From positions 116,544 through 180,543 of the IMG/VR virus record IMGVR_UViG_3300028608_000007: a stretch of 64,000 nt of DNA, one strand, 5' to 3'. The stretch comes from a virus. Below the pieces are notes generated by a model. It saw nothing but the letters and a program-made list of their open reading frames with translations. It made no database searches and had not been told where the DNA came from. Both the position numbers and the translations under genes were made by a program. This document shows positions 1 to 64,000 of this stretch, one piece after another. The number at the start of each line of letters is the position of its first letter. Within the stretch, counting starts at the first letter, position 1.

Positions 1-4
1 TCAA

Positions 5-445
5 ATGTCTGGCTGGTTAGGTCCACAGACTGTCAAGGTGTTGCCGGTTTCGGAATTCAACGGTCCTTGGGCTGCGAGTTCGGGAACGCCAAAAGATGTC
101 TTGAACACCCCGACTACCAGTGCGGCTGACCGGTTGACGCCTTTGGTAACCACTGATGTTAATGCGTCGGAAGCCATCCTGAAGTTCGATGCGTCTCAGG
201 TGACTGGTTTCATCAAGGGGATTTCGCTCAACGTGGCGATGCAAAAGGCGCCAGGCAAATTAGGTAACTTAGAATCGTCGATCACCTCCGCAGGCGTCGA
301 GAGTAGCAAGTCGTCTGCCACGGCCGCAAACGCCATGGCGATGTATACCCGACAGTTACTCTCTAGCAAAGCACCTAACGGCGGTGCTTGGACTATCGAG
401 AGTCTTGCTGCTGCAACCGTCAAACTCAAACCCGTCAATAGTTAA
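5..445 (+). CDS. Virion structural protein, probably 5'-truncated; paralog of the C-terminal domain of 457..1563
   Basis: Shares the pattern LGP..VK.LP...W...G....D.LN....SA..R...L..D...S....K.D.S with the C-terminus of the next ORF; lies in a plus-strand structural cluster. Confidence 0.6.
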   Translation: MSGWLGPQTVKVLPVSEFNGPWAASSGTPKDVLNTPTTSAADRLTPLVTTDVNASEAILKFDASQVTGFIKGISLNVAMQKAPGKLGNLESSITSAGVESSKSSATAANAMAMYTRQLLSSKAPNGGAWTIESLAAATVKLKPVNS

Positions 446-456
446 AGGGGGCTACC

Positions 457-1563
457 ATGGCCAAAGAAGTAAGACCGATTGGTATCGAACACCTCGATGA
501 CTGGTTCGGTAACCCACGGGTAGGTGCGGGGTTCTTGCATACCGGTTGGGACATGTACACCGTTAAGCAAGGTGCCCACCAATTGATGTCAATCTTTAAG
601 AAAGACGCTCAATTGCGCTATGGCTTGATGGCGGCAGGAACCAACGGATCGGCCGAGGGGATGGTTCAGATTCTTAACCGAACGCTGTGGGCCAACCGTA
701 GTGACATCGCAAAAGCGTGTATTGGTTTCCGGTATAAACCAGGTAACCGTACGCCCTCAGCGGCTATCCCGATTGGCATGAAGCTCGATCGGGTAACTGG
801 GGATGGGGGGGCTAGTGCCGATAACGTCATTTACACTTTCCCAACGACCCAGGGTGAGGCCTATTTCGAAATTGAAATCATCCCCTACGACGGTGTGGCC
901 GGGTATGGTTTTACCGTCTACCGTGATGGAGACCAGATTGCCACGGCTGCAATGGGCTCTTGGTTCACTCGAGCAGCTTGGCCTGCCTGCCAGTTTGCCA
1001 TTGGTAGTGCTACGTTGGTGCACGCCGCGCAGGTTAATGGTTGGCTACAGGGCGATTACATGTTCTCGTGGGAGGACATGTATGTGGCTTGGACTACGGA
1101 CCAAACTGAGAAAATCCGTTTGGGACCAATTCGTGTGAAGCGGCTACCGTACGAACAAGTAGACTTATCAAACTGGACGGCTCAGGGTGGTAAAACTGCT
1201 CTGGATATTCTGAACCTTACGAACAACAGTGCTAATAAGCGCACCGATTATCTGTCCAGCGACCCTGCCAACAGCGTACTTAAGTGCAAGTTGGATCTCT
1301 CGGGTCTTAAGTCCAGTGATCAGGTGTTGGCTCTCAGCGCTATTACGTCCGCGTGGCGCGATGGTGGCACCGTGGGCAATCTGAACGTTCGTTGGGATCA
1401 CACTGATGGTCAAAGTGCTGCTTCCGCTTACACTCCTACCAGCGACGTGTATACACAGCAATTCGATAAGCAGGTACCAGTTCTAACCCAAACCCCAGGT
1501 GGAGCTGCTCTCACCAAAGCCTCCATGGCCGCACTGGAGCTGGTGGTCACTCCTAGCGCGTAG
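457..1563 (+). CDS. Virion tail/baseplate-associated structural protein (beta-rich, lectin-like fold likely)
   Basis: 368 aa ORF with SD GGGGG; beta-strand-rich composition; structural context. Confidence 0.55.
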   Translation: MAKEVRPIGIEHLDDWFGNPRVGAGFLHTGWDMYTVKQGAHQLMSIFKKDAQLRYGLMAAGTNGSAEGMVQILNRTLWANRSDIAKACIGFRYKPGNRTPSAAIPIGMKLDRVTGDGGASADNVIYTFPTTQGEAYFEIEIIPYDGVAGYGFTVYRDGDQIATAAMGSWFTRAAWPACQFAIGSATLVHAAQVNGWLQGDYMFSWEDMYVAWTTDQTEKIRLGPIRVKRLPYEQVDLSNWTAQGGKTALDILNLTNNSANKRTDYLSSDPANSVLKCKLDLSGLKSSDQVLALSAITSAWRDGGTVGNLNVRWDHTDGQSAASAYTPTSDVYTQQFDKQVPVLTQTPGGAALTKASMAALELVVTPSA

Positions 1564-1570
1564 GTGAACT

Positions 1571-2323
1571 ATGTCATTCAATCTTCGTAACGCCCCGGCG
1601 TACGCGGCGATTCCGGTTGAGCAGAAGATCAACCTACGTAACGCTCCTGTTTACGCTATCGTTGCAGAAACACCAGCGGCACAAATCCGTTCCACCAGCA
1701 TGTTTGTGCTGGCAGAGACGCCGCCGTATGTCGACCTGCGTAAAGTCTCAGTGTTTGTTCTGGAAGCGGCAGTTTCTCCTTCCTTGTTCTCAAGTCTCAA
1801 CGGGTTAGAGACACTACGCTTGGCCATCAAAAAGGAACTCGGTGTTGTTGTCACTGATGCTTTGGCAACCTTCGGGAACCCTGTGGCCATCACCAGTGGA
1901 TATAACACCGCTGTGACATTGGCGGCAAATCCGAACTCTGACTTCCAGGGTACCGTAACAATCCAGTACAACCGGTTCAAACTCGAAGAAGCATTTAAAG
2001 GAAAGAATACTTCTCAGGTTATCGGTGGTGCTACGTCGATCCATGGTCGCTTAGCGGCGATCAACGCGTTCTTCGGATTGAAGTTGGAACCTCGGGATGT
2101 GGTCGATCGGACGTTGTTACCAGACACTCCGGGCTTTACACTGCGGGTGGCAAATACCAGCTACCTGTATCAGCCAGGTACCACGATTCTCATCGGTCAA
2201 GAGGTTACCAATGACCTTGGTACGCTGATTGAAGTGGATCAGATGGACGGCTTCTCGGTGACCACTAGCCTGGAAGACTGGATTCAAGTTACTGCAATGA
2301 ATGGATTCGAGCCAGCGACTTGA
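1571..2323 (+). CDS. Tail-associated protein, phiKZ gp131-135-like paralog family
   Basis: Motifs GTVTIQYNRFKL and SYLYQPG, C-terminal MNGFEPA shared with neighbouring paralogs; N-terminal repeats (NLRNAPAYA/NLRNAPVYA). Confidence 0.55.
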   Translation: MSFNLRNAPAYAAIPVEQKINLRNAPVYAIVAETPAAQIRSTSMFVLAETPPYVDLRKVSVFVLEAAVSPSLFSSLNGLETLRLAIKKELGVVVTDALATFGNPVAITSGYNTAVTLAANPNSDFQGTVTIQYNRFKLEEAFKGKNTSQVIGGATSIHGRLAAINAFFGLKLEPRDVVDRTLLPDTPGFTLRVANTSYLYQPGTTILIGQEVTNDLGTLIEVDQMDGFSVTTSLEDWIQVTAMNGFEPAT

Positions 2324-2359
2324 CGGCATAGAGGGAGGCCACCGCCTCCCCTTATGCTC
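2323..2359. terminator. Bidirectional intrinsic terminator between convergent genes
   Basis: GGCATA-GAGGGAGGC-CACC-GCCTCCCCT-TATGC. Confidence 0.8.
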
Positions 2360-2867
2360 AGAGCTTACGGATCGTCAGATCCACGGCGCCCAGGTAAACC
2401 CAGCTACCGTCTTTGGCCAGCAGTTGCAGCGTCTTGCTTTCGCCAGCAGCCGTTGGTAACACCGCACCGGTTTCGAACTCCAACTCACCAGCGATCAGTT
2501 TGTAGCGATCAGCGATGAGGGTGATGATGCTCTGGAGTGTGTCACCCGTTTGCAGCGTGTAGGTGGTCGACTTGACGATCTCTTCGATATACAGACGACG
2601 GTAGTTCAGCGTCTGCGTACCGTAGAACTCGTTGTTCAGAGTTGCTTCCACCGTGAGGGACGAATTCTTCACGGTGATGTCGCCGCTGGTGTCAATCTGA
2701 AGCAGGTCCTTAAGGACGAAATCATCGAGAGTAAACGACGTGCCGTTGGTCTCGTTGATCTGGTTGATGACGTTCTGAAGCGGGCTTAAAGTGTGATCAA
2801 CTAGCACGTTGATAACTCCTGTTGTAGTAGGGACGTCTATAACGATAGGTGCTCGGCGACGTATCAT
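2358..2867 (-). CDS. Tail-associated paralog (gp131-135-like family), inverted orientation
   Basis: GTQTLNYRRLYI and SWVYLG motifs match the flanking plus-strand paralogs. Confidence 0.55.
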   Translation of the reverse strand: MIRRRAPIVIDVPTTTGVINVLVDHTLSPLQNVINQINETNGTSFTLDDFVLKDLLQIDTSGDITVKNSSLTVEATLNNEFYGTQTLNYRRLYIEEIVKSTTYTLQTGDTLQSIITLIADRYKLIAGELEFETGAVLPTAAGESKTLQLLAKDGSWVYLGAVDLTIRKL

Positions 2868-2917
2868 TTGACGGGACTTAAACCCAAACCCATTTTCTAA
2901 ATGCAGGCGTCTTTGCC

Positions 2918-3448
2918 ATGTACCACATTGGAATGAAATCAGTAGAGCAGTTACTCGCTCTACTTAACGACACCAACGGGTTGTCGTTAACACTTGATGA
3001 CATCCAGTTCAGTACGCCAGTTGCGCTGACCCCAGAGTCTCAGGTAGGCGACGACAATCCTGCCAACACCGAGATTCTGATTGTAGCCAAACCTAATCGA
3101 AAACCGATTGGTGAGGTGAAGGTTCGGTATGATCGGATTGATCTGGCTGACTTTGAAACCCTACGTGACCCGACGGAAATCGAAGTCACACTTCCTTTGA
3201 CCCACGCCCGGTTAATGGAAGCATTCAATACCCATTACGGTTCTGCGTTAGAACTGGAAGACATTGATGTCGCCACTGTCCTACCTGAAGACATTGAGGA
3301 AGAGACCTTTGTTGAGCTGAAAGCCTCTGTAGGCTCCTTGGCTTATCGAGGGGAGATCCTGCTGTCTGTGATCCCAGGTACGATCAAACTCAGCAATGTG
3401 ATCATTGTACGAGCGCTCAGTGGCCTTGAGTATATGGGTCGACCTTAA
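2918..3448 (+). CDS. Tail-associated paralog (gp131-135-like family)
   Basis: GEVKVRYDRIDL and SLAYRG motifs; C-terminal LSGLEY. Confidence 0.55.
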   Translation: MYHIGMKSVEQLLALLNDTNGLSLTLDDIQFSTPVALTPESQVGDDNPANTEILIVAKPNRKPIGEVKVRYDRIDLADFETLRDPTEIEVTLPLTHARLMEAFNTHYGSALELEDIDVATVLPEDIEEETFVELKASVGSLAYRGEILLSVIPGTIKLSNVIIVRALSGLEYMGRP

Positions 3449-3449
3449 T

Positions 3450-3477
3450 AGAGGGGCCTTCGGGCCCTTTTATGCCA
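3450..3477 (+). terminator. Intrinsic terminator
   Basis: GGGGCC-TTCG-GGCCC-TTTTATGCC. Confidence 0.8.
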
Positions 3478-3549
3478 GACTTTCTGTGTATTTTTTAATA
3501 TCTTATGAGTAGGACATACGTCTTACTCTGTTTACCTGTGGAGATCCCC

Positions 3550-4056
3550 ATGAAAATCAATGTCGCTCAAACTGGTGCCGAGAACATTCTGGCTCTGGTC
3601 CTGGACGCCAACCCTGGTCTGTCGCTGACCGCTGCTCAGTTCACTCTGGGCAACCCAAGCGTATTCGTGGGTGCTGGTGGCCGTAACACTCAGGTTACCC
3701 TGACTGCCGTCGAAGGTGAAGGCAAGACTGGTACCAAAACCATCGACTACACCCGTCTGAACCCAGTGACCGGCCCTAACGCCGCTCAAGCTGTGTCTGG
3801 CGTACAAGTCGCTCTGGACGCCACTGACGTACAGATCAAAGCTCAACTGGTTGCCCTGTTCGGCGCAGTTGCTGCTGATGTCGTCGTCTCCGGCCTGGTC
3901 CTGCCAGTAGATGCTGACACCGACGGTGAAATCGTTTTCGCCGCCGCTGCCAACAGCCTGCTGTACGTGGGTCAGACCACCGTCGTGCTGAAAGCTCCGG
4001 TTGAAGACCTGAGTGGCATCGAAGGTCAGATGAACGGCTTCGAACCTGAAGCCTAA
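3550..4056 (+). CDS. Tail-associated paralog (gp131-135-like family)
   Basis: Start moved to ATG 3550 (SD GGAGA); GTKTIDYTRL and SLLYVG motifs; C-terminal MNGFEPEA. Confidence 0.6.
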   Translation: MKINVAQTGAENILALVLDANPGLSLTAAQFTLGNPSVFVGAGGRNTQVTLTAVEGEGKTGTKTIDYTRLNPVTGPNAAQAVSGVQVALDATDVQIKAQLVALFGAVAADVVVSGLVLPVDADTDGEIVFAAAANSLLYVGQTTVVLKAPVEDLSGIEGQMNGFEPEA

Positions 4057-4061
4057 GTAAT

Positions 4062-4099
4062 CGGCATATTGGGAGGCCTTCGGGCCTCCCTCTATGCTG
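4062..4099. terminator. Bidirectional intrinsic terminator
   Basis: GGCATA..GGGAGGCC-TTCG-GGCCTCCC..TATGC between convergent genes. Confidence 0.8.
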
Positions 4100-4103
4100 T
4101 CTG

Positions 4104-4751
4104 TCACAGGAAGTACAATTCCAGGTGTTCTTTGATCTTCTCGAGATTTTCAGCCACCGGAAGTTCTGCATCCAACACCAGCGAACGTTCAGTGGTGTGT
4201 GGGTGTCGCACTTGGAAACCTTCACGCACTGCATCGTGGTACTCGATGCCTTTCAACTCGATGCGGTCTTTGGCACGCACGACATCAGACTGACGAGCCA
4301 TTGCCACACGAGGGTCGATGTCAAGGAACACCACGAGATCGGGACGGAACCCTTTAAGAGCGATCTCTTCGACCTTGAGGAAGTCCAACGTGTCCACCAC
4401 AGAATCGTCCACAGCATGACATTGCATGGCGTAAGACGAATCGGTGTAGCGGTCGCTCAGTACGACGTTACCCAACTCAAGTTTTGGCTTGATCATCTCT
4501 TCGGTGTGTTGAATCCGACCAGCCATGAAGCAGAACAGTTCTGCCATTGGGTTGAACGGTTCGTCACGCCTTTTGAGCAGAAGCTCACGAATCTCTTCGG
4601 CCAATGGGGTACCGCCCGGTTCACGGGTTTCTACCACTTCGTTGGAGATACGAGTCCGCAGCCATTTCGCCACCTCGACACGCATAGTGGTTTTGCCGCA
4701 GAAATCAGGACCTTCAAAAGCCACGAAGAACGGTTTAACTTGATTGCTCAT
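4104..4751 (-). CDS. tmk: Thymidylate (dTMP) kinase
   Basis: P-loop FEGPDFCGKTT, REPGG, DRY motifs. Confidence 0.92.
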   Translation of the reverse strand: MSNQVKPFFVAFEGPDFCGKTTMRVEVAKWLRTRISNEVVETREPGGTPLAEEIRELLLKRRDEPFNPMAELFCFMAGRIQHTEEMIKPKLELGNVVLSDRYTDSSYAMQCHAVDDSVVDTLDFLKVEEIALKGFRPDLVVFLDIDPRVAMARQSDVVRAKDRIELKGIEYHDAVREGFQVRHPHTTERSLVLDAELPVAENLEKIKEHLELYFL

Positions 4752-6096
4752 TCTTGTCTGGTTCCAGGAACAAAGTCAGGGAGGTGTTGCTGACATAACG
4801 TCGAGCGGTTGATCCCGTACCTTTTAGATGAATGTAGTCTTGAGTCATCGTGACTACGCCAAACAGCTCCTTGGTCTCACCACCTGCTTCGTACAGGTAA
4901 CGGACTGGCATCCCTGGGTAGATCAAACTGCCCCGAGAGTTTTCCCATTTGACCTGCACAGGCTGGCCTTTACGAGAAGAGATCTTTGACAACGCAGACA
5001 TCAAGTTGCTGGAGATCTTGTCCGCCGCTTGTACAACATGGTTTAACCCATTCTTGGCTTCTTCAAACAACACCTCGGTAACGTTCTTTCCTCGTGAGAG
5101 GGTGGTCACGTTCTCGATGGTTTCACCAAAGCTGTCGAAGATGGACTTGGCATCTGTGAAACGAATACCGTTACCCTCACCTACCTGACGAGCGTTAGAC
5201 GCATCCACCGATCGAGTCGAACCAGTGGCCAAGATGATCAACTGGTTGGTTGTCTGACGGAACGTACGCTCAATCTCAGGGAAGCGGTTCTCGGGGACGT
5301 TGATCACCGTCAAACCACTAGGAGTAGCTTCGAAGCGTTGTGTGTTAAAGAGAGGCCATACATACCAAGAGCCTTGGTGTAAGTAAAAACCGATTTCACT
5401 GTTGTAGATGCCCCCACACTTGTCTTGAATGTAGTTAGGCAGTGCTACTAACGGAGTACCGTGTGGAATGACCACATGGGCTCGTTTCTCAGTGTTATCG
5501 GCTGGCACCATGTCAATGGCTTCAATCGACAACCCGCGTTCCAGAGGCATCTTGTTGGACTGGTCAGCGAGCATTGCCTGCAATACTTGCCAAGGCGTTG
5601 CTTGCTTGAACACACCACCCACAGTACAACCACGCAGCCATTCGGTTACGTTGTCAATCAACTGGAACTGGACTTTCATGATGTCGCCCAAGTCACCAAA
5701 CTGAACAGAGTCCAGCAGGGGAGACGAACCTTCCTTGGCATGGTCTCGAACGTCCATCAAGATTGCAGTGTAGATCAAGGTCTCCACCTGAGCATCTGCT
5801 GACACCGTATCAGACACTTCACCGATGTACTGACGCTGAATCACAGCCTTGAGGTTGTTCCTGTAGGGGAACAGCTTCTGGGCGTATGTCCCTGCACCAA
5901 ACACCACTTCCATGACGATTGAGTCAGCAAAGCTTTGGGTGAAGTCACGCACGATATCAACCGACATGAACTTCAGTGGAGCCACCGTGTTACCGTCGGG
6001 CAACTGGAACCACACTTCGTACAAGTAATGGACATCCTTCGCACCTTCCTTGGTGATCTTGGAGATCTCATTCATTAACGTACTTTTCTCGATCAT
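4735..6096 (-). CDS. Virion structural protein, probable baseplate hub (phiKZ gp101-like position)
   Basis: 453 aa; synteny with the phiKZ gp98-101 block; hub-like beta composition (inference). Confidence 0.45.
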   Translation of the reverse strand: MIEKSTLMNEISKITKEGAKDVHYLYEVWFQLPDGNTVAPLKFMSVDIVRDFTQSFADSIVMEVVFGAGTYAQKLFPYRNNLKAVIQRQYIGEVSDTVSADAQVETLIYTAILMDVRDHAKEGSSPLLDSVQFGDLGDIMKVQFQLIDNVTEWLRGCTVGGVFKQATPWQVLQAMLADQSNKMPLERGLSIEAIDMVPADNTEKRAHVVIPHGTPLVALPNYIQDKCGGIYNSEIGFYLHQGSWYVWPLFNTQRFEATPSGLTVINVPENRFPEIERTFRQTTNQLIILATGSTRSVDASNARQVGEGNGIRFTDAKSIFDSFGETIENVTTLSRGKNVTEVLFEEAKNGLNHVVQAADKISSNLMSALSKISSRKGQPVQVKWENSRGSLIYPGMPVRYLYEAGGETKELFGVVTMTQDYIHLKGTGSTARRYVSNTSLTLFLEPDKNEQSS

Positions 6097-6665
6097 ACGT
6101 TAGCGCCTCGACGGATCAGTTGGTCAGCCAGACCTTCTACCATCATCGAGTGTTCCATCGGAATGTTCGACGACACTTCCACAGGGGTCTGCATGTCACG
6201 ACGTACAGCACGGCGAGACAGACGATCCAAGCTGCGGAACAGGCGAGACGTACTCACCTCGGTTTGAACGTGTTGACGCGCCATCGGGTAAACGAGGGCT
6301 GCAAACTCTTCCAAGATCCGAAGGTCGTTAACAGGTACTTGGTCACGGAGCCCTGGGTCTCGGTTGACTTCGTCCTGCCAGTCGTTGATGTGTTCCAAGA
6401 TCCATCCGTAGATCTGTTTGGATTCATCAGGGTTAACGAGTGCAATGGATGCACCTTGTTCGGCGTAACCTGCCATCTGGTGAACCGTTAAGTTCACCTT
6501 CACCAAGTTCTGGTAAGCGGCAGCATCCACATCCGGGTCACCCGAAGAGTACAGTCCAAACTTCTGAACGTACTCCTGCGAGTAAAGGTACATCTGCGGG
6601 ATCAGACATTCCACGAAGTAGTGGAAGATCTTGTACGCAGCGGTGTGATGCTTTTGTTCTAACAT
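6093..6665 (-). CDS. Conserved hypothetical protein in the neck/hub operon
   Basis: 190 aa ORF translationally coupled to both neighbours. Confidence 0.6.
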   Translation of the reverse strand: MLEQKHHTAAYKIFHYFVECLIPQMYLYSQEYVQKFGLYSSGDPDVDAAAYQNLVKVNLTVHQMAGYAEQGASIALVNPDESKQIYGWILEHINDWQDEVNRDPGLRDQVPVNDLRILEEFAALVYPMARQHVQTEVSTSRLFRSLDRLSRRAVRRDMQTPVEVSSNIPMEHSMMVEGLADQLIRRGANV

Positions 6666-8056
6666 CAGTAATCCCTCAAGCCGACCTTGATCAGGATCAT
6701 CAACATCGGAACGTAGTAGAACCGTTCCAAGTTAGACCAGTTCTTGGAGGTGCGCACCAAGTACAACAGTACGGTCTTGTCGATGGCTTCACCTTGCAGC
6801 AAGTCCCACAACAGCTTCTCAAGCTTAGAGAACCCTTCTGGAGTGTTCTCATAGAACGCTTGGGACAGCACGTAGTAGTCATCCTTGTTGACATGGTGGA
6901 TGTCAGGCAGAGCAGCTACCCCTACAGCGTCCTCAGAGGCCGTATGGAAGCCTTTCATCTCCGACTGCACCAGCACACGCCGTAAGTCGTTATAACGCGT
7001 CTGCCCGCCTAATAGGCGCCCTGGAACGAGAGGATCGTTGTAGACCTCCTGACCATCGACGTGACGCAGGGTAGAACGCTCCGTAGGGAACACAACTTCC
7101 TGTACGCCACTGTAGTAGATCCCATCAAACAACGGACTTTCATCGAACTGACGGTAGGACACCAGACCAGCCGTTTGGAAGCACAGGTCGATCATGTCAG
7201 CATCGGCAGCAATCAAACAGGTCCAAAGGTTGTTCTCTTTGTACCGGATCGAGCGATCAGTGTTGAGCGCTTTGATCTTCATGATGGTGTTGTTGTCAGT
7301 GTTGTCCAGCGTTGACAGGAAAGCCGTAACGAAGAACGGGTCGTAACACACACTGGTCTCTTGGTCGGGGATGATCAGCGTAGCGTACTCAGTGTTGAAG
7401 AAGTCAACCAAGTACTGGTTAAGCATCTTCTTGTAACCCTGGTTCAACGCAGCGATCTGTTCAAACTCGCTGGTAGCGATGACAGGGTTCTGACCGTAGT
7501 AGATGAAGTCACGAACGAACGTCGTGTCTCTCACCACTTTGCGTGCAAGGTCGTCCTTGTACTGTTTGGTCAGGTAGTCCCGCATGACGTAGTCAATGGT
7601 GTAGACTGCGTCTTTGAACACCGCTTTCTTTTCAGAGCGGATGACCGTGAACACACCCACTCGACCGTCACCTACGTCGGCCAAGAAGATGTCGCCTTGG
7701 TTAGGCATCGTCCCGCCGTAAACCGTAGCGGAACCTGTGATCACAGTGTTGCGGTCAGCGTCTTGCTGCTGGTAGGACAGCGGGGTGGTAACCTTCAGCT
7801 CCAAGTGACGAATCAACTTGTACTGTTGGTAGACTGCTTTCTGCGTCAGTTGCAGGTCGGAGGTTTCGTTGTCCAGATCGAGCACTTGGTTGTAGTAGTC
7901 GACAGTCCAGCTAGCGCCTTCAACGTGAGTCAGTAACGCAGTCTGTGGAACGTAACGAGAGTCCACCACCTGATTGCGAACTTCGGGAGCCACAGCAATC
8001 GGCTCTACCGGAACCGCCTTCGGTGGCAAACCCTGTTTGGAGTCTAAGATTGGCAT
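6665..8056 (-). CDS. Virion neck/head-completion protein (T4 gp14-like; phiKZ gp99-like position)
   Basis: PNQGDIF motif with VFTV..E and YTIDY resembling T4 gp14-type stoppers; synteny. Confidence 0.45.
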   Translation of the reverse strand: MPILDSKQGLPPKAVPVEPIAVAPEVRNQVVDSRYVPQTALLTHVEGASWTVDYYNQVLDLDNETSDLQLTQKAVYQQYKLIRHLELKVTTPLSYQQQDADRNTVITGSATVYGGTMPNQGDIFLADVGDGRVGVFTVIRSEKKAVFKDAVYTIDYVMRDYLTKQYKDDLARKVVRDTTFVRDFIYYGQNPVIATSEFEQIAALNQGYKKMLNQYLVDFFNTEYATLIIPDQETSVCYDPFFVTAFLSTLDNTDNNTIMKIKALNTDRSIRYKENNLWTCLIAADADMIDLCFQTAGLVSYRQFDESPLFDGIYYSGVQEVVFPTERSTLRHVDGQEVYNDPLVPGRLLGGQTRYNDLRRVLVQSEMKGFHTASEDAVGVAALPDIHHVNKDDYYVLSQAFYENTPEGFSKLEKLLWDLLQGEAIDKTVLLYLVRTSKNWSNLERFYYVPMLMILIKVGLRDY

Positions 8057-9558
8057 TAGGGTTTTCCTCTCTTAGCGATGATACCGGTAACGCCTACCGT
8101 GTACATCCGACGAACTTGGGATTCCCGCTTCTTGTTGATGATGTCTTGCAACCAGCCACCAGGGAAGTGACCACCAATCAACGGAGGCAGGGGTTTCTTG
8201 TTGGGGTACAGAGTTTTGATGACCTCAGTACAGAACTCACCGTCTTCTTTCAACCGATCGATAGCACCCGGCGACAGTACAGACAGGTCAGTGACTAACC
8301 CGAAGCGCAAGTGGTACATATAACGAGGGTTCATGTCCAAGGCGCAGGTGAGGTTGCCGTCTACGTCCATCAGCACCGTACCGTCTGGCATCGGCTTACC
8401 CCAACGGTACAGACCGAAGTGGAAGATCGAATCGTACAGTCGGTTGATGTAAGGCCATTCCTTCTTGAGGAACCGCAACGTCGCAGGACTGAATTCAAAG
8501 TCACCCAACTCATTGATGTTGAACAACTCACCACGATCCTCACCAATGCCCACCAGAACGTCTAGCATGCTCGCTGTGCGTGAGTGATGCCACTCTGGTA
8601 GCCAATCATCAAACGCAGGAATACGATTGCCTAACAGCGGCTGCGTGCGTTCCTTGTAAAGGTTGGTGAATTGGTCGTAGTAGTACCGATCGTTAGCAGG
8701 ACGACGTGCACGCTTGATCAACTCGTAGACCGAGTATTCACTGCGATACTTGACGTCGATCAGTTGGTTGTGGATGCAGACGGGGTAATGGAATTGAACA
8801 CCCACTACTTTGTCGTACTGGAACGTGTAATCGAAACCAGTCTCCCACGGAGCACCATCACCAGCCTTGGAACCTTTGTCTGGTTGTGCTACAAAGTTAA
8901 AACCACCCACGATGCCTGCTTGACGCTCAGTGATCGCCATGATGGGTTGAGTACCGGCTTGGGTAGTCAGTTGGGTAGCACGGCCTGAGATGTGGTCTTT
9001 CACCCACTTGCCGAGTTCCTCACCGTAAGGCTCCACCCGCTCACGCATCTCAAAGATCTCGTGAAGGATGATAGCTACGACATCAGGGACCGGATAGTGG
9101 TAGTCCATCTCGTGAAGGATTTCCACGCGCCCTTGAGAGCTGCGCACACGGAATTCGTCACGCCACTTTTCTGCCATCGTGCGATCAGGTGCCCGGTAGC
9201 GGAAGCTAATCGTGACCTCACATTGAACGTAGATCGGTTTGACATAAACGTCCAACTTCTGATCGTAGAAAATAAAAGGTACGTTAGGTCGCTTCACTGC
9301 CGAAGTCAGTGTGCGGTCTTCAATGTACTGTTCGTCTGCTTCGATGTTGATACGACCATTGAACGGGAACTTGTTTTGAATCCCGTTAGTCGTCATCGTA
9401 GAGCCTGGTTGGAATTGAGACTCGGCTGCACCGAAGAACTCAAAACCCGTATCCTCAGGAAGCCTCATGATGCCAATGAGCTGTTTCGCTACCTGGACAA
9501 TAGCTGGACGGGTAATGGAGTTATACGTCTCTGGTAGTTCAACGACAATATTGGGCAT
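8056..9558 (-). CDS. Virion neck/tail-terminator-like protein (phiKZ gp98-like position)
   Basis: Start moved to ATG 9558 (SD GGAGA); 500 aa; synteny; loose T4 gp15-like pattern. Confidence 0.45.
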   Translation of the reverse strand: MPNIVVELPETYNSITRPAIVQVAKQLIGIMRLPEDTGFEFFGAAESQFQPGSTMTTNGIQNKFPFNGRINIEADEQYIEDRTLTSAVKRPNVPFIFYDQKLDVYVKPIYVQCEVTISFRYRAPDRTMAEKWRDEFRVRSSQGRVEILHEMDYHYPVPDVVAIILHEIFEMRERVEPYGEELGKWVKDHISGRATQLTTQAGTQPIMAITERQAGIVGGFNFVAQPDKGSKAGDGAPWETGFDYTFQYDKVVGVQFHYPVCIHNQLIDVKYRSEYSVYELIKRARRPANDRYYYDQFTNLYKERTQPLLGNRIPAFDDWLPEWHHSRTASMLDVLVGIGEDRGELFNINELGDFEFSPATLRFLKKEWPYINRLYDSIFHFGLYRWGKPMPDGTVLMDVDGNLTCALDMNPRYMYHLRFGLVTDLSVLSPGAIDRLKEDGEFCTEVIKTLYPNKKPLPPLIGGHFPGGWLQDIINKKRESQVRRMYTVGVTGIIAKRGKP

Positions 9559-9707
9559 GTCGGGTCTCCAGTGTAAGATCATAGGATACCCAGAGAACAA
9601 CAGCATAAGGACCAGCCATATAGGCTGGCTATATTGGGAATAAAGAGCCCCTAGACAACAGCGGTGTTTTAAGGGCATTTGATACGGCTAGGTAGTAGGA
9701 AAATACC

Positions 9708-9748
9708 AAAAAAAACACCCCTAGACAAGCGGGTGTTTCTTATGCCGT
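9708..9748 (-). terminator. Intrinsic terminator ending the early two-gene island
   Basis: Minus strand AAACACCC..GGGTGTTT followed by T8; TATGCCG on the plus side. Confidence 0.75.
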
Positions 9749-9751
9749 CGC

Positions 9752-10261
9752 TTATTCGGCAACGAAGCCATGAGAGGCAACGTCACCGGTCAGCTCGCCG
9801 CGCAGGCTGCGGATCATCAGGTCGAACACCAGCGGTACTTCCTGACGCATGCCCAGAGGCCCGGACAGCGAGGTAGTGAGGATCAAGACACGATCACAAC
9901 CGTGGGCCACGATGCCGAAGTTCTCGTACAGGTACGGTTGACCGCCGTAGGCCGCTGGGCTTTGTTCCATGTACGACATGCCCATGTTCAGCATGCGGGG
10001 TTGTTGGAACGCCAGGACACGTTGATTGATTGCGTTGGCTTCTGGCCCGCTGACCTGATTGAAGGTGATCGGGTTCAGGATCAGAGAGAAGCCTTTGCCT
10101 TCTTTGATGTCGGCAGCGAACTCAGGGCTGAGCTTTGCAATGCCTTCGATCACGCTTTCCAGCGAAGTGATCAGGTAGCGTTTGTCGAAGAACTGACCGC
10201 ACACCAGGTTAGCGATTGGGAAGGTCTTGACGGGCTGTTTTTCTTGCTGTTCCATTTGCAT
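9752..10261 (-). CDS. Hypothetical protein (early island)
   Basis: 169 aa, SD GAGAG, phage-like codon use. Confidence 0.7.
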   Translation of the reverse strand: MQMEQQEKQPVKTFPIANLVCGQFFDKRYLITSLESVIEGIAKLSPEFAADIKEGKGFSLILNPITFNQVSGPEANAINQRVLAFQQPRMLNMGMSYMEQSPAAYGGQPYLYENFGIVAHGCDRVLILTTSLSGPLGMRQEVPLVFDLMIRSLRGELTGDVASHGFVAE

Positions 10262-10293
10262 ACTCTCTTGAGTTAAAGGTTTGACGGAGGGTG

Positions 10294-10602
10294 TTACTTA
10301 GCAGGGTGGTTCGGTGGAACGCCGATCTTGAAGGCACGGACCCACTTGCGAACCTTGAAGAACTGATACCAGCCCACAACGTAGTTGACGATGATCAGAG
10401 GGATCAACGCCATCATACCGAAGTAGCCAGCGAGGAACAGGAACAACGCTGTACCGGCCGTCATCTTGTAGCGGTCAGGACAGGTAGTGATGAGGAACTT
10501 GACAGCACGACTGTCGTTCTTCTTCTCGAACAGGTAGATTCCACGGAGGACGACGAAGAACCCGAAGACGAGAATGAAGTACATGAAGATAGTGAAGGCC
10601 AT
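10294..10602 (-). CDS. Small membrane protein (2-3 TM segments), first gene after an early promoter
   Basis: Hydrophobic stretches FTIFMYFILVFGFFVVL and ALFLFLAGYFGMMALIPLIIV; SD GGGAG. Confidence 0.75.
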   Translation of the reverse strand: MAFTIFMYFILVFGFFVVLRGIYLFEKKNDSRAVKFLITTCPDRYKMTAGTALFLFLAGYFGMMALIPLIIVNYVVGWYQFFKVRKWVRAFKIGVPPNHPAK

Positions 10603-10659
10603 AGTTAAAACTCCCTTGAGCTTTGAGATTAGAAGGTTTGGTACCAGTGTTACACCAGA

Positions 10660-10676
10660 GTAATATACATCTCAAA
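10660..10676 (-). promoter_or_regulatory. phiKZ-type early (virion RNAP) promoter
   Basis: Minus strand TTTGAGATGTATATTAC; contains the phiKZ early consensus TATATTAC. Confidence 0.8.
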
Positions 10677-10696
10677 TCTTTTTCATTCCAGTTACA

Positions 10697-10733
10697 GACG
10701 GCATAAAAGCCCGCCCCGAAGGACGGGCTTTTA
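10697..10733 (-). terminator. Intrinsic terminator after the inner-body gene
   Basis: Minus strand AAAAGCCCGTCC-TTCG-GGGCGGGCTTTT-ATGCCGTC. Confidence 0.85.
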
Positions 10734-10764
10734 CTCAGACGACTGAATCAGTCGACTTCAAGAA

Positions 10765-12072
10765 TTACTTCTTGGCGTCGTCTTTCTTCTTGTCATCTTT
10801 CTTTTCGCTCTTGCCAGCGGCAGCGATCGAACGCTCAACCAGGCTCAGAGCAGAGCGAACGGCGCTGAAGCCAGCGTTGTTCACTTGCAGCAGCGGACGG
10901 GTCAGGTCCTTGGTCGCTTTGCGCAGGCCGCGGTTAACGGTAGCGTTCGACCAGGCTTTGCCCAGCTTGCCTTGTTCGGCAGCGTTCACGAACTTCTCGG
11001 TGGTCTGAACAGCCTTCTCACGAGCGGCGTTCAGCTTGTCCATGTAGGAGCCCTTGGCCAGCAGGGTTTCTACGATGGTCGAGCAGTGACCCAGGATGTC
11101 GCGCAGGGTGTTCGGACCAGGGCAGTCGATCTCGGTGCCTTCGTTGATGGAAGGCTTCTTACGGTCCAGGGTCAGGGAGACCTTGGTCGCGTCGTCGCCA
11201 GCAGGACCTTCTTCCTTGCTGGTGGAGAAGAACCAGCCACCGGCAGCTTCTTTCGAACGACCGGACAGCTTCACGGCGACAGGCGAGAACATGCCTTCAG
11301 CGCTTTCGACTTCTTTGGTGATGGCCGATTCTTCCAGGGCAGCCTGGGTTTTCGGGTCAGCCAGAACAGCGCCGATGTGCTGGTAGTACTTCTCAGCAGC
11401 CGGAGCCAGCTCGCCCCAGGATTCCTGAACCAGTTCGCCCAGAACAGCCATGCCCTGAGAAACGCTGGAGCCGTCGACCTTGCCTTTGTAGGCAATGGCT
11501 TCGCCGCCGGAGACCTTGACTTTCTTGCCCTGGTAGTCGACCGCGTCGGCAGTCTTGCCTTTCAGAGCTTCGATGCGCGACTTCAGCTTCTTGGCGCCGC
11601 CGAAGATCTTGGCGAAGAAGTTCTTGACCGCAGCGATGGCCTTGGCCACGGCGTTCTTGATGGCCTGCCAGATCTTCTTGATGGTTTCCTTGATGCCTTC
11701 CATCGAGATGGTGGTGGCAGCGGCTTGGCCAGACTGGCCGCCGAAGGATTCCAGGGAAGGAGTAACGGCGCTGACTTTCAGGCCCAGGCGCTGGGTGTAG
11801 GAACCAACGGCGTGTTGCATGAACAGAGCAGCCTGAGGGTTCAGACCACCGTCTTGCATGGCGGCTTCCATCGAAACGTAGATGGACTCCAGGCCGTCGG
11901 AGATTTCTTCCAGCTCACCTTGGTCGTCGGAAGACTGCTCGCTCTCGGCGAAGGCTTCGGCGGTTTCGGCGATTTCTTGCTCAACGGTATCGTCCGGGCT
12001 CACGACCAGGTCGGTTTCGTTGACGGTGTCGTCTTCCATGGAGACGAACAGTTGACGCAGAGATTGAGACAT
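10765..12072 (-). CDS. Major internal head (inner-body/ejection) protein, phiKZ gp93-97 family
   Basis: Start at ATG 12072 (SD GGAG); acidic propeptide with VSMED, VSMEA, PSLES, ISMEG prohead-protease S-x-E sites followed by an amphipathic IKKIWQAIK helix; strong codon bias. Confidence 0.8.
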   Translation of the reverse strand: MSQSLRQLFVSMEDDTVNETDLVVSPDDTVEQEIAETAEAFAESEQSSDDQGELEEISDGLESIYVSMEAAMQDGGLNPQAALFMQHAVGSYTQRLGLKVSAVTPSLESFGGQSGQAAATTISMEGIKETIKKIWQAIKNAVAKAIAAVKNFFAKIFGGAKKLKSRIEALKGKTADAVDYQGKKVKVSGGEAIAYKGKVDGSSVSQGMAVLGELVQESWGELAPAAEKYYQHIGAVLADPKTQAALEESAITKEVESAEGMFSPVAVKLSGRSKEAAGGWFFSTSKEEGPAGDDATKVSLTLDRKKPSINEGTEIDCPGPNTLRDILGHCSTIVETLLAKGSYMDKLNAAREKAVQTTEKFVNAAEQGKLGKAWSNATVNRGLRKATKDLTRPLLQVNNAGFSAVRSALSLVERSIAAAGKSEKKDDKKKDDAKK

Positions 12073-12150
12073 GTGGAGTAACTCCGATAAACAATTGTTG
12101 ATGCGTAAATGCACACGTGCATAACATACATACATTTACACAGATTGGCT

Positions 12151-12720
12151 TTACACGAACTTCGCGTACAGGGCCCGGAGGTCAATAGGGTCGTCGCCCT
12201 TAGCCTTAGGATTGCGCCATTCACCAAACATGATGTACAGCGTAATCACCAAGTCGTTCAGACCTTCTGGATGGGAGATCCATTCGGAAACCACCTTGCT
12301 CGGGGCGGTTCCTACCTTTTGGTAGAACTCACGAATCTCCTTGCTGGCGTTACGCTCCCTATAATCATTACTGGGTTTAGGGTTCTCAGTCAGCAAGGCT
12401 AACCAGTTCTGAACAGACACCCGGCGACGACCCGTTTGGATGTACTTAAGGGTATCGAGCAGAAACTCATAATTATATCCGTACAGAAACGGATTGTTCT
12501 TCTGCGTATTGAGGAACAGAGCGAAGTTGTTGAAGCAACCCATCGCTACACGCAGGGCTCGTTTTTGGAACGTCCAACCATTGCGGTCGACAGTCCCTTC
12601 GATCAAGCTGGTGTACAGCGTGTTAACGTCAGCGCTACCGCTAACACGACTGATGTCCATACGATCAGAGGGAGCAATGAAACCGCGAGGGTAGAGGTCA
12701 CCCGATACGCGGCTAGTCAT
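12151..12720 (-). CDS. Virion head protein (phiKZ gp92-like position)
   Basis: Start at ATG 12720 coupled to the upstream stop; synteny. Confidence 0.55.
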   Translation of the reverse strand: MTSRVSGDLYPRGFIAPSDRMDISRVSGSADVNTLYTSLIEGTVDRNGWTFQKRALRVAMGCFNNFALFLNTQKNNPFLYGYNYEFLLDTLKYIQTGRRRVSVQNWLALLTENPKPSNDYRERNASKEIREFYQKVGTAPSKVVSEWISHPEGLNDLVITLYIMFGEWRNPKAKGDDPIDLRALYAKFV

Positions 12721-13603
12721 TGAAACCTTCCTCCATCTCAGCAAGCTTCTTGTTCAGCTTTTGCAGACGACCTTCCGTATAGACGATCTCCTGCTCGATC
12801 TTCGCATCTTTGCTGCCGTCTTTCAGAACGAGCAAGCGGTACTCGAGAGCACGCTTCTCTTCTACAGCAGCCTTGTAGCGGTTGACCTGCCACTCAGCGA
12901 TAGCCATGCGGACATAGTAGATCGGGTTCAGGCGAACCGGGATGATGCCGAAGTGGAACGGATCGGTCTTGGTAGCGCCAACGGTGGCTTCTACGGTCGA
13001 TACGTCGTCCGGTGCTACAACCATATCAGGAATGGCTTGGAACGAGCTTTCCATGCGACGTACGTCGATGGAGAGGATGCTGAGGCAGTACGCGTAGTTG
13101 TCGCGGTTGTCCCAGATCCAACGCTCTTCAGCACGGGACATGGCTTTCGGTACTCGGAACGGACCGTCTTCCGATTGCTCTTCGGACAGAGTCCACAGCA
13201 ACAGACGACGAGCATAACGAGAAGCGAAGGACGCCACTTCCAGATACTGGAGGATGTTCGCACGCAAGAAGCTGATGCTGGTCGAACCCACGTCTTTAGC
13301 AAACGCACGGTCGATCAGTTTGCCCAACACTTCGATCTTGTCGTCCATGTTCGACAGGACTTGGTAGGACGCTACGATGTAGTTGCCACCAGCCTTTTCG
13401 ATCTTGGCGATCTTGAGGAAGTTCTTGTCGTAGTTCTGGGTTTGCTTACCCTTGAACTTGGAGTTGCGGTAGAACTCGGAAGCTTCACGCAGCGGAGGCA
13501 GAGTGAGTTCTTTGAGTTCGTTCTTGACGACCGCCAGCTCTTCGATCAGACGACCCTTCTCGAAGGTCGGCAACATCAGAGCGAGAAACTTTTGTAACTT
13601 CAT
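12713..13603 (-). CDS. Virion head/inner-body protein (phiKZ gp90-like)
   Basis: 296 aa, C-terminal coiled coil; synteny. Confidence 0.6.
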   Translation of the reverse strand: MKLQKFLALMLPTFEKGRLIEELAVVKNELKELTLPPLREASEFYRNSKFKGKQTQNYDKNFLKIAKIEKAGGNYIVASYQVLSNMDDKIEVLGKLIDRAFAKDVGSTSISFLRANILQYLEVASFASRYARRLLLWTLSEEQSEDGPFRVPKAMSRAEERWIWDNRDNYAYCLSILSIDVRRMESSFQAIPDMVVAPDDVSTVEATVGATKTDPFHFGIIPVRLNPIYYVRMAIAEWQVNRYKAAVEEKRALEYRLLVLKDGSKDAKIEQEIVYTEGRLQKLNKKLAEMEEGFND

Positions 13604-13615
13604 GGTGACCTCGAG

Positions 13616-14749
13616 TTAGATGGCGGGGCTGTTGCCCAGTTGGTAAGCCTTCAGGATCTCGGCTACGTCTGGACCTTTGCCTTTGTTGGAGACAGCCAGT
13701 TCTTTTACCGACATCTCGGTTGGGATAGCAATCGAGCGGTGGTAGAAGGTGACGTGTTCCCACTCAGGATCGACCACGCAGAGGATCATGCAGTAGGTCT
13801 CACGGAAGAGCTTCTCACGAACGCGGAAGTCCTTCAGACGACCACCGACCTGGCGCTCGATGTCTTTCACCGCATTGGAGGAACACACGATGATGTTCGA
13901 TGCAGTGGCCACCGAAGGTTGACCAGAGAAGATGGCAGAGATGCTGTTACCCTTACGGCGCTTACGCAGCTCGTCGTACAGACCGGTTGGGTCTTTGGCC
14001 AGGGTTTTCTTGTGAGCATCGATCAGGTCTTGGCACAGCAGCAGGTCGCGAACGAACTCCAGTTGACCTGCACGCCAAGCGTGGAAGCGTTCCTTGACGG
14101 AGATGTTCTTGCTGCCGACGCTTAAGATATGAACCAGCTCCTTGGTCCCGATGCCGCTGCAAATGAGGCGGACGTTGATCGGGAAGGTAGCTTTGTTACC
14201 CTCGGACTCGATGTTCACTTCGAGCATCTTGCCGACAGACAGGTTGGTCAGCTCACCCAGCATCGAGACAGTGTCACGACCGTTGGTGAGGGTTGGCGGA
14301 TTGCCTTCCGGGATCACGTCGTCGATGTCTTCAAGACTCACGTTGAGGTTTTGCAGACCGTCACGACCGCCAGGAACCGGCAGAGCAAAACGATACGAAC
14401 GCGCATCTTCCAGGCTGACCATGGTGGCGACACCGTTGGAGACGCCATTGATCAGGTTGTCAGTCGCGTTGCGCTTGGGGTTCAGCTTGTCCAGCAGGCG
14501 GATCACATCCACGCTACCAACGTTTACCGACAGCGCGATCGCTTGCAGGTAGTAGCCACTGAACAGCGAGGTCAGAGACTGCATGATGTCGTTGGCATAG
14601 GGCAGACGAATGAGCGATTCGTCCATCAGGACGATCGGCTCCACGCGAGTAGGTTGGGTGTATTCGATCAACGAACCAGCCTTCGCGGCCCGCATCGTGT
14701 CCGTCAATTTACTGGCCATATTAAGGCCAGTCACAATGTCATTCATCAT
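13616..14749 (-). CDS. Virion head/inner-body protein (phiKZ gp89-like)
   Basis: 377 aa with VSLED sites; synteny. Confidence 0.6.
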   Translation of the reverse strand: MMNDIVTGLNMASKLTDTMRAAKAGSLIEYTQPTRVEPIVLMDESLIRLPYANDIMQSLTSLFSGYYLQAIALSVNVGSVDVIRLLDKLNPKRNATDNLINGVSNGVATMVSLEDARSYRFALPVPGGRDGLQNLNVSLEDIDDVIPEGNPPTLTNGRDTVSMLGELTNLSVGKMLEVNIESEGNKATFPINVRLICSGIGTKELVHILSVGSKNISVKERFHAWRAGQLEFVRDLLLCQDLIDAHKKTLAKDPTGLYDELRKRRKGNSISAIFSGQPSVATASNIIVCSSNAVKDIERQVGGRLKDFRVREKLFRETYCMILCVVDPEWEHVTFYHRSIAIPTEMSVKELAVSNKGKGPDVAEILKAYQLGNSPAI

Positions 14750-14775
14750 TACTGATAATCCCTCGAAGGTGACTA

Positions 14776-15906
14776 ATGGCTAAAACTATCAAAGATGTGT
14801 TGAGCATCATTCAAAAGGCAGGTGGGCTAGGTGATCTTTCGCAGGCCGCGATCAATAACCTTAAAGGCATCAACCACCGAGGTTTCGGAAACCCGTTACC
14901 AGTCAACAAAGATAACCAGGGCTTGACGTTCTTCACACGCCCTAACCTGAACTTATCATACGATAATATTGCAGCTAAGCGAATTCTGACCCCTTTGCTC
15001 GACGGCGACGGTCCAGCCATGAATACGTACCAGCGTGCGATCCGTATGACGCTCGATCCTTACCTCGGAGATCCGGCAGCTTTTAAGATGGGAGACCCTC
15101 GTCGTGGGGCCCAAATGATGACTTGTGACCTGATTGATCAGAAGCAAGCTTTCATTCCGATCTTGACGAACTGCCTGATTTCGTTAGGGGGTTGGCCTGA
15201 CCTTTCGGTTGAGACTTTCCGTTCGACGCCCGGTAACTACGGTGAGTCGTGGGCTATGGTGGACAGTAGCTCTCGCTTCTATGAAACGTACGAATTGAAC
15301 GCGGCGTTTAAGAGTCTCGAGGGTGACCCAATCTCCACGATCTTCTCGACTTGGCTACACTATATGTCGGGGGTTTACGAGGGGTCGATGGTTCCTTACC
15401 CGAACAACCTCGTGGAGCGACGCATTGACTACCAGACTCGGATCTATCGAATCCTTCTCGATTCCAGTCGTCGGTACGTCCAAAAGATCGCAGCCTGTGG
15501 TGCCGCCTTCCCTGTCAACTCTCCACTGGGCAACGCGTTCAACTTCACGAACGAGGGTGTCTATAACCAAGACAACGATCAAATCCAGATCCGCTTCGTA
15601 GCGATGGGTGCCGACTACAACGACCCTATCACCATTCAAGAGTTCAACGCTGTAGTGCAGATCTTCAACCCGGAGATGAAAGGTGACGATAACGATCGTT
15701 CCCGCTACTACCGCAAACTCGATGGCATTGATGAGATGAAAGCCTACAACTATAACGGCTATCCTCGCATTGATCCTGAATCGATGGAACTCACGTGGTG
15801 GGTACCGATTGACAACAGCTCGGTGAGCGTTGCTGTCGCGACTCCTTCTGCGGGTGTGGACCTCTCCCCGATCACTGACCTCCTCAAGGGCACTGCTAAC
15901 ACATGA
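14776..15906 (+). CDS. Baseplate/tail-tube-initiator-like virion protein (phiKZ gp88-like)
   Basis: 376 aa; FFTRP.LNL motif; coupled to the large baseplate gene; synteny. Confidence 0.55.
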   Translation: MAKTIKDVLSIIQKAGGLGDLSQAAINNLKGINHRGFGNPLPVNKDNQGLTFFTRPNLNLSYDNIAAKRILTPLLDGDGPAMNTYQRAIRMTLDPYLGDPAAFKMGDPRRGAQMMTCDLIDQKQAFIPILTNCLISLGGWPDLSVETFRSTPGNYGESWAMVDSSSRFYETYELNAAFKSLEGDPISTIFSTWLHYMSGVYEGSMVPYPNNLVERRIDYQTRIYRILLDSSRRYVQKIAACGAAFPVNSPLGNAFNFTNEGVYNQDNDQIQIRFVAMGADYNDPITIQEFNAVVQIFNPEMKGDDNDRSRYYRKLDGIDEMKAYNYNGYPRIDPESMELTWWVPIDNSSVSVAVATPSAGVDLSPITDLLKGTANT

Positions 15907-18818
15907 CCACGACTACCGCTGAGTTAATGGCCGCGATTGACGCGGTTCGCTTTAACCCCTCTGCGATCCACCGCTTAGCCCTGAACATTCTCGAAGAGAC
16001 TCGCAACGGGGAGCGGGTGATTGTAGACCCCACCAACCCTTTCATGTTCCTGCTCGAATCCAGTGCGGTTAACGTAGCGGCTGCTATGGCTGCTAACGAA
16101 GCCAACCTGCGTAAACAGTACGGGAGCATGGCACTGACCGAGGAGGAGATCTATCTCCACATGTCCGACCGGGACTACCTCGACCGGTTTGCTAAACCTT
16201 CTCGCACCGAGATCGGTATTCTGCTGTCGCTGGATGAGATCTACCAGCGTGTAGTCCCTACGGGGTCCGGTGGGATGAAGAAGATGGTGATCCCTCGTAA
16301 CAGTGAGTTCACTGTGGCGGGTTACACCTTCACCATGCAGTACCCGATCGAACTGCGTGTGATGGCCAACAAAGGCTTGCAGGTAATCCACGACGTGTCA
16401 CGTCAGTCCCCACTGATGTCGTTGACCTCGAACGTGGCAAAGACTGTACTGATGAACATCGACGGTCAAAAGTACCTGCTGATCTATGCGCCTGTGATTC
16501 AGGTCAAGATCGACGTTCAGTATCCCAAGCTGGTCTCGGCTACAGCGTTCCGCAAGCGTTACAACTTCGATAACCAGTTCTACTTCGCTCGTGTCTACAT
16601 GGCTAACGCAGCCGGTGAGTGGGTAGAGATGGCGACCACCCACACTGATCAGGTCTATGACCCGATGACGCCCACTGCGGTACTCAAGGTGTTGGAAGGC
16701 CAACTCGAAGTCAGCATCCCCATGATCTACCAATCTGCGGGTACGGTTGAGTCCGAACTGCGGCTGGAGATCTACACCACTGTAGGTCCACTGGATCTGA
16801 TCCTGAACAACTACGAGCCAGGTTCCTATACTGCTCGTTGGGTGGACTTGGACAATGATGACAACGGTGTGTTCATTGCACCGCTGGCTCAGTTCAGTTC
16901 TGTGTCGGTGTTCTCTGACCGGGTGGTAACGGGTGGTAGTGAAGCGTTGTCGTTTGAAGCCCTGCGTGAGCGCGTGATCACCAACAGTCTGGGTTCCCAG
17001 CAACTGCCGATCACTAACCAACAACTGACCTCGACTCTGTCGAACCTTGGGTACAACTTGTCGACCAACATCGACTTGATCACCAACCGTCAGTTCTTGG
17101 CAACTCGTGTGTTACCTCCTCCGACGGATGGCTCGGTGATTGCTGGTGTGGCTTCCACCGTGGCTACGTACCAAGCTTCGTTCGATGACCTGAAGACCCA
17201 CGAGTACATTCGTGACAACGGTCTGCGGTTGACCATTACGCCAAAGGTATTGTTCCAAGGCTACAATGGTCAGTACGGTCTGGTCTCCAAGATGCGTACC
17301 GATGAGCTGCTGGCGATGCGTGGCTCTGATGCGTTCCTTCCCGAGCTGGAGCAGAACCGTTACCTGGCGTCTCCGTTCTACTACGTGTGGGACATTGACA
17401 ACGACATCTTTGACTGCCGCATGTATCACCTCGATGCACCGGAAGTTGAATCGAAAGTCTTTGTTCAAGAGAACGACACCACGGGTCTGATTGTTGCTAC
17501 CGATACCTTTGCCCTCGAGAAGATCGACGAAGGTTACCGTGTGGTGATCAAGACCAAGTCCAGTGAAGAGTGGAAGTTACTGCGTGACGATCAAGTCTAC
17601 GTTCAGTTGGCTTTCGTGGCTCAAGGTGAAACGGCTCGTGCGTACATTAACGGTACGCTGCTGGCGCGTGACGTCGATACCAACGAACGGATCTACGAGT
17701 TCAAGATCCTGACCAACTACGACGTGGATGAAGACCATGGTCTGATGATCAACAACTTCACCATCTTCGGTCAACTCCAGGACTGCCCAATCCCACTGGA
17801 AGGCAAGCTGGATATTCTGTACGTCGCGGCTGACTACAATTACCTCGACATGGTCTCCTCGGAGATTGACACGATCCTCGACAGCTCTTTGCTGCCTGAG
17901 AAATACATCGGGTTGATCCACGAGCAACTGAACGTCACCTTGGGTCACACCTTGGATGGCTTCTGGTTGAACAACCGTTCGGTAGTTTCGTCTATCGAGT
18001 ACATGACCTATCCGACCGACGTAATGGCAACCTATCAGGAAAACGTTTACGAACGTGATCCGGTAACGGGTGCTGTTAAGGTGGAGATGGGGGCTGACGG
18101 GAAGCCGAAGTTCACCCTCTTGCATGCCAAGGGGGATATCGTTCGTGACTCAACTGGCGAGGTGACTTACCAGTACCGTGCGGGTGATGTGATCATCGAT
18201 GCTCAAGGTAATCCGGTGCCAGCTAACCCTCGTGGGATGCTGCGTCAGACTGACCTGTTCCTGATGGATGGTCTGTACTACTTCGCTACCGAGGCGGCTT
18301 CTAAAGACTACGCTGCGAGTGTGCCTAACACTATCGTGTCGTGGTTGAAAGACGACATTGCCCCAATCTCGACTCGACTGTTGGAGCAGACGGAACTGTT
18401 CTTCCATCCTCAGATCACCACGGGTTACGCCAAAGCGTTGGTGATGGATAACTTCGAAATCGATCTTGACACTGAACAGACTCTGACGGTTCGCTACTAC
18501 TTGTCTGAGACTGGTTACAAGAACGCTGAGCTGCGTAAGAGCCTCGAGAGCACTGCTATTGAAGTGATTCACGAAGCCTTTGCGTCTGCCCGTGTGAGCA
18601 GCAAGGACATCGCTGATCGCATCGAGCTGGCTGCTGGCGACGACGTTCACACAGTGTCGGTGACTGGTTTGGGTGGTGGAACTCCAGGTTACGACATCGT
18701 GTCGCTGCGAGACGAATCTGCACGCTTTGGGATTCGTAAGAAACTGGTAGCATTGGCTGATGGCACTTACGCGGTGGAAGACTCCGTGGAAGTATTATTC
18801 ATCCAACACGGTAACTAA
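15903..18818 (+). CDS. Large baseplate wedge protein (phiKZ gp87-like, T4 gp6-like)
   Basis: 971 aa; GGSEALSFEALRERVI resembles the baseplate J/gp6 GG.D.ES...LR motif; synteny. Confidence 0.6.
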   Translation: MTTTTAELMAAIDAVRFNPSAIHRLALNILEETRNGERVIVDPTNPFMFLLESSAVNVAAAMAANEANLRKQYGSMALTEEEIYLHMSDRDYLDRFAKPSRTEIGILLSLDEIYQRVVPTGSGGMKKMVIPRNSEFTVAGYTFTMQYPIELRVMANKGLQVIHDVSRQSPLMSLTSNVAKTVLMNIDGQKYLLIYAPVIQVKIDVQYPKLVSATAFRKRYNFDNQFYFARVYMANAAGEWVEMATTHTDQVYDPMTPTAVLKVLEGQLEVSIPMIYQSAGTVESELRLEIYTTVGPLDLILNNYEPGSYTARWVDLDNDDNGVFIAPLAQFSSVSVFSDRVVTGGSEALSFEALRERVITNSLGSQQLPITNQQLTSTLSNLGYNLSTNIDLITNRQFLATRVLPPPTDGSVIAGVASTVATYQASFDDLKTHEYIRDNGLRLTITPKVLFQGYNGQYGLVSKMRTDELLAMRGSDAFLPELEQNRYLASPFYYVWDIDNDIFDCRMYHLDAPEVESKVFVQENDTTGLIVATDTFALEKIDEGYRVVIKTKSSEEWKLLRDDQVYVQLAFVAQGETARAYINGTLLARDVDTNERIYEFKILTNYDVDEDHGLMINNFTIFGQLQDCPIPLEGKLDILYVAADYNYLDMVSSEIDTILDSSLLPEKYIGLIHEQLNVTLGHTLDGFWLNNRSVVSSIEYMTYPTDVMATYQENVYERDPVTGAVKVEMGADGKPKFTLLHAKGDIVRDSTGEVTYQYRAGDVIIDAQGNPVPANPRGMLRQTDLFLMDGLYYFATEAASKDYAASVPNTIVSWLKDDIAPISTRLLEQTELFFHPQITTGYAKALVMDNFEIDLDTEQTLTVRYYLSETGYKNAELRKSLESTAIEVIHEAFASARVSSKDIADRIELAAGDDVHTVSVTGLGGGTPGYDIVSLRDESARFGIRKKLVALADGTYAVEDSVEVLFIQHGN

Positions 18819-18856
18819 CGGCATAGAGGGAGGGCGCAGGCCCTCCCCTTATGCTG
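18819..18856. terminator. Bidirectional intrinsic terminator
   Basis: GGCATA-GAGGGAGGGC-GCAG-GCCCTCCCCT-TATGC. Confidence 0.8.
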
Positions 18857-20092
18857 TCACTTCTTCTTGGACTTGTTGTAGTCGCGCAGCTTCTGCTTAG
18901 CGTCTTCATCGTCCGAGCTGGTGATTGCAGCCACCATTGCGGTGTGACCACCGTTTGCAGCGCGCTTGCTGAGTTCCACGAAGTGGTTACGCATGCGTTC
19001 GCACTTGGCCAACATGGCGTCGTACTTCTGCACCACGTCGATCATCTTGCGCATGGAAGTCAAGCAGCTACGCAGAGCACGGTCAACGTCAGTACCCACT
19101 TTCGGGTTGAACGAAGACTTCTCGAGACGGTTCACTTCGGTGAGCAGACCTTCGAGTTGCCCCGGTTGCTTGATCTTACGCAGCGGACACTTCTCAACCG
19201 AGTAGCCTTCCAGCTCAGCAACTACTTTGTCACCGTTGAAGGTGTTGGAGTAGGCTTGAGCGATGGTGGAGTTCAGGCTGTCGATGACTTCCCGCATGTC
19301 TTCTTGGTAATCGACTGGGTTGCTGGAGCAACGGTGGATCACTTGGAAGATGTTACGGATAGTTGGATCGGTGTCACGGATCTCGATATCGTTCAGAGTC
19401 GAGAGCACGCGGTTGATCGCCATCTCATCACCGGAGTTGTCCTTTTTGGACTCGGTGTTGATCAGAGAAGCCATCAACTTCATCTTGGTGACCAGCATCG
19501 CCATGGTGGAGTCAGCAGCCACCAAGCAACGAGTGATTGGGCCAACTGCCAGAATGTCACGCAGGACACCGTTGTACAGTTGAGCCATCTCATCGTAGAT
19601 TGGTTTGAGCTTCTCTGCCTTGCGCTCCTCGTAGTCACGACGGATGGGGAGAGAAACCATCTTCTCCAAGTCACGAGTGGACTTGATGGACTGGGTCATC
19701 TGTTCAGCCGACTTCTGGGCTTCCTTGGAAGCTTTGTCGTTGGCTTTGAACATACCGACCAACCAGAAGATCAGTTTGGTCACCAAGGCTACGAAAGCTG
19801 CCACAGCACCACCAATCAGAGCCGCCGTTGCACCACTCATCGACTCCATCGAAACGGAGTAGTTGGTGAGCGTGGGGTTCTTACTGAAACTGTTGAGTTT
19901 CAAGTGGGCAGGGAGCAGGTGCTGAACCGGCTGGATCATGGACAGGCTGACGCCTTGTTCACGACGCATGGCGTTGACGACCATGTCGATATCCAGAACC
20001 TTGGACTCCATCGACAGCATGATCTCCTCTTCATCGAGGGTATCGGGCTTTTCGTATTCGGGGAGACCGGTGGTAGTAGAGCTGAGGGTCAT
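18857..20092 (-). CDS. Internal head protein with processed propeptide (phiKZ gp86-like)
   Basis: LSMES and VSMES sites followed by a hydrophobic segment AALIGGAVAAFVALVTKLIFWLVGMF. Confidence 0.6.
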   Translation of the reverse strand: MTLSSTTTGLPEYEKPDTLDEEEIMLSMESKVLDIDMVVNAMRREQGVSLSMIQPVQHLLPAHLKLNSFSKNPTLTNYSVSMESMSGATAALIGGAVAAFVALVTKLIFWLVGMFKANDKASKEAQKSAEQMTQSIKSTRDLEKMVSLPIRRDYEERKAEKLKPIYDEMAQLYNGVLRDILAVGPITRCLVAADSTMAMLVTKMKLMASLINTESKKDNSGDEMAINRVLSTLNDIEIRDTDPTIRNIFQVIHRCSSNPVDYQEDMREVIDSLNSTIAQAYSNTFNGDKVVAELEGYSVEKCPLRKIKQPGQLEGLLTEVNRLEKSSFNPKVGTDVDRALRSCLTSMRKMIDVVQKYDAMLAKCERMRNHFVELSKRAANGGHTAMVAAITSSDDEDAKQKLRDYNKSKKK

Positions 20093-20102
20093 ACCAGTCT
20101 CC

Positions 20103-20549
20103 TTAGAATACAGCGTTGGTCTGGAAGACCTCGATCAGGTCGCGGTTCTCGTAAACACACTTGTAGCGGTTTGCGATCTCGCAGGAAACTGGGTCGGTAA
20201 CTTCACCGCACAGCAGGATGTTCTTCAGCAGGGAGCTGGCCGCTGGGTGAGTGGCATCGTGACACAGACGGTAACGAGTGATCCACAGTTTGAACACCAG
20301 ACCTTCAACGATGTCCATGTCGATCACGTGCTGTTCGTTGATCACGTTCAGCGCTTGACCGATGTTGATGCGCAGGGTGTTGCGGTACCAGGCTTCTGGA
20401 TGGTCCACAGCACTCGATGGGAGAGGAAGCTGAGCTGCCAGGGCGTCGGCCACCAACAGGCTAACCACTTTGGTGCGGTCAGCGAATTGTACTTCGCCAC
20501 AATCCAAAGCGCGTTGGATAGCAGCGGCGATAGGTTTAATCTGGAGCAT
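20103..20549 (-). CDS. Hypothetical (probable virion) protein
   Basis: 148 aa in the head-protein operon. Confidence 0.55.
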   Translation of the reverse strand: MLQIKPIAAAIQRALDCGEVQFADRTKVVSLLVADALAAQLPLPSSAVDHPEAWYRNTLRINIGQALNVINEQHVIDMDIVEGLVFKLWITRYRLCHDATHPAASSLLKNILLCGEVTDPVSCEIANRYKCVYENRDLIEVFQTNAVF

Positions 20550-20558
20550 GTGGGAGCC

Positions 20559-21827
20559 CTATGCGAATTTCAGGTTGGTGAGTTTCTCGGCAGTCACGAA
20601 GAGCTGGTTGTTCACCAGTTTCTCCAGTTCTACCTGGAAGCGGAGTTGTTCGTATTGACGACGGCCGCTCGGCAAGATGGAAGTGTAGAAGAACTCCATC
20701 AGGGTGCGCTTGTCATCGATGTTCTTGAGCAACGCGTCGACCGCTTCGATGTCGAGGACGATTGCTTTGCGCTGATCGGCTGGCAGGTCTTTTTGCTTGA
20801 GGGAAGCAACCAGCTCGCGCTTCATACGACCGAGGCGGGCACCTGGATCGTCGTACAGCTTCATGGCAGGGTTGATCAGGAGCACCAGCAGGATCAGACC
20901 GCAGGTAGGGATCAACAGGGCGAAGAACAGGATCACGCGGACCACAGTAGCGAAGATGTGCATGCCAGTCGACATGTACGAGGCGTCGCCGCCGTAGTGA
21001 CGGTGGATCTTGTCCAGACCAGTAGCCAGATAACGACCTGCGCCAGCCCGGATAGCGTACTGGTCAGCCAGCGCTTCGGTAGCAGTCAAGTCGTAGATGT
21101 TCGAGCCCAGGGAAGACTTGGCTTCGAGGATAGCTTTACGCAACACGACGGTCTGGAAGACTTCCTTGTTGTCGCACTTTACCAGTGCTTCAGGGTCATC
21201 CAGCGAGATTTCCAACGCCTTGCAAGCCTCGTCCAGAATCTGAGTCCGTTTTACCAGATCGTCAGATTTGAAGAACGCTTGGGTGGCAGCGTGTAGAATT
21301 ACGTTCGTCGTTAATGTATGACCGAGGAACTCGTAGTAGGTAAAGAGGTGACCCACTTCGTGCAGCGTTACGGCTGCTCGTTCTTCGTCACACAACAGGG
21401 TGCTTTCACACAGACCCTTATAAACAGTGAGCTGGTGTTCGATCTCGGTGAAGATACCGTACACCCGGCCTTGTTGAAGGTCCACAGAACCCTTGATGAT
21501 GTCGCTGCGACGGGCTTTGATGAACTTCTTCACGTCGGTGTTATCGATGTGAGGTTTCCACCAATCGTAGATCAGCGGGTTGTTCTTGTCGACCATCGGC
21601 GGAATGACATACGCGTTGATGTCATTGTTTTTCTCGACCTTGAATTTGACCTTGAGGCCAGTGTGACGCTTGATGATTTCTTCGAATCCGATCCGCTTGA
21701 GGGCGTCTCCTTCGTAGGCCTTCTCCGTGCGCATGCGTTGGAAGGCCAACGTAAGCTCTTTGAAGAAGACATCATTCTGGACCTGAATGGCCTCGAGGCC
21801 GATGGAAAGTCGTTTACTGGTTAACAT
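20559..21827 (-). CDS. Head protein with zincin (HEXXH) metallopeptidase motif and a membrane segment
   Basis: LHEVGHL plus downstream EALADQYA; hydrophobic VVRVILFFALLIPTCGLILLVLLINP; N-terminal IGLE. Confidence 0.6.
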   Translation of the reverse strand: MLTSKRLSIGLEAIQVQNDVFFKELTLAFQRMRTEKAYEGDALKRIGFEEIIKRHTGLKVKFKVEKNNDINAYVIPPMVDKNNPLIYDWWKPHIDNTDVKKFIKARRSDIIKGSVDLQQGRVYGIFTEIEHQLTVYKGLCESTLLCDEERAAVTLHEVGHLFTYYEFLGHTLTTNVILHAATQAFFKSDDLVKRTQILDEACKALEISLDDPEALVKCDNKEVFQTVVLRKAILEAKSSLGSNIYDLTATEALADQYAIRAGAGRYLATGLDKIHRHYGGDASYMSTGMHIFATVVRVILFFALLIPTCGLILLVLLINPAMKLYDDPGARLGRMKRELVASLKQKDLPADQRKAIVLDIEAVDALLKNIDDKRTLMEFFYTSILPSGRRQYEQLRFQVELEKLVNNQLFVTAEKLTNLKFA

Positions 21828-21912
21828 ATCAGCTCCATGGCTCGGGGGTGGGCTGTTAGAAAAGATGACTCATAATGATAGTTTGAGCATGGGCTACTAA
21901 AGGAAACGGGCA

Positions 21913-23604
21913 GTGAACCAACCGAATTTTAACCCAGATGAAGTTAAAGGTTACGAAGTCAAACACGTAACTTACACCAAGTCAAACAACCCGGATTCTC
22001 GGGACGATGCGCTGATCATCAAGAAGGTCGCGCACATGAAAAACGGGGATCTGATTCCGTTTGTTGATCTGGAAGTGAACTACAAACGCACGTTCTATTT
22101 GGAGCGTCAGCAGAACTATCAGGAGAAGAAAACTCAACAGAAGCGCAGCAGACTGCAACCGTTCACGTGTACCCAGCGGAACCTGATTCCTGCTATTGGT
22201 CGAGCATTAGGGCGGGGTAGTTTAAAAGGTGGTTTACGGACCATCGCACGCAACCCTTACCTGTACGGTACTGACATCACCAGTGCCACGCTGTACAAGC
22301 AGGACTTCCGCAAAGCGTATCCAGATTGCAACTCCCCTAACCGGGTAGCCGTATTCGACATCGAGACTGATGTGGTCACAGGCGACGGTAGCGAACCGAT
22401 CTGTATGTCGCTCACCTTTAAAGACAAGGTGTATCTGGCGGTTACCAAGAAGTGGATTGGTAGCATTCCAGACTTCGAGAAGAAGGCACACGCAGCAGCG
22501 GACAAGTACCTGAGCGAACACTTCAAAGCTCGGAACATCACCATGGAAGTTCAGGTGGTGGATACTCCGGGTCAAGCGGTGGTGGAAACCTTCAAGCGGG
22601 CTCACGAATGGCAACCAGACTTCGTGTCTGTATGGAACATCAACTTCGACCTTCCAAAGTGCTTGGCGGTGTTGAAGGCTGAGGGGATTGATCCTGCTCA
22701 GGTGTTCTCTGATCCATCCGTACCTGAGGAATACAAGTTCTTCCGTTATAAGGAAGGCAATGCGACCAAGGTAACTGCAACGGGTCGTGTGGATTCCATT
22801 CACCCAGCAGAACGTTGGCACGTAGCCGAATGTCCTGCCAGCTTCTTCTTGATCGACTCGATGTGCGTGTACAAGCGCATTCGTATGGCCAAGCAGAACG
22901 AACCAAGCTACGGCTTGGATGCTGTAATGAAGAAGAACCTCAAGAACCTGGGTAAGCTCAAGTTCGCCGAGGCTGATGCTTATAGCGGTCTGCAATGGCA
23001 CATCTTCATGCAGGAGCACTACAAAGTCGAATACAGCATTTATAACGTCTTCGACTGCATTGGCGTAGAACTGTTAGACGAGAAGATCAAAGACCTACAA
23101 CTGGTTATCTCGACACAATCCAAAGCGTCGGAGTACACCATCTACAACTCGCAACCTAAGCGACTCGTGGATGACTTCTACTTCTTCTGCTTGGAGCGCG
23201 ATTTCGTTCTGGGTTCTTGCTCGGATGAAATGGCGCACGAGTACGACCAGTACGTCACCGACATGAAGGGTTGGATCGTTACGCTACCGTCTCACCAGAC
23301 TGTGGATAACGGGATCAATGTGCTGGAAGAGATGCCAGACGTACGGACCTACATCCGTACGCACGTGGCTGACTTGGACATTGTATCGACTTACCCGAAC
23401 GTACAGGTGATCCTGAACATCTCGCGTGAGACAACTCGTCGTGAGCTGTACAAGATCGCAGGTATCGACGTCCGTACACAACGGATGGCGGGGATCAACC
23501 TGACTGGTGGTCATGTCAACGCTGTAGAGATTGCGTGCTCGATCTACCAAGCACCAAACTTCGACATGTTGCTGGCTGACTTCGAAGCTGAACAGGCGGC
23601 ATAA
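21913..23604 (+). CDS. Split family-B DNA polymerase, exonuclease/motif-A subunit (phiKZ gp82-like)
   Basis: ExoI FDIETD, ExoII WNINFDL, ExoIII YNVFD; polymerase motif A DLDIVSTYP. Confidence 0.85.
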   Translation: MNQPNFNPDEVKGYEVKHVTYTKSNNPDSRDDALIIKKVAHMKNGDLIPFVDLEVNYKRTFYLERQQNYQEKKTQQKRSRLQPFTCTQRNLIPAIGRALGRGSLKGGLRTIARNPYLYGTDITSATLYKQDFRKAYPDCNSPNRVAVFDIETDVVTGDGSEPICMSLTFKDKVYLAVTKKWIGSIPDFEKKAHAAADKYLSEHFKARNITMEVQVVDTPGQAVVETFKRAHEWQPDFVSVWNINFDLPKCLAVLKAEGIDPAQVFSDPSVPEEYKFFRYKEGNATKVTATGRVDSIHPAERWHVAECPASFFLIDSMCVYKRIRMAKQNEPSYGLDAVMKKNLKNLGKLKFAEADAYSGLQWHIFMQEHYKVEYSIYNVFDCIGVELLDEKIKDLQLVISTQSKASEYTIYNSQPKRLVDDFYFFCLERDFVLGSCSDEMAHEYDQYVTDMKGWIVTLPSHQTVDNGINVLEEMPDVRTYIRTHVADLDIVSTYPNVQVILNISRETTRRELYKIAGIDVRTQRMAGINLTGGHVNAVEIACSIYQAPNFDMLLADFEAEQAA

Positions 23605-23649
23605 AAGGCAAAAAAAAAGAAGGGGTGCAAGCCCCTTCTTTATGCCGTC
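23597..23649. terminator. Bidirectional intrinsic terminator
   Basis: A8-GAAGGGG-TGCAAG-CCCCTTC-TTTATGCCG. Confidence 0.85.
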
Positions 23650-24199
23650 AATTATCGCGACTGTGATCGAAGCGATCGATCTTGATCTTGACAGGTTCAC
23701 TGAAGTCGTCGGTGTCGTATTCCAACATGACAGACGCAGTTACATTGTCAACCCGGATCGACCACTCCACCCATTCGAAATCAAAGAACACCAACTGGAA
23801 AGTATGGTCCTTATATTTCTCGAAGAAGTTATCCAGCACCGGCATCGGTTCAGGACAGATAAAGCGACGCAGTTCAGCAGCAGGGTAATTCCTGCGCATG
23901 ATCAACGACTTCACCGAAGCCAAGCGCCCTGTGCGGACAGTAGCTAACATCGCCAGTTCGTCAGTCAAGACGTAGTAGTCTTCTCTGCCTTCGCTAGCAC
24001 CCACAGCGTCAACGGTAGCGCGCCAGCCCGGTAGATGTTGCAACAGGCTAACGTGAGAACGAGCAAACACGCGGTCGGCCTCATCCTTACTAACAAGGTC
24101 CTCGCCATCCTCGAAGAAGTCCACTTCGAACTCTTCAAGGGTGGACATGGACATATGCTGCGTACCGGTGTCAGGTTCTAAGCTGACACGCCAGTTCAC
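23648..24199 (-). CDS. Hypothetical protein
   Basis: 183 aa ORF coupled to the upstream gene. Confidence 0.65.
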   Translation of the reverse strand: MNWRVSLEPDTGTQHMSMSTLEEFEVDFFEDGEDLVSKDEADRVFARSHVSLLQHLPGWRATVDAVGASEGREDYYVLTDELAMLATVRTGRLASVKSLIMRRNYPAAELRRFICPEPMPVLDNFFEKYKDHTFQLVFFDFEWVEWSIRVDNVTASVMLEYDTDDFSEPVKIKIDRFDHSRDN

Positions 24200-25161
24200 T
24201 TGATTTCACCGTAGATTGGTTGTTGGAAGTCAGAGTCGTACGCGAACTCACCCGGCAGGTGGTTGTTACCATCGGCCAGTTGGATTTGCAGAACGCGCGG
24301 TTTGTCGCCACGAGTGATGCAAATCACGTTATCGTAGTCTGGGTTCTCCCACTCGACCAGTTGAGCACGGACCGGAGTTTCGTCTGGACGAGCCAGACCC
24401 ACATCAACCACACCCACTTCCAACGGGGTAGTCGACTGAGCCAACAGCAGGATCACGTGGGACAACACGTTGAAAGGCTGAGCCGCCGAGATGAACAGCT
24501 CATAGCCCACCTTGTCCACGAGACCAGTGGTGTAGATGAACTGAGCGACATCCCCGTTGGCTTCTACGTGGTGTGCAGCAAAGCCATGCGCAGCGATCAG
24601 GCGATCAGTACGATCTTGCACCAACGCACGTTCAACCGATTGCATGGTCTTGACCAGTTGATCACGGGTCAGGTCCTTACGAGCAGCCAGACCTGCGAAG
24701 AACAGATCACGAGTAATCGCAGCTTCGACGAACTCACGGGTGTGGAAAGCCGTGGCGATCATTTCTGCTTCGAACTGCTCGATGTACAGCTCAGGTGTGT
24801 TGGCCACCTTGATCAGGAACTCACGCAGGTCAGCGCCAGTGGGGATCAGGTCGTGTACGAAGAACAGGTTACCCACGATCGGGGCATCATTGTATTCTTC
24901 TGGCTCGACGTAGCGACCGTAGTCGTTGTTGACGAGGTACTCGATGAACCCGGTGCAGACTTTCTCTGCTTCTGGGTGCCCGACCTTTTCGAGGTTGGTG
25001 TAGCTGTGCACGCCTTCTGGCAGTTGGATCGACGAGACGTAGATCTCGTACACCTGGTACGGGTTGAACTGCTTGCTGGCCTCAAAACCGAATCCGAAGA
25101 ACGAAGCCATTTGCATTGGGGCCACTTGGAAGATTGCGCGTGCGCCTTTATGTGCTTGCAT
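24196..25161 (-). CDS. Hypothetical protein with C-terminal DUF4262-like domain
   Basis: HGFAAHHV...FIYTTGL...GYELFI...QLADGNNHLPGE pattern recalls DUF4262. Confidence 0.5.
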   Translation of the reverse strand: MQAHKGARAIFQVAPMQMASFFGFGFEASKQFNPYQVYEIYVSSIQLPEGVHSYTNLEKVGHPEAEKVCTGFIEYLVNNDYGRYVEPEEYNDAPIVGNLFFVHDLIPTGADLREFLIKVANTPELYIEQFEAEMIATAFHTREFVEAAITRDLFFAGLAARKDLTRDQLVKTMQSVERALVQDRTDRLIAAHGFAAHHVEANGDVAQFIYTTGLVDKVGYELFISAAQPFNVLSHVILLLAQSTTPLEVGVVDVGLARPDETPVRAQLVEWENPDYDNVICITRGDKPRVLQIQLADGNNHLPGEFAYDSDFQQPIYGEIK

Positions 25162-25163
25162 TA

Positions 25164-25664
25164 TTAATGCTCCTTAGCATCAGTAGTTTCGTCGAATTCG
25201 ATATCGATGTGACGAAGAATTTGTAGGAGTTCGTCAAAGACTTCCACGAGGGGACGCTCCTTGACGTATTGCAGGTGCGGGAAGAAGCGAACCACCTTAC
25301 CGTCGGGACGAACAGCCCCAATGTAGTAGATCGCTTCCCAGGAGACGATAGGCATGTTCCCGTGCATCTTCTTCGCCAGCCCCATGGTCCACTTCAAACA
25401 TAGGCCTTGGGAACTAACGCCGAAGATGCTCAGGTTGTGATACCACTCCAGGATAGTGCTGTAGTAGGTGATCTTGTAGCCTTCGAAGGTCCAGGTGTCC
25501 CAGTCGATGGCATCCATGTGCAGCTCCATGAAGAACTGGCTACCTTTAGCCAGCTCCGCATGATAGAACTTGTCGTACAGACGCTTCATGGTCTGACCAG
25601 CTTTGAGACCATTGAACGCCAACAACACGCTACGGATAGCGGTAACGCCGGAGTCCTGGCTCAT
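25164..25664 (-). CDS. Hypothetical protein
   Basis: 166 aa ORF in a coupled operon. Confidence 0.65.
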   Translation of the reverse strand: MSQDSGVTAIRSVLLAFNGLKAGQTMKRLYDKFYHAELAKGSQFFMELHMDAIDWDTWTFEGYKITYYSTILEWYHNLSIFGVSSQGLCLKWTMGLAKKMHGNMPIVSWEAIYYIGAVRPDGKVVRFFPHLQYVKERPLVEVFDELLQILRHIDIEFDETTDAKEH

Positions 25665-26317
25665 TTGTCTTTCACCTTCTTGAAGACAGACCAGTTATCA
25701 CGCATACCACTAAAGCGGATATGGTGACGTTCGAGTTCCATGGTCATTTCCCCATCACGCTCGAAAGCAGCATCGAGGTAATAGTAGAACGCATCGTTAC
25801 CGGTGCACCCCATGTACCCTTCACCTTCGTGGATGAGGATCTGACCGACGCGCATCTTCTTGGCAACCTTATGGGCAAAATCGGAACCCATCGGTGGCCA
25901 AGTCATCACGATTACGTCGTATGGATCGAAGTCCACTTCCAGCGCGTCACCACACTCGGAACCGTAGTTGGCGATGTCGTGAGTCCAGTACCAAGAGGAC
26001 CACATGTCCACCGCACGGTAGTCTTTAACGCCACGCTTACGCAGATGCGATGCCATGTAACCAGTACCAGCGCCGACCTCAAGAGTTTTCTTGTCCTTGA
26101 GGAAGTTGGCCAAGTAGTCTGCGTTCTCGGATGTGAGGATGAACCACGCATTGTTACGGACGTAGGCATCACGTTGTTTGGCGTCATGAACGAGTTCGTT
26201 GAAGAAGTCTTCGAACGTTTTGTCTTGGAATTGCTTCCAATCCTGCAAAGACATCAGCGGGAACGGATCAGCGAAGGACTCAGGTACACCAGGTTTCTTG
26301 ACGGACATAACTTGCAT
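25661..26317 (-). CDS. Class I SAM-dependent methyltransferase
   Basis: Motif I LEVGAGTG, acidic residue after beta-2 (AVD), DALE..D and YDVIVMTWPP. Confidence 0.8.
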   Translation of the reverse strand: MQVMSVKKPGVPESFADPFPLMSLQDWKQFQDKTFEDFFNELVHDAKQRDAYVRNNAWFILTSENADYLANFLKDKKTLEVGAGTGYMASHLRKRGVKDYRAVDMWSSWYWTHDIANYGSECGDALEVDFDPYDVIVMTWPPMGSDFAHKVAKKMRVGQILIHEGEGYMGCTGNDAFYYYLDAAFERDGEMTMELERHHIRFSGMRDNWSVFKKVKDK

Positions 26318-26333
26318 ACAGTTCTCCTTAGAA

Positions 26334-26591
26334 CTAAAAATTATCGAACTTGCCCAATTGTTCTTCTAGGCGGGTTCTGTACTTCTCGATATCAAACCAA
26401 TAGAAGTACGGACAGTCAGCCGTTTGGAGCTGACCATGGAAATGTACAACACAAGGGTAGTTTGCTTCTACACCACCGGGCTGGCGAGGGTTGCACTCCT
26501 GACCATAGTGACGTCCGGTGGCTTCACGAAAACCCTGACGGTTACGCACGATGTAAACGCCATAGGTTACTTGGCGGTAAACGTCTCCCAT
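26334..26591 (-). CDS. Small hypothetical protein, paralog of 26594..26878
   Basis: Start at ATG 26591 (SD GGGGAG); YPCVV motif. Confidence 0.65.
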   Translation of the reverse strand: MGDVYRQVTYGVYIVRNRQGFREATGRHYGQECNPRQPGGVEANYPCVVHFHGQLQTADCPYFYWFDIEKYRTRLEEQLGKFDNF

Positions 26592-26593
26592 AC

Positions 26594-26878
26594 TCACTCC
26601 CCTTGTACTTCGCGAAACTGTGCCAGCAGCTTGTCTTTGTAGTTCTCCAAGCACATCCAGCGAACGCCCATATCGCCCCAACGATCGAAGTACGTCCACA
26701 CCACACACGGGTATTTCTTCGGGTAGTTGGTTGGGTAGTCCAGAGGTTCGCCTTCCTCTTTGTGTTCACGCTTTACCAGATCGCGATAAGCGGCTTGTGT
26801 ACGACAGAGGTGACCACCGCACATCAAGCGTTTGTAGTTCGGTCGTTCTTGCTTTTCTTCTTTCAAGTTACTTGCCAT
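26594..26878 (-). CDS. Small hypothetical protein, paralog of 26334..26591
   Basis: YPCVV motif; SD-like GGGG. Confidence 0.65.
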   Translation of the reverse strand: MASNLKEEKQERPNYKRLMCGGHLCRTQAAYRDLVKREHKEEGEPLDYPTNYPKKYPCVVWTYFDRWGDMGVRWMCLENYKDKLLAQFREVQGE

Positions 26879-26903
26879 TTCCCCAGCCCCTCTAATGGGC
26901 TAC

Positions 26904-26929
26904 AAAAAAGAAGGGGTCCGTAGACCCCG
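26904..26929 (-). terminator. Intrinsic terminator
   Basis: Minus strand GGGGTC-TACG-GACCCC-TTCTTTTTT. Confidence 0.8.
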
Positions 26930-26934
26930 TTAAA

Positions 26935-27321
26935 TTATTTCGAGCGTTCCTCGAACATTGTGAGGACCTTGCCCCTGGTTCTGCGCACCCAACGACCACA
27001 GGGCACTTGCGTACCCGTCTTGTGACCTTGTAGTACACGAGCGCGTTCAGTGTTGAACACCAGAGGCAGAGGATAATACACCCAGCCGTTGTCAATCACC
27101 CGCCGTACCAAGGAGTAGTTATACTCCCGACTCTCCACCTTCTCGTAGATCCCACGTCTACAGTGTTCGAGTTCTTCTTCATTTGCTTCGTCGTAAAGGA
27201 TGGTGGTAACCCCAGTCTCTTCATCGAGGAACTGTTTCTTTCGGAAGATCAGTCCATCGACAGCGTGGCTGTAGATTTTGTCATCCTTCTTTACGATTAC
27301 GCGGTCGGCGGTATCAGTCAT
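26935..27321 (-). CDS. Hypothetical protein
   Basis: 128 aa coupled ORF. Confidence 0.6.
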   Translation of the reverse strand: MTDTADRVIVKKDDKIYSHAVDGLIFRKKQFLDEETGVTTILYDEANEEELEHCRRGIYEKVESREYNYSLVRRVIDNGWVYYPLPLVFNTERARVLQGHKTGTQVPCGRWVRRTRGKVLTMFEERSK

Positions 27322-27623
27322 TGGTCTGGAATCCCGTATTGCTCGAGGTACTCAGTGACCTCTTTGTTCATAGCCTTGACTTTCTCGGGCGGGTACTTCT
27401 CGATCGGGAACGCGACCGTGATACCTTCTGGACCGTCGTAGTCAAAGTACTGCATACGGGTTTTGTAGTTGTAGCAGTCGCCTGACGAACAATGGATAAC
27501 CTCCATGTCCTTGACCCAGGCGGGTTGTGCCGAAGCTTTTACTGGTTGAGCACCAACGTTCGCCTGCACCGAAGTACAAGCTACCAGAGCGATTACTGCG
27601 AAAAGAGATTTCATTCTTGTCAT
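27318..27623 (-). CDS. Small secreted/periplasmic protein
   Basis: Signal peptide MKSLFAVIALVACTSVQA. Confidence 0.7.
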   Translation of the reverse strand: MTRMKSLFAVIALVACTSVQANVGAQPVKASAQPAWVKDMEVIHCSSGDCYNYKTRMQYFDYDGPEGITVAFPIEKYPPEKVKAMNKEVTEYLEQYGIPDQ

Positions 27624-27651
27624 TCCTTAATGACTATTTCTTTTTGGGGTC

Positions 27652-27921
27652 TTACGCGTTTAGCAGACCTGCGTCAGAGAGGTCTTTACGGATCATGCGA
27701 TACACGATCCAGGTTACAACCACCACGAAGAACAACACCCACACCTTGAAGATGGCGAGCGCCAGCGCGATGAAGAAGAACCCAGTTGGCGAGAGGTTCT
27801 GGACACCCCACAGTGCAACCTTGGTCCAGAAGGTTTCTTTCTTGGTCAGGATGTATTCACGGCTGGCTTTCCAGACCACGAACAAACCGAACACCACCAA
27901 CACCAGAATCAATACGCCCAT
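27652..27921 (-). CDS. Small multi-pass membrane protein
   Basis: Three hydrophobic segments in 89 aa; SD GGAG. Confidence 0.7.
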   Translation of the reverse strand: MGVLILVLVVFGLFVVWKASREYILTKKETFWTKVALWGVQNLSPTGFFFIALALAIFKVWVLFFVVVVTWIVYRMIRKDLSDAGLLNA

Positions 27922-27924
27922 GTT

Positions 27925-28140
27925 TCACTCCTTGTCTTTGATAGGTTTGTAACAGCACACCCCGTCGAACTCATAACGCTGAGTAGGATAGGACTTTTGA
28001 CGCGGCGGCTCGGGAGGATCATTCCTGTGAATAAACGCATGAACACCCACACCGATACCACCTACCACAATACCAATGATGCACAGTCCGATCAAACCAG
28101 CGATCATCATCATTGCTTCGTCTTGTGCACGCATGTACAC
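27925..28140 (-). CDS. Small single-pass membrane protein
   Basis: MMMIAGLIGLCIIGIVVGGIGVGV; SD GGAGG. Confidence 0.7.
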   Translation of the reverse strand: MYMRAQDEAMMMIAGLIGLCIIGIVVGGIGVGVHAFIHRNDPPEPPRQKSYPTQRYEFDGVCCYKPIKDKE

Positions 28141-28143
28141 CTC

Positions 28144-28437
28144 CTAGAAGATGTACTTCACGACTTTGACGTTAGCCTGTGTTGCCACAGGGTACAGATC
28201 CTTACGGTGCCACGTTTGCGTAACACTTTCAGAATAGTTGTTAAGGTGTTGCACTTCTTCCTGAGAGGCCGCAGGACGCTTCTCAACGTGCGGCAAGAAG
28301 ATTGCAGTCAACACCAAGGCTACTACGAAAACAAGCACCAGCCAGCGCAGGAAAGAGTTCTGGCGGGCAAGTTCACGCTGGTCCACGTTTTCCAGATCGT
28401 GAATCAGCTTTGCGTTCTTTTCAGCTTCCTTATCCAT
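28144..28437 (-). CDS. Small single-pass membrane protein
   Basis: FLRWLVLVFVVALVLTAIFL. Confidence 0.7.
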   Translation of the reverse strand: MDKEAEKNAKLIHDLENVDQRELARQNSFLRWLVLVFVVALVLTAIFLPHVEKRPAASQEEVQHLNNYSESVTQTWHRKDLYPVATQANVKVVKYIF

Positions 28438-28637
28438 TACTTACCCACCCACACTTTAGCTTCGGTTTGTTCGAACGACCCGTCTTCCAAGATGACGGTT
28501 TGTTTCACAGTGCACCAGCCAGCTTCACACTGAGCAGGCTCAGCTTTGAAGTCCTTGAGTTGGTACATAGCGAATGCCGAAGAGCAGATACCGGCGAGGG
28601 CGATAGCGGCGATCAGGGCTTTAACGAATTTGTTCAT
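28437..28637 (-). CDS. Small secreted protein
   Basis: Signal peptide MNKFVKALIAAIALAGICSSAFA; CEAGWC in the mature part. Confidence 0.7.
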   Translation of the reverse strand: MNKFVKALIAAIALAGICSSAFAMYQLKDFKAEPAQCEAGWCTVKQTVILEDGSFEQTEAKVWVGK

Positions 28638-28670
28638 GGTTCTATTTCCTTCTGAGGATTTGAGTTTAGA

Positions 28671-29291
28671 TTAGTGGCGCGACTTTGGATTGATGTCGAT
28701 GCCGGGCAAACGGGATACTGCGGTGAGTAAACGATGTACGTGGGAAACCTGAATGCTGACCCTAGAAGGACCCCTGCCGATTTTCCCACCACGAGTGAGT
28801 TGATCTACTGCTTTGTTAACAGCGATAACCAAACCTTGAATGAACTCGCGCTCTTCTTTCATTGGTTGGAAACGCATTGGGCACAATCTGACGAATTCTT
28901 CAACAGTCCAGCCCATGATGAAGATTTCGCCATTCCTGATGACTACTTCTTCAGCAGGATCAGTCTGCAAGTACTTGAAGTACAGGACTGTTGCGTTGTC
29001 AGTCTTTTGCTTAGGTGGTGGGTAAACTATGTCTCGAAGTTCTTCGATAGTGTTTGGTCGAATCGCTTCAATCAGTTTCATTACCGACGCGGATGGCAAA
29101 GGCTCACGACGCAATTGGTTCCCATGATCAAGTGCGAGTTTGATTTTGAACCCAGTTGGGGAATGTGCAATTGTGAAAGGCGGGTGATGATCTACAGCAA
29201 CGATCGTGTAGTGACTCGCGTTTGAGTACTCCAGATTGTTGTCGTAGTTGTAAATCAGTGCATGGATAAGAAGTCTGACGGCTTCTCGCAT
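28671..29291 (-). CDS. Hypothetical early protein
   Basis: 206 aa; SD AGGAG; first gene after an early promoter. Confidence 0.7.
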   Translation of the reverse strand: MREAVRLLIHALIYNYDNNLEYSNASHYTIVAVDHHPPFTIAHSPTGFKIKLALDHGNQLRREPLPSASVMKLIEAIRPNTIEELRDIVYPPPKQKTDNATVLYFKYLQTDPAEEVVIRNGEIFIMGWTVEEFVRLCPMRFQPMKEEREFIQGLVIAVNKAVDQLTRGGKIGRGPSRVSIQVSHVHRLLTAVSRLPGIDINPKSRH

Positions 29292-29348
29292 GATGTTCTC
29301 CTAAGAACGAAAGGTTAGGGACCGATATAACTCAGTCTATTCACCAGT

Positions 29349-29367
29349 GTAATATGTATCTGAGATT
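29349..29367 (-). promoter_or_regulatory. phiKZ-type early promoter
   Basis: Minus strand AATCTCAGATACATATTAC. Confidence 0.7.
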
Positions 29368-29391
29368 TTTTTGTTTCCGATTTACACGTAT

Positions 29392-29537
29392 GTAGTGAAT
29401 ACAGGCAATGTCAACATTGCTCGCAAGGGGGTGATCCAGCCTTAGTGTGGTCTCCGAATCCTTGTATCGCTGGGAAGCGTAATAAAACGGATTCACGGCT
29501 GCCTGTATCCTGCTCGCCCTTCGGGGCGGGCATTTAT
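29392..29537 (+). ncRNA. Candidate structured ncRNA or structured leader
   Basis: Nested helices ATACAGG/CCTGTAT, CAATG/CATTG, CAGCC/GGCTG, GAATCC/GGATTC; GNRA loops GCAA and GGGA; closing UUCG hairpin; TATG at 29389-29392. Confidence 0.5.
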
Positions 29538-29561
29538 TCCCAAAATCACAGGAAGAACAAC

Positions 29562-30056
29562 ATGTCCACCAAGATGACGATCGATTACGATACGATCATG
29601 CAGGGGCTTGAGAAAGCTGTTGAAGAACGTCGTGTACAAGCAGAGTGGGCTCGCGCAGAAGGCGTGACTCTGCTGAAAGATTTCCGCACCGTGGGACTGA
29701 TCGTACCTCGTCAGTCGGGTCGGACCTACTGTGCACTGCGCCGTCTGGTCTCCAACGAACGTGCAATCATGATTGTCCACAACGAATCCATTCGTGACGT
29801 CATGGCCAGCAACTACACGCACCACTGCGGTAAGGAGATGCCTCGCTCTACCGTAGCGCGCATCTACACCACTAAGGAAGTGCAGAAGGCTATCAAAGCC
29901 GTACAGAATGGCCAGCAGGATATCCTGCTCGCTAACGCTAACGAGACCATCGTTGACGACGCCCTGTACTTCTTCGAGAACGTTCGCCGTAACCAGTTCT
30001 ACAAGTGGCTCCACGATCGCGTTGGTGACGAGCAGTTAATCGTCCTGTTGAGCTAA
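29562..30056 (+). CDS. Hypothetical protein with a terminase-like degenerate P-loop (PRQSGRT)
   Basis: Start at ATG 29562 (SD AGGA); GLIVPRQSGRTY; later TIVDDA. Confidence 0.55.
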   Translation: MSTKMTIDYDTIMQGLEKAVEERRVQAEWARAEGVTLLKDFRTVGLIVPRQSGRTYCALRRLVSNERAIMIVHNESIRDVMASNYTHHCGKEMPRSTVARIYTTKEVQKAIKAVQNGQQDILLANANETIVDDALYFFENVRRNQFYKWLHDRVGDEQLIVLLS

Positions 30057-30093
30057 AAAAAAAGCAGGGGATGCGGCCCCTGCTTTTATGCCC
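30055..30093. terminator. Bidirectional intrinsic terminator
   Basis: A9-GCAGGGG-ATGCGG-CCCCTGC-TTTTATGCC. Confidence 0.85.
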
Positions 30094-30094
30094 A

Positions 30095-30454
30095 TTATAA
30101 ACGGGCACCGGCCTTTTTCAACGCTGCTGTTACCAGAGCGTTTTGCTTTTTGGTGTCTTCGGTCATGAGTTTAAGGAGAGTCGGGCTGGCTTTCACCAAG
30201 TCACTCATCTCAATCTCGAACCGACCATTCTTGCGGATATGCAAGATACCAAGCTGGTACCCGAATTCAATACTGGCGAATTCGATGAAGTCGCCTTCGT
30301 TACAGTAACTGATCGCCAACTGTAACATCCGAGGCAAGGCGGTATCGAAGTACGCGTAACGGCGAACGTCAATGACCTCTTTGGATTTACCGCGAATCAT
30401 GGTTGCAATGACGCGGCGGATGTGGACAGTTTTCTTTTGTTCCGAGGTAGCCAT
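30095..30454 (-). CDS. Hypothetical protein
   Basis: 119 aa with SD-like AGGAA. Confidence 0.65.
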   Translation of the reverse strand: MATSEQKKTVHIRRVIATMIRGKSKEVIDVRRYAYFDTALPRMLQLAISYCNEGDFIEFASIEFGYQLGILHIRKNGRFEIEMSDLVKASPTLLKLMTEDTKKQNALVTAALKKAGARL

Positions 30455-30493
30455 GAGGAGTTTCCTTCTTAGGATTTAAGTTAATGTGTCGCT

Positions 30494-31168
30494 TTACGAC
30501 AAACGCATGTTACGCTGTGCAATCTTCAAGATGTCTTCGTACGACTGAGCCGGACGGACGCGTTCCTTCATCGCCACCTTGAGATCACCAGTTTCTTTAT
30601 CCGCTTTCCAACCAGCCACGCTGTAGGTGTCAGTGCTGGAATGACGATCCCGATGGATAGCCATACGGAAAGCAAACAGCCAACCAATCTTGAAGGACTC
30701 GAGATAGGTTTGGAAGTACGGTGCACCAGAACCAATCGCTACAGGAAGTTCCTTCTGAGGGATCTCCCGCAACGACATCAACTTCTTGCGAGGACTAACA
30801 CTGAATCGGTAGACCTCGTGGTGTTCGGTAACGATCAAAGCTTGACCGTCAGGGATGTTGGTCCGTTCCATATTCACAGCGTTGAAAGCCTCAACGATGT
30901 ACTTAAGATCAGAACGTGCTGTCCAGATAGCTTTAATGAAGGACGTCATATTGGAAGACCCACAGGTCCCCATAAAGACAGCTTTGCGACCTTCAACCAA
31001 CCGGTGGTCCAGTTTGCTATCTTTATCCAGAAGAGTGATCTTCGTGGATTCCTCTTTACTACTGTGTCCCGTGGAACCACAGTCATTACAAGCGTAGCTG
31101 TTTGGGTTGATGTTCGTCGATCGCTTGTCGGCGTACATCGCGTGTCCATTGGTTGCAACTGTTGTCAC
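30494..31168 (-). CDS. HslV/proteasome-beta-like Ntn hydrolase
   Basis: N-terminal (M)TTVA, ADKRST, KI, AIGSGA, A..RD..S motifs; CNDC insertion. Confidence 0.6.
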   Translation of the reverse strand: MTTVATNGHAMYADKRSTNINPNSYACNDCGSTGHSSKEESTKITLLDKDSKLDHRLVEGRKAVFMGTCGSSNMTSFIKAIWTARSDLKYIVEAFNAVNMERTNIPDGQALIVTEHHEVYRFSVSPRKKLMSLREIPQKELPVAIGSGAPYFQTYLESFKIGWLFAFRMAIHRDRHSSTDTYSVAGWKADKETGDLKVAMKERVRPAQSYEDILKIAQRNMRLS

Positions 31169-31197
31169 GATTACTTCCTTCTGAGGATCTAATTAGT

Positions 31198-31227
31198 GGG
31201 GTCCCCCGAAAGGACCCCTTTATGACG
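31198..31227. terminator. Hairpin/terminator
   Basis: GGGGTCC-CCGAAA-GGACCCC-TTTATGACG on the plus strand. Confidence 0.6.
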
Positions 31228-31228
31228 C

Positions 31229-32299
31229 TTACTTCACTTCCGGGAAAGTTTCGCGGTAGCGCTTCATGTACATCGCGATCAAACCGGCCTTGATCTCAGT
31301 GCGCTTCTTGGCACCGATGCCGTCGAGGATGACCATGTATTCGTCGATAGTGCGTTCCAGAAGGGCTTCGTACTTGGCGTACATATCGACCTTCGGTTCA
31401 GGCACGTGTTTGGTGATGATCGCACCCAGCAGAACCATGGTGGCGTGACCCAGCTCGCTGGTATCAGCGTTCAGGATCGTTTGTAGCGCTTCGTTGATGT
31501 GCTGCGGTGCTGGCTTGAACTCGTCAGGCTGGTCAGCCGGTTTCGACTTCGGCAGATGGTAAGGCATCGGCCACATGGCGGTGACAGCCCAACCGTGCAT
31601 GTTGAACTCGCGGTAGAAGCGCAGTAGTTCGGTGTGGGTGTTAGCGCTACCCACCGCCCCCATGCCGATGATCATTGGCTTACCGTTGCCGTTCTTTCGA
31701 GTAACCCAGTAGATATCGCCGGACTCGGTCCACACCAACTGGTTGCCCCAGCGAAGATGCTTCTTACCAGTGGACTGACCACGGTAACGAGGACCACGAG
31801 GATCTTCTGTCCACTCCAGACCCATCAACATCTTGGGCTTGTGCAGCAGGCCCGCAGGGTCGGTGAAGAACTCGACGGCGTCGAAGACCTCACGAGCGTT
31901 ACTATAGAAGTGATCAACCACTTCGATAGCGGGCATGAACTCCAGCAGTTTGATGTTGGCGTGATCATAACGACCACCAGCCAGATCGCAGAACAGTCGG
32001 TCCAACGTAGATTGACCACCACGATCCTGATAGAGATTCAGGGCCATCGCATCGTCTTCGTTCATCTCGACTACTTGTAGTACGAAATCACGATCGTTCG
32101 GGTGGGCGATGAGATTGTTGTTGAGGGTGAGTGGAGCGTAGATTTCCTTGGAGAACAGGAAGATCTTCGGAACGTCGCGAATGGTGAAGATCGCAGCAGC
32201 AACGATGTTCAACACTTCGATGTTACGACCGTGTGGATCGATGATAACCTGGTTGCGGTCCGCGTGCAGTTTTTCGATAACTGGTTGGAGCAGAGACAT
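31229..32299 (-). CDS. Hypothetical early protein
   Basis: 356 aa; first gene after an early promoter; SD AGGA. Confidence 0.7.
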   Translation of the reverse strand: MSLLQPVIEKLHADRNQVIIDPHGRNIEVLNIVAAAIFTIRDVPKIFLFSKEIYAPLTLNNNLIAHPNDRDFVLQVVEMNEDDAMALNLYQDRGGQSTLDRLFCDLAGGRYDHANIKLLEFMPAIEVVDHFYSNAREVFDAVEFFTDPAGLLHKPKMLMGLEWTEDPRGPRYRGQSTGKKHLRWGNQLVWTESGDIYWVTRKNGNGKPMIIGMGAVGSANTHTELLRFYREFNMHGWAVTAMWPMPYHLPKSKPADQPDEFKPAPQHINEALQTILNADTSELGHATMVLLGAIITKHVPEPKVDMYAKYEALLERTIDEYMVILDGIGAKKRTEIKAGLIAMYMKRYRETFPEVK

Positions 32300-32372
32300 G
32301 CGACATCTTCCTTCTAAGGATTCATAGATAGCTTAGGTGTGTGAGAATAAACAACTGTTGTTCCTCACTCGG

Positions 32373-32390
32373 GTAATATGTATCTCAAAA
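32373..32390 (-). promoter_or_regulatory. phiKZ-type early promoter
   Basis: Minus strand TTTTGAGATACATATTAC. Confidence 0.8.
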
Positions 32391-32405
32391 AGGTTTCAAT
32401 CGACA

Positions 32406-32433
32406 GACGGCATAAAGGGCCCGAAGGCCCTCA
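32406..32433 (-). terminator. Intrinsic terminator
   Basis: Minus strand GAGGGCC-TTCG-GGCCC-TTTATGCCGTC. Confidence 0.75.
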
Positions 32434-32874
32434 GAACAAGAGAATGTCCACAGGAAGTTCGGTTTCAGCCAGACACTCCTGCACCAAAGGTTTGAAGACC
32501 TTGATGTAGTCGATCTGACCGTACCCACAACCCAGAGCAGGGATCGCCAGTTCGGTAATCCCCAACTCTTTATACCGCGCAACCAGATCCTTGAATCCAG
32601 CTTCGAGGTATTCTCTCTTGCTCGGCTTGGACCAATGCTGCTTCGTGGGAAACAACAAGACGCGGAAAGGACCGACGTCGTAAGTCACAAGCTTGCCTAC
32701 CGCTAAGTCACCTGAACGCAAAGCTGCTTGATAGAACTCAAGCAGCCCAGGAATCCTGATCTTGAACTGGAGCGCCAAACCATTGCCCAAAGTACCTGCG
32801 GTGTTCACAGGACAAGCAATGGTCTGGACCCCACACGAGAACAAGTCACCCTCGCCTTCGAAACGGATCATCAA
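32431..32874 (-). CDS. Macrodomain ADP-ribosylhydrolase (DarG/TARG1-like)
   Basis: GDLF, PVNT.G.LG.GLA.QFK, FPTKQHW..PS...Y...G, AIPALGCGYG. Confidence 0.85.
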   Translation of the reverse strand: MMIRFEGEGDLFSCGVQTIACPVNTAGTLGNGLALQFKIRIPGLLEFYQAALRSGDLAVGKLVTYDVGPFRVLLFPTKQHWSKPSKREYLEAGFKDLVARYKELGITELAIPALGCGYGQIDYIKVFKPLVQECLAETELPVDILLF

Positions 32875-33290
32875 GTCTTCCTCGTATTCTGATTCTGTTG
32901 TAACTGCCGGATCTGCTGTTCCGTAGGCAAGGTAGCCCGGTTAGCATCCTCAGCAGTGATTCGCAGGATCAGTCGATGGATTTCTCGAGGGAGACTCAAG
33001 AACTGATCGACCGTGTAACCCCAGCGCTTATAGATCTCGTTAACGTTGTACTGGTAGATCGCTCTGTAAAGACCACCGTACTCGTGGTAGTCTTCTTTAT
33101 CAAAGTGAGCTGCCAATGCCAACGGACGAGACTTATCATTGATGTGGTCGTAAATCCCATAATCAATGTCGTATGCGTCACGCAATACAAGTTGGGCGGA
33201 AATGCTATCGAGTTTACCCGTGGTTTCCAACAGGTGCTCGACTTGCCCTTTCATACCTACGCGTTGCAGTCCGAAGCCTGGCATGGCCAC
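32871..33290 (-). CDS. Putative tail-assembly-chaperone T-like / T4 gp51-like module; probably also the -1 frameshift extension of the upstream gene
   Basis: YTVDQFLSLPREI pattern; poor SD; in frame with the -1 frame of the upstream slippery site. Confidence 0.5.
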   Translation of the reverse strand: MAMPGFGLQRVGMKGQVEHLLETTGKLDSISAQLVLRDAYDIDYGIYDHINDKSRPLALAAHFDKEDYHEYGGLYRAIYQYNVNEIYKRWGYTVDQFLSLPREIHRLILRITAEDANRATLPTEQQIRQLQQNQNTRKT

Positions 33291-33325
33291 GTGTCGATCG
33301 TTGTGCTCTCGAATCTCTGGATCGA

Positions 33326-34876
33326 TTACAAGAGGGAGACTTTTGAAAGGACTTTGCTGATGCGTTGGGAGAGCAGGAAAAAAAACACTCGAGCCACGTC
33401 CAGAGGAATGACGTGCGGGTGCGCTTTGTGCTCAGCAGTCATCTGCGGGAAGTTACAGGCCGGGCAGTTGTGCCGTGGCAGACCAACCAGCGAGATGGTC
33501 GAGTCGTCGATGAACTTCCCGATTTCCTCGATGAACTTGTTGCGCAGTTCCTCGTTGGTCGAGAAGGTCGCCATCAGACCCTCAACGGTTTCACGGTCAG
33601 TGCCCAGTTGGACATCGCCGTTACCCATGTGCACTTCCTGCACCCAGTGGCCGTATTGACGCATGGTCGACAGGCGACCCTGGTTGCTGATGTAGCTGTC
33701 ACGCTCGTCGCCTTTCAGAGGCACTTGGAAAGCGCTCTCCATCATGTCGACGATACCACCGACCCAGGTGAAACCCGAGTCTTCGTACTGTTGCAGGTTC
33801 GGAACGCCGAGGGTGGCCGAAACCACTTCCGACAGTTCCACGCGGCGCTGACCACCACGGACGTGTTCGGACTCGTAACGCTTGATGTCGTCGTCGGTCA
33901 TGCGAGCTTTGCGCTGTTGCATGCGACGCTTCTGCCAAGCAGTCAGCGAGGACTTGTCGGTGTAGATCAGTTTGCCCAGGTCGAGCATTTCCTTGATCAC
34001 GTGCTTGCACGACGCGTCGGTGTTCACGCACGCCTGAGCGTACGGGTAGCCGTTCGGGTACATTGCCAGCGCCAGACCCCACAGGATGGTCGGGATGTCG
34101 GTGACCTTGATGATCGACTTGAGGTAGTCGATGTTCAGCTCTTTGGCGTTGGTTTCGAACACGTAGGTGAACGCGAAGTTCAGCAGGTAGTTAACCTGAT
34201 ACACCGAGGTGTTCGAGAACAGCAGACCGTTGGTGAAACGACCGAGGGTGATCTTGTCGTTGGCGATGCGACGCTCGAGTTCGAGGATCGCAGCTTCTGG
34301 CGGGTTCTTGAAGCTCAGCCAGATGCCGGTGTGCCACAGGGGTACAGAAACGATCGAACCCAAGCCGGTCATTGCAGCAGCGTAGATCTGCGCACGCTCA
34401 CCAGTCAGTGCACCACCGCTGGTATCGAAGCGCGGACGAGCAGCGCCCAGCTTCTGACCTTCGACTTCGATGAACTGAGCCCAGTCGGAGCCTTCACGGT
34501 TCATCGAAGCAGCCAGCGGGTTACCACGCATCAGGACGTTCTGACCCTTGCTCAGGGTTTGGGTCCACAGACGGGTAGTCGGGTCACCAGCAGCGTTGAT
34601 GTTCGGATAGTTGTCGATCAGAGCACCCAGATCGAAAGCGTCACCACCGAGCAGTTGCAGAGTGGCGTTCTCTGCTTCGTAGTCGATGTACTGGAGTTCC
34701 TTTTCAGTCGGTGCACGGCTGTGAGGAATTTCCTGGGTGACGTTCAGGTTGTGGGTCTTGGCCTGGTAGTCATGGCTCTGCGAGGTTGGGTCCAGGGAAG
34801 GCTTAACAGTGGACTCTACTGCTTGACCTTCTTCGGCCGGTAGATCTTGACCTTGACCGTCATCATTGATGGGCAT
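33326..34876 (-). CDS. Putative tail/baseplate assembly chaperone (T4 gp26-like) with C-terminal CxxC
   Basis: 516 aa with C residues (CVN...C, CPAC) typical of gp26/TAC zinc sites; strong codon bias; ends in a slippery T8 run. Confidence 0.5.
   Translation of the reverse strand: MPINDDGQGQDLPAEEGQAVESTVKPSLDPTSQSHDYQAKTHNLNVTQEIPHSRAPTEKELQYIDYEAENATLQLLGGDAFDLGALIDNYPNINAAGDPTTRLWTQTLSKGQNVLMRGNPLAASMNREGSDWAQFIEVEGQKLGAARPRFDTSGGALTGERAQIYAAAMTGLGSIVSVPLWHTGIWLSFKNPPEAAILELERRIANDKITLGRFTNGLLFSNTSVYQVNYLLNFAFTYVFETNAKELNIDYLKSIIKVTDIPTILWGLALAMYPNGYPYAQACVNTDASCKHVIKEMLDLGKLIYTDKSSLTAWQKRRMQQRKARMTDDDIKRYESEHVRGGQRRVELSEVVSATLGVPNLQQYEDSGFTWVGGIVDMMESAFQVPLKGDERDSYISNQGRLSTMRQYGHWVQEVHMGNGDVQLGTDRETVEGLMATFSTNEELRNKFIEEIGKFIDDSTISLVGLPRHNCPACNFPQMTAEHKAHPHVIPLDVARVFFFLLSQRISKVLSKVSLL
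33377..33383 (-). promoter_or_regulatory. Candidate -1 programmed ribosomal frameshift site T-TTT-TTC
   Basis: Codons GTG TTT TTT TTC; the -1 frame stays open for 30 codons into ORF 32871..33290. Confidence 0.65.
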
Positions 34877-34887
34877 GTAACAACTCC

Positions 34888-35400
34888 TTACAGCGAGGAC
34901 AGTTCAGGGGTTTGTACCGCAGCGGCCGGAGCAGCTTGGGCGGCGGCCACGACATCAGCAGGCTGGAAGAAGCCGGTGACGTTGAACGCAGCCGGGATCA
35001 CAACCAATTGATATGACGTGATCCATTCGCTGTACTCTTCTGCGATAGACAACACCGCCGCCAGCAGGTCATCTTGACCCAGAGTCGGGTTACCTTGCTG
35101 CGAACGCGCCAGCTCGGTATGTTTAGCGTGGATGACTTCCAGCTTGTTTTTGTAGGTGTGCATGTCGCGGTTCAGAACTTCAACCGCAGCCATCAGACCC
35201 TTCGGATCTTGCACGGCACGTTTGACCAGTTCTTTGTCACGAATCAGAATCAGTGCGTTGGACGGGCTGGTGCGCAGTGCGTTGCACTCGGCGAGCAGTT
35301 CATCCAGACCCATCCAGACGGAGAGGCCATCATTGTGGGCTTTGAGTTGAGCCACATTGTTCGGTCCGCGATAACGCGAACTCTGTTGGGGATTCGACAT
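34888..35400 (-). CDS. Conserved hypothetical helical protein
   Basis: Start moved to ATG 35400 (SD AGGA). Confidence 0.65.
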   Translation of the reverse strand: MSNPQQSSRYRGPNNVAQLKAHNDGLSVWMGLDELLAECNALRTSPSNALILIRDKELVKRAVQDPKGLMAAVEVLNRDMHTYKNKLEVIHAKHTELARSQQGNPTLGQDDLLAAVLSIAEEYSEWITSYQLVVIPAAFNVTGFFQPADVVAAAQAAPAAAVQTPELSSL

Positions 35401-35512
35401 TGCTTTCGATTTCCTGTGGTAAAAAGTTACGTGCCAGTGGACTGAATAAAAGAAAAGAGGCACTTTTCCTATAATTGGAAGTTGGTGTATTATTTAACAG
35501 ATAGGACAGTCT

Positions 35513-36367
35513 ATGACTATTGATGAACTAGAGGTCTACCTCGATCAGCACATCTCACCCGAGGCGACCGAGTCACTGGTTGACTGTGCTCGAGTGATGT
35601 GTGAATCCGGTTTGGTCACTCACTTAGATGACATCGAAGACATCATCGCAGTAGAAGATGGTGTAGGTCGTGATGCCACTGTGGCCAAGATCCGCAACTA
35701 TCTGGAAGACGCACTCGAGGCTTGCGTTAACCAGTTCGGTGTGACCCTGCAACAAGGGATCGACATCAACCTGCGTCACTTGACTGCTATGCAGCGCGGC
35801 ATCAACCAGATCACCAACTTCGAAGACATCGAGACCATCGAAGCTCACTGTCTGTCGGAAGAAGATCCTGAGCAGCGCTTGGCAGACATGTTGGAGTTGC
35901 TCACTGAATACACGTGGGCCGACTACTTGCTGTTTGTGAAAGAGGTGAGTCCAGCGCTGTTCAAACGTATCCTCGAGCAGATCACCAAACCTGACAGCCT
36001 GGAACAAATCGACAATTCGGACAACGCTATTCTGTTGCGCACCAAGTCGTTGTTGCTCAAGGTACAGAACCCATGGTTGATTGACGAGATCGAAGACGGG
36101 GCTACCTTAGGGTTACCGTTGGAGCCGTTGATCCTTCGCTTCCAAGCGCGTTACGAAGCGGCACTCGCTCAAACTATGGAGTGGAACCGTAAGCCTCAAC
36201 TGTTGGCTGAACAGTACCTGCTTTACGTGCTGGCGTCTAACGTACCAGACGACAAGTTACTGGAAGCGGCTCAGACCCAAGCAGAGAACGTGATCCACCA
36301 CATGCCTACCCTTACGGCTGTGTTGCGTCACTGTCAACAACTCTTAAGCCAGGTGCCCACTAAATGA
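35513..36367 (+). CDS. Conserved hypothetical protein upstream of the virion RNAP subunit
   Basis: 284 aa acidic helical protein coupled to the next gene. Confidence 0.7.
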   Translation: MTIDELEVYLDQHISPEATESLVDCARVMCESGLVTHLDDIEDIIAVEDGVGRDATVAKIRNYLEDALEACVNQFGVTLQQGIDINLRHLTAMQRGINQITNFEDIETIEAHCLSEEDPEQRLADMLELLTEYTWADYLLFVKEVSPALFKRILEQITKPDSLEQIDNSDNAILLRTKSLLLKVQNPWLIDEIEDGATLGLPLEPLILRFQARYEAALAQTMEWNRKPQLLAEQYLLYVLASNVPDDKLLEAAQTQAENVIHHMPTLTAVLRHCQQLLSQVPTK

Positions 36368-37677
36368 AAGTCGCCGATTACTACTTGGCCGCCTTGAATG
36401 CTGGCGCCTATAAAAAGAAGATCTGGGTGCTGAGTTTGTTCAGCCTGCTGATCGATCCGAAAGAGTACCGGTTTCCTTACGAGATCGTAAAGACTGACAA
36501 GAACGTGTTCTTCCGTAACCCAGAGAACTTAGATGATCTGGTGTTACTCGACGACGCACCTATTGAACGTCCAGTACTCACGTTCAAGGACAAGATCCAG
36601 ATCACCCCTGATCGTGTTCCGAACTTGGCTGCGCCGATCACTACCACAGCGGGCAACCTGCTGTTTAACTTCTACGTGTTGATCTACTCGATGGGTAAGA
36701 AGATTCCTTACCTCGAGGGTCGATTGACGCCGAAGGGTGTGGAGTCGTTGATCCAGCCGCGTCTGACGTCGAACCCTGTGAACAACGGGGAGAACTACGA
36801 CCCCAATGACCTGAACCCGATCTACGTTTCAGAGTACAAGAAGTTCAACCGTGCGATGTTTGCACTGATGGGCTTCACACAGCTCTGTGTGCCCTCTGCT
36901 ACGCCGCGGACGATGTCGACTGACCCTCGCATCCCTGAGATCCGAAACAAGCTGGTAGAGAAGTACAAGGACCGTCTGAACGATCCTGCTGTGATCTCGA
37001 TGATCGATGCTGAGTTGATCAAGATCGACAAACAGTGGATGGCTGAGGACCCGGACGGCGGTGACGGTTTCTACGTCAACCCGAACAAGTCTTACGACGT
37101 TGTGCGTAAGAAGGTCTTCCTGATGCACGGTGCAGAAGCTGGGTTCCAGGAAGGCACTGACGTTGACTTCATTAAGAACTCCCTGAACGAAGGCTGGGAG
37201 ATCGAGAAGCTTCCATCAATGGTCAACTCCCTGCGTGAAGGTTCGTACAACCGTGGTCGAGACACGGCACTCGGTGGGGAGGCTGTAAAGTTCCTGGGTC
37301 GCGTATTCCAGAACACGGTTATCGCTGAGAAGGACTGTGGGTCTACTCTGGGCTGGGACAAGGAAGTAACAGAAGACAACTACAAGGAGTTTGCTGGCTT
37401 CTACGAGAACACTCCACAAGGGGCGAAGCTCTTAGAAGAAGCTTACCTTAAAAGTAAGATCGGTAAAACTATCAACATGAGAACACCCATGTTGTGTAGG
37501 ACTCCGAAAACCGGCTTCTGCGAATGCTGTATGGGCGCAAAGAACGCCCTCAACCCAACCTCTCTCGGATTGTTGGCAGCAGACGTAGGTTCCCAGATGA
37601 TGGGTATCTTCATGGGCGCGATGCACGGTAAGTCTTTGAAGACCGCTAAATACGACTTCAAGAAGTCTATCTTCTGA
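36364..37677 (+). CDS. rpoC: Virion RNA polymerase beta' middle subunit (phiKZ gp80-like)
   Basis: Bridge-helix-like SLREGSYNRGRDTALGGE, DCGST, Zn site RTPMLC...FCECCMG. Confidence 0.8.
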   Translation: MKVADYYLAALNAGAYKKKIWVLSLFSLLIDPKEYRFPYEIVKTDKNVFFRNPENLDDLVLLDDAPIERPVLTFKDKIQITPDRVPNLAAPITTTAGNLLFNFYVLIYSMGKKIPYLEGRLTPKGVESLIQPRLTSNPVNNGENYDPNDLNPIYVSEYKKFNRAMFALMGFTQLCVPSATPRTMSTDPRIPEIRNKLVEKYKDRLNDPAVISMIDAELIKIDKQWMAEDPDGGDGFYVNPNKSYDVVRKKVFLMHGAEAGFQEGTDVDFIKNSLNEGWEIEKLPSMVNSLREGSYNRGRDTALGGEAVKFLGRVFQNTVIAEKDCGSTLGWDKEVTEDNYKEFAGFYENTPQGAKLLEEAYLKSKIGKTINMRTPMLCRTPKTGFCECCMGAKNALNPTSLGLLAADVGSQMMGIFMGAMHGKSLKTAKYDFKKSIF

Positions 37678-37709
37678 AGCAGTTCATTCTCAATACGGAG
37701 ACAGTCCCA

Positions 37710-38612
37710 ATGGGCAAGCAAAACAACACCACCCAACCACAAACTCAACAACAGGGTGAACAGGATGTTCAGGACCAGAACGAGCTGGATAGCACTGGCG
37801 CTGGCGACAACACTGATCAAGGCGACTCCACTGAGCCTGAGACCGGCGGCGAAGGCCAGGGCGAGAGCGGCACCGATTCCGAAGGCTCCGAGAGTGCTGG
37901 GAACTCCGATGAGGGCTCGGACACAGAAGCGCTGGCGGCCCTCGCGGCGCTGACCGCTGGTCAACAAGATCAGGGTGGTGACGAAGGTCAGGACGAAGGT
38001 GAAGGGGATGACGGCGACGGCACTCCGATCAACGATGTCCCAGCCGTTGCTGACGCACCTGCACAAGGCGACCTGCCTGCTGTAGCCGATGCTCCGAACA
38101 ACACCCCAGTAGTCACCCCACACGCTCGTATCCCGTCGGTGACCCTGGCTCCTGTCGCTGTTACCAAGGCTGAAATCAAAGTGCAACAGAACAACCTGAC
38201 CCTGACCATTCTGGCCAACCAGCTCGCTGACTACGCCAAGGCGATGCACCCGTCGCAACCGATGACTGCTATCGAGGGTAAAACCCAGCAGACCATCCTG
38301 TGGCGCACCATCGACGCGATCCTGAAACTGGAAGGCCCTGAGTTCATCAAGGGCTACACCATGTTGCTGGCCTTCGTCCACGAGAACCGCAGTGGTGCTC
38401 TGAACGATCGCTACATCTACCGTTACTTCGCGGATCTCACCATCCCGAACAACGATCGCAAGAACTTCAACCGCATGCTGAACCTGCTGTCGGCAACTGC
38501 TGATCCGGCCACCCGTCGTCTGGGCCTGGAGCAAGCTGACCTGACCGCTTCCCTGGCTGGCTTCCGTGACGGCGCCATCCAACAGCGCGTGACCGAGTTC
38601 TACTCGCTGTAA
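37710..38612 (+). CDS. Virion protein with long acidic disordered N-terminus (phiKZ gp79-like position)
   Basis: About 110 aa D/E/G/Q-rich leader, PAVADAP repeat, helical C-domain. Confidence 0.6.
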   Translation: MGKQNNTTQPQTQQQGEQDVQDQNELDSTGAGDNTDQGDSTEPETGGEGQGESGTDSEGSESAGNSDEGSDTEALAALAALTAGQQDQGGDEGQDEGEGDDGDGTPINDVPAVADAPAQGDLPAVADAPNNTPVVTPHARIPSVTLAPVAVTKAEIKVQQNNLTLTILANQLADYAKAMHPSQPMTAIEGKTQQTILWRTIDAILKLEGPEFIKGYTMLLAFVHENRSGALNDRYIYRYFADLTIPNNDRKNFNRMLNLLSATADPATRRLGLEQADLTASLAGFRDGAIQQRVTEFYSL

Positions 38613-38614
38613 GG

Positions 38615-38668
38615 CGGCATAGTAGCAAAAAAAAAAGAGCCCTGGGAAACCGGGGCTCTTTATGCCGC
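38615..38668. terminator. Bidirectional intrinsic terminator
   Basis: A10-GAGCCCTGG-GAAA-CCGGGGCTC-TTTATGCCG. Confidence 0.85.
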
Positions 38669-38670
38669 AC

Positions 38671-39279
38671 TCAATGGAGAGTGTGGTTGTAGTTGATGTG
38701 CTGCGTCACCACATTGACCCGTTGGCAGAATGCTTGGGTCTGATCTACAGTCGCAGCCATGAATTGGAGCACCCGTCCGATCATGTGTATCGCCACCTCT
38801 TTACGGAAGTTGGCTTGCATGTTCGCAAGGATTACCACCAGATAGTCATCCACCACAGCGTACATTTTAGTGGGGTTGACTTCCTTCATGACGTAACGCT
38901 GATAGAAGGTAATGTAGAACTGTTCGTAGGCTTCTGCGATGAAGTACGTCGCGAAGATCATCCCCAGGTTCTTCACCATCTCCATGACCCACGCACCGCC
39001 CATCAAGTGCCATGCAAAGTTGAAACCTTTGAGGACAGTGTGGCGCAGATTGTGGTCCGCGATTTCTTCACCACGGATAATGAAGCTGTAAGGGGTTCCA
39101 TGGATTGCCCGGCGTTCGGACAACATGAAAGGCACGTAAGGCTGGTCGAGGACGTCAATCATCAACTGGCGCAAGTGCGCTGGCATCCTCGGATCGCGGA
39201 AGAGTGCATCCGGGGGTAGCTTGAATAGGTATTCGGCGCGGTCTTTAGTCATCTCGCCGAACATAGCAACTTGTTCCAT
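38671..39279 (-). CDS. Conserved hypothetical protein
   Basis: Start moved to ATG 39279 (SD GAGGAG). Confidence 0.65.
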   Translation of the reverse strand: MEQVAMFGEMTKDRAEYLFKLPPDALFRDPRMPAHLRQLMIDVLDQPYVPFMLSERRAIHGTPYSFIIRGEEIADHNLRHTVLKGFNFAWHLMGGAWVMEMVKNLGMIFATYFIAEAYEQFYITFYQRYVMKEVNPTKMYAVVDDYLVVILANMQANFRKEVAIHMIGRVLQFMAATVDQTQAFCQRVNVVTQHINYNHTLH

Positions 39280-39300
39280 ACTCCTCACCTTTCTAAAGGC

Positions 39301-39331
39301 TGGCATAAAACGTAGGGGTCCGTAGACCCCC
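39301..39331 (-). terminator. Intrinsic terminator after the helicase
   Basis: Minus strand GGGGTC-TACG-GACCCC-TACGTTTTATGCC. Confidence 0.7.
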
Positions 39332-39335
39332 ACCA

Positions 39336-40913
39336 CTAGATCACGTAATCGGTTGTGTACAACTTGTGACTCAACACACGACCGCGGAATGTTTCCACTT
39401 TACGGTCATGATACTCGATGTGTTTTTCAATGTCACTACACACCAAGTAGAAGAAGGTCGGTATAGCATCAGGCCAGATCTTCAAGATCGTATCCCGTAG
39501 ACGCCCCATCGCTTGTAGGTTTGCCTGACTGGAACCCAATCCATCCGTCATGTACACATGGAGCAGCTTTGGAATATCCTGGGCTGTACCAAGTGACTTC
39601 AGGGTGGAGACAATGATATCCGACTCAAGCATCTCATCGAAATCATCTTCTGCTGTATACCGCATCACCTTCAAGTCGGCGTGACGTGGACGCAGGTAAT
39701 CTGCCATCAACGTACACATCTCCACCGTGGCGAAGTACATGAGGCATTTCTGCCCTTCCTTCATTACCCGGCGGTAGTTCTGCTGGACGATGTCAGCGTT
39801 CATCTCCAGATACGCCCTTAACGACTCCTTGTTCTTCGGGTCCATGAGGGCCTGTTCGAACATGATGTGGGAATAGGACTTACGGGCCCTATTGATCCAC
39901 TTGAGTCGCGTAGGCTGTTTCAACCGATACGCCAGCGCTTCCACTGTGGTGTAGATCACCCGCTCGCCGTTGTCAATCCGCTCCCGTTTAGGGAACATGA
40001 TCTCCTTACGACGGTTCAGGAAATCGTCATCACCTTCCAATGTACCGGAGAGTGAAAGCGCTTTCTGACAGTGCATGTACAGGTCTTGGCGATAGTTCAA
40101 ATGGAAGTCCTGGTGGACCTCGTCAATCAACCGGAAGCCAAAACCCATGGTTTGGTAGAAGTTCGGGGGCGTGCACCCATACCCCAAGTCGAGCAAGCCG
40201 TCTTTGAACTTCTCATAGTCCTTCAGGTAATTGTAGAAGGTGGTGTTGGAGCAGATTACAATCTTTGCATCCAACGCACCAGCCACAGCAAGGTTCGTCG
40301 CAAGCGCTAGCTGCTTGGAACCCTGTAACACCATCAGGTCGCCTTTCTTTAACTTGAACGCAGCCTCGATGTCACCGATCCACTTCTTGATATACATGGC
40401 TTTGATGCAGAGAAATACCCGCTTGCCATAACTCGCGATAGCTGTCAGTGCCATAAAGGTTTTACCACGGCCTGGATCAACCGTGATGATTTTCGTGACC
40501 CCGTCTTGCCCGACGTACTCGATCTTGGGAATCTGGTCGTCTCGGGGAGTACGTTTGTCAATTACGTCGAACTCCGCAGGGAATCCGTAGTTCTCAACTA
40601 AGTACTCGTACTGGATGTTTTGCTCGTTAAAGCCATACAGTTTCAGGTGTCGCTTCAGGTCGTCTAACTCATTCCGATGGAAGTGAAAGAATGACCTGTC
40701 GTGTGCTACCCCTACAAAGACGCGCAGCATGGCACGTTTGAATTGCCCATTGGGCATCCTCTCCATGCCGTACTGCGCTAAGCCCCTACAGAACTCCAGC
40801 AGGGCGAATTTCACCCGATGGTCAAAATCAACCACACGGACGTGATGACTTGCCACAATGATGCGCAAGTCTGGCTTTGCAATGGTAGGTGGAATCGGGG
40901 TTAAACACGACAC
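39336..40913 (-). CDS. Superfamily 2 DNA/RNA helicase (phiKZ gp75-like)
   Basis: Walker A PGRGKT, DEVH, SGT (motif III), QAMGRLR (motif VI). Confidence 0.9.
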   Translation of the reverse strand: MSCLTPIPPTIAKPDLRIIVASHHVRVVDFDHRVKFALLEFCRGLAQYGMERMPNGQFKRAMLRVFVGVAHDRSFFHFHRNELDDLKRHLKLYGFNEQNIQYEYLVENYGFPAEFDVIDKRTPRDDQIPKIEYVGQDGVTKIITVDPGRGKTFMALTAIASYGKRVFLCIKAMYIKKWIGDIEAAFKLKKGDLMVLQGSKQLALATNLAVAGALDAKIVICSNTTFYNYLKDYEKFKDGLLDLGYGCTPPNFYQTMGFGFRLIDEVHQDFHLNYRQDLYMHCQKALSLSGTLEGDDDFLNRRKEIMFPKRERIDNGERVIYTTVEALAYRLKQPTRLKWINRARKSYSHIMFEQALMDPKNKESLRAYLEMNADIVQQNYRRVMKEGQKCLMYFATVEMCTLMADYLRPRHADLKVMRYTAEDDFDEMLESDIIVSTLKSLGTAQDIPKLLHVYMTDGLGSSQANLQAMGRLRDTILKIWPDAIPTFFYLVCSDIEKHIEYHDRKVETFRGRVLSHKLYTTDYVI

Positions 40914-40929
40914 TTCCTACCTCCAACAC

Positions 40930-42897
40930 TTACTGTCTAGTCAAGTCCCCCATCATCAAGGGGTCCAGTGGGTGGTCAGGACGGTTCTTCAGAATGAAGG
41001 TACGGATGTCTTGGAGCGTAGCCCCTTGACGTTCGTACGCCATGGACGCAGCCAAGCTACGGTTATCCATGTTGTCCTCGTAATAACCAATCTCACCGTT
41101 CTCACGGTCTAGCGGTAAGCGGTGGTCCCGTTTCTCCACGCTCTCCACCATAGTGGACAGAATGATCACCTCAAGGTGCTGGATGTTTACGTTCAGCTTC
41201 GAACTGATCAGCCCGTAGAACGCAAACAATGCTTCCTCGGTGTTCGAGTAGGCATTCGAGGTCTGGTAACGCGAACGTTTGCCACGCGGTTTCCCTTTCC
41301 GGGTTGGGGCCGCTTTGATGAACTTCTCGATCTCGCCCATGTATTCCACCATGTTGGTGTGTTTCATGGGGAGCTTGAACATTACATCATTGTAGTCCCA
41401 GTTGGTCAGGTCAATCACGTAGTCGCCGCGTGTGGTCAGATCCCAACCATTACGCTTGATGTAGATCAACGCTTCTTCTGTCAGGTACGACAGTCGCGAA
41501 CCCATCGAGACCGACAGGTTAACTTTGTCCGCCGTTTCCTCGGGCCCAGGGATTTCCAGGGTGATATCCACGATTTCCGACAGTCGTTCCAGCGGTAGCG
41601 CCCGTACCGTCCGCACCCTGTTCAGGTCAGGCAGTCGTGGTGCGTAATCCGCAGGGATCACCATCTTGATCGGAAGACCAGCGAACTCAGCATTGAGCTT
41701 GACTTCGTTGCCCATTGTACCCAATCGCAAGTACGCCTGATCGTGTTCGTTGATATAGAAATCATCGACCACGGAACTACCATCCAAGTGTTTGGTAGAC
41801 AGAACGCTTTGCGACACCAGCTCACATAAGGTTGTGGCAGAGACGTGACCCAATACAGTGCCAGGCGGAATCGAGAAAGCCAACTCGCCCATGCAGGTGG
41901 AACAGACACCATAACGATCGGGGTGGCGACACTTGAGGACCGTGCGGACCTCGATCTCCGTACCAATCAGGTTACGCTGGTGTTTCAGGATCGGGAACAG
42001 ACCCTCAGGGGTTACCCGATACTTACCTTCCAACGCCTGGAAGTTCCCCGCAGTTACCTTCCAACGCATGGTTCCAGTAGAACCACAGTCGCCGTAGTGC
42101 ACCCGCTGTAGCGTACCACAACCCAACTGGAGCTGGCGGTTGAAGTACTCGGAGTCTGCCACTGGGTCTTTTGCAGCTTCCAACGCTTTGGATGCCGATC
42201 GAGATTCGATCAACGCGTCGTACAGGCTGATCAGACCCTGGGTGTAGTTCCGCATTACCGGATCGTGGAAGATCCGAGAGTCTACGTCAGTCAGGAAGCC
42301 CCGCAGAGAAACCACCTGCAATGTCTGACCGATACTCACCAGCTTAGACTTCACAGCCTTAGCGATTGGGTTGTAGGCCAGTTCATTGGGATCTTTCAAC
42401 ACCGCCGTCACAGCACGATAAGTTTCATCGATGGATTGCTGAGTCGGTTTCGCATTGGCGTTAGCCGCTGCAATCTTCGGATGACGGATTACGTCGATGA
42501 AGTCAGTAATACAGATACTGGCCACATGGCGCTCTTGCATCGTCACGGTGTTGTTATAGATCATCTGCTGCGTATCGTAGATTGCACGCGACCACTCTTC
42601 GTTGTCGTAGACAATCCCGTTAGCAGTACAGTGGTCCACCGCCAAGGAACGCCCAACAGCCATCAGGTCGTTGAATGTATCCTTGGTCAGGCGGTCCCCA
42701 CCCATGTGAGACTTCTTCAGGTGGGGGATTTGCGGGTAGCGCCGGTTGAACAAAGCGCAATACCACACGTAGATCGTGGCTTCACGCTCAACCAGCAGTT
42801 CACCATCATCGTACTCAATGATGAACTTGTCGTCCGGGAAGGTCCAGACATCTTCCTCACTCTGCTGGTAGATCTCGCGAGCAGAATAACGATTCAT
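40930..42897 (-). CDS. rpoC: Non-virion RNA polymerase beta' C-terminal subunit (phiKZ gp74-like)
   Basis: DCGST, Zn site C....YGVCSTCMG, trigger-loop-like SQSVLSTKH; synteny. Confidence 0.85.
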   Translation of the reverse strand: MNRYSAREIYQQSEEDVWTFPDDKFIIEYDDGELLVEREATIYVWYCALFNRRYPQIPHLKKSHMGGDRLTKDTFNDLMAVGRSLAVDHCTANGIVYDNEEWSRAIYDTQQMIYNNTVTMQERHVASICITDFIDVIRHPKIAAANANAKPTQQSIDETYRAVTAVLKDPNELAYNPIAKAVKSKLVSIGQTLQVVSLRGFLTDVDSRIFHDPVMRNYTQGLISLYDALIESRSASKALEAAKDPVADSEYFNRQLQLGCGTLQRVHYGDCGSTGTMRWKVTAGNFQALEGKYRVTPEGLFPILKHQRNLIGTEIEVRTVLKCRHPDRYGVCSTCMGELAFSIPPGTVLGHVSATTLCELVSQSVLSTKHLDGSSVVDDFYINEHDQAYLRLGTMGNEVKLNAEFAGLPIKMVIPADYAPRLPDLNRVRTVRALPLERLSEIVDITLEIPGPEETADKVNLSVSMGSRLSYLTEEALIYIKRNGWDLTTRGDYVIDLTNWDYNDVMFKLPMKHTNMVEYMGEIEKFIKAAPTRKGKPRGKRSRYQTSNAYSNTEEALFAFYGLISSKLNVNIQHLEVIILSTMVESVEKRDHRLPLDRENGEIGYYEDNMDNRSLAASMAYERQGATLQDIRTFILKNRPDHPLDPLMMGDLTRQ

Positions 42898-42906
42898 ACG
42901 ACCTCC

Positions 42907-45084
42907 TTAGGACTCTTCTTTCTTATAGACGAAGCGCATGCCCGCACATTCAAGGATGTGGTTCACGAACACGTTGTTTCGACCGTTACCCACCGGGAAC
43001 TCTTTCCGGTCGATAACTTCCTTGATGTCAGTAGGTTTCGGGGCTCGCATGATGTTTGCCAGGATTTCCTTACCGACTGTCGGGTTGTTGGACTGATCGA
43101 TGATATCTGCCCAGACTTCGCCGCCACAGGTTGCCGCGCCCAGACGCACTTCTGCCTCACCAGTCATCCGCACAGGCTGAGCTGCACCCGGATAGCTGTT
43201 CTTGTCAGACTTGGTGATCTTGGCTGGGATGCCGTGGTGTTGCAGTTTCGCTGCCGATACGCCAGACCAATCGCCACCGGTTTTCTCCAGGACGATGATG
43301 TAAGCGCTACCGATAAGTACGGGTTCGACCGTGGTAACCTCTTTACCGAGATAACCAATGAACTTGACCGGACCGTACACAGGAGGGAATTCCTCCTTCA
43401 ACTGCTCGACCATAGTCGGGTAGTCAACCGGGTTGTTGTTCGGCATCCACAGGTAGATCCCGTCACGCAGTACGGAGAGCACGTGTGGTTCACCAGCGTT
43501 CGGATAGTCCGGCTCCATCATCATCTGCACCATCCACGGCGAACAGATTTGATAGAAGCGCAGCAACGCACTGTACGCTAGCTGTACTTTCTCTGGGTCC
43601 AACCGCACACCAGCTTGTGGTGCTTGGAAGCGCAGCAACGATTTAACCTCCTTAGGAACGTCGCTACCATCACGGTTAAAGCCAAACATTTCACGCAGGT
43701 TCTTGGTCAGACGGTCTGCCGAGGCGTTGATATACGGCTCGTACATACAACCCAAGTTCATACGCTTGATCACGGAATACGGTTCCATGATGATGTCAGC
43801 CCGATTACCCTCAGCATCGACAGGCATACGGTGGGCTGGCCACACTTGGCAGATTACGCCTTTGTTACCGTGACCACCAGAAAGCTTGGCACCATCCGTT
43901 GGGTGGGTGTCGAACTCAATGGTGATTTCCACACGCCAGTCATCCAGGGGTTGACGGCGATAGGTCTTGCTGGCCTGCTGACCCTGTGCGTTAGGTTTGT
44001 TTACGTAGCCCAGTGCTTGGAAGATCAGCTCGTGGAACTCTGGAGTCAACGACAGGTTAGCGCCGTGAGACTTCTTGAGCTTGTAGTAGATGTCCAGCAC
44101 TTTCTGGTAGAACTTAAGGTTCGCCTGATAATACTTGTTCATCTGGCGTTCCATGCCCATCGGTGTTGGAGGATTCCGATTGGTATCCTCGTGATACACC
44201 TGCACGTCAATAACTCGCGCACCCGGTTGAACGTAGGTGAGTTTGTCGTAGACGTAGTCGACTTCTTGCAGAGCACCCACAGACATTTCTACAGGAGCCA
44301 GCAGTGGGTCGTATGGGCGAGTAGCAAACAGCAGACCGTCAGGACGAACGTAGTCGCCAATGTCCGGGAACGGTTTGTACTGTCCTGGATTGTCCTTGTC
44401 GCGATACAGGTTCAGGAACATGTGTTTAGAACCTGCCGACTCGGTGTACTTCTTGAAGCCTTTTGCAACGAGGTGTGGACAAACATCGTCCGCCACAATC
44501 ACGCCGTCCTCAATAACCCCAGGCATCGACATGTACGCCACCTTGAGTTCACGACCCAAGTTATAGTTACCGTCTTTGTCGTGGTTCGAGGAACGTGCCA
44601 CCACGGAACCAGCAGGGATGCTAGCACCGGCATAAAGCTTGGAGGTCACGTCTTTGTTGAACTGGTACTTGAAACCAAAGTACTGGTGTTTGCAGTTAAA
44701 CCGGGGAACCACCAGGACCCCAATCTCTAATGTCTCCGCATCTTCGTAGATGTATACAGTTTCAGGGTTTTCAGCAATGGTGTCCACACCAATGGAAAAC
44801 GGATAGCGTTCGATCTCTGCAATGATGTTCACATTGCGGTCAAACCTTTTCTCAAAGGTAAAGCGACCGAATTCGCGTTCAGTGCCGGTTTGTTGCCGAC
44901 GAGGTGTAGCTCCCTTAATTACCAGCGCTTGACCGTACTGCGAGTTTACCATCTGCACACGAGACGAACTGTTGGCGCGAAGGTGCGTAATAATGCTGCC
45001 TTGGCCGGTGATCTCTGGAAACAGTTGGTAGTCTGTCGCCATCGGGTCCGCGTTCGAATAGTGCGGAATGGGTGTATCGTCCAT
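42907..45084 (-). CDS. rpoB: Non-virion RNA polymerase beta C-terminal subunit (phiKZ gp71-73-like), uninterrupted
   Basis: NSSSRVQM, IEDG, K.SG.HGNKG, RMNLG, GEAE motifs. Confidence 0.9.
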   Translation of the reverse strand: MDDTPIPHYSNADPMATDYQLFPEITGQGSIITHLRANSSSRVQMVNSQYGQALVIKGATPRRQQTGTEREFGRFTFEKRFDRNVNIIAEIERYPFSIGVDTIAENPETVYIYEDAETLEIGVLVVPRFNCKHQYFGFKYQFNKDVTSKLYAGASIPAGSVVARSSNHDKDGNYNLGRELKVAYMSMPGVIEDGVIVADDVCPHLVAKGFKKYTESAGSKHMFLNLYRDKDNPGQYKPFPDIGDYVRPDGLLFATRPYDPLLAPVEMSVGALQEVDYVYDKLTYVQPGARVIDVQVYHEDTNRNPPTPMGMERQMNKYYQANLKFYQKVLDIYYKLKKSHGANLSLTPEFHELIFQALGYVNKPNAQGQQASKTYRRQPLDDWRVEITIEFDTHPTDGAKLSGGHGNKGVICQVWPAHRMPVDAEGNRADIIMEPYSVIKRMNLGCMYEPYINASADRLTKNLREMFGFNRDGSDVPKEVKSLLRFQAPQAGVRLDPEKVQLAYSALLRFYQICSPWMVQMMMEPDYPNAGEPHVLSVLRDGIYLWMPNNNPVDYPTMVEQLKEEFPPVYGPVKFIGYLGKEVTTVEPVLIGSAYIIVLEKTGGDWSGVSAAKLQHHGIPAKITKSDKNSYPGAAQPVRMTGEAEVRLGAATCGGEVWADIIDQSNNPTVGKEILANIMRAPKPTDIKEVIDRKEFPVGNGRNNVFVNHILECAGMRFVYKKEES

Positions 45085-45150
45085 AAAACGCTCCTGACAG
45101 AGGGAGTTTTGTTACCATTGAAACAGGCGCACGAAGCCAGTGTCCCAATA

Positions 45151-45167
45151 ATAGTATAGGTTTCAAA
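45151..45167 (-). promoter_or_regulatory. Variant early-type promoter for the nvRNAP beta gene
   Basis: Minus strand TTTGAAACCTATACTAT, same spacing as the consensus. Confidence 0.5.
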
Positions 45168-45195
45168 TGATTTTTGTTGGATGTGAGGTTTTACT

Positions 45196-45540
45196 ATGGC
45201 CATGCCAATTGCCCAGAAGATGATTGACCCTGGTGCACAGGTCTATTACGACCAAGCATTCAGGCGCGTGCTCGAAACACATCTGGGGTTACTGCGCAAC
45301 ATGCAGGAAACCAAACTCGTGGAGATCGAAAACGACTTGGCGTACAAGTACGAATACGATTTCTACGGGATGCTCCAGGCTAAAAACGTCCCAGAATACC
45401 TACACTGGGTTGTCATGCGAGTCAATGACATGACCGATCCACGGGAATTCCTGAGTACCATGAATCAGTTCCTCTATCCACCGGCAGAAGTTATTGAGAA
45501 CATCCGTCGGATTTATGCAACCACTGTCAATAAGCTATAA
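45196..45540 (+). CDS. Small baseplate wedge-like protein (T4 gp53/LysM-like)
   Basis: YDFYG...YLHWVVMRVNDMTDP resembles the gp53 Y.....YW..LM.N.I.DP pattern. Confidence 0.55.
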   Translation: MAMPIAQKMIDPGAQVYYDQAFRRVLETHLGLLRNMQETKLVEIENDLAYKYEYDFYGMLQAKNVPEYLHWVVMRVNDMTDPREFLSTMNQFLYPPAEVIENIRRIYATTVNKL

Positions 45541-45584
45541 AAAGAAAAGGGAGGCTTTGACCCCTCCCTTTTCTTTATGCCGTC
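45540..45584. terminator. Bidirectional intrinsic terminator
   Basis: AAAAGGGAGG-CTTTGACC-CCTCCCTTTT-CTTTATGCCG. Confidence 0.8.
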
Positions 45585-45587
45585 AGG

Positions 45588-46934
45588 TCAGATCCCGTTA
45601 GGGAACATGACCTGTTGTTGCTGACCGAACAGGCTCGGACCTTGTTGGCCCCGGAAGCCGTTGTTCTGGTTGGTGTTGAAGAAGCTGGTTCCTTGCGGCT
45701 GGGCGTAGCCACCACGGGTCACCTGCACAGGTGCGTGGAAAGCTTGCGGCTGCTGGAACAGCGCTGGCTGAGCGAAGCGGTTCGCCTGCTGGAACGCGGC
45801 GTTTTGTTGTTGCAGGGCTGGCGACTTGGCGAGAAGATCTTTCCAAGTACCGCCTGCTGGCGCTGGTTCTTGCTGAGTGGTGGACTGCTGGGCGTACGGT
45901 GGATCGAACGGAAGGTCGTTGCTCTGCGGCGGGAATGCAGTAGGTGCAGCGGATTCACGATCTACCACAGCTTGGGCCAAGCGGTTCACGTTGGCTTTCG
46001 GTGCATGGGAAACAACACCCAACGCAGCCTTGACACCTTCGTGACCATCACCCACATCGCCTTCGTTACCAGCCAGCGACGGGATCATGTCGCGGTACTG
46101 TGCCAGATCGTCGATGTGATCGGCGAAGGCCAAGTCGATGTGCAGCTCGTCTGGATTGTCCAGGTGTTTGCGGAACAGATGCGTGATCTTGTTCAGCTTC
46201 TTGGCAATCTTGACGAACGAACTCAACAACGCGTGCAGGTTCGGGGCGGCCATGCTGTTGCTGCCGAACGAGTAGGCTTCTGCGACATCCGCATCCGGGA
46301 GGATGTAGTTGAACAGCGCGAGGATTGCCTTCTTGTTCTTGAGCGAACCCATGTTGACGTCGTAGGCTTTGGTGCCTTCGGATTTCAACTGCTCGACCAG
46401 TGGGAAGTCCACGACTGCCACACGCTGGTAGCCTTTGCCCTTGTAGGTGCCGCCGCGCTTGATGAAAAGGGACATCAGTCGACGTTCACCGTCGATCGAG
46501 ATCACATCCATCAGGTTGTTCAGCTTCTTCAGAGTGTCAGCGTTCACCGCACCGATCAACGACAAGAACTCCGACTGAGTCGGCGACAGCTTCTTGTGGT
46601 AGTCGGTATCGACAGCCATACCCATCAGGTCGGTCAGCAGGCAGGAAGCCACGGTGGTGATACGAGCCATCACCGCGACTTTCAGCTTACGGATCATCGG
46701 GGACTCGCCACGAATGATCGCTTCGGACATTGGGTGGAACGCGATGGTGTTTTCCCAGTCCGGGTTTTGAAGCACTGGTGCAGCCGGGAAGACAATGCGC
46801 TTCCCGTTACACATGGCCGGGACTTTCTCGCCGCCGATTACGTAGCTGACGAGATTGTCTTCGCCGACCACGAAGTTGTTCGCTGCCAGAATGGCGCGAT
46901 ACAGTTCGAGGATGGTCATAGTTTTCCTTCCCAT
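45588..46934 (-). CDS. Conserved nucleus-cluster protein (phiKZ gp70-like) with Q/N/F-rich disordered C-tail
   Basis: 448 aa; sits between PicA and nvRNAP beta. Confidence 0.7.
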   Translation of the reverse strand: MGRKTMTILELYRAILAANNFVVGEDNLVSYVIGGEKVPAMCNGKRIVFPAAPVLQNPDWENTIAFHPMSEAIIRGESPMIRKLKVAVMARITTVASCLLTDLMGMAVDTDYHKKLSPTQSEFLSLIGAVNADTLKKLNNLMDVISIDGERRLMSLFIKRGGTYKGKGYQRVAVVDFPLVEQLKSEGTKAYDVNMGSLKNKKAILALFNYILPDADVAEAYSFGSNSMAAPNLHALLSSFVKIAKKLNKITHLFRKHLDNPDELHIDLAFADHIDDLAQYRDMIPSLAGNEGDVGDGHEGVKAALGVVSHAPKANVNRLAQAVVDRESAAPTAFPPQSNDLPFDPPYAQQSTTQQEPAPAGGTWKDLLAKSPALQQQNAAFQQANRFAQPALFQQPQAFHAPVQVTRGGYAQPQGTSFFNTNQNNGFRGQQGPSLFGQQQQVMFPNGI

Positions 46935-48409
46935 GGGTTATGCTGACTCTGCGGAGAGCCTACGTTGAAGTTTGGCTGCTGGACTGGCACTTGAACTTGG
47001 TAGTTCTGTGGTTCCTGCGGCGCGTGGTGTTGAATGTCCAGGTTACGGGCGATCGTCTCGAAGTCGCTCACCAGACCGAACACGTGTTCCTTGTTGTACG
47101 ACAGCACTGGGGCAAACAATGCCGAAGCACAAGTCGGGGCGCAGAAGTCCTGGGCAGCGCCGCCTTGCATGCTGACTTTCACCCAGGTTTCGCCGTGCAT
47201 GTCCACCATACCGGTCAAGCTGAACTTGATCTGGCTGTTGTGGGACAGACCACGCAGCACCGAACCGATCAAGCGCTGCTTGAACATCTCGATGTAGCGA
47301 GTCATGTCGAATGCTGCGAAGGCGTGGTAGTCTTTGACGTCCACTACGTACTCACCGCCGAACGTGTCGTTGGTTGCTACGAACACAACGCCAGTCAGGA
47401 ACAGGTCCGACATCAGTGCCGGTACCTGAGTGGCTACAGCGATCGCTGCCAGGGTTTCACCGTTGGCCGCGTTCCAGTTGGCAGTCGAACCACGGTTGTG
47501 CAGGCTATGCGCAAACTGCGACTGACCACCAGCTACTGCGGTGACATTGTCCAGACCCGGCGAGATACTGCACAGCGCACCGTAAGTGATGCTGCCGTCC
47601 TCGTTGAAGTTCAGCGTCTTGCAGATCGCATGGAACAGTGGGTCTTCGGTGATTACGCCTTCTGCCACGTTACCGATGGCGTACTGCATGGCGTCAGGCA
47701 TGGTGGAGTTACCACCCAACCCGTTCACCACCGAGTCACGGAAGTTCGACATCACCGAAGCAGCGTAGTGGTTCGGAATTTCGTTAACCAGCTTGGACTT
47801 CTTCGGCATCAGGTCGGCAAAGACCAGACGACCGTCGGCGTAGTGAGCACCCCCAGTCTGCGACGAAACTTCCAGCACCGAGAAGATGTCTTCTGGACGG
47901 ATAGTCATCGCCACGTTTTCTTGGCTGGCGTTGAAGCTTGGGTTGTACGCACCGAACAACAGGTGGCTGGAATCGATCACGTTGGTACGTTCACCCAGAT
48001 GCTGGATGGTGACCGACTTGTCGAAGTACAGCTTGAGGTTCGGGTCGATCACGGTGTTCTGGCTATCCACGCGGTGGAAACCAGGGTAGTCGGTGTAGCC
48101 CGACACGTAGGTGATCAGGTTAGCGCCCATGGCGCGGGAATGTACTTCCATCATGAAACGCAGGCGCTGCTCGCCGAAACCATTGGCGATCTGAACCTGA
48201 GTAAAGATGTCAGCACTCGGCTTGAGCATCATCCCACCGATGCCGGACAACGTACCTGCGTTGATCTGACGTCCAGCGCGGGTAGTTTCCTGCAACATCG
48301 ACATCACTTGGGTGTCAACGTTATCGCCCATGTAGTACGGACGCAGATACTGGTCGTTGTACGTACCGGTCGGTGTGAACAACAACTTAGCGATTTGGAA
48401 ATTGGACAT
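46916..48409 (-). CDS. picA: Phage-nucleus protein import factor PicA/Imp1 (phiKZ gp69-like)
   Basis: 497 aa immediately downstream of the gp68 homolog; assigned mainly by synteny. Confidence 0.7.
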   Translation of the reverse strand: MSNFQIAKLLFTPTGTYNDQYLRPYYMGDNVDTQVMSMLQETTRAGRQINAGTLSGIGGMMLKPSADIFTQVQIANGFGEQRLRFMMEVHSRAMGANLITYVSGYTDYPGFHRVDSQNTVIDPNLKLYFDKSVTIQHLGERTNVIDSSHLLFGAYNPSFNASQENVAMTIRPEDIFSVLEVSSQTGGAHYADGRLVFADLMPKKSKLVNEIPNHYAASVMSNFRDSVVNGLGGNSTMPDAMQYAIGNVAEGVITEDPLFHAICKTLNFNEDGSITYGALCSISPGLDNVTAVAGGQSQFAHSLHNRGSTANWNAANGETLAAIAVATQVPALMSDLFLTGVVFVATNDTFGGEYVVDVKDYHAFAAFDMTRYIEMFKQRLIGSVLRGLSHNSQIKFSLTGMVDMHGETWVKVSMQGGAAQDFCAPTCASALFAPVLSYNKEHVFGLVSDFETIARNLDIQHHAPQEPQNYQVQVPVQQPNFNVGSPQSQHNPWEGKL

Positions 48410-48444
48410 CTTCGTATTTGACCTTCTGAGTCAGTGAGTTTAGA

Positions 48445-49974
48445 TTAGGCCGGGATACGCTCAAGGATCAAGCGCGCCAACTGGTTTTTGATTTCAGCAG
48501 GCAGGACCATATCGCCGTTAACAATGTAGCGGGAAAGTTCCGGGAGCAGTTCCTGAGGCAGGTTCAGACTCCAGTAGTTCTTCGACATCTCGCTAACCAA
48601 CATGTTGATCGCTTTGATGGCCACATTGTTTTGCCGATCATTTTGACCAGCATTCGCTTTACCGCCTTGGCGCTGTGCGTATGGGTAACGCTCCAGCAAA
48701 GCCGCGACGTATTCGCGAGACACACGCGCACGGTAATCGTTGTTGCCCAACGAGTACTCATCAGCCAGCACGACAGGCTGTGCGCTCATCAAGGCCGCGA
48801 GTTCCTTGAAGTCCCAATGCCACAGCAGCGCTTGGGTAACACCCATGGTGCGCAACAGGGCAGGTTTGTTCAGGCTTGGGATAGCCCGTGCAGACAAGGA
48901 CTTGGACATCACCCACTGACACATGGTCATGTGGTGTTGCTCGATGCGCATCCCAGTCATCCTCGTGAGAATCCCCACGAAACCTTCTACCAGTTCTGGC
49001 GGGATGGTTGGATCAACCTTCCTTGCCATACCAAGATAGTTCTCCGTATAAACAGACAACATTACAATGTCGCCGTTGGAGACCTCCTGCTTGATCTTGT
49101 AGTTCTCTGCCGAGGAAATGTTATCTTCCTCAGTTTCCCGCGACTTGTTAGTCTTAGGGATGATCGCACCGTCTTTCCAGAAGTTACGATCCAGCGAACG
49201 CAAGCTGGTGTCAATTGCATGGTAAACGTTAGAGATCACGCTACAATTGTTATCTTCAACGGTTACTTCACCGATGCAGACTTTACGGACGATGACTTTC
49301 GCCAGCAACCAAGTCGGCAGGGCTTCCGAACCCAACGCTTTGAAGACCGCCCCGTTCGAAACTTTCTCGGCCTGAGCGTACGGTTCAATGTACACCCGCA
49401 GCCTTTCCATCGCTGGAGTTTCGTACAGCCACGATTTCCCGATCAAGCCCAGAGTGTAGAACTCTTTCAAGTTGTTACCAACCTGAGGCAAGATCACTTC
49501 GGCGTATTCACCGAAGATTGGCACCATACCCAACAAGGCTACAGTCATGTAGGCCAGTGGGTAGTAATCATCCCGCAGGTAGGTTTTCTCCCACGGTTTG
49601 TCGTCTAACTCCGTTTTGGTTGTGGTGGGCATGTAGATCTTGCCGTACATGCGAATCCAGTTCGTGAGTTCATCCAAGGTGATGAGCTTGTACAAGTCAC
49701 GAACCAACCCAGTGACACGCATCTTCATGCGGTCCATGTCGGCAACGGTTTTGATCACTTCGTGGATTTGGCAATACGTTTGCCAGATCTCGAACTGTTT
49801 CTCGGGGGACAAACTGGCAAAGAACGCGTTAATCTGCAAGAACAGACTGGGCAGGTCTTTGAAGTTGTTCCGACGATACAGGATCGAAACGCTCCAGTCC
49901 AACGACTCATCTCCGTGCACGATACGGACCGTAGTGAGTTCATTGGGCTTCTCACTAGCATTTAGAATTTGCAT
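48445..49974 (-). CDS. Non-virion RNAP promoter-specificity subunit (phiKZ gp68-like)
   Basis: KIKQEVSNGDIV, QWVM, LLWHWDF segments match recalled gp68; 509 aa; synteny. Confidence 0.85.
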   Translation of the reverse strand: MQILNASEKPNELTTVRIVHGDESLDWSVSILYRRNNFKDLPSLFLQINAFFASLSPEKQFEIWQTYCQIHEVIKTVADMDRMKMRVTGLVRDLYKLITLDELTNWIRMYGKIYMPTTTKTELDDKPWEKTYLRDDYYPLAYMTVALLGMVPIFGEYAEVILPQVGNNLKEFYTLGLIGKSWLYETPAMERLRVYIEPYAQAEKVSNGAVFKALGSEALPTWLLAKVIVRKVCIGEVTVEDNNCSVISNVYHAIDTSLRSLDRNFWKDGAIIPKTNKSRETEEDNISSAENYKIKQEVSNGDIVMLSVYTENYLGMARKVDPTIPPELVEGFVGILTRMTGMRIEQHHMTMCQWVMSKSLSARAIPSLNKPALLRTMGVTQALLWHWDFKELAALMSAQPVVLADEYSLGNNDYRARVSREYVAALLERYPYAQRQGGKANAGQNDRQNNVAIKAINMLVSEMSKNYWSLNLPQELLPELSRYIVNGDMVLPAEIKNQLARLILERIPA

Positions 49975-50006
49975 ACAAGCTTCCTAGTCGAAGTACTGCA
50001 CTTGGA

Positions 50007-50023
50007 TGATATATACTTCAAAA
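50007..50023 (-). promoter_or_regulatory. Variant early-type promoter
   Basis: Minus strand TTTGAAGTATATATCAT. Confidence 0.55.
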
Positions 50024-50083
50024 ATGTTAGCGTCGACTTTTATCAACGCGACACATAGCCCTTCGATTCAGGACAATAACCTA

Positions 50084-50122
50084 AGAGAAAGGAGTGGATC
50101 GTATTGATCCACTCCTTTCTCT
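50084..50122 (-). terminator. Perfect 17-bp hairpin after ChmC
   Basis: AGAGAAAGGAGTGGATC-GTATT-GATCCACTCCTTTCTCT. Confidence 0.7.
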
Positions 50123-50131
50123 CTATGGGGT

Positions 50132-50902
50132 TTACATCGGGAAGTCGTCGTCGCCGAACGAGTCAGCGCCACCGCCGGTACCAGCACCATCACCGCCCCA
50201 ATCGTTCTGACGCTGGCCACCGCCACCGCCGCCTTGATTGTTGTTGCGCTGATAGTTGTTGCTACCGCCACCACCGTTGTTGTTACGCTGGTACTGACCA
50301 CCACCGCCGCCCTGGCCGTCTTTCGGCTTCGGTTCGGTGTAGTTGGTCGCTGCCACGGCAGCCATCATGTTTTGCAGCATGTTGGCGTAGCCCAGCAGGT
50401 AGTAGTTCGACGCGTCACGCTTGTTCATCGGCTCGCCGTTCACGTCGATCATGACGTGGTAGTTGGTCGGCAGCATGTTGAACTTCAGGTACGGACGGTC
50501 TTTGGCCACACAGGCCAGGAACAGCACGCCATCTTTGTCACGACCAACCAGAGTGGTCGAAACCAGCTTAGGCTCAGCCGAGCGCTCGCCGCCGAAGAAG
50601 ACGTGGTTCAGGTTTTGCAGCTTGAGGACTTGGTTGTCGTCGAGGGTGACGGCTTTACGCATCATCTCGATCAGGAGATAGAATGCGTTCATGTCCATGG
50701 CAGCACGAATGTTGCCGTTGTTCTTGTCGTTCGGAACGTTGGTGTAGACGTCGATGCGCGGGTTGTTCGCTACCAACGAGACTGCCCAGGAACCAGGCTT
50801 AGTCGCACCTTGCACAGGTGGGCACGACAGGCGCAGTTTGAATTCGTCCAGGGCGTTCTTCGGACGGGGTGGTGCTTGGAAACGACCTTGTTGACCAGCC
50901 AT
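50132..50902 (-). CDS. chmC: Phage-nucleus RNA-binding protein ChmC (phiKZ gp67/Imp6-like)
   Basis: Start at ATG 50902 (SD GGAG); folded core plus G/N/Q-rich tail; directly upstream of the gp68 homolog. Confidence 0.7.
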   Translation of the reverse strand: MAGQQGRFQAPPRPKNALDEFKLRLSCPPVQGATKPGSWAVSLVANNPRIDVYTNVPNDKNNGNIRAAMDMNAFYLLIEMMRKAVTLDDNQVLKLQNLNHVFFGGERSAEPKLVSTTLVGRDKDGVLFLACVAKDRPYLKFNMLPTNYHVMIDVNGEPMNKRDASNYYLLGYANMLQNMMAAVAATNYTEPKPKDGQGGGGGQYQRNNNGGGGSNNYQRNNNQGGGGGGQRQNDWGGDGAGTGGGADSFGDDDFPM

Positions 50903-50964
50903 TGTAAATCTCCAACTTGCGTACAAATGATGAGTGATCGCTGTAAACCGTTACAGTGACCTAT

Positions 50965-51816
50965 TTAAAACATCGACAACAGGATCGCTTTGAAGGTTGG
51001 ATGCAGTGGTTCAGCATTGATGTCCATCCGCATCTTGTCCAACGAGGTAGTGGGATTCCACCGCCTTGCTTCCGCTAACTCGATGATCTGTTTCTTTTCC
51101 TTCATCGGGAAGGTGTTGAAGTGAACGCCGTCACCAAAGAACTGGAGGGTTACGTGGTTAAACGGCATCCGCGACAATTCTTTACCGCCTGTGAGCTTTG
51201 AGTTCCAGGAGGTGTATGCCTTGACTTTACCCGTGTGGGACTCCAGCAATCGAAGGCGGGAGAACTCATACCGTGACAACAAGTCCAGCGGCATGTGGGT
51301 AATGATCAACGCATCGTCAGAGTTCTGCGGGAGCTTCATGTCACTCTGCACGACCGCCATGTCCAAGTGCATCTCAGGGATGCGCCTTAGCACGTTGCTT
51401 TCAAGTTCCGCAAAGAATTCCTGCTTAGGGGTTTTGGGTTCCCTGATAAAGCAGTTCTTGTATTGCGACTTGAGGCTGTGATACGACTGGACGTAAGGGA
51501 CCAGCTTACAACGACGCTGCGTGTTCATCTGAACGGCCGAGGCGATGATTCTCAGCTCGGCTGTCAGGGCGTCTAGCAGCGGATCAGGGAAGACTTTGTC
51601 CTGATCTTGAGATGGGATGGCTCCCATGATGTTACGGATCAGTGTGCGCAGGTTAACCCAAAGCGCAGTCGCTGATTGTAGCGGCGGCTTCTGCTTGTGC
51701 TCTGGGTGGTCTTCTGAGATCCCCATCGCACTTTCCAAAGCCAAGGCTGTTGCAATGGAAACGGGCACTTGCGTACCCATCTCACGATTACCCAGAACTT
51801 GGTAGTAGCGATCCAT
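50965..51816 (-). CDS. Conserved core protein, possible degenerate PIN/5'-nuclease fold (phiKZ gp66-like position)
   Basis: WVNLRTLIRN, ITHMPLDLL, FFGDG. Confidence 0.5.
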   Translation of the reverse strand: MDRYYQVLGNREMGTQVPVSIATALALESAMGISEDHPEHKQKPPLQSATALWVNLRTLIRNIMGAIPSQDQDKVFPDPLLDALTAELRIIASAVQMNTQRRCKLVPYVQSYHSLKSQYKNCFIREPKTPKQEFFAELESNVLRRIPEMHLDMAVVQSDMKLPQNSDDALIITHMPLDLLSRYEFSRLRLLESHTGKVKAYTSWNSKLTGGKELSRMPFNHVTLQFFGDGVHFNTFPMKEKKQIIELAEARRWNPTTSLDKMRMDINAEPLHPTFKAILLSMF

Positions 51817-52933
51817 TCATGTATTCCTCAGCCAGCGCAAGGTGCTCTGGAGAAAACCCTCTCGCTCGCAATCTTTCCAGTACCATTGGAACGACCGACG
51901 TTGGCGTGATAGCCACGGGCGTAAACGGCGTAACAATCCGGTTGACTGCTTCACGAGTGATCTTTTCACCATCGACCCACTTGCCACTTAACGAGTGCAG
52001 GTTGAAATGTTTCTCGACCTCTTTAAAGCCGAGTTGGATAGGATCACCCTTATTACCGAGGACCCGAATGAATGTACCGATAGGCATGGTGTCCGCTAAC
52101 GCTTGGATGCGGTTCATGCAATCTTCCAGCTCACGCCCTTTGAGGTCAATGGTCTTGTACAGCATCGCGTTCTCGTTTACCACGAATTTGATCTCGTGGT
52201 TCCCGTGTTCACGATCCACTACCACACGGTAGTGACCCTTGTCTTCCTCTTCCCCATGACTCAGGCGATCCAAAGAACCAGCAGCTAGGATGTTACCGTA
52301 CTGCGAGCGCTTGTGGATGTGTCCACCAAAGACGAAGTACCTGGTGATTCCCATGTACCGTTCAGGGATGTGGGTTGGAACTGGAACATGACTTGGGAGT
52401 TGGTAGTTGAACGCACCGTGCAAAATGGTGAAGTCTACTTTCTCCAAGCCTTTCTCGGTCATGGCCTGAACAACGTCTTTCCAAACATCGTCAGTCTCCA
52501 CACGCCATTCGTCAGGTACGTAAAGAATGTTGATTCCGAATCGTTCGATGTACTCGATCGACAAGTTCTCAATCCACTTTACGTCTGCCCCGATCGCTGC
52601 AATCTCATTCTCAGAGATCACGTTGGCACTTTGCTTCCAGTCGTGGCTGGGTGTCCCCTCCAGAATACGCACGACAATGTCGCGACGCTTACACATAGAA
52701 AGGAACCAGAAGAACCAGCGGCGAATCTGGTCAATCAGCACTGTTTCCGAGTGCATCACCAGACGGTCGTAGAGATCGCCTGCGATGATGATCATATCCA
52801 GCTCACCAGTCTCCGCATCATCCGGGAACGCCTTGTAGAGCGCTTTGAGGACGTGGCTGGTGGGGGTATTGTGATGGGCTAGGTGAACATCCCCCGTTTC
52901 ACCTATGCGCAGCTTACGCGAGGTCGAAGTCAT
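51788..52933 (-). CDS. sbcD: SbcD/Mre11-like metallophosphoesterase nuclease
   Basis: GDVH, AGDLYD, EGTPSHD, HG, GHIH, GSLDRLSHGE motifs. Confidence 0.88.
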   Translation of the reverse strand: MTSTSRKLRIGETGDVHLAHHNTPTSHVLKALYKAFPDDAETGELDMIIIAGDLYDRLVMHSETVLIDQIRRWFFWFLSMCKRRDIVVRILEGTPSHDWKQSANVISENEIAAIGADVKWIENLSIEYIERFGINILYVPDEWRVETDDVWKDVVQAMTEKGLEKVDFTILHGAFNYQLPSHVPVPTHIPERYMGITRYFVFGGHIHKRSQYGNILAAGSLDRLSHGEEEDKGHYRVVVDREHGNHEIKFVVNENAMLYKTIDLKGRELEDCMNRIQALADTMPIGTFIRVLGNKGDPIQLGFKEVEKHFNLHSLSGKWVDGEKITREAVNRIVTPFTPVAITPTSVVPMVLERLRARGFSPEHLALAEEYMNGSLLPSSG

Positions 52934-53477
52934 CGGACAGGAATCCTTCAGACTGAACAGGAGCAGCTTTCTGAGCTGGCGCTTTGCCTGGCTCTACTTC
53001 GGCCGCTTCGGTGTCTAGGGATTTCAATCCGTAGTAGTCAAAGACCTTACGCCATTCCAACACTTCACGATCGTACAGGCGACGACCTTCTACACGCTGC
53101 ACCAGAGCGTTCTGGATGTAGCGTTGACCCAGCATTGGGATCATGTCGTCTTTCTGCATGGCTTTCGAGATGTGCTCGAACATGCTGTCACGCGGGTTGC
53201 GTGGAATCCCGAAGTTAACGGGACGACCAATGGCTGGACACTTGAACAGGAAATTCTGTCCTTCGTATACAGCGATGGGGCGCAGAACCGAGTCAGAGAC
53301 CCTCAACCAAGGCTCGAAAGACTTGGGTGGCTCTTTACTCAGAATCAACGGCAGAATGGTGTCACGGAACTGGCGCTCCTGAACACGAGGAAGATCTTCT
53401 TCGAATGCTTTTTCTAACACTGCGAAGGCTTCTTTAACTCTGTCGTCGTTTGGTACCGGTTTGCTAAGTGGGTTCAT
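52914..53477 (-). CDS. Conserved hypothetical protein
   Basis: 187 aa, SD GGAGG. Confidence 0.7.
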   Translation of the reverse strand: MNPLSKPVPNDDRVKEAFAVLEKAFEEDLPRVQERQFRDTILPLILSKEPPKSFEPWLRVSDSVLRPIAVYEGQNFLFKCPAIGRPVNFGIPRNPRDSMFEHISKAMQKDDMIPMLGQRYIQNALVQRVEGRRLYDREVLEWRKVFDYYGLKSLDTEAAEVEPGKAPAQKAAPVQSEGFLSDDFDLA

Positions 53478-53558
53478 GATAGTCCTCCTACGAAAGACCC
53501 AGGGCTCTATACCCTAGGTCTTTCGCATAAAGAGTTACGTGGTGAGTAGCGGTACGTT

Positions 53559-54302
53559 TTATCGCGACTGACCCGCGCCCGGCAAACCGGCACGCGAATC
53601 GGGGACAGTGCGGGCACGGACTTGTTCAGTCAGACCAGCAACCATCTGTTGCATTTGTTGCGCCGGAGTCAGGTGCTGGAACACGCCTTGATCAACAGCA
53701 GGCAGTTCCGGGCTCGGCTGATTGGCCGGTTGCAGAGACTTCGGCAGGTTCGGTGCTTGACGCACCAAAGCTGGACGTTGTTCGAAGCCTTGGCGGCCTG
53801 GCAACGTCTCTTGGACCTCCACTTCCAGAGCAGGCTGTTGGTCCATGATGAAGGAGGTTTCGTCAATCGGCTCAGCCGACGCACGATACACTTCGACATA
53901 GAATGCGACATTCACGGTGCCGCCAGTTTGTTGCTGGAACTCGTGAGTCAGGAGTGCAGCCAGACCTTCGTCTACTTCCAGCTCATCGAACTGGATGCCG
54001 TCTACTTCACGGCGGGTGTGGATGTGTACCTTGCCAGGATTGACCGGGTGGTCATACGCATCCTGGTAAATGCGGTACATAGTATTCTCGGTCAGGCGCT
54101 CGAAAACCTTGAACACCAGTTGAGGCACCGCAGGCTCTTCGTGATGATGGTCATGACCGCTCACCGCTTGGCGCATACCCAGCAGTTTGACGACTTCCAG
54201 ACCCAGGTCACGGATACCGATCAGCAGGCTGTTCTCCAGCCCGTCCAGGCGCTTTTCGATAGCGGTCAGGCGTTGTTCATGACTCGGTTGGTTCTTCGAC
54301 AT
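53559..54302 (-). CDS. Hypothetical protein with N-terminal coiled coil and Q/P-rich tail
   Basis: 247 aa, SD GAGG. Confidence 0.7.
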   Translation of the reverse strand: MSKNQPSHEQRLTAIEKRLDGLENSLLIGIRDLGLEVVKLLGMRQAVSGHDHHHEEPAVPQLVFKVFERLTENTMYRIYQDAYDHPVNPGKVHIHTRREVDGIQFDELEVDEGLAALLTHEFQQQTGGTVNVAFYVEVYRASAEPIDETSFIMDQQPALEVEVQETLPGRQGFEQRPALVRQAPNLPKSLQPANQPSPELPAVDQGVFQHLTPAQQMQQMVAGLTEQVRARTVPDSRAGLPGAGQSR

Positions 54303-54313
54303 CGGGTTTTCCT

Positions 54314-54715
54314 CTAACCATTGTTGGCATCAAAGATTGCAACGACTTTCGAGTTGATGACTTGGATCTCCTTACCGACACTATAAATAGTGGCGTCTTG
54401 GGTTACCGTGGCATCTACCCGCAGGTTGATATTGTCAGGGTTGGTGTCATCCACTGCCGTGATCGTCACATCTACTTGGATCGTATCGAAGTAGGGGTTG
54501 ATGAAGTTCATCACTACGCGTTTGGTTTCTGAGCGCAGTAACTGGCGGTTGTCCGCACACTCCTTGATCAGGTTCGGCAGGGAGGCAATCTGTCCCTGAT
54601 ACAGGTGACTCTGGGAGAAGTCACTTAAAAAGAAATAGCTGATCAGTTTATCCAGCTTCTCTGAAATGTTCCCGACCCAGCCGGAAGCACTCAGACTTGG
54701 CACTTGAACGGCCAT
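54314..54715 (-). CDS. Baseplate wedge/sheath-initiator protein (T4 gp25-like)
   Basis: 133 aa alpha+beta protein ending IQVDVTIT...INLRVDAT, typical of gp25-like folds (inference). Confidence 0.45.
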   Translation of the reverse strand: MAVQVPSLSASGWVGNISEKLDKLISYFFLSDFSQSHLYQGQIASLPNLIKECADNRQLLRSETKRVVMNFINPYFDTIQVDVTITAVDDTNPDNINLRVDATVTQDATIYSVGKEIQVINSKVVAIFDANNG

Positions 54716-54718
54716 TGG

Positions 54719-54759
54719 TCTACCCTCTGAAAAGACATATAAAGGAAGAAGAGGGTAGA
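54719..54759 (-). promoter_or_regulatory. SD-sequestering hairpin with late TATG promoter in the loop
   Basis: Minus strand TCTACCCTCT-(21 nt containing TATG)-AGAGGGTAGA, 3 nt before ATG 54715. Confidence 0.6.
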
Positions 54760-54762
54760 AAA

Positions 54763-54792
54763 GACAAAAAAAGAAAGGGAGCCGAAGCCCCC
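54763..54792 (-). terminator. Intrinsic terminator
   Basis: Minus strand GGGGGC-TTCG-GCTCCC-TTTCTTTTTT. Confidence 0.75.
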
Positions 54793-54813
54793 TAACTTTT
54801 CCCAGTCCTCGGA

Positions 54814-55428
54814 TTAAAGAGAGGCGTTGTAACGACTGGTTGGGTCGTCACGGCCTTCTTTAATCTTACGGATCAGGTTACCAATCGAATTCTGGAGAAT
54901 GACTTGTTCGTCATGTTCCAGTTCGCGGTCACCTTCATGGAGTTCTTCGAAGAACGTCCACGCTACCCAGTCTTCTTCCGTTTCCTGCACCACACCATTC
55001 ATGAGGCGGCGGTAGTCATAATGATCATGACCAATCGCATTCCCATGGAGATTCTGGTAGGTGTCAGAATAACCGTCGAGTTTCTGAGCAAGGTAGCGAG
55101 CCCGAATGAACGGGTCTGCCATCAGGTAACGCTGCATGACCGGTGGAGCATGTTGCATCTGTGCAATCGATTCAAGCAGCCGGATTACATCAGCATCCCA
55201 CATGGTCTGGATACCACGCACCGCAGCACGCGCTGCACGCATTGCATCTTGACCGAAATACTGATCCCACTTTTGCGTAGCCATCTGCACGAATGCTCGA
55301 CCAGAGTCCGTAAGGTTCTGGGTAAACATCTGTGCCGATTCGGCCAGGTATTGCATTGTTGATTCAGCTCGTGGCGCGTACGCCAACTCGTTAAACGCCA
55401 ACGAGCCGCCTTCGATATAGCCTGCCAT
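54814..55428 (-). CDS. Conserved chimallivirus core hypothetical protein
   Basis: 204 aa, SD GGGAG, in the ChmA-RNAP block. Confidence 0.7.
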   Translation of the reverse strand: MAGYIEGGSLAFNELAYAPRAESTMQYLAESAQMFTQNLTDSGRAFVQMATQKWDQYFGQDAMRAARAAVRGIQTMWDADVIRLLESIAQMQHAPPVMQRYLMADPFIRARYLAQKLDGYSDTYQNLHGNAIGHDHYDYRRLMNGVVQETEEDWVAWTFFEELHEGDRELEHDEQVILQNSIGNLIRKIKEGRDDPTSRYNASL

Positions 55429-55469
55429 GGTAGCTCCCTCGTTACATACTTTATTGGCTACCTGTAAGA

Positions 55470-55751
55470 TTAGACGTGCTCGAATCCTCGATCCTTAAGC
55501 CAATCGGGGTGAGCATTCGTTGCGACCAACACCATGGAGTCAGTTCCTTTGTCCACCAGGTAGAGGTCGTATTGCTTCTTGTCGTCATTTGCATGACCAC
55601 GCAGTTCGAAAACTACGTTGTGTTCCTCGAGTCCTTGCTTCATCGACACGAAGTCTTCCACAGGTTGTGGGAACATGGCAAGATAGAGAGCAGGGGTGGA
55701 GTGATGTCCATCCTTGATCATCTGAAGTACTTTCTCGGCACTGGTGTTCAT
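55470..55751 (-). CDS. Small hypothetical protein
   Basis: 93 aa, SD AGGA. Confidence 0.6.
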   Translation of the reverse strand: MNTSAEKVLQMIKDGHHSTPALYLAMFPQPVEDFVSMKQGLEEHNVVFELRGHANDDKKQYDLYLVDKGTDSMVLVATNAHPDWLKDRGFEHV

Positions 55752-55766
55752 AGTTTCCTTTTCCTT

Positions 55767-55793
55767 AAAAGGGAAGGGGGACTCAAGTCCCCC
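55767..55793 (-). terminator. Intrinsic terminator after nvRNAP beta'-N
   Basis: Minus strand GGGGGAC-TTGA-GTCCCCC-TTCCCTTTT. Confidence 0.7.
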
Positions 55794-55798
55794 AGAGG

Positions 55799-57241
55799 TT
55801 AGCGGCCATGGTGAATGAAGTTGGCGAGAGTTGCGATGATAGGTGCAGGAAGCGATACGTGTCCAGAGATTGCCCTGGGGTTACGCAGATCCAGTACACC
55901 GTTATGCGGGGCCAACGGGTCCAACTTGAGAAGCGTCTTTTCGTCCAGGATCACAATGCCGTTCAAGGCGTCACCGTCAAAGTCAGCGTTCATACCGGAA
56001 AGGATGTTCACCGACGGACTGATGGTGTTGATCTTGGGGTCTTTCTTGACACTGCGGATGTACAGGCGCTGAGCCGAGAGACGGGTCAACGTCGGGTTTC
56101 GCTGGAAGATTACCGCAATACCGCCACGGGGTCCTTCAGCAATCAGTTCCTCGAACAGCTCATCCAGCAGTGGGTGATACCGCAGGGTGTGCTCATAAAG
56201 GAACTTGTTGATTTCGTTCGGGCTGAACAATTGGTCAGTACCCGGAACACAACGGCGCAGTAGCTTGCTGGTCAGGTGAACCTTCAAGGTCATCACCGCC
56301 ATTGGCCACGGCATGTGCAGGTCTTCGTAGTGGTGCGGGTCAGACAAGGACGAGATCACACCACGGAACGAGTAGTTCACTCGCGAACCGAAGATGTGTT
56401 TGCGGTACCATCCTGGCTTACCGCCCAGTTGCCCTGCAATGAATGGTGCATAGTAAGCCACCAACATATTCAGAGCTTTGATTGTCATCACCTCGATCTG
56501 CCGAGCTTTCAGCGGAGTCGGGGAGTTTTCAATCGAACTGAATGTCCGCATCGCGTTGATCGCCGGAGTCATCCCTGTATCGGCATAAGTACCGGTAGCC
56601 GTGTTCTCCGTGATAAAGGAGATCCGACTTGGACAGGGGATATACTTCGAGAAGATCGCATGGCGATACATCTGAATGAATAGCAGCGTGTCATCCATCT
56701 GCTGCTGGTTCTTGTTGTTCGGGAGGATTTCCCGCAAGAACAAGTTCATCAGGTCATCGAAATGCCTGTAGAACGTATTAATGCCTCGACCGATGTTGAG
56801 CCCTTTCAGGTACTGCAACACGTTTTGAGCATCGTTGTTGGGAGGAATGTAGGACGGATTTGTAATCCAGTCCAGCAAGTTCGTTCCCTTGTACGCGAAG
56901 ATCGGCTTCAATACATGCAGAGCCCAGGGGTTGATCAATGCATCAATGCCTCTCGGCGCAGCGATCCACAACAAGGACTCCAGAGGTCGTTCGGTAACCG
57001 ACATACAGGGAAACCCGCAGTGGTCACACACAACACCAACGTTGTGTTCGTACTTGACTCTCTTACACTCACATGACGGCACGACGTCTAAGGTGTCACC
57101 CTCATAACGCGTCATGATCATTTGGTTCAGTCGTTCCCGATCCAGCTCGGTAGTAACATCGAAGTCGTTGAGGATCACGGGAGTTGTTGTCAACTTGTTG
57201 AACAACTCGTCATGACTCACGATTTCCGCTTCTACGCCCAT
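55799..57241 (-). CDS. rpoC: Non-virion RNA polymerase beta' N-terminal (catalytic) subunit (phiKZ gp55-like), uninterrupted
   Basis: Zn ribbon CEC...CDHC, RKHIFGSR, QRNPTL, catalytic NADFDGD. Confidence 0.92.
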   Translation of the reverse strand: MGVEAEIVSHDELFNKLTTTPVILNDFDVTTELDRERLNQMIMTRYEGDTLDVVPSCECKRVKYEHNVGVVCDHCGFPCMSVTERPLESLLWIAAPRGIDALINPWALHVLKPIFAYKGTNLLDWITNPSYIPPNNDAQNVLQYLKGLNIGRGINTFYRHFDDLMNLFLREILPNNKNQQQMDDTLLFIQMYRHAIFSKYIPCPSRISFITENTATGTYADTGMTPAINAMRTFSSIENSPTPLKARQIEVMTIKALNMLVAYYAPFIAGQLGGKPGWYRKHIFGSRVNYSFRGVISSLSDPHHYEDLHMPWPMAVMTLKVHLTSKLLRRCVPGTDQLFSPNEINKFLYEHTLRYHPLLDELFEELIAEGPRGGIAVIFQRNPTLTRLSAQRLYIRSVKKDPKINTISPSVNILSGMNADFDGDALNGIVILDEKTLLKLDPLAPHNGVLDLRNPRAISGHVSLPAPIIATLANFIHHGR

Positions 57242-57257
57242 GGGCTACTCCTGAAGT

Positions 57258-57297
57258 GACGGACATAAAAAGAAAAGGGGACCGAAGTCCCCTTTTA
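57258..57297 (-). terminator. Intrinsic terminator after chimallin
   Basis: Minus strand AAAAGGGGAC-TTCG-GTCCCCTTTT-CTTTTTATGTCCG. Confidence 0.85.
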
Positions 57298-57321
57298 CTC
57301 ATTGCAACAACCTACCGCCGA

Positions 57322-59340
57322 TTAGCGGTTCCAGGTCCCGGTGAAGGGAGAGCTGAACAGGCGCGAGCCTTGTTGCTGACCGCCACCGTAGTTGAAGAAG
57401 CCACCAACGTTGTTGGCAACCAGGTGGTTGAGGTCGTAGCCGCCGCGCTGGGACAGGACGTTGTTGTCGTCCAGGCCTTTGGCAGGACGCACGTTCAGAC
57501 CGCAACGTACGATTGCTTCGGACAGCGCTTCCAGGAACCCGTTGTCGAACGACACGCGACGAGCGAAGCCCTTGACGTGGATTTCCGAGGCCAGGAGCTG
57601 GCGCAGGATTTCCTTGCGCTGAGCCAGGCGGATTTCCAGAGGGACCTGCACGTTGCGGTGGGTTTCTTCCCAGGCTTCGACCAGTTTCGGGTTGGTCTTG
57701 CCAGCGAGGTTCAGGATGGCCAGGTAGTCGATTTCACGCAGGTCACGACGATTGCCTTCGCGATCGTAGTAGAAGCCCAGGTGAATGCGGTCTTGGTCGT
57801 CGTAGCACACCGGCTTGCTGGCGTCGAACAGTTGCTGGAAGTGACCCATGGTCAGGTTGTTGGCTGCTTGCAGGATGGTCAGACGCGCATTCTCGTCGCC
57901 GTTGGCGGCCGCGATGTAGGTCTGGTGAATCCAGGACAGCTCGCCAACCTCGGCGATGTCGAGGGTGAAGATCAGCTTCTGGGCGATCAGGGTGTTGATG
58001 AGCTGACGCATTTCGTTGTCACCGAAGTCGGCGGAACGAGTCGGCAGTGCATCAGGCTTGGCGTTCGGATCACCAGTCAGGTTGACTTCGTAACCGACCG
58101 CACCGATGTCTTTCAGATCGACGTCGGTAGCCTTGCCCTTGTTGGCGCGCCAGGTGCCGGTGTACAGGCCGTTGCGGTTCAGACCGAAAGCGGTGGACAG
58201 GGTCAGCAGTTGCAGTTCCATGTTCACGGCGTCGGTCAGGGTGTCGACCGAAGTCATCACCAGACGCGGCTGGTACATCTGAGTCGGCATCATTTGCTGC
58301 TGGCCGAACATACCGAAGGCGTTCTGCTGCGGCTGGAAGCCAGCTTGAGCCGGTTGGTACATCAGGTCAACGTACGCACCCACGCGGGTGAGCTGACGGG
58401 TTTGTTGCAGGCTGAACTGCGAGTCAGCTTGGGACTGCGCGGACATGGTGACGATGATGTCTTCACGTACCGGCATGCCGACCAGGTCTTCACCGTGGGC
58501 ACGAGTGAACTCGACACGAGCGCTCAGTTGGTCACCAGCGCCGACTTCACCCAGGGTGAACGGTTCTTCGGTGCCGCCGAGTTGGCTGTCCATGATGGTG
58601 TAGCAGGCCTGGGTGCTGTTGTGCAGCAGGCGGTTGAAGCGGTTCTCGGTGCTGACTTCAGCTTCGGCCGGAATCACGATGCCACCGGCGTCGTGGATCT
58701 GAGCGTTCACGCCGAAGCTGTTGATGACGAACTGCTCCAGAACTTGCCAGTACGACTTGTTCAGGTAGATGTCACCAGGCACGATGTCGACTTCGACGGT
58801 GGTGCCGCCCAGGTTGACACTGTTCGGGTCCAGCGGCGCACCGCTCGATTCGATCAGCATGCTGTAGACCGCGATGTGGTCTTGGCCCTGGAAGTTTTCG
58901 TGGTAGCAGACCAGGATGCTGGAGAAGGTCACTTTGGACTGGTTGTTGTCCAGTACCAGGATGGTGAACTCTTTCTTCTGCTGTTCGGTCAGCACTTTGG
59001 CTGCACGTTCTTTCAGGCCGGTCTGGATGGTCTGAACGTCTTCACCGGACATGTTCCGAGGAACAGGACGACGGTGGTTGGCGTTGACGTCGAGGACCGA
59101 ACGGCCACGGCTGCCGACGCGGGAGTTTTGCTGGTTCATCTGAGCACCTGCGTTGAAAGGTTGTTGCGGTTGAGCGTTGCCACCGTTCGGCTGCTGTTGC
59201 TGACCGGCCGGTTGTTGTGGTTGCTGGGCTTGTTCAGCGCCCTGCGGATTCATGCCTGCTTTCAGCATGGCGTCTGCCATTGCGCTGTTCGCTGGTTGGT
59301 TCCCCTGACTCTGGCCAGGTTGATTGCGTTTGACGGACAT
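57322..59340 (-). CDS. chmA: Chimallin, major phage nuclear shell protein (ChmA/PhuN; phiKZ gp54-like)
   Basis: Start at ATG 59340 (SD AAGGA); FTILVLD...SSILV, DLKDIGAVG, RRDLREIDYLAILN match recalled 201phi2-1 gp105 segments; directly upstream of the gp55 homolog; extreme codon bias; early promoter. Confidence 0.88.
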   Translation of the reverse strand: MSVKRNQPGQSQGNQPANSAMADAMLKAGMNPQGAEQAQQPQQPAGQQQQPNGGNAQPQQPFNAGAQMNQQNSRVGSRGRSVLDVNANHRRPVPRNMSGEDVQTIQTGLKERAAKVLTEQQKKEFTILVLDNNQSKVTFSSILVCYHENFQGQDHIAVYSMLIESSGAPLDPNSVNLGGTTVEVDIVPGDIYLNKSYWQVLEQFVINSFGVNAQIHDAGGIVIPAEAEVSTENRFNRLLHNSTQACYTIMDSQLGGTEEPFTLGEVGAGDQLSARVEFTRAHGEDLVGMPVREDIIVTMSAQSQADSQFSLQQTRQLTRVGAYVDLMYQPAQAGFQPQQNAFGMFGQQQMMPTQMYQPRLVMTSVDTLTDAVNMELQLLTLSTAFGLNRNGLYTGTWRANKGKATDVDLKDIGAVGYEVNLTGDPNAKPDALPTRSADFGDNEMRQLINTLIAQKLIFTLDIAEVGELSWIHQTYIAAANGDENARLTILQAANNLTMGHFQQLFDASKPVCYDDQDRIHLGFYYDREGNRRDLREIDYLAILNLAGKTNPKLVEAWEETHRNVQVPLEIRLAQRKEILRQLLASEIHVKGFARRVSFDNGFLEALSEAIVRCGLNVRPAKGLDDNNVLSQRGGYDLNHLVANNVGGFFNYGGGQQQGSRLFSSPFTGTWNR

Positions 59341-59425
59341 CTCGTGTTCCTTTTCATTGGGGTGGGCACTACGACACACCATTTGCCTATGATCTATTTA
59401 TTTACATCGGCATGATGTCACAAGG

Positions 59426-59442
59426 GTAATATGTGGCTCAAA
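59426..59442 (-). promoter_or_regulatory. phiKZ-type early promoter driving chimallin
   Basis: Minus strand TTTGAGCCACATATTAC. Confidence 0.8.
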
Positions 59443-59560
59443 TTGCTTCGAATCAAATACTACCCCTGCGGGTTACAAAGATCATGCGCCCATAACGCTA
59501 AGTGCCGTAGCACCTAGTTGAGAGCATTCTCCTATAACATAGTGCAGTGTATGTAAGAAA

Positions 59561-59857
59561 TTACTTTATCCTCACATTGCTGATGAGGGAGTACACGTTA
59601 AGCCCTGCCGCCTTAGCGGCTTTCCGAGCTTCCATCTCGGCAGGTAGTTCGAAGGTTTGTTTGGACTCGAAAACAAACTCCGTGATATCGTGGCCACGGT
59701 TATTGCTGATCCCCAGTACAACTTTACGCTCGAACTTCTTCTTGGCTTTAACAGCGGCCTTCACCGGTTCCGGTGCAGCAGGAACTTGACCGGAAGACCG
59801 GGCAATCTCCAAACGCAGTGCTGCTTCGAAATCCGAGAGTTCTTTGCTAACAACCAT
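59561..59857 (-). CDS. Small basic hypothetical protein
   Basis: 98 aa, SD AGGAG. Confidence 0.65.
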   Translation of the reverse strand: MVVSKELSDFEAALRLEIARSSGQVPAAPEPVKAAVKAKKKFERKVVLGISNNRGHDITEFVFESKQTFELPAEMEARKAAKAAGLNVYSLISNVRIK

Positions 59858-59966
59858 GGCTCAACTCCTAAGTTGAAAAAAGTTTATAAGACAGATTACC
59901 TAGTGTCTGTCACGTGGATATTATGTATTTGAAATTCCTTTTAATCAACTCTAAAGGGCCGCCCCA

Positions 59967-61067
59967 ATGTACAGCCTTTTCAATGAACCGATCTGGGGTA
60001 CGCAAGGTGCTAGCATTACCTTCCCCAAGTATCAGCGCGCTATTCAGGGGCTGCGCCAGAATCTCGAGAAGGTGATCGAGTACAACCGTACCTATCCACG
60101 TGCTGTTGATAGTGGTCACTTCCTCGTGAAATTGCTGCAATCCCTTAACGTACCATTATCCATGGACGTCAACATTTACAGGGACCGGGTTGAGGAAGTC
60201 GCTGAGGGTGCCAGCATGGCCTTCAACATGACCTCTTCATTATACAGGGGTCGGGTGTTCAGTCCAGGGGTTTTCTACGGTCCCGGTTCCTACGAGGTTG
60301 TGATTGCCCACTCTGAGGAATTCGACCTGCGCGGGATTGAGGATAACTGGGAAGACCTGTGCCCAGTGACTTTCCTTACTCACCCCAAGACAGACCTCGG
60401 TATGGATACTCCTATGGGTTTCCAGACCAACGGCGAAGAAGGCCTGTCGGTTATCTTGGTAAACATTCCGATGCTGGCGGTTCAGTACCGCATGTGGCGC
60501 ATCCGTGAATGGCACCAGAACAATGAAGCACAGCGGACGATCATGCAGTTCATGTCGTCGTATCCCCTGAACAACGCTTTGCACTCCCAGTTGGATTTGG
60601 CTATCCTCAATCGGTTCATGGCGATTTATCGTGGTGATCCTCGGGGGATGTCCATGATCCGTAAACCATACACCCTCACTCGTTGGGAAGCGGAACTGGA
60701 CTTTGGGCTGGACCAATACGCAGAAGACTTGCAGAAACGCAAGTATACCTTCGATCACTTCCTTGCTGTGTTCAAAGGTGTGTCGTCATGGACCCTGAGA
60801 GACGCTATACGCATTCCTCGCATGGTACCGACCCGTCAGGTTACCTGGGCGCTTGCAATGTCCAGAGCGCGTCTGGTGGACTTCCTGTTGGATTGGACCA
60901 AAGAGAACAATGTCGACCGCAACAAGGGTTACTGTAACGATATCCAATTGGAAACGTCGCGGTTACTCAACGACAGCGCTCTACGCAGCTCCCTTCCACG
61001 CTGGGCATATCCGGCATGGGAAGACCTCTTTAAAGAGATCGTCTCCAAAGCTAAAAGCGTCCGCTAG
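59967..61067 (+). CDS. Conserved core protein (phiKZ gp52-like position), possibly virion-associated
   Basis: 366 aa between the polymerase and chimallin on the opposite strand; TATG upstream. Confidence 0.65.
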   Translation: MYSLFNEPIWGTQGASITFPKYQRAIQGLRQNLEKVIEYNRTYPRAVDSGHFLVKLLQSLNVPLSMDVNIYRDRVEEVAEGASMAFNMTSSLYRGRVFSPGVFYGPGSYEVVIAHSEEFDLRGIEDNWEDLCPVTFLTHPKTDLGMDTPMGFQTNGEEGLSVILVNIPMLAVQYRMWRIREWHQNNEAQRTIMQFMSSYPLNNALHSQLDLAILNRFMAIYRGDPRGMSMIRKPYTLTRWEAELDFGLDQYAEDLQKRKYTFDHFLAVFKGVSSWTLRDAIRIPRMVPTRQVTWALAMSRARLVDFLLDWTKENNVDRNKGYCNDIQLETSRLLNDSALRSSLPRWAYPAWEDLFKEIVSKAKSVR

Positions 61068-61068
61068 A

Positions 61069-61112
61069 GAAACGGGGAAGCCGCAAGGCCTCCCCGTTTC
61101 CCTTTATGCCGC
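61069..61112. terminator. Bidirectional intrinsic terminator
   Basis: GAAACGGGGAAGCC-GCAA-GGCCTCCCCGTTTC-CCTTTATGCCG. Confidence 0.85.
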
Positions 61113-63332
61113 GGCAGACGCTGGAACAAAGTCCGAAACCAACTTGGTATTGTTGTCGTTAGACAAGAACACGCCGAGCGATTCCAAGATCAGATAGAAC
61201 GGTCGGACTGTAGAGTAGACCAGTTTACGAATGTTCATTGCTGACAATACTTCTTTTGGCAGACCCGTCAACTCCACAACATCCTTAGGCAGCAGCAACG
61301 TGGTAGCGTTGGTTTTGCCTGCGTAGGTTGCCATCAGAGTTTCTTTGATCTGTGGATCTTCGATACCTTCCAACCATTGTTGCAGTGCCGTTTTGTTTGG
61401 CAGGTCGAGGGATACCTTGATCGCAGAGTACGGAGGCTTAGGGGCTTCTCCGTATTTTGGACGGAACACACGCTCCCACATGAGGTAGTGTTGGTACGGA
61501 GATTGACCTGGGTTGACGTATGCCGCCGGGTCTTTCACCGAAGTCCGCGCCAAGTAGGTAGACTCAGCACGCATCACAGAACCAATGATGCCGTGTTCGA
61601 TATCCGCCACACGTTGCATGATTTCTGTAATACGGATCTTCTTGCCTTCGATTACGGTGTCCATGATCTCACACATGGTCGACGTAACCTGCTTCATGAT
61701 CGCTGGTGGACAGTTGGAGTCTTTGAGGTAAACCCCTTTGATCTCTTCATCCAGTTCAGCAAACACGTTACCTTCTTTGGCAGCCTTGTAGGCGTAGTAG
61801 TGCTTAGCCATCGAAGTCAGCGAGAACACCGAGAATGCAAACTCGTTCTTCATCGCCAATACGTTCAGCTTCTCAGGTACCACACCGAGTGTAGTCGAGA
61901 GCATAGCCAGAACGTGAATGATCGACTGCGTTGCCAGGTAAACCATGGTGTAATCCACGGCAAACGCGGTTTCGCTAAAGTCAATCTTGCCGGTGTACCA
62001 CTCCACCCAGTTCTGTACGGTAAAGATCGTAGAGTCTGTGTCGGAGGTAATTGCTACGTGGCGGACCGAGTCACGAATCCATGCAACCGAAGCTGGCATG
62101 TTGTCCGATACCCAGAACGCTTTGATCAGGTATTGGTATTCGTTCAATACCGCATGGATGTTCTTGATGGTTGCCCCGATCAAGCAGTAGTTCGCAGGGT
62201 TAACTTCCAGCAAACGACCCAGACCCAAGCCTTGCAGCTCCTTAGCACACAGGAGGCTCACAAACGCTTTCAAGTCCGCATCCATACCCTTGACATAGGT
62301 CTTGGCTTCATCCAGCTCCAGAGGCACCTCAGCCTTCATAGAGAGACGAGCCATGAACACACGCATCGGACCATCGTTGAACTTTGCCAAGTGCCAGCAA
62401 TCGCCGACATAAGCAAAGGCTGCCCGTTGCAGATCGTTCATACCCTCAACCAACTTACGGATCTCTTCGACCTGACGTTTGTTGGTCCAGTAGTGATGAG
62501 TGGAGTACAGGATCAACTCCATAACTTCATCTACAGTCGGCGCACGGAAACCGTACAGCGACATGGCTTTCTCGATCAACTCGTAGTCAACATGACCAAT
62601 GATGCTGACGATGTTCGCCTTCACTACGTCAGGGCACCAGTAGTGACGGTTGCCTGCCAAGAACTTCTCGTTGTTGGCGTTACCCAGGCTGGTGGCTACA
62701 CGACAGGTCGAAGTCAGACTCGAGTGAGCAGACTTGTTGTGCAGGATCGTGGAGGTCGACGCTTGTGCCCCGGACAGACTGTTGTTCGCAATCTTGTACG
62801 TGGTTTGTTCGTTCTCCTTAAGTTCTGCCAGTTCTTCCATCTGTACAGCATGGCGGCGGAACTTCTTGACTGCTTCAACATCCCCGGCTTTCTCAGCCTC
62901 ATCTGCTTTCAGATTGGATTCTTGTTGCTCCATCTGCGCATTGTGACCTTCCTTCTTTACAGCACCCCGGCCCACAATGTTACCGGTGATGTATTCCGAC
63001 AGTAGAGAAGGGATCACGTCCGGGTGTTCGTACACAGTCATGGACGGTGCAAACAACCAGTTGTTGTCCTTGATGTCCTTGAGGTAAGTCGAGTAAGTGA
63101 TCTCCATACGCTCACGGTCACCGACTTTGTTGCGGTGCAGGCAGAACAGAGCTGGGTCTTTGATCTCGAATTTACCACCAGGACCTGTCACACGGTGAAT
63201 GTACCCTTGACAGTCTTCCAACGGCTTCCCCGTACGAACATGCAAAAAGATCGCCATGTCTCGACGGTAGTTAGCCAGAATATCTAGGTCGCGCTTATAA
63301 GCGGACGCTGGCTTGATGAAATGGTTTTCCAT
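61104..63332 (-). CDS. Split family-B DNA polymerase, motif B/C subunit (phiKZ gp50-like)
   Basis: Start at ATG 63332 (SD GGGAG); motif B Q...KIANNSLSG, motif C SDTDS, KNE...K.YY, KG. Confidence 0.88.
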   Translation of the reverse strand: MENHFIKPASAYKRDLDILANYRRDMAIFLHVRTGKPLEDCQGYIHRVTGPGGKFEIKDPALFCLHRNKVGDRERMEITYSTYLKDIKDNNWLFAPSMTVYEHPDVIPSLLSEYITGNIVGRGAVKKEGHNAQMEQQESNLKADEAEKAGDVEAVKKFRRHAVQMEELAELKENEQTTYKIANNSLSGAQASTSTILHNKSAHSSLTSTCRVATSLGNANNEKFLAGNRHYWCPDVVKANIVSIIGHVDYELIEKAMSLYGFRAPTVDEVMELILYSTHHYWTNKRQVEEIRKLVEGMNDLQRAAFAYVGDCWHLAKFNDGPMRVFMARLSMKAEVPLELDEAKTYVKGMDADLKAFVSLLCAKELQGLGLGRLLEVNPANYCLIGATIKNIHAVLNEYQYLIKAFWVSDNMPASVAWIRDSVRHVAITSDTDSTIFTVQNWVEWYTGKIDFSETAFAVDYTMVYLATQSIIHVLAMLSTTLGVVPEKLNVLAMKNEFAFSVFSLTSMAKHYYAYKAAKEGNVFAELDEEIKGVYLKDSNCPPAIMKQVTSTMCEIMDTVIEGKKIRITEIMQRVADIEHGIIGSVMRAESTYLARTSVKDPAAYVNPGQSPYQHYLMWERVFRPKYGEAPKPPYSAIKVSLDLPNKTALQQWLEGIEDPQIKETLMATYAGKTNATTLLLPKDVVELTGLPKEVLSAMNIRKLVYSTVRPFYLILESLGVFLSNDNNTKLVSDFVPASAAA

Positions 63333-63390
63333 TAGTGCTCCCGAAAGCGGTAGTCCCACATTCTATTACCCACGGACAGATTTAAATACT

Positions 63391-63421
63391 GACGTCATAA
63401 AAGGAGGCCGAAGCCTCCCTT
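63391..63421 (-). terminator. Intrinsic terminator
   Basis: Minus strand GGGAGGC-TTCG-GCCTCC-TTTTATGACG. Confidence 0.8.
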
Positions 63422-63424
63422 CAT

Positions 63425-64000
63425 TTATTCCTCTTCCGAGGACTCTTCCTGTTCGACCTGAGCAGGTTCAGCTTTCTGGTCTGCCACCATGTTCGCCATG
63501 TCGACGTTGATGGTCCATTCCTTGAAGAGGTTGCCGATGTGGGCGTTTTCTTCTTCGGTGCGCTGGGCAGGCTGGTTCACGATAACCTCTTTGAGAGGGT
63601 ACGGGAATTTCGGCAGCTCAGTTTCCTTGGACTTGACTTCAAGGTCGATCTTGATCCATGGGTGACGCTCGCCACTTTGGGTGGTGTAAACGTCAACTTC
63701 CCATTTCAGGTCAGTGCCTTCGATAGGGAAGAAGTAGCGGGTTTTGTTCAGGCCCTTGTCAGCGAACAGCTTGAACAGTTCGAAGTAATCCTTGGTACAG
63801 ACTTGTTCTACCTCACGTTTGCCCAGTTCCCCGGAGAACTTGGCTTTGACGCACATGTGGTAAACGTTGTCGTTGATAGCACGGACGCGGTTCTGGGCGA
63901 AGTTGCCTTCACCACGGTCGCGATAGGATTCCCATTGCTCCTGCTTTTCCTGGCCGTCGGCCTCTTCCAGGAAACTCCAATCTTCAACACGGGCAAAGAA
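63425..64000 (-). CDS. CYTH-like domain protein, 5' end outside the window
   Basis: Frame is open to the window edge (FFARVEDW...RVRA...CVKAK); KTRYFF and WEVDVY motifs of CYTH/triphosphate-tunnel enzymes. Confidence 0.65.
   Translation of the reverse strand, partial: FFARVEDWSFLEEADGQEKQEQWESYRDRGEGNFAQNRVRAINDNVYHMCVKAKFSGELGKREVEQVCTKDYFELFKLFADKGLNKTRYFFPIEGTDLKWEVDVYTTQSGERHPWIKIDLEVKSKETELPKFPYPLKEVIVNQPAQRTEEENAHIGNLFKEWTINVDMANMVADQKAEPAQVEQEESSEEE

Follow-up and report, generated by a model that had tools for sequence, protein, structure and literature searches.

The gap between two divergent genes of a phiKZ-like jumbo phage very likely holds a functional, stand-alone RNA gene, which encodes a structured small non-coding RNA of ~150 nt (29389-29540, + strand; predicted transcript). 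The structured RNA family to which it belongs is new and well supported, and neither Rfam nor phage annotations include it. The predicted fold of the RNA is a three-way junction in which a closing stem (P1) is joined by a hairpin (P2) and by a P5/P6 arm that ends in a GNRA loop. Its only conserved unpaired run is complementary to the 3' tail of 16S rRNA, and, judging from sequence comparison, we slightly favor the joint reading that the RNA is a stand-alone sRNA and that this block pairs with the 16S tail. The phage would then probably grip host 30S subunits with an RNA. More tentatively, and with somewhat less than even confidence, we propose a dedicated antisense RNA that clamps the host anti-Shine-Dalgarno (anti-SD) tail, serving either as a ribosome-targeting takeover factor or as a ribosome-protecting factor; if this clamp is real, it would be of a class undescribed for any virus of bacteria.

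Locus and gene-like anatomy

The window, i.e. the whole stretch of 64,000 nt analyzed here, lies at the end of an IMG/VR virus record of 180.5 kb. It encodes the nuclear-shell protein chimallin (57322-59382, - strand) as well as split multisubunit RNA polymerase beta subunits (two beta-type) and two DNA polymerases, with the polymerase genes at 40930-45084 (-), 21913-23604 (+), and 61104-63359 (-). Chimallin, the split RNA polymerase, and the DNA polymerases together identify a nucleus-forming, phiKZ-like jumbo phage. Its chimallin is ~25-33% identical to that of any named phage, indicating a distant relation.

The RNA element lies inside a 270-nt gap (29292-29561), at the divergent junction that an earlier note, made from the sequence alone, had pointed out. 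Both flanking genes are outside the RNA: the leftward gene (28671-29291, -) encodes a protein of 206 aa without family match, and the rightward gene (29562-30056, +) a protein of 164 aa and unknown function. The latter had been taken for an orphan, but it belongs to phrog_2586 and has relatives in phage 201phi2-1 and Erwinia phage AH06. Just past this downstream gene, we observed a terminator hairpin (11 bp, long T run; 30060-30087, -) and a sigma-70-like promoter match (11/12; 30094-30121, -). Back-to-back with the RNA, an AT-rich stretch with a TATTAC motif (29340-29375, -), which is kept in close relatives, is likely to be an early-type promoter of the leftward gene. A similar motif, CTATATTAC, is found just 3' of the RNA terminator in phiKZ (locus L081, ~1668-1680) and Psa21 (locus L083, ~1655-1670); the TATTAC-type motif resembles phiKZ-like early promoters.

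All helices and elements drawn by eye in the earlier note are indeed present in the sequence. A TATG motif (29389-29392, +), reportedly the mark of phiKZ late promoters, is located 6 nt 5' of P1 and may be the promoter or start region for the phage RNA polymerase. The 5' arm of P1 (29399-29405) pairs with its 3' arm (29502-29508) and closes the three-way junction. It is followed by the P2 hairpin (29406-29419; 5 bp, UCAA loop), by the conserved single-stranded block of 17 nt (29425-29441), and by the P5/P5b/P6 arm (29456-29494), in which P5 (29456-29461 with 29489-29494), P5b (29462-29465 with 29482-29485), and P6 (29468-29471 with 29476-29479) follow one another below a GGGA loop of the GNRA type (29472-29475). 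The predicted RNA extends to the end of the U-rich run of a terminator (29511-29539), and the UUCG hairpin that the earlier note had described here (29511-29532; 9 bp) was picked up together with its U-rich run by a terminator scan; its loop is kept in relatives.

The main support for the fold comes from comparison, not from folding of the single sequence. The 152-nt stretch folds at -54.4 kcal/mol, which is better than shuffled sequences only to a modest degree (z = -2.2; 4 of 200 shuffles equally good), and the opposite strand folds about equally well (z = -2.6). Because both strands fold modestly better than chance, thermodynamics alone decides nothing. The Rfam scan that the note had proposed (Rfam 15; the whole window at the gathering threshold and 29250-29620 at E<=10) returned chance-level matches only, with no riboswitch family matched and no known ribozyme family at E<=10 in 29250-29620, leaving self-cleavage unsupported. 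Four related or side loci likewise gave nothing in Rfam, so that the statement that the element matches no known family is true for Rfam 15. A blastn search with 1.1 kb around the element revealed nothing in phages at E<=1e-5. Only when the query was shortened to 33 nt and E<=10 was allowed did the block emerge in 201phi2-1, PhiPA3, Viktualia, and several PhiPA3-like phages, in intergenic regions that carry no annotation. In the literature, the 15-mer or its complement appeared in none of the papers searched, and targeted searches gave no account of such a phage RNA.

Covariation, conservation, and phage range

The covariation check on homologues called for in the earlier note was performed on 21 distinct sequences. 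Their alignment was made with a covariance model and leans towards structure, which is why a control with slid partners is quoted: 94.4% of the cells can form standard pairs. This share drops to 29-41% if the 3' partners are displaced by 1-3 columns, and column shuffles give 68%. Double changes were present in 22 of 25 pairs, and the covariation score of 0.684 (0.233 when shuffled) was reached by none of 500 shuffles; a 15-sequence alignment gave a similar result. Covariation was seen in P1 (double changes in 4 of 6 modelled pairs; 97.6% of cells pair), in P2 (5/5; 92.8%), whose stem length and loop vary between groups, and in P5 (6/6), P5b (3/4), and P6 (4/4). These helices are visible by eye in the model-guided alignment. 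MAFFT alignments mis-register P1, P2, and P5 between groups, and RNAalifold on these recovered P1 and P6 only; model-guided alignments were therefore used. The group of phiKZ, PhiPA3, and 201phi2-1 carries an extra hairpin between P1 and the terminator.

Two further helices of the earlier note were not supported by this analysis. P3 (CUC/GGG with a GCAA loop) can pair in 78% of cells and P4 (CAGCC/GGCUG) in 65%, neither of them better than shuffles, and both run through the 16S-complementary block, which the note had missed. Of the two GNRA loops on which it had remarked, the P6 loop was upheld, with its G and A invariant among the well-occupied columns of the 21 sequences (the phiKZ loop differs), whereas the GCAA loop falls with P3. 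The central proposal of a novel structured ncRNA was borne out by strong conservation, by covariation, and by the lack of an Rfam family.

A search of IMG/VR with the 17-mer, allowing R at two positions, returned 65 loci. Seventeen of these share one architecture, consisting of TATG or TATAG, closing stem, hairpin, block, GNRA-loop arm, closing-stem half, and terminator, but are very different in sequence elsewhere; they form four groups and lie mostly on contigs of 230-325 kb. Two covariance models were built. The first (R1) comprised close relatives only, with a hand-written structure, and was used to align the other groups; the second (R2) was a broader rebuild from the groups aligned with R1 and was used for whole-genome scans. 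The core of the window's RNA (29400-29507) scores 135 bits with R1 and 108 bits with R2, to which it aligns at full length. Covariance-model searches revealed one copy per genome in phiKZ, PhiPA3, 201phi2-1, Psa21, Noxifer, DT01, D6, and RVTF4. Whole-genome scans with R1 had missed phiKZ and Psa21, and R2 recovered both. The phiKZ match (R2, E 9e-7) lies between gp203 and gp204, the PhiPA3 copy between gp232 and gp233, and the 201phi2-1 copy between gp304 and gp305. In NC_004629 (phiKZ), NC_028999 (PhiPA3), and NC_010821 (201phi2-1), these loci are at ~212,850-213,036, ~216,213-216,391, and ~229,016-229,201, respectively, all on the + strand. Phabio gave a weak R2 match (E 0.34). Psa21, DT01, D6, RVTF4, and Phabio were outside the R2 training set.

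R2 whole-genome scans found no copy in 11 other chimallin phages, namely EL, OBP, Goslar, RAY, AH06, LucasX, RTH11, RSL2, FLC9, SA002, and Eowyn. All named carriers infect Pseudomonas, and the nine chimallin phages of other hosts that were scanned are without the RNA, as are two Pseudomonas phages, EL and OBP. In bacterial genomes, the exact 16-mer has at least 120 matches, which is roughly the chance expectation for 596 Gb. As a specificity control, 80 bacterial loci with such a chance 16-mer scored at most 26 bits, compared to 29-108 bits for family members. Since none of the 80 is a family member, 16-mer loci are uninformative about the host.

Every family member has TATG or TATAG 0-7 nt before P1 and a terminator of its own, while the neighboring genes differ, with no conserved adjacent protein gene. 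Differing context, a single copy per genome, and an own TATG/TATAG and terminator together argue for an independent gene. Most groups show, after the terminator stem, a conserved U-rich run ending in UAUGCC (e.g. L052, L063, L065, L071, L081), which contains TATG again; in the window, the U-rich run is UUUAUUCC instead. It may be that the tail of the terminator also serves the following transcription unit as a late-type start motif.

The independent setting of the family also bears on the leader function that the earlier note had considered, taken here as a cis-acting attenuator, riboswitch, or thermosensor of the gene at 29562-30056, with 29511-29532 as a conditional terminator and P1/P2 as the switch. 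The element is indeed on the same strand, 22 nt 5' of that gene and with a terminator at its end, and ONT-cappable-seq classes many jumbo-phage small RNAs as 5'UTR-derived products of premature termination (PMC11512511; PMC10914365). Moreover, the alternative pairing of P1 and P2 noticed earlier exists in the minimum free energy (MFE) fold of this sequence, which extends P1 at the expense of P2. However, this pairing is not conserved and P2 covaries, so that the suggested switch is not supported. The downstream genes differ across the family, so that the RNA is not linked to one downstream gene family, and in L015, L016, and L018 the RNA is followed by an apparent second, oppositely oriented terminator rather than by a gene start. 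There is no conserved terminator/anti-terminator alternative, the terminator drifting freely by compensatory change, and riboswitch families are not matched. We consider a leader very improbable.

Among close relatives, the RNA core is nearly base-identical in the IMG/VR contigs L003, L004, and L005. The downstream protein, in contrast, has only 67-69% aa identity in two of the contigs, and L003 and L004 carry another upstream gene. The terminator stem differs in all three contigs by compensatory changes only, with the UUCG loop kept. Likewise, four sequencing runs from other studies match 29381-29510 without a difference, and paired changes start in the terminator arms. In total, all or part of 29200-29800 is present in 24 public runs, which come from 19 studies of soil, rhizosphere, aquatic, wastewater, plant, and food samples. 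A single run, perhaps that of the source sample, contains every sampled word, and the others have between a fifth and a third, or less. Among the four runs examined, the matched part consists of the RNA and the first 55-70 nt of the downstream gene, on contigs that are short, of low depth, and probably derived from DNA. The contigs of three runs break off at 29381 with no loose ends; as a sign of the RNA 5' end, this is weak at best.

These close relatives also speak to the idea that the locus is translated, either as a small mRNA or as an N-terminal part added to the downstream gene, starting from GTG 29445 with an extended SD as in rreB/rreR. This GTG lies 3 nt after the block, and in the window and L004 it opens a frame of 203 aa that continues without a shift into the downstream gene; rreB likewise combines a 17-nt SD with a GTG start (PMC5711450). 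In L003, however, the GTG frame differs from that of the downstream gene, and groups B and C of the family, PhiPA3, phiKZ, and Noxifer lack a start codon at a usable distance past the block. In addition, the supposed coding part changes by RNA compensation and not by synonymous drift, and it contains the terminator hairpin. We regard this explanation as even less probable than a leader. The 203-aa frame through RNA and terminator (29445-30056, +) was accordingly rejected as coding, based on the L003 frame and the RNA-like changes. Gene callers would be led by it to extend the downstream gene across the RNA; translation of this gene begins in fact at ATG 29562, which has a weak SD.

A conserved unpaired block complementary to the 16S rRNA tail

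The block at 29425-29441 pairs at 17 of 17 positions, including one G·U, with the last 17 nt of Pseudomonas-type 16S rRNA (~1525-1541, E. coli numbering). It equals the universal reverse primer sequence with a single A-to-G change, which still allows the G·U pair. The Pseudomonas 16S end was read from seven rRNA copies of one genome and includes the GGCUGG version of the helix-45 base. Across the 21 sequences, the block comprises 13 contiguous invariant columns and one A/G column. In total, 15 of 50 well-occupied unpaired columns are invariant (13 in the block and the G and A of the GNRA loop), compared to 4 of 50 paired ones.

Block positions 2-14 are constant except for position 5, which is A or G, both of which keep the pair with a U in 16S rRNA. 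Position 1, also opposite a U, is A or G, with the pair kept, or C in Noxifer, with the pair lost. At the other end, position 15 is a G facing a C and is changed to U in Phabio, whereas positions 16 and 17, both facing a G, are C or U with pairing kept; A at position 16 (Phabio) or at position 17 (DT01 and Phabio) abolishes the pair. Every interior change thus keeps pairing, and mismatches are confined to the two duplex ends, of which the 3' end of the block is where pairing would need to invade helix 45. The predicted duplex of block and 16S tail amounts to ~-35 kcal/mol, compared to 5.5-8.3 kcal/mol for opening the block. The G-run of the block could be masked in part by a C-rich run that is conserved directly 5' of P5.

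Alternatively, the RNA could be a genuine structured sRNA whose block serves another partner, such as a protein of phage or host that recognizes the sequence, another RNA, or a factor that binds ribosome-binding sites and would be drawn to the block as an SD mimic and decoy, with the 16S match being incidental or mimicry only. An invariant unpaired strand is equally expected of a protein-binding site, and the scaffold with its invariant GNRA G and A suggests tertiary or protein contacts. Furthermore, the block is not predicted to be especially accessible (mean unpaired probability 0.39-0.56; opening energy around the median of 14-nt windows), and the genes of the phage itself need a free anti-SD. 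On the other hand, 17 consecutive positions match one specific, functionally exposed rRNA segment, and the variation is of the kind expected for this duplex, with only A and G, both able to pair with U, at position 5, mostly pairing changes in the flanks, and mismatches at the ends. Neither another copy of the block nor another site complementary to it was found in the phage's own 180-kb record, and no neighboring protein gene is conserved. Overall, a different partner appears rather unlikely, though clearly less so than a leader or an mRNA.

For pairing with the 16S tail, the preferred reading, the following course can be envisaged. Transcription would probably start at the TATG and stop at the RNA's own hairpin terminator. 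The three-way junction would present a long unpaired strand between P2 and P5 that carries the 14-17-nt block, a complement of the anti-SD sequence and the first bases of helix 45. The folded scaffold would hold the block out, and perhaps bind a protein, while the RNA would base-pair in trans with the 16S tail on host 30S subunits. Bound in this way, the RNA may occupy the mRNA-docking site, so that SD-dependent initiation would be blocked or re-tuned, and/or it may shield the 16S 3' end, as a cap, from 3' exonucleases or toxins.

Several observations limit this model. The phage's genes use SD sequences (56% of 66 ORFs with dG <= -4.4, compared to 21% in the control), so that a plain global anti-SD sponge would also hurt phage translation, and timing, stoichiometry, or a protective role must be invoked. 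The pairing-preserving changes in the block are transitions, which are common anyway, and the last 4-5 pairs require opening of the helix-45 base. Because the hosts of all named carriers are Pseudomonas with a single 16S tail sequence, there is no variation of the host tail with which the block could be compared.

The 17-mer search also uncovered loci outside the family. In L010 (3016-3032, +) and ~25 other small IMG/VR contigs (including L012, L013, L017, L019, L020, L022, L027, L033, L034, and L036), a perfect 17-nt complement of the 16S tail is embedded in intergenic DNA of a second conserved type, unrelated to the first. The genes on either side of the L010 17-mer are at 2571-2882 (+) and 3140-3700 (-), the next ATG is 24 nt off, and this context has no Rfam match; it may represent an independent phage RNA of like kind. 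A third conserved context, shared by L014, L028, and L038, has the 17-mer in its enterobacterial form (CCAACC, not CCAGCC). Finally, in L025 (IMGVR_UViG_651053022_000007) the terminal 17 nt of E. coli-type 16S rRNA occur twice, in opposite orientations (10477-10493, +; 2440-2456, -), each time joined to the start of a 16S-23S spacer; the two copies bracket ~8 kb of a 92.8-kb 'viral' contig. These copies look like rRNA-operon ends, outside the jumbo-phage RNA family.

Comparison with known RNAs

The closest parallel is provided by rreB/rreR, small mRNAs of Alphaproteobacteria (Hahn et al. 2016, PMC5711450). Like the phage RNA, they measure ~150-165 nt and carry ~17 nt of complementarity to the 16S 3' end. 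The rreB RNA (165 nt, 17-nt extended SD) co-sediments with 30S subunits; strong co-sedimentation depends on the 5' extension of the SD, and the long SD impedes translation (PMC5711450). The phage RNA shares the complementarity of at least 16 nt to the 16S 3' end that characterizes rreB/rreR. However, these are chromosomal and defined by a conserved peptide ORF of 14-18 aa with a start codon at SD spacing, whereas the phage RNA is phage-encoded, has no conserved start codon after the block across groups and no conserved ORF, folds into a covarying three-way junction, and has only the block as shared sequence. By analogy, the phage RNA would work like the rreB/rreR kind without being a member of it. 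An extended SD-like run is also part of the consensus of Rfam RF01867 (Caulobacter sRNA CC2171), but membership in this family was rejected, since the match, which is confined to the block, reaches 12 bits (E 2.6) compared to a gathering threshold of 75 bits.

In Bacillus, some 5' UTRs, such as that of cry3A, contain STAB-SD elements, SD-like sequences that are unused for initiation and are proposed to dock 30S subunits. They act in cis and stabilize their own long mRNAs in Gram-positives. The phage RNA, in contrast, ends at its own terminator and stands alone.

Small RNAs have been reported by transcriptomics for the same jumbo phages, including 201phi2-1 sRNA005 and the phiKZ sRNA upstream of gp182, the former conserved across genera upstream of the gp182/gp277 tail gene (PMC11512511), as well as 3'UTR_PHIKZ298 and 5'UTR-p40 of phiKZ (PMC8545117). 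These lie at other loci (gp277/gp182, PHIKZ297-298, and p40) than the RNA described here, which is found at gp203-204 in phiKZ and gp304-305 in 201phi2-1. Grad-seq revealed a shift of phage mRNAs and tRNAs onto ribosomal fractions, the cause of which is unknown (PMC8545117). The RNA is present in the three best-studied nucleus-forming phages, phiKZ, PhiPA3, and 201phi2-1, and, if the pairing holds true, it would be the first phage RNA known to target the mRNA-docking site of the ribosome directly. Even if the 16S reading fails, a well-supported new RNA family with 22 of 25 covarying pairs would stand. In its design, the RNA resembles classical trans-acting sRNAs, with a conserved single-stranded seed, a structured body, and a 3' terminator hairpin, but it differs from them in that its putative target is an rRNA rather than an mRNA and in that its seed of 14-17 nt is invariant across genera.

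Follow-up and report, generated by a model that had tools for sequence, protein, structure and literature searches.

The window, a stretch of 64,000 nucleotides from the IMG/VR record IMGVR_UViG_3300028608_000007, stems from an uncultured phiKZ-like giant phage. The genes described here all lie on its minus strand. The largest of them (33326..34876) encodes a protein of 516 aa and belongs by homology to the family of phiKZ gp077, PhiPA3 gp074, Goslar gp81 and SPN3US gp39 (phrog_4585); it is a core gene. It is followed by an ORF of 139 aa plus a stop (32871..33290), which by homology belongs to the PhiPA3 gp073 family (phrog_12109), and by a macro-domain gene (32431..32874; Pfam PF01661), the ATG of which overlaps the stop of the small ORF (TGATG). 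On the other side lies the gene at the phiKZ gp078 position (34888..35463, with a probable start at an ATG near 35400), which is syntenic with the large gene in the GenBank loci inspected. The genomic neighbours comprise gp078- and gp079-like genes, a virion RNA polymerase subunit and the macro-domain gene.

The three ORFs differ clearly in their initiation signals. The ATG of the large ORF is preceded by AAGGAG (SD duplex dG of -6.6 kcal/mol) and the macro-domain gene has a GAGGA SD of its own (-5.9 kcal/mol), whereas the candidate starts of the small ORF, GTG at 33290 and ATG at 33284, have essentially no SD (-2.7 and -0.9 kcal/mol), in line with the weak SD noted for this ORF in the original prediction. 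The GTG 'start' is, moreover, the V of a conserved motif, H-V-x4-F-G. Rather than a second gene, the small ORF is preferably seen as encoding a helical domain that extends the large protein at its C-terminus.

The probable slip site and the two reading frames

Near its 3' end the 516-aa ORF reads GTG TTT TTT TTC. The site TTT TTT TTC (33377..33385), in which a run of eight T residues (33385-33378) precedes a C, contains the zero-frame heptamer T_TTT_TTC at 33383-33377, a slippery sequence of the form X_XXY_YYZ. A second heptamer, G_TTT_TTT, overlaps it one codon upstream, and slippage on either would yield the identical protein. From the slip site the -1 frame reads FPALPTHQQSPFKSLPLVIDPEIREHNDRH, 30 codons that lead directly into the GTG at 33290, and in the window it remains open for 171 codons after the site. 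The predicted fusion measures 500 + 168 = 668 aa, and VFFFPALPTHQQSPFK is the tryptic peptide predicted to span the junction in this phage. Upstream, the -1 frame meets a TGA at 33432..33434, 15 codons before the slip site, and no start codon was found between the two. The in-frame heptamer, the 30 stop-free codons leading to a fusion of about 668 aa and the TGA shortly upstream had all been proposed from the sequence alone, and each is borne out. The gene contains 18 Phe codons, of which only two are TTT, both at the slip site; genome-wide, TTT accounts for 25% of the Phe codons of this phage.

Judging from the sequence and its relatives, slippage at the T run probably fuses the downstream ORF to the large one, giving proteins of 516 and 668 aa. 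Most ribosomes would read through the site and produce the 516-aa form, while a minority would slip back by one base with tRNA-Phe in the P and A sites on U_UUU_UUC or G_UUU_UUU, and would then proceed in the -1 frame to the end of the 668-aa form. In this long form the last 16 residues would be swapped for a proline-rich linker of ~35 residues and a helical domain of ~130 residues. We infer that the slippage is ribosomal and a minority event.

According to the sequence and its relatives, the overlap of the zero and -1 frames (33326..33376) is dual-coding. In the zero frame it specifies the C-terminal 16 residues of the short form (LLSQRISKVLSKVSLL) and its stop codon, and in the -1 frame the beginning of the linker (PALPTHQQSPFKSLPLV). 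Nucleotide conservation of the overlap is high among relatives, and synonymous-site identity peaks at codons 493-507, although the rise is modest (0.68 versus 0.52 for the whole gene). The linker of the long form (33291..33376, -1 frame) lies upstream of any start codon; despite preceding every start it is conserved as protein, with LPTHQQSP[FY]K in close relatives. Its model confidence is low (pLDDT about 65). The zero-frame tail past the T run is likewise conserved as protein and falls, in the structural model, within a confident helix.

The conserved tail bears directly on a technical explanation, namely that the true gene has nine T residues and encodes a single 668-aa ORF, the two frames being the product of a homopolymer error in assembly or sequencing. 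The window is indeed a metagenome-assembled contig, and the GenBank record of phage RTH11 shows one-base differences in this T run. Such an error is, however, highly improbable, as the tail is maintained as protein, no in-frame fusion occurs among the listed homologues of either part, and the two-frame layout recurs in more than 100 independently sequenced genomes of relatives, isolates included.

Conservation in related jumbo phages

The junction was checked by hand in 26 loci: the window, four IMG/VR relatives and 21 GenBank phages with hosts among Pseudomonas, Xanthomonas, Erwinia, Ralstonia, Burkholderia, Klebsiella/Serratia, Salmonella, Escherichia, Vibrio and Bacillus. These loci include phiKZ gp077, PhiPA3 gp074/073, Goslar gp81/82, SPN3US gp39/40 and that of a Bacillus phage. 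In all 26 the sequence TTT TT[T/C/G/A] is found in frame on a conserved FF (or VFL) motif, and the small ORF lies in the -1 frame and is open over the junction, in RTH11 only if its T7 is read as T8. A heptamer is also present in 75 of 79 IMG/VR loci (TTTTTTT in 50, TTTTTTC in 17, GTTTTTT in 4, TTTTTTG in 3 and GTTTTTC in 1), a set that includes re-fetches of the four hand-checked relatives and of Noxifer. The remaining four have T_TTT_A and retain an intact -1 ORF. In the 75 IMG/VR relatives the -1 extension, counted from the slip site, spans 151-186 codons, with a median of 166.

The use of TTT at the site runs against codon preference. When the sequences are grouped into 45 clusters (<60% identity between clusters), the first Phe codon is TTT in every cluster, versus 40% TTT elsewhere in the same genes (naive probability 1e-26), and in 40 of the 45 the codon before it has T as its last base. 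In T4 gp26 the corresponding FF is encoded by TTC TTT and the -1 frame is closed, so that the protein motif alone does not demand a T run. The site is kept against codon usage, and the open -1 ORF encodes a conserved protein. The arrangement of T run and -1 ORF is far beyond chance. The survival of both in homologues had been proposed as a test of the frameshift, and the outcome speaks in its favour.

In-frame fusions of the two parts were not encountered. The extension domain has 371 homologues, and the best 150 of these are all of 96-191 aa, without a fusion among them. The large protein has 98 homologues, of 448-645 aa, and the longest of them, P0058 with 645 aa, lacks the extension and is not a fusion either. 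The additional length of SPN3US gp39 (656 aa) is N-terminal, and its gene has a slip site and a -1 ORF of its own; the 686-aa phiEaH2 protein in BFVD is presumably a case like SPN3US gp39.

The layout could also be read as two separate genes, the small ORF starting at GTG 33290 or ATG 33284 or being translated by re-initiation after the stop at 33326, and the T run merely encoding Phe-Phe. Start codons do exist in the window, two genes are annotated in all genome records, and the two parts form separate PHROGs families. The position of the first possible start is nevertheless erratic. In the window and in close relatives a GTG or ATG lies 32-34 codons past the slip site, and some independent initiation may occur there, yet across relatives the first ATG, GTG or TTG of the extension is found anywhere between codon 4 and codon 153. 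Several relatives lack a start for 87 to 153 codons: the first one is at codon 87 in phiKZ (where the chance of such an open frame is 4e-5), at 137 in L095, at 138 in L078 and at 153 in L079. Independent initiation of the downstream ORF had been named as a possible refutation of the frameshift, and these relatives have no start codon from which it could occur. The protein itself is conserved ahead of the annotated starts, as seen for the motif [N/D/S]-G-H-[V/I]-x4-F-G, of which the 'start' GTG of the window encodes an internal Val, and in the Pseudomonas phages also for a stretch around S-R-L. Together with the candidate starts devoid of an SD in the window, the codon bias at the site and a -1 relation in every locus for which frames were compared (RTH11 only at T8), this makes separate genes very unlikely. 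Throughout the family the slip site is kept together with the frame relation, the open frame and the codon bias, and some relatives lack a start for the small ORF; slippage into the -1 frame remains the preferred reading.

Ribosomal or transcriptional slippage

The original prediction had proposed an H-type pseudoknot downstream of the site. The two pairings involved, TGCTCTC/GAGAGCA and TCGATC/GATCGA, are present in the window sequence; they amount to no more than chance, since shuffled sequences fold as well as the 90 nt downstream of the site (z = -0.18). The first of the two occurs in the predicted fold of one relative only, L007 (87% identical), and is missing from those of L008 (90%), L005 (74%) and L006 (64%), and we rejected the pseudoknot as a conserved element. 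Across loci the minimum free energy of the 90 nt downstream has z-scores mostly between -2 and +1, and no common downstream RNA structure was found. Nor is an SD-like stimulator evident in the 18 nt upstream across loci. As there appears to be no conserved stimulatory structure or SD-like element, the efficiency of the frameshift may be low.

The lack of a detectable ribosomal stimulator would also be in line with slippage of the transcript, in which stuttering of the phage RNA polymerase over the eight T residues would add one extra U and so lead to the same 668-aa fusion. phiKZ-like phages encode an unusual polymerase that transcribes their late genes, and runs of nine A or T drive transcriptional slippage in Thermus dnaX and Shigella mxiE. 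The run is T8 in the window and T9 in close relatives, and 25 of the 75 IMG/VR loci have 8-9 T residues; these longer runs arise because the preceding codon is GTT, ATT or CTT. Run length in the family, however, ranges from T5 to T9 with T7 as the mode, so that most relatives have T7 or less; known runs for bacterial transcriptional slippage are of about nine or more. The relatives with only T5 (Noxifer, PS119XW, L094, L096, L108 and L109) still have an intact -1 ORF, which fits ribosomal slippage better. In addition, the signal always consists of in-frame codons, and the T before TTT TTY in 40 of 45 clusters is what tandem tRNA re-pairing needs, although this T lengthens the run as well. We therefore consider polymerase slippage unlikely, and on the sequence comparisons ribosomal slippage is favoured.

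Relation to known proteins and frameshift systems

The 516-aa protein appears to be a distant relative of the T4 baseplate hub protein gp26, for which the support is moderate. Alignment with the C-terminus of gp26 by hhalign covers 40 columns (E 5e-4, probability 32%) and matches the CPxC ... FFxLL region. The window protein has no match to PF12322, and 3 of 62 homologues match this family below threshold (best E 5e-4); a neighbouring cluster in the Atlas carries PF12322. BFVD models of T4-like hub proteins were retrieved with E-values of 1e-4 to 1e-3 and TM-scores of 0.5-0.57 on the target. Among the solved structures searched there were no gp26 relatives, and comparison of the large protein with the PDB (Foldseek) and in the wide VIA-align search gave nothing meaningful (best Z 5.1 over 67 residues). 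The earlier suggestion of gp26/gp51-type chaperones is thus moderately supported for gp26, whereas a relation to gp51 was not detected (hhalign probability 3.9%, over the CxxC stretch only). As modelled, the extension is a helical domain without a known fold; resemblances to bHLH-zip and MerR-type proteins (best Z 5.3) reflect merely a common arrangement of long helices and were discarded.

The slip site falls on the invariant Phe-Phe of the C-terminal helix, and T4 gp26 (208 aa) ends three residues beyond its own FF. This suggests that the long form would consist of a complete gp26-like core plus an added module. Like the jumbo-phage gene as read here, the T4 gene gives two products, the T4 record annotating an internal product 26', but the second product of T4 arises by internal initiation, and the jumbo-phage protein is 2.5 times larger.

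The tail assembly chaperones gpG/gpGT of lambda, gpE/E+E' of P2 and gp41/42 of Mu are made as a short and a C-terminally extended product in a fixed ratio. The -1 frameshift of phage tail assembly chaperone genes is reportedly conserved, a finding attributed to Xu et al. in 2004. As in these phages, the slip would occur shortly before the 3' end of a gene for phage morphogenesis and the extension would never be made alone; the P2 site T_TTT_TTG is even identical to the heptamer of pEa_SNUABM_54 and of three IMG/VR loci. On the other hand, the short product has 516 aa rather than about 100-150, the folds are unrelated as far as tested, and the gene lies beside virion RNA polymerase subunit and macro-domain genes instead of between tail tube and tape measure. 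Scans of Pfam and PHROGs gave no match to a TAC family, returning only phrog_4585, 8054, 12109, 13274 and 7580, all of unknown function. Of the lambda G/GT logic in the original prediction, two products that share an N-terminus through a -1 frameshift are strongly supported by the comparative evidence, whereas size, family and neighbourhood rule out a lambda-type tail-assembly chaperone.

A further parallel is T7 gene 10, where a -1 frameshift yields 10A and 10B: there too, a U-rich slip site lies near the stop of a structural gene and the last residues of the minor product are replaced by an extension. In T7, however, the dispensable 10B is the capsid protein lengthened by about 50 residues, whereas here a folded module of ~130 residues is present family-wide. 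With E. coli dnaX (tau/gamma) the system would share tandem slippage on a homopolymeric heptamer by bacterial translation, but slippage in dnaX is strongly stimulated by an SD-like element upstream and a hairpin downstream, for which no conserved counterpart was found here, and the shifted product of dnaX is the shorter one.

By analogy with lambda G/GT, P2 E/E+E' and T7 10A/10B, we infer a role for the two forms, present in a fixed ratio, in the assembly of the baseplate or tail. It is possible, though rather doubtful, that they constitute an ancient and obligatory two-product system for gp26-like hub assembly in jumbo phages that infect Gram-negative bacteria as well as in at least one phage of Bacillus, an independently arisen counterpart of G/GT in which the extension is a dedicated adaptor and the short-to-long ratio sets hub stoichiometry. 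Such an adaptor could recruit, e.g., the tape measure, the tube initiator or another assembly partner. In a variant of this proposal, stuttering of the phage RNA polymerase would contribute and the ratio would be stage-specific.

No mention of the frameshift or of the gene pair was found in genome records or by full-text searches of the literature, which covered the phiKZ structural atlas, the Goslar virion preprint, the SPN3US essential-gene paper, the chimallivirus core-genome paper and the main text of the PCH45 Tn-seq preprint; this agrees with the earlier statement that no description was known for chimalliviruses. The proteins called 'gp77' in the Goslar and PCH45 papers are not products of this gene. 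phiKZ, PhiPA3, Goslar and SPN3US serve as model nucleus-forming jumbo phages, and their virion structures were solved recently. A genuine frameshift would mean that in each of these phages a core gene gives rise to an unannotated protein of ~660-690 residues, a testable extra component for tail or baseplate assembly, and that -1 frameshifting as stoichiometry control in tailed phages extends to a new protein family. The small downstream 'gene' would then be mis-annotated in the records examined, and its nature as a -1 extension would account for the inconsistent starts assigned by gene callers. The T run is, moreover, a homopolymer at which database records can be one base off, as in RTH11. 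In phiKZ the annotated gene 076.4 covers only the last 80 of the 167 extension codons.

The junction in the window

The window belongs to a 180.5-kb IMG/VR viral contig with an estimated completeness of 65%. Its large ORF (516 aa, 33326-34876, minus strand) starts with an ATG preceded by AAGGAG and reads GTG TTT TTT TTC 60 nt ahead of its stop. The small ORF (32871-33290, minus strand; GTG at 33290) lies in the -1 frame relative to the large ORF. This frame is closed by a TGA (33434-33432, minus strand) that precedes the T run by 15 codons, and is stop-free from there across the run and for 30 more codons to the GTG at 33290. A slip at T_TTT_TTC or at the overlapping G_TTT_TTT would give the identical 668-aa protein (500 + 168 residues). 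Shine-Dalgarno pairing is practically nil at both candidate starts of the small ORF (-2.7 and -0.9 kcal/mol); for the neighbouring genes the values are -6.6 (large ORF) and -5.9 kcal/mol (macro-domain gene, PF01661). The ATG of the latter gene, which has its own GAGGA Shine-Dalgarno sequence, overlaps the TGA of the small ORF (TGATG, 32869-32874, minus strand). The T run, the open -1 frame, the predicted 668-aa fusion and the poor initiation signal of the small ORF were all re-derived here, which confirms the sequence description in the original prediction. Goslar likewise has a macro-domain gene (gp83) after the ORF pair; most other relatives lack one there.

Conservation of the slip site and of the -1 frame

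PHROGs assigns the large ORF to phrog_4585 and the small one to phrog_12109, two separate families of unknown function. The large ORF is a member of the phiKZ gp077 family, for which tblastn gave matches in 216 phage records. The junction was inspected manually at 26 loci: the window, four IMG/VR relatives (64-90% identity) and 21 GenBank phages, including phiKZ (gp077/076.4), PhiPA3 (gp074/073), Goslar (gp81/82), SPN3US (gp39/40), Noxifer, Psa21, LucasX, Xoo-sp14, FLC9, RSF1, PCH45, Moabite, a Vibrio phage and the Bacillus phage AgentSmith. In all 26 the conserved Phe-Phe (or Val-Phe-Leu) close to the C-terminus is encoded by zero-frame TTT TT[T/C/G/A] codons, and the small ORF lies in the -1 frame, which is open across the junction, the RTH11 record being the one apparent exception. 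A profile-guided IMG/VR scan yielded 79 loci, with the four close relatives and Noxifer fetched again among them. The heptamer is present in 75 of these (TTTTTTT in 50, TTTTTTC in 17, GTTTTTT in 4, TTTTTTG in 3 and GTTTTTC in 1), and the remaining four have T_TTT_A with the -1 ORF intact. Homologous gene pairs, hand-checked or from IMG/VR, have thus kept both the in-frame T run and the open -1 frame.

The record of the Xanthomonas phage RTH11 (OQ790161.1, about 2700-2925) has T7, versus T8 in its relative LucasX, and all downstream sequence is offset by one base. Because of this the annotated 627-aa ORF runs into an out-of-frame Arg-rich tail; the conserved zero-frame tail is found in the -1 frame and the extension ORF in the +1 frame. 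The T7 probably reflects a miscalled homopolymer or a true one-base variant. AgentSmith, a jumbo phage with a Gram-positive host, has GTT TTT TTA and an open -1 frame encoding the conserved domain (MW749006.1, about 3130-3640), and therefore the putative signal would appear to work, or at least to persist, in very different hosts.

Read from the slip site, the -1 ORF is of nearly constant length (151-186 codons, median 166), while the first ATG, GTG or TTG inside it varies in position from codon 4 to codon 153. At three of the relatives' loci (L078, L079 and L095) nearly the entire conserved domain lies upstream of any start codon. In the AT-rich phiKZ the first start comes 87 codons in, and the probability of such an open stretch is about 4e-5. 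PHIKZ076.4 as annotated (80 aa) covers just the terminal portion of a -1 frame that is open for 171 codons (AF399011.1, 3694-4209) and opens 12 nt ahead of the T7 run of gp077; the annotated ATG comes only after the conserved part of the domain. Conserved peptide motifs upstream of annotated starts include H-V-x4-F-G with a preceding N/D/S-G and, in the Pseudomonas phages, a stretch around S-R-L. The GTG "start" in the window is in fact the Val of the H-V-x4-F-G motif. In a library of 1.84 billion representatives the N-termini of extension homologues were called raggedly, and none of the 150 best was an in-frame fusion.

The nucleotides at the site also appear to be under selection. TTT accounts for 25% of the Phe codons in the window genome and for 2 of the 18 in the large ORF, both of them at the slip site. 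When the large protein was grouped into 45 clusters sharing <60% identity with one another, every cluster had TTT as the first Phe codon of the site, versus 40% TTT elsewhere in the same genes (naive probability 1e-26), and a T came before that codon in 40 of them. Synonymous-site identity at codons 493-507 is the gene's maximum, albeit a modest rise (0.68 versus 0.52 overall). In T4 gp26, used as outgroup control, the homologous FF reads TTC TTT, with a -1-frame stop directly after it, and the protein terminates three codons further on. Taken together, site, frame, codon bias and start-free -1 stretches lend strong comparative support to the predicted -1 frameshift.

Ribosomal slippage versus polymerase slippage

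The favoured mechanism, on sequence grounds, is ribosomal slippage, in which tRNA-Phe would slip in tandem by -1 at the heptamer. Polymerase slippage on the T8 run may make the same protein in this phage. RNA polymerase stuttering is unlikely on short runs, yet the extension ORF is maintained in relatives with only T5 (Noxifer, PS119XW and the four T_TTT_A loci). Tandem ribosomal slippage is further favoured because the signal invariably takes the form of an in-frame heptamer, with the preceding position selected as T. The downstream pseudoknot originally proposed is not conserved: the TGCTCTC/GAGAGCA pairing occurs in the predicted fold of one close relative (L007) but is absent from those of the other three (L005, L006 and L008). 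No conserved stimulatory structure was found in the window and its relatives, where the 90 nt after the site in most cases fold no more stably than shuffles, and frameshifting is therefore likely to be the rarer outcome.

Identity and gene context of the two proteins

AlphaFold modelled the large protein with confidence (pLDDT 85.7, pTM 0.85), and the model ends in a helix (residues 494-515) bearing the invariant F498/F499. A search of solved structures with this model found no resemblance. In BFVD it matched T4-like "baseplate hub (assembly) proteins" of about 250 aa (E 1e-4 to 1e-3, TM 0.5-0.57 on the target). PF12322 (T4_baseplate) gave sub-threshold matches in 3 of 62 homologues and is carried by a neighbouring Atlas cluster, and hhalign aligned the last 40 residues of T4 gp26 (CPxC ... 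FFELL, stop) with CPAC ... FFFLL (E 5e-4, probability 32%). Several lines thus point to a distant relative of the baseplate hub protein gp26. From the original gp26/gp51-type assignment the gp26 part gains moderate support; hhalign gave no comparable signal for gp51. The alignment places the slip site at the C-terminal boundary of the gp26-like core, and a gp26-like role in hub assembly is the best functional lead. T4 gp26 ends with CPEC...FFELL, the counterpart of the motif that carries the slip site in the jumbo phages, and the T4 record (NC_000866.4, 3803-4429) annotates a second, internal product, 26', for gene 26. The model of the extension (pLDDT 85.7) consists of a low-confidence proline-rich linker and a helical domain ending in a 37-residue helix; its structural-neighbour search was without significant match.

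The two products would share an N-terminus through a -1 slip near the stop, like lambda G/GT, P2 E/E+E' and T7 10A/10B, but the protein family here is a different one. The proposal that the pair are lambda G/GT-type tail chaperones is not supported, as neither protein falls in a tail-assembly-chaperone family and the neighbourhood is unlike that of G/GT. The frameshift is annotated in none of the GenBank records inspected, nor did full-text searches and a reading of selected papers (the phiKZ atlas, the Goslar virion preprint, the SPN3US essential-gene paper, the core-genome paper and the PCH45 Tn-seq preprint) turn up a mention, in line with the original remark that no description for chimalliviruses was known.

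The pair is flanked by genes resembling gp078 and gp079, the gene for a virion RNA polymerase subunit and the macro-domain gene. Divergently upstream (35513-37677, plus strand) lie the gp079-like gene, of 284 aa, and an ORF of 437 aa, the latter in the place of the polymerase subunit gene (phiKZ gp080). The order polymerase subunit, gp079, gp078, gp077, extension is found in most GenBank loci inspected, and another layout in SPN3US and AgentSmith.
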